Part shown: piece after piece, positions 1-20,628 of the stretch
How positions within the stretch are numbered: the first letter of the stretch is position 1
How the letters are laid out: every line of letters begins with the position of its first letter
DNA from: an uncultured archaeon
GTDB taxonomy: Archaea > Asgardarchaeota > Lokiarchaeia > Sigyniarchaeales > SOKP01
NCBI GenBank assembly: GCA_964388035.1
Contig: CAYLZE010000095.1
Coordinates: forward strand, 1 to 20,628
Length of the DNA: 20,628 nt
Direction: 5' to 3'
Made by a program: the position numbers and the translations under genes
Notes under the pieces: generated by a model
What the model was told of the DNA's origin: nothing
Seen by the model: only the letters and a program-made list of their open reading frames with translations
Databases searched by the model: none

Positions 1-39
1 GGCTGAAAATAGTTTTAGACACTAAAAATTTATGGATTT

Positions 40-966
40 CTAAAATATTTTTGAATTTCCAATCCATTTTTTTAATTTTTCATATATTTTTAGAAAAGAT
101 TGATATCCTTCTCCTTTTGTATCAAAAGGAGCTCCAGAATTCATTAATGGTAACCCTTGACAATATGAGGCAACAATATCATCATCTAAAGGAATATCTC
201 CCAAAATTGGAATGTTATTTTCTTTTAAGTCGCTTAAGAATTCTTCCTTAAATCCTAAAAGGGAGGATCTATTAATAATTGCGCGATATTCTTTACCCAT
301 TAATTTAATTAATTCTATAATTCTCATGAGATCGAGTTTCCCAAAGGGAGTAGGCTCAGTCACGGGTATCACGTAATCAGCTCTCTTTATCAAGGCTTCC
401 ACATCACAATGGGCTCCCGGAGCGGTATCTAATATGATGAGATCGTATTTATCTGACTCTTTTTCAAGAGTGGAATCCAACATTTCAATCATTTTTTCAA
501 CGATGGAAGCAGAACGAGCTTCACCCGGTTTCAATTCTCCGACAATTAGGGAAATATCATTAATAATTGTTGAATAAATCCATCCTATTGTTTTATAATC
601 CGGTTCAATGGCATCCGCTGGACAAATTTTATAGCATAACTTGCATCCCGAACATAAATTCATCATGGAGATGGGTACCATATCTTTAATATGCAACAGC
701 GCATGAGGAGCGCAATTTTCAGCACATATTCCACATTTCGTGCATTTCTCCTCGATTATTTTTGGAATGAAAAAAGGTACTGCTTGTTTATTCTCTAACT
801 TTCCTCCTAATAATAAATAGGTATTAGGATTTTCCACATCCCCATCCATTAAAAGCACCTTGTACCCTTCATTCTTGAACATCACTGCAAGGTTAACGGC
901 ACAAAGGGTCTTTCCTGTACCCCCTTTGCCTCCAGTCACGCATACAACTTTAGGATTTAAAGACAT
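40..966 (-). CDS. MinD-superfamily P-loop ATPase with inserted 2x[4Fe-4S] ferredoxin domain (COG1149-like)
   Basis: Deviant Walker A GGKGGTGKT, DGDVENPN, ferredoxin motifs CTKCGICAENC and CSGCKLCYKICP, GEARS, DTAPG and VTEPTPFG motifs typical of this family. Confidence 0.92.
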   Translation of the reverse strand: MSLNPKVVCVTGGKGGTGKTLCAVNLAVMFKNEGYKVLLMDGDVENPNTYLLLGGKLENKQAVPFFIPKIIEEKCTKCGICAENCAPHALLHIKDMVPISMMNLCSGCKLCYKICPADAIEPDYKTIGWIYSTIINDISLIVGELKPGEARSASIVEKMIEMLDSTLEKESDKYDLIILDTAPGAHCDVEALIKRADYVIPVTEPTPFGKLDLMRIIELIKLMGKEYRAIINRSSLLGFKEEFLSDLKENNIPILGDIPLDDDIVASYCQGLPLMNSGAPFDTKGEGYQSFLKIYEKLKKWIGNSKIF

Positions 967-1021
967 ACAAATTAAAAAAATTAGAATTTTTAATATAATA
1001 TATTAAATAATAGAATTAACT

Positions 1022-1483
1022 TTAAACCTGCCTTCCTCGGCCTCCTCCCATGCCTCCTCCCATTCCTCTGCCTTGCCCCATGCCTCGACCTCCTCCCATT
1101 CCGTAATGTGCACCTACATTCGCTCCGTCAACCTTAGCCAATTTACCTTGAAGATACATCGTGATGGCTTGTTTCACGGTAACTTGCTGGTTTGGTAATT
1201 GATAAATATTAAGTTGTAAGGCATTTAACGCTTGGGCGGCATTAGGGCCTAAGAAGCCAACAATAAGGTCGCTTGCTCCGTTGTTGCCTATTATTTGAGC
1301 AGCTTGAATCCCTGCACCACCCATTGCATCTGCAGCATGATTGGGCACGGCTTTAACCGCCTTAATTTCATTATTCTCTATGGTAACAAAAGTAAAACTG
1401 CTGCATCTTCCAAATCTTTGATTGACCATTTCATTCAATCCCCCATTTCCAAAACTAGGGATTCCTACAATAATTTCAGCCAT
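1022..1483 (-). CDS. NifB/NifX-family (dinitrogenase FeMo-cofactor biosynthesis-like, COG1433) protein
   Basis: RFGRC, PN...GGAGIQAAQ and GPNA motifs; Gly/Met/Arg-rich C-terminal tail GMGGGRGMGQGRGMGGGMGGGRGR; lies upstream of the COG1149-like gene, as is usual for these families. Confidence 0.9.
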   Translation of the reverse strand: MAEIIVGIPSFGNGGLNEMVNQRFGRCSSFTFVTIENNEIKAVKAVPNHAADAMGGAGIQAAQIIGNNGASDLIVGFLGPNAAQALNALQLNIYQLPNQQVTVKQAITMYLQGKLAKVDGANVGAHYGMGGGRGMGQGRGMGGGMGGGRGRQV

Positions 1484-1512
1484 TTTTTTCTAACCTTAAT
1501 CTTTAAATTTTC

Positions 1513-1570
1513 TGAATAATTATTCATTATGATTAAATCATTAAGCATTAAAAAATTTAATGTTTATAAC
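1513..1570. promoter_or_regulatory. Cluster of palindromes in a divergent promoter region (candidate operator sites)
   Basis: TGAATAATTATTCA (1513-1526, perfect palindrome), ATGATT-A-AATCAT (1529-1541) and GTT-TAT-AAC (1562-1570) between divergent nifX-like and mrp genes; the region is very AT-rich, so chance is not excluded. Confidence 0.35.
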
Positions 1571-1689
1571 AGATTTTCAATTCATTTAAATAATTTATTA
1601 GCATTACATTTTAGAAATTAAATAATTTGATAGATCATGATTGAAGTGAATTAAGCTTAATCACAAAATAAAAAGAAACAAGAGGTAAA

Positions 1690-2568
1690 GTGGAAATGGG
1701 AGATGATGAAATTCCCGACATTGATTTGAAGGAAACGATTGATGAAGGGAAAAAAGAAATGATGGATGAGAGAATGGTCCAGATAGAAAAGAACATGGCA
1801 TCTATCAAGAACAAGCTTGTAATAATCAGCGGAAAAGGCGGAGTGGGGAAGACAACGGTAGCAGTAAACTTAGCCATGAGCTTGGCTAGCTTGGGATTGC
1901 GTGTCGGTATTTTGGATGTGGATATTACTGGGCCTAATGTTACTAAGATGCTGGGAGTAAGCACGGATCTAAAACCGCAAGTTGATCCCGACGCAAAAAG
2001 ATTTTATCCGGTTGTTGGTCCTCTCAATTTGAAGGTAATGGGCATGGCTTTTTTAACGATGAGCGAGGATGAACCGGTTATTTGGCGGGGTCCCATGAAG
2101 ATGGGTGCTGTGCGACAATTTTTAGGGGATGCCGTATGGGGGGAGTTGGATTATTTGATTTGCGATTTGCCTCCCGGAACCTCTGACGAGACGTTGGATA
2201 TTCTTCAACTTATTCCTGACGAAAATGTAATCGTCGTGACGACACCACAGGAAGTATCTTTAATGGATGCGCGGAAGACAATCAAAATGGCGCAAATCAT
2301 GGAGCGAAATGTATTAGGTATCCTTGAAAACATGTCTGGTTTTAACTGTCCTCATTGTGGTAAATATATTGACTTGTATCCTCCAGGAGGGGCGGAAAAG
2401 GCCTCCAAAGACTTTAATGTGAGACTGTTGGGAAAAATACCATTTGAAATTGAAGTTAGTCAGCAAGGAGATCTAGGATTACCGTTTGTAATTAAATATC
2501 CCAATAGTGCGAGCGCTAAAGCGTTTAAAGAGGTTGTTAAAAAAATTAGAGAACTATTAGGCACTTAG
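1690..2568 (+). CDS. mrp: Mrp/NBP35 (ApbC) family Fe-S cluster carrier ATPase
   Basis: SGKGGVGKTT, LDVDITGP, VIWRGPMK, WGELDYLICDLPPGTSDE, VTTPQ, ENMS and CPHC motifs; start is GTG 1690 or ATG 1696. Confidence 0.95.
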   Translation: MEMGDDEIPDIDLKETIDEGKKEMMDERMVQIEKNMASIKNKLVIISGKGGVGKTTVAVNLAMSLASLGLRVGILDVDITGPNVTKMLGVSTDLKPQVDPDAKRFYPVVGPLNLKVMGMAFLTMSEDEPVIWRGPMKMGAVRQFLGDAVWGELDYLICDLPPGTSDETLDILQLIPDENVIVVTTPQEVSLMDARKTIKMAQIMERNVLGILENMSGFNCPHCGKYIDLYPPGGAEKASKDFNVRLLGKIPFEIEVSQQGDLGLPFVIKYPNSASAKAFKEVVKKIRELLGT

Positions 2569-2631
2569 TTCTTCGGAATTTAGAAATTTCTTTCTCTTTT
2601 TTCTTATATTATTCAAGAATAGCAGACAAAT

Positions 2632-3003
2632 TTAATTTTTAGTCCAAATAGTTATTCCTTCTTTAAGGGTGCGTTTATAAAAAAAGCTGCTCTCTTCTAA
2701 TTGTTTCTTAAGCATATCTTCGGTAAGAAATAAAGGAGACCACTCAAATTCCAATGACAAATCTACTAAATATTCATAAACGGCTTCAAAGTCTTCAGGG
2801 ATGCGTTCTCGTACAACAAACAACAGATCAACATCACTTCCAAAGCGCGGTTCTTTTCTAGCAAAAGAACCATATAAGATTATCCTCTCAATTGTTGGAA
2901 TTAATTGTCCTATTTCTTTTCCATACTTATTGAGTAAATTCATCAGTTCCTTTTCTGATGGTGGATATCTGATTTTTACAGAATTGGAATACTTTTTCAC
3001 CAT
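2632..3003 (-). CDS. Minimal nucleotidyltransferase (MNT) antitoxin
   Basis: GS-x10-DxD motif (YGSFARKEPRFGSDVDL), 123 aa, C-terminal EG.. signature, overlaps the upstream HEPN gene. Confidence 0.9.
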   Translation of the reverse strand: MVKKYSNSVKIRYPPSEKELMNLLNKYGKEIGQLIPTIERIILYGSFARKEPRFGSDVDLLFVVRERIPEDFEAVYEYLVDLSLEFEWSPLFLTEDMLKKQLEESSFFYKRTLKEGITIWTKN

Positions 3004-3325
3004 TTTTTATAGCCTCCTCAGCATCATCTTTTGTATAATAATCCATGGGTGCGCCGGATGCGAAACCATTTGGATAACGAGAGGCGATATAATGTTTATC
3101 TAAACTTTTAGTTGCTTTAATGAATCTTTTCGGTACATAATACGCTTCGGGTAACTCTTTTAAAAGTTTTAATAAGGAATGTCCCCAAGCTTCAATTCTA
3201 ATTTCAAAATATAATGCCTTAATTGCTTTTTCTGCCGCTTGTTGTGCGGCTAAAACAGCCCATTCATAATGCTGTATTTTTTTGCTTTCTATTGCATGAT
3301 TGATATCTTTAAATGCTTGCTGCAA
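2927..3325 (-). CDS. HEPN domain protein (COG2250-like), probably 5'-truncated
   Basis: AQQAAEKAIKA, GHSLLKLL and HYIASRYP motifs; the only available start is a TTG directly after an in-frame TAA, and the usual first ~8 residues (including the Trp before Q-A-x-x-D) are missing. Confidence 0.85.
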   Translation of the reverse strand: MQQAFKDINHAIESKKIQHYEWAVLAAQQAAEKAIKALYFEIRIEAWGHSLLKLLKELPEAYYVPKRFIKATKSLDKHYIASRYPNGFASGAPMDYYTKDDAEEAIKNGEKVFQFCKNQISTIRKGTDEFTQ

Positions 3326-3651
3326 TTAAACAATCAAACGGATCTAATTTTTCTCCCGTACTTTCCAGAGTTTGATAGATGTTTGCTGCTTTTTGTGCTG
3401 CTTTTTCATCCAATGAAAACACATATAAATTATGAATTAGTTTCTCGATATTTGTTCTTTCAATTTCTAACAATTCGTTATTTATTTTATTCTTTCCAAA
3501 TTTCATTTTAAAAAATCCCATATATAACTCAAAAATAGAAAGGTGTTGTAATAGCAAATTTTTCCTCAGGAGAAAAGCTTTTAGTAAAAACTTTTAGCGA
3601 ATATTTTTCATGCAGAATATCAATACAAATATCAGTATCAAAAAATATCAT
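3309..3651 (-). pseudogene. vapC: VapC/PIN-domain toxin pseudogene (frameshifted and 3'-truncated)
   Basis: ATG 3651 overlaps the vapB stop (ATGA) and reads MIFFDTDICIDILH...FAITTP. One extra T at 3539-3541 shifts the frame to a TGA at 3531-3529. The +1 frame continues SIFELYMG...AANIYQTLESTGEKLDPFDCLIAASI* and lacks the final T-x-N/D motif. Confidence 0.85.
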
Positions 3652-3887
3652 TTTGAATCTACCCGAGTTCTGATTGATTCTCTCATCTCTCTACTCGCTT
3701 GCCTAAACTCGTTAGTAAATTCGTCTGGTAGATCTTTTGAAAGACCAAAACATTGTGAGATTTCAGAAAAATTGCTCTGGTTTTCTAATAATCTGGCTAT
3801 TACATCCGAATAACTTTCATATTTCCTTTTTTGCTTTTTCAAGCGATCATATATCTCTTTTCTAATAGAAATTTGTTTCGATGTCAG
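3648..3887 (-). CDS. vapB: VapB-type antitoxin (archaeal DUF217-like)
   Basis: Extending the listed ORF upstream gives (CTG)TSKQISIRKEIYDRLKKQKRKYESYSDVIARLL, matching the K-T-I-x-I...Y..L...K...ES(F/Y)SDVI.RL pattern; translationally coupled to vapC; start codon uncertain. Confidence 0.8.
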   Translation of the reverse strand: MTSKQISIRKEIYDRLKKQKRKYESYSDVIARLLENQSNFSEISQCFGLSKDLPDEFTNEFRQASREMRESIRTRVDSK

Positions 3888-4240
3888 TTGATTTTTTATG
3901 ATTCTATTCTATTTGTAATATATCACTATATTGCTCATATATAGAATAACAAATAATATTTTTAATTTTATTCTTTCAAAATTATTTTTTATAAACATTA
4001 TAATCTATTTTTTTCTTAAAATTATATAATTTTACTCCTCATATATTCAATTCTTATTTTTTAAAATCCTCTATTTTTTTTTAAGCAATAATCTTGACTA
4101 TCTTAAATGCGTAGAGGCATGTCTAAAATTCTAGGGATTAAAAATATAGAGGGTGATTCATTATTATTTTTTTGAATTTAACTAACTTTATCTTAAAAAC
4201 TTGAATTCCTAATTTAAAGAGAATTAGAGCGAAATTTATT

Positions 4241-5263
4241 ATGACTAAAAAAAAAGTATATATTGTAAAAGATTTAGTAATTGATGATCAATATGGCATC
4301 ATTGACTCAAAAGCTACAATACGTGAAGCTGCTAAAAAGATGAAAGAGATTGGCGTTCCTGATCTCGTTGTCATGGAAAATGGAAAGAAAGTTTTAGGCG
4401 TTATTGGAGACTTTGATATCGTACATAAAGTAGCCGAAGGAACTGATTGCAATAAGGTGAGCGTGATAGATGCGATGTACGTGATAGAACCAGTTCATGT
4501 GAACACGACCGTTCAAGAAGCTTTTAATAGGATGCAAAGATTGCAAGTGAATGTTGTCCCAGTGGTGGAGAATGGAGAATTAAAAGGAGTATGTACCATT
4601 CAAGATTGTTGGAGCTACATTCCTGATGAAACCTTCGATGATATTGGGCTCATTCCCGTGGAGAACACCAAATTTGTAGAATTCTGGTTTGCAAGTATTT
4701 GTTCTATAATTGCCTTGATCTTCGGCGTTATTTTTCCCTTAATAGGAATCTATGGATATTTTTATGCTGATGAGACCAATGTGTTAGGTGCTTTAGGTAT
4801 CATTGATATCAGAATAGGCACAACGGCTGTGGGATTCAGTGCAATAGAGTTTTTCCTATTTGAGGCGAGAGGGCCAGAATTACTAATTCCCTATTCGAGC
4901 ATCGTGAGCACGAGCGGGGTAATATGGATCTTTGTCGATTTATTTAGCATCGTTTTAGTGATTCTGGGCATACTCTCCTTATTTACCATTATTTACGCTA
5001 GCTATTCTGATACAAGACGATTATTAGCGGGAAGAAGAATTCGTGTCTTGATTCCGGGGCTATTTATAGTATTCATGATCCTAGAATGGATAATTTTTGG
5101 AATTGCGCTTAGCTTATCCTTACCTTCCATACCCATCTCCATTGACGTTCTCGGATTACTTTTTTCAATAATTTCCATTGTTTTCGTTATCTTCGCAGTC
5201 TTCAGAGATTATTTCTTTCGAGGAAAAGAATCGAGTGTAAATAAAATAGAGGGGGCAGATTAG
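4241..5263 (+). CDS. CBS-pair domain membrane protein (N-terminal CBS tandem + ~4 TM helices)
   Basis: ATIREAAKKMKEIGVPDLVV...GVIGDFDI and TTVQEAFNRMQRLQVNVVPVVENGELKGVCTIQD are two CBS repeats; the C-terminal half has four or five long hydrophobic segments. Confidence 0.8.
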   Translation: MTKKKVYIVKDLVIDDQYGIIDSKATIREAAKKMKEIGVPDLVVMENGKKVLGVIGDFDIVHKVAEGTDCNKVSVIDAMYVIEPVHVNTTVQEAFNRMQRLQVNVVPVVENGELKGVCTIQDCWSYIPDETFDDIGLIPVENTKFVEFWFASICSIIALIFGVIFPLIGIYGYFYADETNVLGALGIIDIRIGTTAVGFSAIEFFLFEARGPELLIPYSSIVSTSGVIWIFVDLFSIVLVILGILSLFTIIYASYSDTRRLLAGRRIRVLIPGLFIVFMILEWIIFGIALSLSLPSIPISIDVLGLLFSIISIVFVIFAVFRDYFFRGKESSVNKIEGAD

Positions 5264-5265
5264 TC

Positions 5266-6795
5266 ATGCCACGCGGAGGCGGTGGAGGTTCTCGTGGGGG
5301 CGGAGGCGGTTCCCGAGGAGGTGGAGGAGGATTTAGGGGATCTAGTTTTGGAGGATCTGGTGGGTTTCGAGGGGGTGGTTATAGGGGCGGTCCCACGGGC
5401 TTTAGAATGGGAAGCTCTCATCCTGGGGGCACGCCTTTTGGACGCACAGGAGCAAATAGAGTCGTGAATCGAGGCCCTAGTGGCCCTTACCGGCATAACT
5501 ATTATCGCCCTCATCGTAGTTATTATTGGTATGGATATCGTCCTTATTGGTGGTATGGTCGTCCTTGGTATTGGCGATGGTGGTATTCCCCCTATTGGTC
5601 AGGATGGTACAATCGTCCGTGGTATTATTCTCCTGTATTGGCCGTTGGATCAATAATCTTTATTATTTTGGTCGCAGTCATTTTCATTCCCTTAATCGGG
5701 GCATTATTACTTATTCCAACAGGAGGGGGCAATCAAGTTAATTATCGCTCCACAGAAACCATCTATTACAATGAGTATTATTATGAGCATGAGCAAATTA
5801 ATGCGGGAAGAGACATTACCTTTTCCGTTCAATCATCTCCCAGTGTAATCACTTTTGCTATTTGGGATCATCCATTTGATCAGTTGCCCAAAACTACGGT
5901 GAAGGGACATTACGACGAAAAATTCACGTTGGAGAATAATTATTATGAATATTATTCCATCTATCTAAATCAAGAATCATCGATAAAATATCAGTTTACA
6001 TCTTCTAAACCAGTAGATTTTTTCATTGCAGATGGAGACCAGCTATATGATTGGAATAATGGAGAAAATCCAGATTTCTATTATCACGTGGATAATGTGA
6101 ATTCCGGAAGAGGAACCTACATTACTGAAGATTCAATGGATTATTATCTTGTCTGGTATAACGGAAAAAGTTCAGAATCTGCCATAAGCATTAATGTTGA
6201 TTATACAGCAAAAGATGTCCTGGATTTCTCGGTTACTAATTTTCACGTGGAAGCCGTGACTTCTGTTCCCGAACAAACCTTCACTGTTCCAAATGATGGA
6301 GATTGGTATTTCTTCATTTACTTTAATCCCATGAAGTCTCCTGAAGAATCCACTGACGTTACTTTTGATGTAACCTATGAAACTGGATTTTCAACACAAC
6401 AATGGTTTAATCCCGTGGTGATTGTCCTCCTCATTATTGTAACTGTCGTCGTAATAGGTGCTGTTGTAGTACGAAAAAATCAAAAAAAAATTCTGCAAGA
6501 GAAAGGGTCAGAACCGATATCAACAACAAGCCCTTATAAGACAACCCAAGAGAAGCAAGAAACACAAAAGAAAGAAGGAGTTTCGGAACTTAGATGCTTG
6601 AGATGTGGTGCAAAATTACCGCCAAATGCGAGTTTCTGTACAAATTGTGGGGGAAAAATTGAAGGGCGAGAAATTGCAAAACCAGATGTTTCAACCCCTC
6701 CTGATTCCCCTACCTGTTCTTATTGCGGAAATAAACTGGATAAAGGATCGCAATATTGTTCTTATTGCGGCGTTAAAATCCGACAAAAAAATTAA
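5266..6795 (+). CDS. Two-TM membrane protein: RGG/Gly-rich and Tyr/Trp/Arg/Pro-rich N-terminus, beta-rich extracytoplasmic region, C-terminal double zinc ribbon
   Basis: aa1-60 RGG/Gly; aa75-123 aromatic-rich; TM at ~124-150 and ~383-402; four CxxC pairs (CLRC, CTNC, CSYC, CSYC); ATG 2 nt after the upstream stop, with a purine-rich GAGGGGG upstream. Confidence 0.85.
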   Translation: MPRGGGGGSRGGGGGSRGGGGGFRGSSFGGSGGFRGGGYRGGPTGFRMGSSHPGGTPFGRTGANRVVNRGPSGPYRHNYYRPHRSYYWYGYRPYWWYGRPWYWRWWYSPYWSGWYNRPWYYSPVLAVGSIIFIILVAVIFIPLIGALLLIPTGGGNQVNYRSTETIYYNEYYYEHEQINAGRDITFSVQSSPSVITFAIWDHPFDQLPKTTVKGHYDEKFTLENNYYEYYSIYLNQESSIKYQFTSSKPVDFFIADGDQLYDWNNGENPDFYYHVDNVNSGRGTYITEDSMDYYLVWYNGKSSESAISINVDYTAKDVLDFSVTNFHVEAVTSVPEQTFTVPNDGDWYFFIYFNPMKSPEESTDVTFDVTYETGFSTQQWFNPVVIVLLIIVTVVVIGAVVVRKNQKKILQEKGSEPISTTSPYKTTQEKQETQKKEGVSELRCLRCGAKLPPNASFCTNCGGKIEGREIAKPDVSTPPDSPTCSYCGNKLDKGSQYCSYCGVKIRQKN

Positions 6796-6799
6796 ATCT

Positions 6800-6849
6800 T
6801 ATTTTTTTATTTTTTTAGACTTTTTTTCTATTTATAGTTCTTTTTTTTC
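6800..6849 (+). terminator. Oligo-T archaeal-type terminator region
   Basis: Several runs of 7 or more T immediately after the stop at 6795. Confidence 0.5.
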
Positions 6850-6866
6850 AATGAAATCAAACCGTA

Positions 6867-7072
6867 CTCACCTGACGAAACCATATAGACCCGATGAGCT
6901 AAAAATTTACGAAAGTGACGAGTGATTTCATATGAATTTTCTCCCATTTTGACAAGAATGATAATTTTTCAATTGCCGACGAAAAACAAAAAAAATTTTT
7001 ACGCTTTTTACAAAAATGAAAGGATCTTAAATCGGAACACTATATCAGCCAGGCAATATTTTGTCGAGGGAG
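6867..7072. mobile_element. Candidate MITE / IS remnant (~206 bp) with imperfect terminal inverted repeats and TA flanks
   Basis: Left TA|CTCACCTGACGAAA versus right reverse complement TA|CTCCCTCGACAAAA (12/16 identical including TA); subterminal ATATAG..CCGAT at both ends; no coding capacity. Confidence 0.35.
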
Positions 7073-7157
7073 TATAGTTTAATTATATCGTTTTTTTGAA
7101 ACATATAAATATTTTGGCAATTTATTTGAGTATAAAAAATATAGAGATGATAATTAC

Positions 7158-8526
7158 TTGACATATAATCACTTAAAAATTCCGGAAAACGGTATTCCCC
7201 ATGAGGAACTCCTTAACATTCTGGAAGGTGAAATGAAACAAAATGATATAATACCGTATAATGGACATGCATTTGGTTTGTGCTATCTTGCGGGAAAAGA
7301 ACATTCAGAGGTAATAAAAAAACGTTTTTTCTTCGTACATGCTCTCTAATGCACTAAATCCCATGGCTTATCCTTCATTGAGAATAATGGAAACCGAAGT
7401 GATTTCTATGACAGCTTGGATGTTAAATGGAAATAAAAAAGCTACGGGCTCCATGACATCGGGTGGAACTGAAAGTATATTGATGGCTGTGAAAACGCAT
7501 CGTGATTGGGCAAGAGATAAAAAAGGAATTCAAAGTCCAGAAATGATACTTCCATCTTCAGTACATCCCGCCTTTATCAAAGCCGCACATTATTTTGATG
7601 TAAAGCCAATTTATATACCAATTCGAGAAGATTTTAGAGTGGACACTGCTAAAGTTGAAGAGAAGATAAATGAAAATACTATTCTGCTCGTGGGTTCAGC
7701 ACCTTGCTATCCTTATGGAGTCATTGATCCCATTGAAGAACTAGCACGATTAGCAAAAGAACATAATGTTGGTTGTCATATAGATGCTTGCTTGGGAGGA
7801 TATTTCTTACCATGGGTTGAACGCTTAGGTTATAACCTTACATCAAAATGGGATTTCCGTGTCCCTGGTGTGACTTCTATATCCGCAGATTTACATAAAT
7901 ATGGATATGCTGCTAAACCTGCTTCTGTAATCATGTATGAAAATGAAAAATTAAGAAAATATCAATTCTACATATATTCGGATTGGTGTGGAGGGATTTA
8001 TGGCTCTCCCACTGCTTCAGGAACACGTTCTGGAGGGGCTATTGCAGCAGCCTGGGCATCAATGAATGCATTAGGGCAAAATGGATACTTGGAAACCACT
8101 AAGGATACCATGGAGACTGCTCTTAAAATAATGAATGGAATTAATGCCATAGATGGGCTCCATGTTATGGGAAAACCCGAAATGTCAGTATATGCTTGGA
8201 CATTAGATAAAGATATTAATCTAGATTTTTTCAAACTCATTGATTTAATGGAAAATAAAGGAGGTTGGATGATTAATCGAATGCAAAATCCTCCCGCCGC
8301 TCATCACATGACTAGCCGCGTGCACATGCCTATTATTGACGAATTTTTATCTGATTTGAAATGGGCCCTAGAAAAACTCAAGACCATGCCCTCTTCAGAA
8401 AGTATAAAAGGTCAAGCGGCCATGTATGGCATGATGGGAACCATTGAGGACAAAGGAAAGTTAGATGACATAGTATTGCGTATACTTTTAAATCAATATT
8501 CTTATTCCCCCCGAAAAAAAAAATAA
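7158..8526 (+). CDS. Sphingosine-1-phosphate lyase-like PLP-dependent enzyme (group II decarboxylase fold), split by a +1 frameshift at ~7316-7330
   Basis: NALNPMAYPSL, TSGGTESILMAVK, HPAFIKAAHYF, LVGSAPCYPYGVIDPI, HIDACLGG, DFRVPGVTSISADLHKYGY (PLP lysine), GGIYGSPT and AAMYGM motifs. Removing one A from A7 joins ORFs 7158-7349 and 7339-8526 into ~455 aa (..EVIKNVFSSYMLSNALNP..). May be a pseudogene or a sequencing error. Confidence 0.85.
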
Positions 8527-8613
8527 TTCCTTCCTCCTCAAGCTATTTATACTTTAACGTTATAAGATCATATAATTAACATTTTGTTTTAATCAAGAGG
8601 ATATTAAAAAATC

Positions 8614-10035
8614 ATGACAGATCCTACAAAGCCCTCAATGGATATGGATAAGAGCCCTTCAGCTAAAACTCATTCTTTAAAAACAATTCTCTCATATTGT
8701 TGCGGAAATAGCACGATGGAAATCTATAACGCCATGTTCGGAACATACGTGTTCTTTTTTTATGAAACGGAAGTTGGTTTATACATCTGGCTCATAACTC
8801 TAGGTTTCGTCATTTATAGTCTCTGGAATTCGATAAATGACCCATTATTAGGATATCTTTTTGATCGTCCAAATCGTTTATGGAAACGATGGGGAAAAAG
8901 ATTTCCTCTCATGGTAATTGCGGCATTGCCTTGGTTCTTTTCAATGTACTTAATATTATCACCTCCGGCATTAGATCCCGTACAAAATGCCTTGCTTATC
9001 TTTTTTTGGATGGTAATTTTCACGTGTTCCTTCGATACATTCTTTTCCATGTTTCAAAATAATCATTTCTCCTTATTTCCCGATAAATTTAGAAATGATA
9101 CTGATCGGCGAAAAGCGGGAAGTCTTGGGTGGGCGATAGGTGTGTTAGGGACGGCGATTGGCTCCGTCATTCCCCCTTTATTGATCACCTACGGTAATAA
9201 ATCTTCCTATTCCTTCATGGGTTTAGTAATAGCTTTTATCGCAATAGGAGTATTTGTGTTAGCCATTCCCGGTATACGGGAAAGCAAAGAAATGATTAAT
9301 AGATACATTAAAGTTGATGTCCATAAGAAAAAAGAGTCTTTTTTTAAAACCATGAAAAAAGCGGTAAAACAACGAAATTTCATTACCTTAGTCACACTTA
9401 CATTTCTAGGTGATGTAGTCTTCACCTGCGCGTTAGCTTCCATCAATTATTATGTTAAATACTCTATTCAAAAAGAATCCAGCTTTGCCACTATTTTACT
9501 TGCATGTACCCTGCTTGGCTCCGTGTTGTCCGTACCTCTTTTTCTTAAACTAATGCAAAAATTGAATGATAACAGAAAGGCGCATATCGTTGGAGCGTTG
9601 TTATTAATCATTTTTCTCATGCCGCTCTTCTTTTTTTGGGACGTTACTTCATTATTAGTTGCGGGTGCTTTATTCGGAATCGGAATCGCAGGTTTTAAAA
9701 CGCCGAGATTCCCTACCATGTCCGATGCCTTGGATGAGACCATCATTAAAACGGGAGAGCATCAAGAATCCATTTATATGGGCGTTCAAACATTTTTCCA
9801 AAGGTTTAGCTTAATAATTCAAGCAGTAATATTTGCTGTGATACATGAAACCACTGGATTTGACCCTGCTTTAGAGCAACAATCACCTTTGGCACTTATA
9901 GGTCTTCGATTACAAGCTTCCCTTATTCCTGCCATTATCTTGTTGGTTGGATTAATCGTATTCATCAAATTTTATGATTTAAAACCAGATAAAACAATCA
10001 TGAATAAGAATAAAATCATAGAAATGGGATTATAA
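8614..10035 (+). CDS. MFS transporter, glycoside-pentoside-hexuronide (GPH/MelB/MFS_2) family
   Basis: WNSINDPLLGYLFDR, WGKRFP, ~12 hydrophobic helices, SDALDE...GEHQESIYMG, TGFDP...Q and C-terminal IPAI...Y.L motifs. Confidence 0.92.
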   Translation: MTDPTKPSMDMDKSPSAKTHSLKTILSYCCGNSTMEIYNAMFGTYVFFFYETEVGLYIWLITLGFVIYSLWNSINDPLLGYLFDRPNRLWKRWGKRFPLMVIAALPWFFSMYLILSPPALDPVQNALLIFFWMVIFTCSFDTFFSMFQNNHFSLFPDKFRNDTDRRKAGSLGWAIGVLGTAIGSVIPPLLITYGNKSSYSFMGLVIAFIAIGVFVLAIPGIRESKEMINRYIKVDVHKKKESFFKTMKKAVKQRNFITLVTLTFLGDVVFTCALASINYYVKYSIQKESSFATILLACTLLGSVLSVPLFLKLMQKLNDNRKAHIVGALLLIIFLMPLFFFWDVTSLLVAGALFGIGIAGFKTPRFPTMSDALDETIIKTGEHQESIYMGVQTFFQRFSLIIQAVIFAVIHETTGFDPALEQQSPLALIGLRLQASLIPAIILLVGLIVFIKFYDLKPDKTIMNKNKIIEMGL

Positions 10036-10079
10036 ATTTAAATAAAAAATTTGTCTTATTTTTTTTCCATATTTATACT

Positions 10080-11303
10080 TTATTTTAAGTAATGTAATGC
10101 AGATATAGCAAACATCTTAGTTACATTTATTAAATCTTTTATATAAACAAATTCGTCGGCTGCGTGAAGATTATTCTCGCCTCGGGAGGTTCCTATTAAT
10201 ATAGTCTCTATCCCTCTGTTTTGAAACCAATGAGCATCAGATCCTGGCATAAATAGCCTAAATTCTCTTTTTTCCCCATATACCACATCAGTAGCTTTAA
10301 TTACGGAACGTGCAAATTCTGAAGTTTCATCAATTACGTAAGGATTATAAGATATTGGTATTTGAACCGTAATATCTAAATCTTCATCTTCTTGTTTCAG
10401 AATTTCCACATGTTCTAAGATCTGATTTTTCAATTTATCAATATCATGTTCTGGTATCACGTTAAAACTAACATGGAGTAGACACTTCCCAGGTACAGTG
10501 GTAATTTTATTTCCACCGTGTATCTCAGCAATATTAATACTACTAACTGATTTCGTGTAACCTTTGGGGAGGGGATATTTGGTTTCTTTCTTCAATAAAT
10601 CTTGCTTTAATTTAATTAAAAAATCTAAAATTTTATACATTTTTTCAATGGAATTTATTCCCGATGCTTCGGTTCGATAGGGAGGGGGCAAATCAGGATA
10701 TCCACCTCCATGTGCTTGTTTTCCTTTTATAATAAAAGTGACATACATTGTACCACCGGAATATCCAAGAGGATTGTCAGCGGGCCCATCTCCCATGAGG
10801 CATGCATCTCCATTGATGATACCCTTTTCTAGCAAATAATCGCTTCCTTGTAGCCCGCCTGTTTCCTCATCAATAACTGCTAACAAGATCAATTTTCCTT
10901 TTAAAGGTATCTTAAGATCCATTAATGCTTTAGCAGCAAATAATTCAGCTGTAATACAAGATTTATCATCTGAGGACCCTCTACCATAAATTCTACCATC
11001 AATTAACTCGCCACCAAAAGGATCCTTAGTCCACTGATCTCTAAAAGCGGGGACCGTATCCAAGTGTCCATATAATAATAATTTCTTGCCATTTTCACTA
11101 CCCATCTCTCCAATAACATTATTTCTTTTAACTAGTGTTCTTAAACCTAATTGTTTGAATTTTTTCTCTGTAAATTTACTTATTTCGTAATAATTACGGG
11201 GTGGAGTTTCGGAAGGAATTTTAATTATTTCTTGATGGAATTTAATTATTTCTTCTTTCAATGAATCAATTCTATTAAGAATTTTTTGTTCAATATCATT
11301 CAT
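10080..11303 (-). CDS. M20 family metallopeptidase/amidohydrolase (ArgE/DapE-like)
   Basis: GHLDTVP, WTKDPFGG, IYGRGSSDDK, DEETGG, GKQAHG, GSDA and HAADE metal-binding motifs. Confidence 0.92.
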   Translation of the reverse strand: MNDIEQKILNRIDSLKEEIIKFHQEIIKIPSETPPRNYYEISKFTEKKFKQLGLRTLVKRNNVIGEMGSENGKKLLLYGHLDTVPAFRDQWTKDPFGGELIDGRIYGRGSSDDKSCITAELFAAKALMDLKIPLKGKLILLAVIDEETGGLQGSDYLLEKGIINGDACLMGDGPADNPLGYSGGTMYVTFIIKGKQAHGGGYPDLPPPYRTEASGINSIEKMYKILDFLIKLKQDLLKKETKYPLPKGYTKSVSSINIAEIHGGNKITTVPGKCLLHVSFNVIPEHDIDKLKNQILEHVEILKQEDEDLDITVQIPISYNPYVIDETSEFARSVIKATDVVYGEKREFRLFMPGSDAHWFQNRGIETILIGTSRGENNLHAADEFVYIKDLINVTKMFAISALHYLK

Positions 11304-11606
11304 TTGTTTTAATATCCTTTTTGTTATCTTATTTTTTCTAAGATTTTAAAAGATATAATTATAATAATATTAAATTGAGTGTATCTTAAATTTAAATTAA
11401 TTTAAAGTGCATAAATTTCAAACTTTAGGATTAATTAATATTTTTATACAATTTTTAGTGAGATAAAATCCCATGCTATTATTATTGCTAAGTATTAAGT
11501 GAAAATACCTTTTTCCCAACCTAAATTTTTAATTATTTTTCCGGAATGAATAAAACATTTAGGAGTTAAAGCGAAATAGGTTTTAAGATGCATGAATTAA
11601 TTTTAT

Positions 11607-12668
11607 TCAATCTATCATGGATTCTCTTTTCTCAAAAGAGTGTTTAGCTTTTTTCTCATATATACAGCGCCACACGAAGTTTTCCAAGATATTTTCACCG
11701 ATCATTCTGGTTCTTGCCACAATTCTTTCATCAAAGAGATTGGGATTGAAATAATAACCATGGTGTGTTTCGGGGTGAAATTGGATGGAATAAATAGGTC
11801 TATTAACATGACGCATGTACTGAATTATTTTATAATCCTTTGTTTTAGAGGTTGAGATAATGTTAAAATTTTCCATTAGTTTTGAATCATTAGGATGGAT
11901 GAAATCCCGATGATGCGTATTGACGACAATGTTTTTTTTGTTAATAATTTCATCCGTTTCATTTAACTTGATAAAAATAATATTTCCATCTAACCCAGGA
12001 ATTCTCATCCTACATATTTGAGCACCGAATGCATATGCGATGAGCTGATGTCCAAAACATATTCCAAGAATGGGAGGAGTACCTTGATTTAAAATTAAAT
12101 TGATTTCGGGTTCGAATTTCTTTTTTAATTTATAATTAAAGTAGAAATCAGATACATTATAACTCGATCCAGACAATATATAGCCCGAGCTATGTTCTAA
12201 ATTTTTGTCATTCAGATCACTAAAGTGAATAGTCTCAACTGTTATGTCCGCAATCATTGAATTTAAGATAGTTTCTAATCGAATGATTCTATCTGTGGGA
12301 AATCCGATGGGGTAATTATCAATAATAATTATCTTTTTTTTCTTTTCTTCGGATTTTTCTGTTTGTTCTTCGCCAAATTGTTCTATTTCTTCAACGTGGT
12401 ATTCTATTTCTTCAATTATTTGCTCTTTTATTTCAATTTCTTCTCGAATAGAAAAATGCACAAAAACTTCTTGCTCTTCATTAACCTTTTCTGCTTTTTC
12501 ATTGTCATTTTCTTTTTGATCATGATCTTCTCCATTAGCATTATTTAAAGGTTCCAACTCTTTCTCATTTGTTCGCTCTGATAAGACTTTATGATTTTCG
12601 TTGGAATTTTTCAAGTCATTTTCTTGTTCGTTTAGGTCATCCTTTTCTTCTTTCATTTCTAAATTCAA
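11607..12668 (-). CDS. Class I glutamine amidotransferase / gamma-glutamyl hydrolase-like protein with a ~110-aa acidic N-terminal extension
   Basis: IIIIDNY, ILSGS, PILGICFGHQLIA (nucleophile Cys), HRD and IQFHPE (His-Glu) motifs; start is TTG 12668 or ATG 12656. Confidence 0.88.
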   Translation of the reverse strand: MNLEMKEEKDDLNEQENDLKNSNENHKVLSERTNEKELEPLNNANGEDHDQKENDNEKAEKVNEEQEVFVHFSIREEIEIKEQIIEEIEYHVEEIEQFGEEQTEKSEEKKKKIIIIDNYPIGFPTDRIIRLETILNSMIADITVETIHFSDLNDKNLEHSSGYILSGSSYNVSDFYFNYKLKKKFEPEINLILNQGTPPILGICFGHQLIAYAFGAQICRMRIPGLDGNIIFIKLNETDEIINKKNIVVNTHHRDFIHPNDSKLMENFNIISTSKTKDYKIIQYMRHVNRPIYSIQFHPETHHGYYFNPNLFDERIVARTRMIGENILENFVWRCIYEKKAKHSFEKRESMID

Positions 12669-12709
12669 ATTATCTTTAATATAGTACTTTTTTTATATGT
12701 ATATTAACC

Positions 12710-14170
12710 TTAAAATCCAAAGTTTCCAAATAAGCGATCTAAAAGATTTTCATTTTCCGTATGCACTCTAAGTACCCGGTCATTTTCATTTAAAGGAATG
12801 CTAATATTCTGAACGTTAAGCAAATTCACGATGCTAATGTCATTAAATTTAGTTACTAATCCCTCCTTTTCTTCATAAGCTAATTCATATTTTGCTGATA
12901 AGGAACCTTCAATTTGAGAATTGCCTCGCACTTTATATCGATTACCGCTTTGATCTGATATAGTTCTTGAATCCTTTAATTCAACTAATGCATAATTTCG
13001 TCCTTGTTGCCGTAATTTTTCTATTTTTCTTGTTCGATAGTTAATATTTAATTCTTTTTGTTTAATTTCGGTCTTCAGTTTAGGTATGGGCAGATTTTTG
13101 ATTTGCAGGTTTAGATATTTCAAGTATGGAGAAATTTCCTCAATCCATCGGGTTACACTTTTTTCAAGCGTTTCTTCTCCCTCCCTTCTTTTTAACTTTA
13201 AATCATGTCCAAGGGCAATGGCATTATTCAAATTAATTTCGTGATAAGGATCCTTCTCTATTTCACCAATCGCATTTAAATATATCGCATGTAAACTCGA
13301 AGCACAGCATAAGTGAGTTATATCTAGTAGATCTTGAATATCCTCTTGTACATCTATGACACGTATTTCCACCCGATTTCTTGAAGGCAATTCGTCTTTA
13401 TCCTCTCCGATATTAGTAAAAGGGCCTCGCGGAGTAATATCTACCAATCTGTCGCCACGGGAATTAGTAATGACTTTTTTTGAAAATTCATCCTCTCCCG
13501 CACCTATTTTAAGCTGATAACGCATGCGACCATAATAGCGCATCGGAATCAGCGCAGGACGATTTTCGGGAATTTCTATTGTTGCAAATCCACTTAGTTT
13601 TAGAACGGTACTATTTGCACACCTATTACTTGCAATATTATTGATACTTCCTTTATATATTGGAGAATTTGCTGTAGTACCTATGATTTCAGGTAGATAA
13701 TTCCATAAGTAATTTTGAACTGCTTTTAACTCTTCCGCTCTCATTAAACTTCCTTTTTTCTGAACGGATACATTAATATGCGTTCCTACAATGGGATGGG
13801 GATCGGACTGAATCGGATGGAGACTTTGGGCCAGAATTTTTGTTCCATATTTTTTAGCGGCATGAATTAATAATTGACGACCTGCTTTTACTGCATCTTC
13901 TATCATATCGGGTTTTAATGGTAAAGTAACATATTCAATTTGACTCGGTGATGGTTCTGCATCCAAACTCCAGATTTTAAATCGCAAGGAATCTAAAAGA
14001 TCTTGATTTTTTTCGATTAATTCTGCAGCTTTCATCATGAGCTCATTAGCGGCGTCCACTAAGGTACCATCGTCATTAATAATCAGCATTTCTTCTTCTA
14101 TGCCACAGAGAACTTGATATTCTTCGAAATTGTCTTTTTCATTATTTTTTGTTTTTTGATGAAATAGCAT
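12710..14170 (-). CDS. Glutamate-cysteine ligase family 2 (GCS2/YbdK-like) carboxylate-amine ligase with C-terminal extension
   Basis: GIEEEMLI, SQIEYVT, SLHP, GTHINVS, LPEIIGTTANSP, SNR, DITPR and VEIRVID match YbdK-family motifs in order; ~130 extra C-terminal residues. Confidence 0.82.
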   Translation of the reverse strand: MLFHQKTKNNEKDNFEEYQVLCGIEEEMLIINDDGTLVDAANELMMKAAELIEKNQDLLDSLRFKIWSLDAEPSPSQIEYVTLPLKPDMIEDAVKAGRQLLIHAAKKYGTKILAQSLHPIQSDPHPIVGTHINVSVQKKGSLMRAEELKAVQNYLWNYLPEIIGTTANSPIYKGSINNIASNRCANSTVLKLSGFATIEIPENRPALIPMRYYGRMRYQLKIGAGEDEFSKKVITNSRGDRLVDITPRGPFTNIGEDKDELPSRNRVEIRVIDVQEDIQDLLDITHLCCASSLHAIYLNAIGEIEKDPYHEINLNNAIALGHDLKLKRREGEETLEKSVTRWIEEISPYLKYLNLQIKNLPIPKLKTEIKQKELNINYRTRKIEKLRQQGRNYALVELKDSRTISDQSGNRYKVRGNSQIEGSLSAKYELAYEEKEGLVTKFNDISIVNLLNVQNISIPLNENDRVLRVHTENENLLDRLFGNFGF

Positions 14171-14276
14171 GAGTGTTATTCATTCACCATTTATTAATAT
14201 TTAATAATATAATACTCCTAATAATTAAAAAATTGCATGTAATAACTATAAATTCTTAACCTAAAGCAAATTTCAT

Positions 14277-14435
14277 TTATTTTAGTGGTTTAAATGCATC
14301 ATGTTGTTGGATAAATTCAAGTAATTCCAGACATAATTCATCTCTTTTCTTTAGAATCTCTCTTGGATCTTGTTTATCATAATAATAAAACCTTTTGCCG
14401 GATTAACTCCTAAATGATCATTTTTAACACCAATG
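14277..14435 (-). pseudogene. Relic of the 3' end of a 3-hydroxyacyl-CoA dehydrogenase gene
   Basis: With one frameshift the minus strand reads VKNDHLGV(K)SGKRFYYYDKQDPREILKKRDELCLELLEFIQQHDAFKPLK*, matching the G-x-LG-x-KSGKGFY-x-Y ... RD..L C-terminal signature; no 5' part is present. Confidence 0.65.
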
Positions 14436-14672
14436 TTTTATACCTCGTTTAAATTCAAAAAATCCCTTTAAATGAATTATATTAATTACACATTCACTTA
14501 TAGATTTATGTCATTTACATGAGAATACCTCGAGTTAATGAAATGATAGCTGAGCAGGAAAAATCGATGAAAATCTAAAAAAAAAGATTTATTAAGTATA
14601 AATAACGAAAAAAAATAACTTGCTAATAAATTTAAAAGATTCTATTAAAATTAAGTAAGGTTTAAGACTGAA

Positions 14673-16394
14673 ATGTTATATCCGCAAAGAAATAAGTTTC
14701 GACAGTTTATAGATTTATCTGGTTTTTGGGACTTTAAATTTGATCCCGATGATATCGGCAATATTGAACAGTGGAGTCAAAATCTTGATAATAGTCAGCC
14801 CATCGCTGTTCCTGCTAGTTGGAATGACCAATTTTCTGATCATCGCGATTATATGGGGCCAGCATGGTATAAAACTAAATTTGATATTCCTTGGGGGTGG
14901 ATGGGAAGTCAAATCTTTTTACGATTTGGTTCTGTGAATTATTACGCGGATGCTTGGCTGAATGGCAAAAAGCTTGGCTCCCATGAAGGGGGGCATCTTC
15001 CATTCGAATTTGATGTGACATCATATCTTAAAGAATTCAATAACCAACTTGTTGTACGCGTGGATAATAGGCTTTCAAAATTTCAAGTTCCACCTAGTGG
15101 GGGTCCTCAAAATTATCCCAGAACTAATTATGATTTTTTTCCATATTGTGGAATTCAGCGACCTGTCCTCTTATATTCCATTCCAAAAGGCGGAATTAAA
15201 GATGTATTTGTCACTCCCTCCATAGAGAATGAGAAAGGCATTATTAAGGTCAAGATTGAGGTAATGAGTGATGAATTTGAAACGGTTATCTTTACTCTTG
15301 AAGGATTTGGAATGGAAATTAAGGAAACGATCATGATGGAGGGTAATATCGGTGAAGCTATTATGAGTGTACCTAATGCTAAATTTTGGACACCCGATGA
15401 ACCTAATTTATATGATTTAACAATAACTCTTTTGAAAAACGAGGAAATTCTAGACTCCTACACTATTAAGGTTGGAATTCGCACTTTCACTACGGAGGGA
15501 GATAAATTATTGTTAAATGGAAAACCAATTTACTTGCGTGGATTTGGACGTCATGAGGATTTTCCAGTGGTTGGAAAAGGGTATCTTCCTGCTTTAATAA
15601 TTAAGGATTATTCATTATTGAAATGGATAGGGGCCAATTCTTTCCGTACTTCGCATTATCCTTATTCCGAACAGATGATGGATTTGGCAGATAAATTGGG
15701 TGTTTTAGTAATTGATGAGACTCCCGCGGTTGGTTTAACATTCGATAATACTGTAATAGATCAACATCTCGCCATGTGTGAACAATACGTTGAAGAGCTT
15801 GTCAAAAGAGATAGAAATCATCCCAGCGTAATAATGTGGAGCCTAGCTAATGAACCTCATAGAAGTGGGAAAGCAAAAGATTTCTTTAAAACATTATATG
15901 ATAAAGTAAAAAAAATGGATTCTACTAGACCAATTACCGTTGTAAGTATGATCGGGACCAGTGAAAAAGCTTTCGACTTCTGCGAGGTGGTCTGCATGAA
16001 TCGATACAATGGATGGTATACTGAGTCCGGTGAAATAGATAAAGGAATAGAGTATCTTTCTTCTGAATTGGATAAAATTCATGCAAAGTATCCAAAACCC
16101 ATGATTTTATCAGAATTTGGAACGGATACCCTTCCGGGGGCTCATTCACAACCCTCTGAAATGTTTAGCGAAGAATATCAGGTGGAGTTTATCAAGAAAT
16201 ACATTAGAATGATTAGAGATAAAAACTACATTCAAGGAGAACATATCTGGAACCTGTGCGATTTTAAAACCCCTCAAGGAATAATTAGAGTAAAAGGATA
16301 TAATTATAAAGGGGTCTTTACAAGAGATCGCAAGCCAAAAATGGCCGCCCATCTCCTTAGAAAAATTTGGAAAGGAGAAGATATCTTCTCTTGA
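14673..16394 (+). CDS. uidA: Beta-glucuronidase, glycoside hydrolase family 2
   Basis: VPASWND, HEGGHLPFEFDVT, DFFPYCGIQRPV, GFGRHED, GANSFRTSHYPY, WSLANEP (acid/base), SEFG (nucleophile) and the GUS-specific N-x-K motif NYKGVFTRDRKPKMAAH. Confidence 0.93.
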   Translation: MLYPQRNKFRQFIDLSGFWDFKFDPDDIGNIEQWSQNLDNSQPIAVPASWNDQFSDHRDYMGPAWYKTKFDIPWGWMGSQIFLRFGSVNYYADAWLNGKKLGSHEGGHLPFEFDVTSYLKEFNNQLVVRVDNRLSKFQVPPSGGPQNYPRTNYDFFPYCGIQRPVLLYSIPKGGIKDVFVTPSIENEKGIIKVKIEVMSDEFETVIFTLEGFGMEIKETIMMEGNIGEAIMSVPNAKFWTPDEPNLYDLTITLLKNEEILDSYTIKVGIRTFTTEGDKLLLNGKPIYLRGFGRHEDFPVVGKGYLPALIIKDYSLLKWIGANSFRTSHYPYSEQMMDLADKLGVLVIDETPAVGLTFDNTVIDQHLAMCEQYVEELVKRDRNHPSVIMWSLANEPHRSGKAKDFFKTLYDKVKKMDSTRPITVVSMIGTSEKAFDFCEVVCMNRYNGWYTESGEIDKGIEYLSSELDKIHAKYPKPMILSEFGTDTLPGAHSQPSEMFSEEYQVEFIKKYIRMIRDKNYIQGEHIWNLCDFKTPQGIIRVKGYNYKGVFTRDRKPKMAAHLLRKIWKGEDIFS

Positions 16395-16449
16395 AGTATT
16401 TTAAAAAAAATTTTCATTTTCCTCATTTTTACGTTTACTTTTTTGTTTA

Positions 16450-16644
16450 AGCAAGCTTAAAACGGAAAGTAATATAATTTTTAAAGTAAAAACGGCAAAA
16501 GCATTAATTGAGGAAATTCCAACCAATGATAAAGAATTCATGATAATACAAAAAGCTAAACATGAGGAATTTCCTAAAAATGGTTGGATCCCCACTTCAA
16601 GACAATTAATTAAAAATTGGATGTTTTTCAGATACCTTTATTAG
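16450..16644 (+). pseudogene. Possible relic of an alpha/beta-hydrolase C-terminus
   Basis: Start-less open frame reading ..TAKALIEEIPTNDKEFMIIQKAKHEEFPKNGWIPTSRQLIKNW..*, resembling the 'DK......g..H......e.......I..W' tail of lysophospholipase-like hydrolases. Confidence 0.4.
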
Positions 16645-17146
16645 TCTTTTTTTATCACTTTCAGAAAATGTTAATATCTCTGTATAAGTAGGAATTAGGT
16701 TTTTTTATTTGTCTATAATTTTAATAAATTGATTCTTTTCAAGAATTGGAATCTCTCGTGAAAATCTCGAGGGAGTCTTCCTCTCTTACCAGAGCGAAAG
16801 GTTATAATTGTAAAGTGTTTTTATGTGGGATCATAAATTGAAATTGACTGCTTGTTTTTTAAAAAAAATAAAATGACCAAGATTTATGATCTCTTTCCGA
16901 CTTTTTATATGTTTTCACGAGTTTTATTATCACTTTTACAATTATTTATAAATCAGTTCTCTTATTATTATAATCAAAATTCAAATTCTATCGTGCAAAA
17001 AAAAATTTCATTTTAAATAATTATAAGATTGATTGTCTCCTTCATGAAGAATTGAAATATAGGCCTTCAGATGAGAAACAATATGGTATTTGATTTGAGT
17101 CTTAAATGGCAAAATCTTTAATTAATTTATTCTCCTTTTATAGGAG

Positions 17147-17440
17147 ATGCTCTCACGTGATAAGATGGAAATTATTAATTACTTAGGCAACAAACTCGCA
17201 GAAAAAATAAGGATTAGTCCTCCTGCAGCTAGAGGGTTATTAAAGCTAGCAATTAAAGACGAATTAGGTCCTTTTGTGCCTATAGAACAAATAAGGTTTA
17301 ATGATTTAAAAAAAGTAATTTTGAATTCCCTCAGAGCAAGGTTAATTAAATTAGAAATTATTGATCCTAATCCCATAATCGAATTTTTAAATGATGAATT
17401 AACACGAAATCAATCCCTAATAACAATGGAGATAGTTTAA
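17147..17440 (+). CDS. Small helical hypothetical protein (91-97 aa)
   Basis: Clean ORF co-oriented with the downstream 7TM gene; ISPPAARGLLKLAIKDELGP core; true start may be ATG 17165, about 23 nt downstream of TTTTATA. Confidence 0.75.
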   Translation: MLSRDKMEIINYLGNKLAEKIRISPPAARGLLKLAIKDELGPFVPIEQIRFNDLKKVILNSLRARLIKLEIIDPNPIIEFLNDELTRNQSLITMEIV

Positions 17441-17552
17441 TTGAAGAATAGAGAAAGAGATTTTATTGATTTCTATACCCAAAAAATAATAATCTTTTCA
17501 AATAAAAAACAATACTTATATCTAATATCAAAAAACAAGAAGTGAAACCTAA

Positions 17553-18347
17553 ATGATTCAAACTTTAATGTTTTCCATTTTTATTATTATGTTTTTTCTC
17601 TTCATAATTACATTATCAATTGTCGCTGCTTTTTTACTTCTGAGAGCAATAAAAATTAAAATGTGGAATTTAATTTATGGAGGTACTGCTTTTTTATTAA
17701 TTCCGATCGGGTTTATCGGCAACTTTTTATTCCAATTGGGTACTGTATTTGAAGAAATATTTGTTTCTTCAGGATTCGTGCTCATTACAGTATTTACTAA
17801 TTTAACATTTCATCGAGAGAGAGAAAATATAGCCTGTATTGTATTGACGATAAATATATTGCTAGCCATTAGCATGATTTTTCTGAAAGTGATTACTTAT
17901 TTAATTCTTAAACAAATTACTCCATTTTTGTATTATCTTCGTATTGCGATTGATATTATCTTTTCGTTTCTTACATTAGGATGGATTAGTTTTTCTTCCT
18001 TAAATGCATATAATTTCCTAAAACACGAAAATATTGAACCTTGGATTAAGATGAGATATAAAGTTATTGGCATTGTTTCATTAGTATTAAGTTTTCATGC
18101 AGTGCCTCAAATCATGATTCCATGGAATGTTTCTATCAATGATTTCAATTCCATTTATGTTTTACTAAGCTACATGATAATAATTGTGGAAGCAGTTATA
18201 TTTTCTTTTGGCTATTGTATTGCTTGGATAATGCCAGAAAGACTTAAGGCATATTTTAATAGATCGTTTACTCCTTCTGAAGAGACATCATTTACTAAAG
18301 AAGAAGAATTAATACAACACATAAAAAATCAATTAAAAAATAATTAA
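17553..18347 (+). CDS. Seven-transmembrane hypothetical membrane protein
   Basis: Seven hydrophobic segments counted by eye, followed by amphipathic WIMPERLKAYFNR and an acidic helical tail EEELIQHIKNQL. Confidence 0.8.
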   Translation: MIQTLMFSIFIIMFFLFIITLSIVAAFLLLRAIKIKMWNLIYGGTAFLLIPIGFIGNFLFQLGTVFEEIFVSSGFVLITVFTNLTFHRERENIACIVLTINILLAISMIFLKVITYLILKQITPFLYYLRIAIDIIFSFLTLGWISFSSLNAYNFLKHENIEPWIKMRYKVIGIVSLVLSFHAVPQIMIPWNVSINDFNSIYVLLSYMIIIVEAVIFSFGYCIAWIMPERLKAYFNRSFTPSEETSFTKEEELIQHIKNQLKNN

Positions 18348-18592
18348 ATTAATTCCCTTGATTTTGATTAGATAAAAAAATCTATTTAGCTACTTCACTA
18401 GGGACTTATAATATTTCTCTCGAATAACGTCTAAATCCTTATAAATCAAGAGCAAATTCATTCTCAATTTCTAAAAAATTTTTTCAAAATCCCCCATTTA
18501 ATGTTTAAGCATAAATTTATTATCTAAACATTATTCTTAGATTTTAAGTTCATGGATTACATATTTCATTTAATAATGAGCTTTCTAATTGA

Positions 18593-20140
18593 ATGAATAA
18601 TTTAAAAGATAAAAGTAATAAAATTTACTTTGAAAATTTATATAATTCATTTTTGATGCATTTCCCTTACAAATTTATGATTCTTACAATTGAAGGGACC
18701 TTAATTTATATATCGCAGAAAGCGCAAGAATTTTTTGAGCTAACTCTTCAAAAGCAGTTTTATGGAAAAAATATTCTTCAATCAAATGTAATAAAAAATC
18801 CTGAGATTTTTGCAAAAATTATCGAACGAGTTTTAGCTGGTGAAAACATAAATCAAGAAGAGAATTGCTTGATTAAAAATAATGGGACGGAAGTAGTTTG
18901 TGAACTCATAGCTCAACTCATAAAAGCAACTAATGAAGCACCCAAATCCATTTTAATCTATTTAAGAGACTTGACGCCGCAAAAAAATATGGAAAATCAA
19001 TTAAAAAAGACTAATGAAGAATTACTTAAATCTAAACAGATGTTTCAGCTTGCAATGGATAATATTCCCCAATTTATCTATTGGAAGGATGTTAATTCGG
19101 TATATTTGGGTTGCAATAAAAATTTTGCACGCGTGGCGGGAATTAATAATCCTGAAAATATTATCGGCAAAAAGGATCGTGATTTAGCATGGTCTCCCCT
19201 GGAGGCCGAAACATTTTCTGAAATTGATCAGCTAGTAATCGAATCAAATAAACCAGAATATCATGTTATCGATTCACAATCTCAAGCCGATGGAAAGAAA
19301 GCATGGTTAGATATAAATAGAATACCTTTACACGATTCCCAAGGGAATGTTATAGGTGTCTTAGGAACTTTTCAAGATATTACAGATAGTATAATCGCTA
19401 AGAAAGATTTAGAGAAATCTAAAGAGAAATATCGTAAAGCATATAATAATGCTGAATTTTATAAAGATATTTTTGCTCATGATATCAGCAACATCCTACA
19501 ATGTATTCGCACTTCATTAGATTTATGTCGTTATCATATGAATGATTTGAGACAATACTCTGAAATTGATAGTTTATATCATATCATACTTGATCAAATT
19601 AATCGTGGTACTACTCTTATTTCAAACGTGAAGAAGTTCTCTTCTATAGAAAATCTCATGAATGTTGTGGAAAAGGTAGATATTATGAAAATTATAAAGA
19701 GTTCCGTTGAAAATTTGCTCGACGGTTATCCTCAACACAAAATTGCTATTAGCTTAAAACCCTTGGATAAATTAATAACTGTAAAAGCAAATTATCTTTT
19801 AAAGGATGCTTTTGATAATATATTATCTAATGCAGTAAAACATAACATCCAATCTAAAATAGAAATAGAAATCAAATTTAGTATGATTCAAGAAGAAAAG
19901 ACTGAATATTATAAAATAGAAATATTAGATAATGGAATTGGAATAAGTGATCTACAAAAAAGTGAATTATTTTTAGAAGAAAGTAAAGAGAATATGAGTT
20001 TTAATAGAATAGGCATTGGATTAATTCTTGTTAAGCAAATAATTGAAAGTTATGAAGGAAAAATATGGGTAGAAAATCGCATAGAAGGGGATTATACTCA
20101 AGGAAGTAATTTCATCATTCTTTTACCCGTTTTTAAATAG
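18593..20140 (+). CDS. Soluble PAS-PAS sensor histidine kinase
   Basis: Two PAS/PAC regions (second: MDNIPQFIYWKDVNSVYLGCN...IPLHDSQGNVIGVLGTFQDIT), H-box FAHDISNILQ, N-box NILSNAVKHN, G1 DNGIGI, G2 GIGLILVKQII, terminal GKIWVENR...GSNFIILLP; no TM segments. Confidence 0.95.
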   Translation: MNNLKDKSNKIYFENLYNSFLMHFPYKFMILTIEGTLIYISQKAQEFFELTLQKQFYGKNILQSNVIKNPEIFAKIIERVLAGENINQEENCLIKNNGTEVVCELIAQLIKATNEAPKSILIYLRDLTPQKNMENQLKKTNEELLKSKQMFQLAMDNIPQFIYWKDVNSVYLGCNKNFARVAGINNPENIIGKKDRDLAWSPLEAETFSEIDQLVIESNKPEYHVIDSQSQADGKKAWLDINRIPLHDSQGNVIGVLGTFQDITDSIIAKKDLEKSKEKYRKAYNNAEFYKDIFAHDISNILQCIRTSLDLCRYHMNDLRQYSEIDSLYHIILDQINRGTTLISNVKKFSSIENLMNVVEKVDIMKIIKSSVENLLDGYPQHKIAISLKPLDKLITVKANYLLKDAFDNILSNAVKHNIQSKIEIEIKFSMIQEEKTEYYKIEILDNGIGISDLQKSELFLEESKENMSFNRIGIGLILVKQIIESYEGKIWVENRIEGDYTQGSNFIILLPVFK

Positions 20141-20628
20141 TGTTTTCCTTTTCAATTTCATAGAAAATTAAACATTTTTTTCAAATTCAAAAAAACGTGA
20201 ATGTTTATTCGTTCTTAGTATATAATGAAGGATTTTGTTGAAGATATTTAAAAAAAGTTGATTTATCCCGAATTAGGATAATATTACTCTCTCCCTATCC
20301 GTAAAAATGTATAAAAAATACAACTCTTCTCATTCCTTTCGATAATGTATTGGTAAAAGATATCAATTTCAGCATGGAATTATTCAAAATTGATAATGAC
20401 TTTTTCCTTAAAACGTCCTAATGATAGATATATTTCCATTACAAGAAAATGGATTTACATTTGCTAATCTTTTAGATAAATAAATAATCTTTTTTTATCA
20501 ATTGTTAATTAATTTCATTAGATTAATCGATCTCAAAGAATTATAACCACAATTGAAAAAAACGTTAAGTTAATCTAAAAAACAATATTATGATGCGATT
20601 ATTAGCGCACTTTCATTTACTAAGTTAT

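Follow-up and report, generated by a model that had tools for sequence, protein, structure and literature searches.

The closest described systems are the plant APD1-4 proteins, transmembrane RING E3 ligases that, as summarised in PMC6118397 and PMC13210498, are needed for pollen mitosis II and have unknown substrates (Luo et al. 2012). According to PMC13210498 they are 'orphan' ligases of plant endomembranes, with a luminal domain to which no fold or function is assigned.

The gene described here, P0001, lies in a window of 20,628 nucleotides (the whole stretch of DNA analysed) from an uncultured archaeon of the Lokiarchaeia. Its product shares with the eukaryotic APD/DUF4793 family (PF16040 plus PF16041) a two-TM topology, a beta domain between the helices and a Cys-rich zinc module at the cytosolic C-terminus. 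The zinc module is a RING in the plant APD ligases, whereas P0001 carries two sequential zinc ribbons, together with a long conserved RGG/aromatic tail at the N-terminus. P0001 also has an obligatory CBS/4-TM partner gene and belongs to an archaeal plasma membrane, in contrast to the eukaryotic endomembranes in which the APD family resides. A second comparison is with the p24/TMED proteins, which likewise place a GOLD fold on the non-cytosolic side of the membrane. These have a single TM, a coiled coil and COPI/COPII tail motifs, while in P0001 the GOLD domain is nested in a second beta-sandwich and is flanked by two TMs and long tails. Finally, P0001 resembles prokaryotic DZR (PF12773) proteins in that its C-terminal tail is a clear DZR, but this label covers only about 60 of 509 residues and is silent on the ectodomain, the N-terminal tail and the partner gene. 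Public annotation of the orthologues consists only of 'zinc ribbon domain-containing protein' or 'hypothetical', and the same is true of NEF87_001693, the orthologue in the cultured Lokiarchaeum ossiferum. Our literature search found no paper that links Asgard archaea to APD, DUF4792, DUF4793, PF16040 or PF16041, or that describes this family via its GOLD domain.

Architecture, cytosolic tails and zinc ribbons

The features of the locus are collected in Table 1. The architecture proposed in the initial annotation, a TM followed by a beta region of ~225 aa, a second TM, a linker and a Cys/Zn module, is present in one open reading frame. The full order is an RGG/aromatic tail, TM1, the ~225-aa ectodomain, TM2, a linker and two CxxC-x10-CxxC ribbons. 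The AF2 model of P0001 had a mean pLDDT of 85.9, and Arg/Lys-rich segments flank the TM helices on both cytosolic sides. P0001 thus crosses the membrane twice, with both termini in the cytoplasm. The window contained no tRNA and no Rfam family, and the NCBIfam search gave no meaningful match.

Table 1. Features of the P0001 locus. Positions are those of the window; aa, residue of the encoded protein.
Feature	Positions	Strand	Basis or detail
Partner gene P0002 (340 aa): CBS pair at the N-terminus, then four TM helices	4241..5263	+	Pfam CBS; AF2 model
Shine-Dalgarno-like GAGGGGG	5249..5255	+	10 nt upstream of the ATG, within the end of the CBS gene; read directly from the sequence
ORF P0001, 509 aa plus stop	5266..6795	+	'Group A' Asgard APD-like two-pass membrane protein
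Cytosolic N-terminal tail, aa 1-122	5266..5631	+	Alignment A1
TM1, ~aa 123-150	5632..5715	+	Helix at AF2-model residues 4-29 (model residue 1 = aa 120)
Extracytoplasmic all-beta ectodomain, ~aa 155-375	5728..6390	+	AF2 pLDDT mostly >90
Pfam APD1-4_N (PF16040) match, aa 205-258	5878..6039	+	19.5-23.3 bits, cut-off 27
GOLD-fold core, ~aa 212-319	5899..6222	+	Structure matches to GOLD domains
TM2, ~aa 383-403, then basic RKNQKK	6412..6474	+	Helix at model residues 264-280
Zinc ribbon 1, C444-x2-C447-x10-C458-x2-C461	6595..6648	+	Pfam Zn_Ribbon_1 and DZR
Zinc ribbon 2, C484-x2-C487-x10-C498-x2-C501	6715..6768	+	Pfam DZR

In the N-terminal tail, an initial MPRGGG is followed by RGG/FRGG repeats and by two conserved motifs, PFGRTG and GPYRH; the tail then closes in a Trp/Tyr/Arg-rich juxtamembrane stretch ending ...RPWYYSP. 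Sixteen residues of this region were invariant in alignment A1 (P57, G59, R60, T61, G62, R65, G73, P74, H77, Y102, W106, P109, R117, P118, W119 and P123). Beyond TM2, R403, Q406 and K407 were invariant among the orthologues, and within the ectodomain the best-conserved parts were those next to the membrane.

All eight cysteines of the zinc ribbons were invariant in the 26 aligned sequences. The linker between the ribbons is also conserved (EGR...TTP, with G467, R468, T477 and P478 invariant). With a cut-off of 27.3 bits, the Pfam DZR model reached 42.4 bits for full-length P0001 and 54.3 bits when the tail was searched by itself, and DZR was found in 26 of 26 orthologues. The suggestion that zinc ribbons occupy the RING position is therefore borne out on the cytosolic C-terminal tail. 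No RING was found in P0001 (the best match to a Pfam RING model had an E of 1.8 and 8.8 bits), and neither a RING remnant nor a RING-like ORF was present in the 540 nt that follow P0001. Lacking the defining feature of plant APD1-4, P0001 probably does not act as an E3 ligase on its own account, as judged from its sequence.

The same results bear on the idea that P0001 serves as a membrane-anchored ligase or adaptor of an Asgard ubiquitin-like system, whose ribbons would recruit an E2 or ubiquitin. The scaffold is that of the APD ligases, three UQ_con E2-like genes occur elsewhere in the genome, and the invariance of the eight cysteines and of the inter-ribbon linker fits a recruiting role. 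In addition, orthologues in one genus, g49, have a further Cys/His finger at the C-terminus (C-x2-C-x4-C-x2-C-x11-C-x2-C), which could take that role there and which matched zf-RING_4 at 18.0-19.9 bits in four of five orthologues. This finger is what came of the search for Asgard homologues ending in a RING; it is RING-like, but it lies under the Pfam cut-off of 27 and is limited to that genus. Moreover, the Cys pairs of P0001 form two sequential ribbons 22 residues apart and not a cross-brace, and the E2 genes are unlinked to the P0001 locus. Many eukaryotic members, among them the arthropod DUF4793 clusters and the amoebozoan protein described below, are also without a RING, so the scaffold cannot be equated with ligase activity. 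We regard such a ligase or adaptor role as unlikely.

Fold and kinship of the ectodomain

Structure comparison of the ectodomain model placed a GOLD fold at its centre. With VIA-align, model residues 93-200 matched GOLD domains at Z 11.5-13.3: p24beta1 (5azw_B; Z 13.3, rmsd 1.5, 87 residues aligned), 5gu5_A (Z 13.3), TMED1 (7rrm_C; Z 12.8) and 5azx_A (Z 11.5). The SEC14-like protein SPF (1o6u_A) matched at Z 11.8 and ACBD3 (5lz1) at Z 8.7, while Foldseek TM scores to GOLD domains, normalised by target, were 0.77-0.85. Over the longer span of model residues 38-253 the ecto-sandwiches of SIDT1/2 matched at Z 9.4, and PPC and collagen-binding domains also matched the ectodomain (Z ~9). In the predicted structure, the ectodomain is a GOLD-fold domain inserted in an outer beta-sandwich built from the N- and C-terminal strands. 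The Pfam GOLD family EMP24_GP25L (PF01105) had no match in P0001.

At the sequence level, the sole Pfam family detected on the ectodomain was APD1-4_N (PF16040), which in P0001 itself, at 19.5-21.9 bits in the Pfam search, remained under the cut-off. At E <= 0.01 the same match recurred in 10 of the 26 orthologues, the best of them reaching an E of 4e-6. Orthologues from genus g12 exceeded the cut-off with 28.1-28.7 bits, as did paralogues of a second group, group B, which reached 32-37 bits. When 400 Asgard genomes were searched with PF16040 in six frames, only this family matched, with 11 genomes over the cut-off; none of 14 control genomes gave a match, and the P0001 gene was the only one in its own genome. 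The second APD model, APD1-4_M (PF16041), had no match in P0001 at E <= 10 and none in the 26 orthologues at E <= 0.01.

A phmmer search of 1.84 billion representative proteins returned just 50, among them a EukProt protein of Pellita catalonica, P0165 (library-wide E, 5.7e-5). P0165 passes both Pfam models (32.3 bits for APD1-4_N and 43.5 bits for APD1-4_M). BLASTP aligned P0001 with P0165 over 206 aa at an E of 2e-8, and an hhalign comparison of P0165 with 25 Asgard ectodomains gave a probability of 97.8% and an E of 6.6e-13, a score to which the TM helices contribute in part. Restricted to the ectodomain, BLASTP scored 35.4 bits, ~9 sd above the mean of 200 shuffled sequences (mean 14.9, sd 2.3, maximum 23.5). 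Despite the absence of an APD1-4_M match in P0001, the BLASTP and hhalign alignments traverse the PF16041 region of P0165 (aa 230-328). The likeness extends to the N-terminus, where this amoebozoan protein begins with a Gly/Arg-rich MPRHGGG and has WYGRP ahead of TM1, resembling the tail of P0001. P0165, derived from a transcriptome assembly, is the only eukaryotic sequence in the alignments. When it served as the query of a word-indexed search, nothing but P0165 itself came back, and a mixed-alignment search found five proteins, none of them a new eukaryote.

The connection to APD members that bear a RING is made through the Pfam models and structure clusters of the ESM Atlas, and not through a direct alignment to plant APD1-4. 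In the Atlas, the entries ranked directly after the family itself (rows 2-3) were Streptophyta APD1-4_N/M clusters, with TM scores of 0.47-0.50 over 168-176 residues, both sides of the comparison being predicted models. The matched segment was model residues 45-247, and in one of these clusters 98% of the members carry zf-C3HC4_3. Generic GOLD-like proteins were matched over only ~105-115 residues.

Taken together, these results show that the ectodomain of P0001 is homologous to the APD1-4_N/APD1-4_M luminal region of the eukaryotic APD/DUF4793 family. They also settle several points raised at the outset. The resemblance to APD had been proposed from a sequence motif assigned to DUF4793. The motif is real and lies in the APD-like region, but its YYEYY...IKYQF part falls in APD1-4_N (formerly DUF4792), and the stretch aligned to the APD1-4_M region of P0165 is limited to DYYLVWYN. 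The choice then posed between DUF4792/DUF4793 and an emp24-type GOLD or PPC domain came out for APD1-4_N in the profile searches. In the structure searches the plant APD clusters are the nearest non-self predicted structures, and a GOLD core (Z 13.3) is present as well.

The opposing view is that P0001 has a generic surface beta-sandwich whose resemblance to APD is convergent or compositional. GOLD-like sandwiches are indeed common among archaea (clusters from Bathyarchaeota and Thermoplasmatota appear within Atlas rows 4-8), other Asgard families match the GOLD core only, PPC and collagen-binding domains also align, and P0001 is under the Pfam cut-off. Against this, the sequence matches are specific, repeated and extend over ~200 residues, beyond the GOLD core; the plant clusters match over a much longer segment than the ~110 residues typical of generic sandwiches; and P0001 has both its topology and its MPR-GGG and WYGRP features in common with the eukaryotic protein. 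The generic-sandwich view is largely refuted by these data, and we consider it very improbable.

Distribution and paralogue groups

About 158 homologue clusters were found, and all those with a named organism were Asgard. The P0001 family typically has one copy per genome. Full-length matches were concentrated in a few taxonomic families (94 of 134 genomes in f1, 1/1 in f2, 12 of 14 in f3 and 21 of 22 in f16), while in most other Asgard families the matches were partial and covered just the GOLD core. Not every complete genome of the same family has the gene (0/4 in g6 and 0/10 in g10), which is therefore not essential.

The APD-like proteins of Asgard archaea fall into at least three divergent groups, A (which includes P0001), B and C, with 25-35% identity and differing gene contexts. 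Group B shares with group A a common plan of an MPR-GGG/Arg-rich tail, a TM, an APD-like ectodomain, a TM and a zinc ribbon, and profile alignment of the two groups gave 97.5% for homology. Its members (for example L024, L025 and L028 in Lokiarchaeum ossiferum-type genomes, and P0163) are shorter than those of group A, at 365-447 aa with exceptions. They have a single long zinc ribbon (CxxC-x19-CxxC) in place of two and lack a CBS neighbour. They pass or nearly pass the PF16040 cut-off (two of six pass, at 32.3 and 34.1 bits) and show weak PF16041 matches. P0163 aligned with P0165 at an E of 5e-14. No group B member was found in the genome of P0001 with this query.

Variants with WD40 or TPR domains also exist in the APD-like family. 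The WD40 variant was considered as a case of a swapped cytosolic module and rejected, since the propeller of P0106 directly follows the APD-like domain and is itself followed by only one TM, which makes it an extracellular fusion.

In a small unrooted tree with long branches, the single eukaryotic sequence clustered with group B and not with group A. Group A thus appears to be a sister clade to group B, with group B closer to the eukaryotic proteins. P0001 had been put forward as a possible archaeal counterpart of the APD ligases; it is a relative of that family, but since the one eukaryote in this unrooted tree joins group B, it is a sister-group relative and not the direct counterpart.

The family might alternatively have moved from eukaryotes to Asgard archaea, or recently in the reverse direction, instead of being inherited by eukaryotes from an archaeal ancestor. 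The patchy occurrence of the full-length family in few families of the phylum, with GOLD-core matches elsewhere, would agree with a transfer, and one eukaryotic sequence was analysed. However, the deep divergence and differing contexts of the Asgard groups, and a eukaryotic side that includes plants, arthropods and an amoebozoan, suggest that the families are old on both sides. We judge a transfer to be improbable.

The CBS gene pair and a proposed receptor-like scaffold

CBS pairs are known regulators of MgtE, CNNM/CorB and ClC-type transporters. P0002, which encodes such a pair, has its stop codon 2 nt ahead of the ATG of the APD-like gene; this spacer and the GAGGGGG site are consistent with co-transcription and coupled translation, as read from the sequence. 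In each of the 22 loci compared, drawn from f1, f2, f3 and f16, the next gene upstream was a same-strand CBS/4-TM gene, whereas other neighbours varied. The CBS/4-TM and APD-like genes are therefore a conserved pair. In the AF2 model of P0002 the CBS part matched known CBS pairs at Z 16.6; the model also has four long helices, a part that matched no Pfam family. Complex prediction of P0002 with the TM1-ectodomain-TM2 part of P0001 scored 0.00, which is evidence neither way.

The pairing raises the possibility that P0001 is an accessory 'beta-subunit' of a CBS-gated transporter or channel, with the CBS/4-TM protein as the active part. The strictly conserved pair with its short spacer and internal Shine-Dalgarno-like site, the presence of the transporter structures named above among the CBS matches, and the membrane-proximal conservation of the ectodomain all point in this direction. 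However, the four helices have no family match and are few for a transporter, and neither the group B paralogues nor the eukaryotic proteins have a CBS partner. We consider an accessory subunit possible but doubtful.

We favor a different reading, to which we give a probability of roughly 0.8: P0001 is a conserved, usually single-copy APD-like GOLD membrane protein of Lokiarchaeia-type Asgard archaea with a double zinc ribbon, part of a CBS/4-TM gene pair, and probably acts as a receptor-like scaffold in the membrane. By analogy with the GOLD domains of p24 cargo receptors, the ectodomain, exposed on the cell surface, may bind a ligand or partner there, while both cytosolic tails would recruit cytosolic partners. 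The CBS protein could couple the module to adenine-nucleotide status.

A broader proposal is more speculative. Groups A and B might represent the archaeal stock of a pan-eukaryotic APD/DUF4793 family, an unlisted eukaryotic signature protein whose tail gained a RING more than once (in plants and, independently, in one Asgard genus) and whose zinc-ribbon tail would already dock Asgard ubiquitin-like or ESCRT machinery. We hold this only tentatively. If true, a surface GOLD-type receptor with a zinc tail would have been carried into eukaryotic endomembranes, linking surface recognition to membrane-protein sorting.

For the family as a whole, the luminal APD domain gains a GOLD-fold core as a structural hypothesis, and the eukaryotic APD proteins gain a likely archaeal root, with relatives that include the cultured Lokiarchaeum ossiferum. 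The CBS/4-TM and APD-like pair is a two-gene membrane module without earlier description, and P0001 and its relatives are a new candidate for the short list of membrane-trafficking-related proteins common to Asgard archaea and eukaryotes.

Architecture and genomic setting of P0001

The APD-like gene encodes P0001, and the ORF with its stated coordinates, the two TM helices, the beta region and the Cys/Zn module described in the initial annotation were all confirmed. The layout in the table was derived from the sequence and from an AlphaFold2 model that covers aa 120-400 and rests on 25 orthologues (mean pLDDT 85.9). All eight zinc-ribbon cysteines were invariant in the 26 aligned orthologues, as were the inter-ribbon linker EGR...TTP and, in the supposedly disordered N-terminal tail, the short motifs PFGRTG, GPYRH and RPW...SP.

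Features of P0001 (aa) and of the surrounding window (nucleotides)
Feature	Position	Strand	Remarks
Whole ORF	5266-6795	+	single ORF, 509 aa
N-terminal tail, predicted cytosolic	aa 1-122		begins MPRGGG; RGG/FRGG repeats; Trp/Tyr/Arg-rich end
TM1	about aa 123-150
All-beta region	about aa 155-375
TM2	about aa 383-403		basic residues and then a linker follow
Two zinc ribbons	C-terminal tail		each CxxC-x10-CxxC; Pfam DZR 54.3 bits on tail
CBS pair + four-TM membrane protein gene	4241-5263	+	directly upstream of APD-like gene
Fe-S-related gene cluster	40-966; 1022-1483; 1690-2568	-; -; +	MinD/ParA-type ATPase with inserted 2x[4Fe-4S] ferredoxin segment, Nitro_FeMo-Co (NifX/NifB-like) protein, Mrp/NUBPL-type ATPase
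Low-GC stretch	2600-4240		GC 0.29 for 3001-4000; only short overlapping ORFs, both strands; ~680 nt ahead of CBS gene free of ORFs of at least 80 aa
486-aa protein and adjoining class-I glutamine amidotransferase-like gene	11607-14170	-	marginal GCS2 (glutamate-cysteine ligase 2) match only for the 486-aa protein
GH2 glycosidase	14673-16394	+	full-length, beta-galactosidase/glucuronidase type, in an Asgard genome
Very AT-rich ORFs	17000-20140		downstream of GH2 gene

Only 2 nt separate the stop codon of the CBS gene from the ATG of the APD-like gene, and GAGGGGG lies 10 nt upstream of that ATG. The CBS pair gave a best structural match of Z 16.6, and the TM part of the same protein matched no Pfam family. 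A CBS homologue in the same position and orientation was found at 22/22 orthologous loci examined (genome families f1, f2, f3 and f16) and was the only conserved neighbor there. The CBS/4-TM protein and P0001 almost certainly work together, putatively in direct contact.

The other genes of the window are housekeeping genes (Fe-S carrier ATPases, PLP decarboxylase, MFS transporter, M20 peptidase, GH2 glycosidase). The low-GC stretch yielded no tRNA and no Rfam family. The 486-aa protein and its amidotransferase-like neighbor may be an unusual amide-bond-forming pair.

APD kinship and GOLD fold of the ectodomain

The APD resemblance claimed for the P0001 ectodomain is real and was borne out by Pfam, six-frame, phmmer, hhalign, BLASTP and ESM Atlas results, lines of evidence that are not fully independent, as three share one eukaryotic sequence and two share one Pfam model. 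APD1-4_N (PF16040, DUF4792) was the sole Pfam family matching the ectodomain (aa 205-258; 19.5-21.9 bits, cut-off 27) and also matched 10 of the 26 orthologues (best E 4e-6). When 400 Asgard genomes were searched in six frames, PF16040 matches were confined to loci of the P0001 family and exceeded the cut-off in 11 genomes, and none of 14 control genomes had a match; the P0001 gene was the single match in its own genome. A single-sequence phmmer scan from P0001 reached P0165 (library-wide E 5.7e-5), which comes from the amoebozoan Pellita catalonica (EukProt) and passes APD1-4_N (32.3 bits) and APD1-4_M (DUF4793; 43.5 bits). With hhalign, a 25-sequence Asgard profile aligned to P0165 over 261 columns (97.8% probability, E 6.6e-13), a score supplied in part by the TM helices, while the soluble ectodomains alone of P0001 and P0165 gave 35.4 bits by BLASTP compared to a mean of 14.9 (sd 2.3, maximum 23.5) for 200 shuffles. 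The nearest ESM Atlas clusters beyond the family itself were Streptophyta APD1-4_N/M clusters, one with a C3HC4 RING in 98% of its members; these aligned with 168-176 residues of the P0001 model (TM-score 0.47-0.50), compared to only about 105-115 for generic GOLD-like prokaryotic clusters. The motif had been assigned to DUF4793, and its DYYLVWYN part does align to APD1-4_M, but YYEYY...IKYQF lies in APD1-4_N.

GOLD/emp24 and PPC domains had been named as alternatives to APD. Sequence points to APD and fold to GOLD: the five best matches to the model in an exhaustive structural comparison, with which Foldseek agrees, were all GOLD domains, namely p24beta1 (5azw, Z 13.3), p24gamma2 (5gu5, Z 13.3), TMED1 (7rrm, Z 12.8), SPF (1o6u, Z 11.8) and p24delta1 (5azx, Z 11.5). 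These alignments cover model residues about 93-200 (aa ~212-319 of P0001). The flanking strands (model residues 38-81 and 207-254) pair as a second sandwich, so that the APD-type luminal region, as modeled, is a GOLD unit nested within another beta-sandwich. The outer sandwich is like the SIDT1/2 ecto-sandwiches (Z 9.4); PPC and collagen-binding domains were weaker look-alikes of the ectodomain (Z about 9).

RING question, paralogues and distribution

That zinc ribbons stand in place of a RING agrees with the tail of P0001, which carries two ribbons and ends six residues past the last Cys of the second. The best RING model match in Pfam was only E 1.8, and no RING-like coding sequence was found downstream of the ORF. 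Longer orthologues (553-563 aa) in genus g49 of f16 (L016-L020, e.g. L016:5778-7469:+) have an extra C-terminal Cys/His finger beyond the double ribbon (C-x2-C-x4-C-x2-C-x11-C-x2-C), which is suggestive of a RING-like finger in this one genus; it matched zf-RING_4 in 4/5 orthologues, but at 18.0-19.9 bits, under the cut-off of 27. No RING was seen in P0165 or in a 339-member arthropod DUF4793 cluster; a RING is not universal among eukaryotic APD-family members.

Asgard paralogues designated group B occur in f3 and f15 (L024-L029 and L023:8001-9344), and one 6.0-Mb single-contig genome has both group B and the Lokiarchaeum ossiferum orthologue of group A, to which P0001 belongs. Group B proteins have an MPR-GGG/Arg-rich tail, one long C-terminal zinc ribbon (CxxC-x19-CxxC) and no CBS neighbor; their APD1-4_N matches are over or near the cut-off, with 2/6 passing PF16040. 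P0163, a related protein on a prokaryotic contig and also without a CBS neighbor, passes PF16040 (35.9 bits) and matches P0165 at BLASTP E 5e-14. Divergent group C sequences have a single ribbon. An unrooted, quickly built ML tree for 40 ectodomains, with long branches and one eukaryote, separated group B plus the eukaryote from groups A, C and D (SH-aLRT 100); no group B gene was found in the P0001 genome with the query used. Thus the proposed kinship to the APD scaffold stands, but P0001 is probably not the closest Asgard counterpart.

Other homologues differ in architecture. Six (P0106, P0090, P0101, P0104, P0119, P0122) have a WD40-type beta-propeller fused straight onto the APD-like ectodomain and only one TM helix, at the C-terminus; the ectodomain is therefore also a module of other predicted surface proteins. 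P0075 has an N-terminal zinc ribbon and TPR repeats in place of the RGG tail.

A word-indexed search returned ~158 homologue clusters, every named one Asgard (Promethearchaeota/Lokiarchaeia, Hermodarchaeota or Thorarchaeota). The family is narrow, because a HMMER scan with P0001 across all 1.84 billion representatives retrieved only 50 proteins. Among 400 genomes of the phylum, full-length matches occurred in four families (f1 94/134, f2 1/1, f3 12/14, f16 21/22), usually as one copy per genome, and hits in the remaining families were partial and limited to the central beta core. The gene is absent from some complete genomes of P0001's own family (g6 0/4, g10 0/10). In cultured L. ossiferum the orthologue is NEF87_001693, annotated as 'hypothetical' or 'zinc-ribbon domain-containing'. 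The APD domain family is already known from Pfam and plant genetics; we found no published description of its Asgard branch, of a GOLD-fold assignment for the Asgard proteins, of their RGG tail or CBS partner, or of a zinc-ribbon tail replacing the RING in the APD family.

A possible receptor-like module

In p24 proteins and in ACBD3, GOLD domains serve to bind proteins or cargo. In the orthologue alignment, ectodomain conservation was highest near the membrane (NYRSTETLYFNEYWYE past TM1 and WYFF.YFDP ahead of TM2), and these segments would suit contact with the extracellular loop of the CBS/4-TM partner. The invariant tail motifs argue for specific cytosolic partners. E2-like genes elsewhere in the genome make a connection with ubiquitin-like conjugation conceivable, though unsupported.

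The outward GOLD-type domain, the membrane-proximal conservation and the invariant tail motifs lead us to read the gene pair, tentatively and with a probability of roughly 0.3, as a receptor-like membrane module. Both tails of P0001 are predicted to be cytosolic, with the GOLD-type domain facing outward. In such a module the ectodomain would recognize a partner or ligand at the cell surface, the CBS pair would read the adenine-nucleotide status, and output would be recruited by the double zinc ribbon together with the RGG/aromatic tail.
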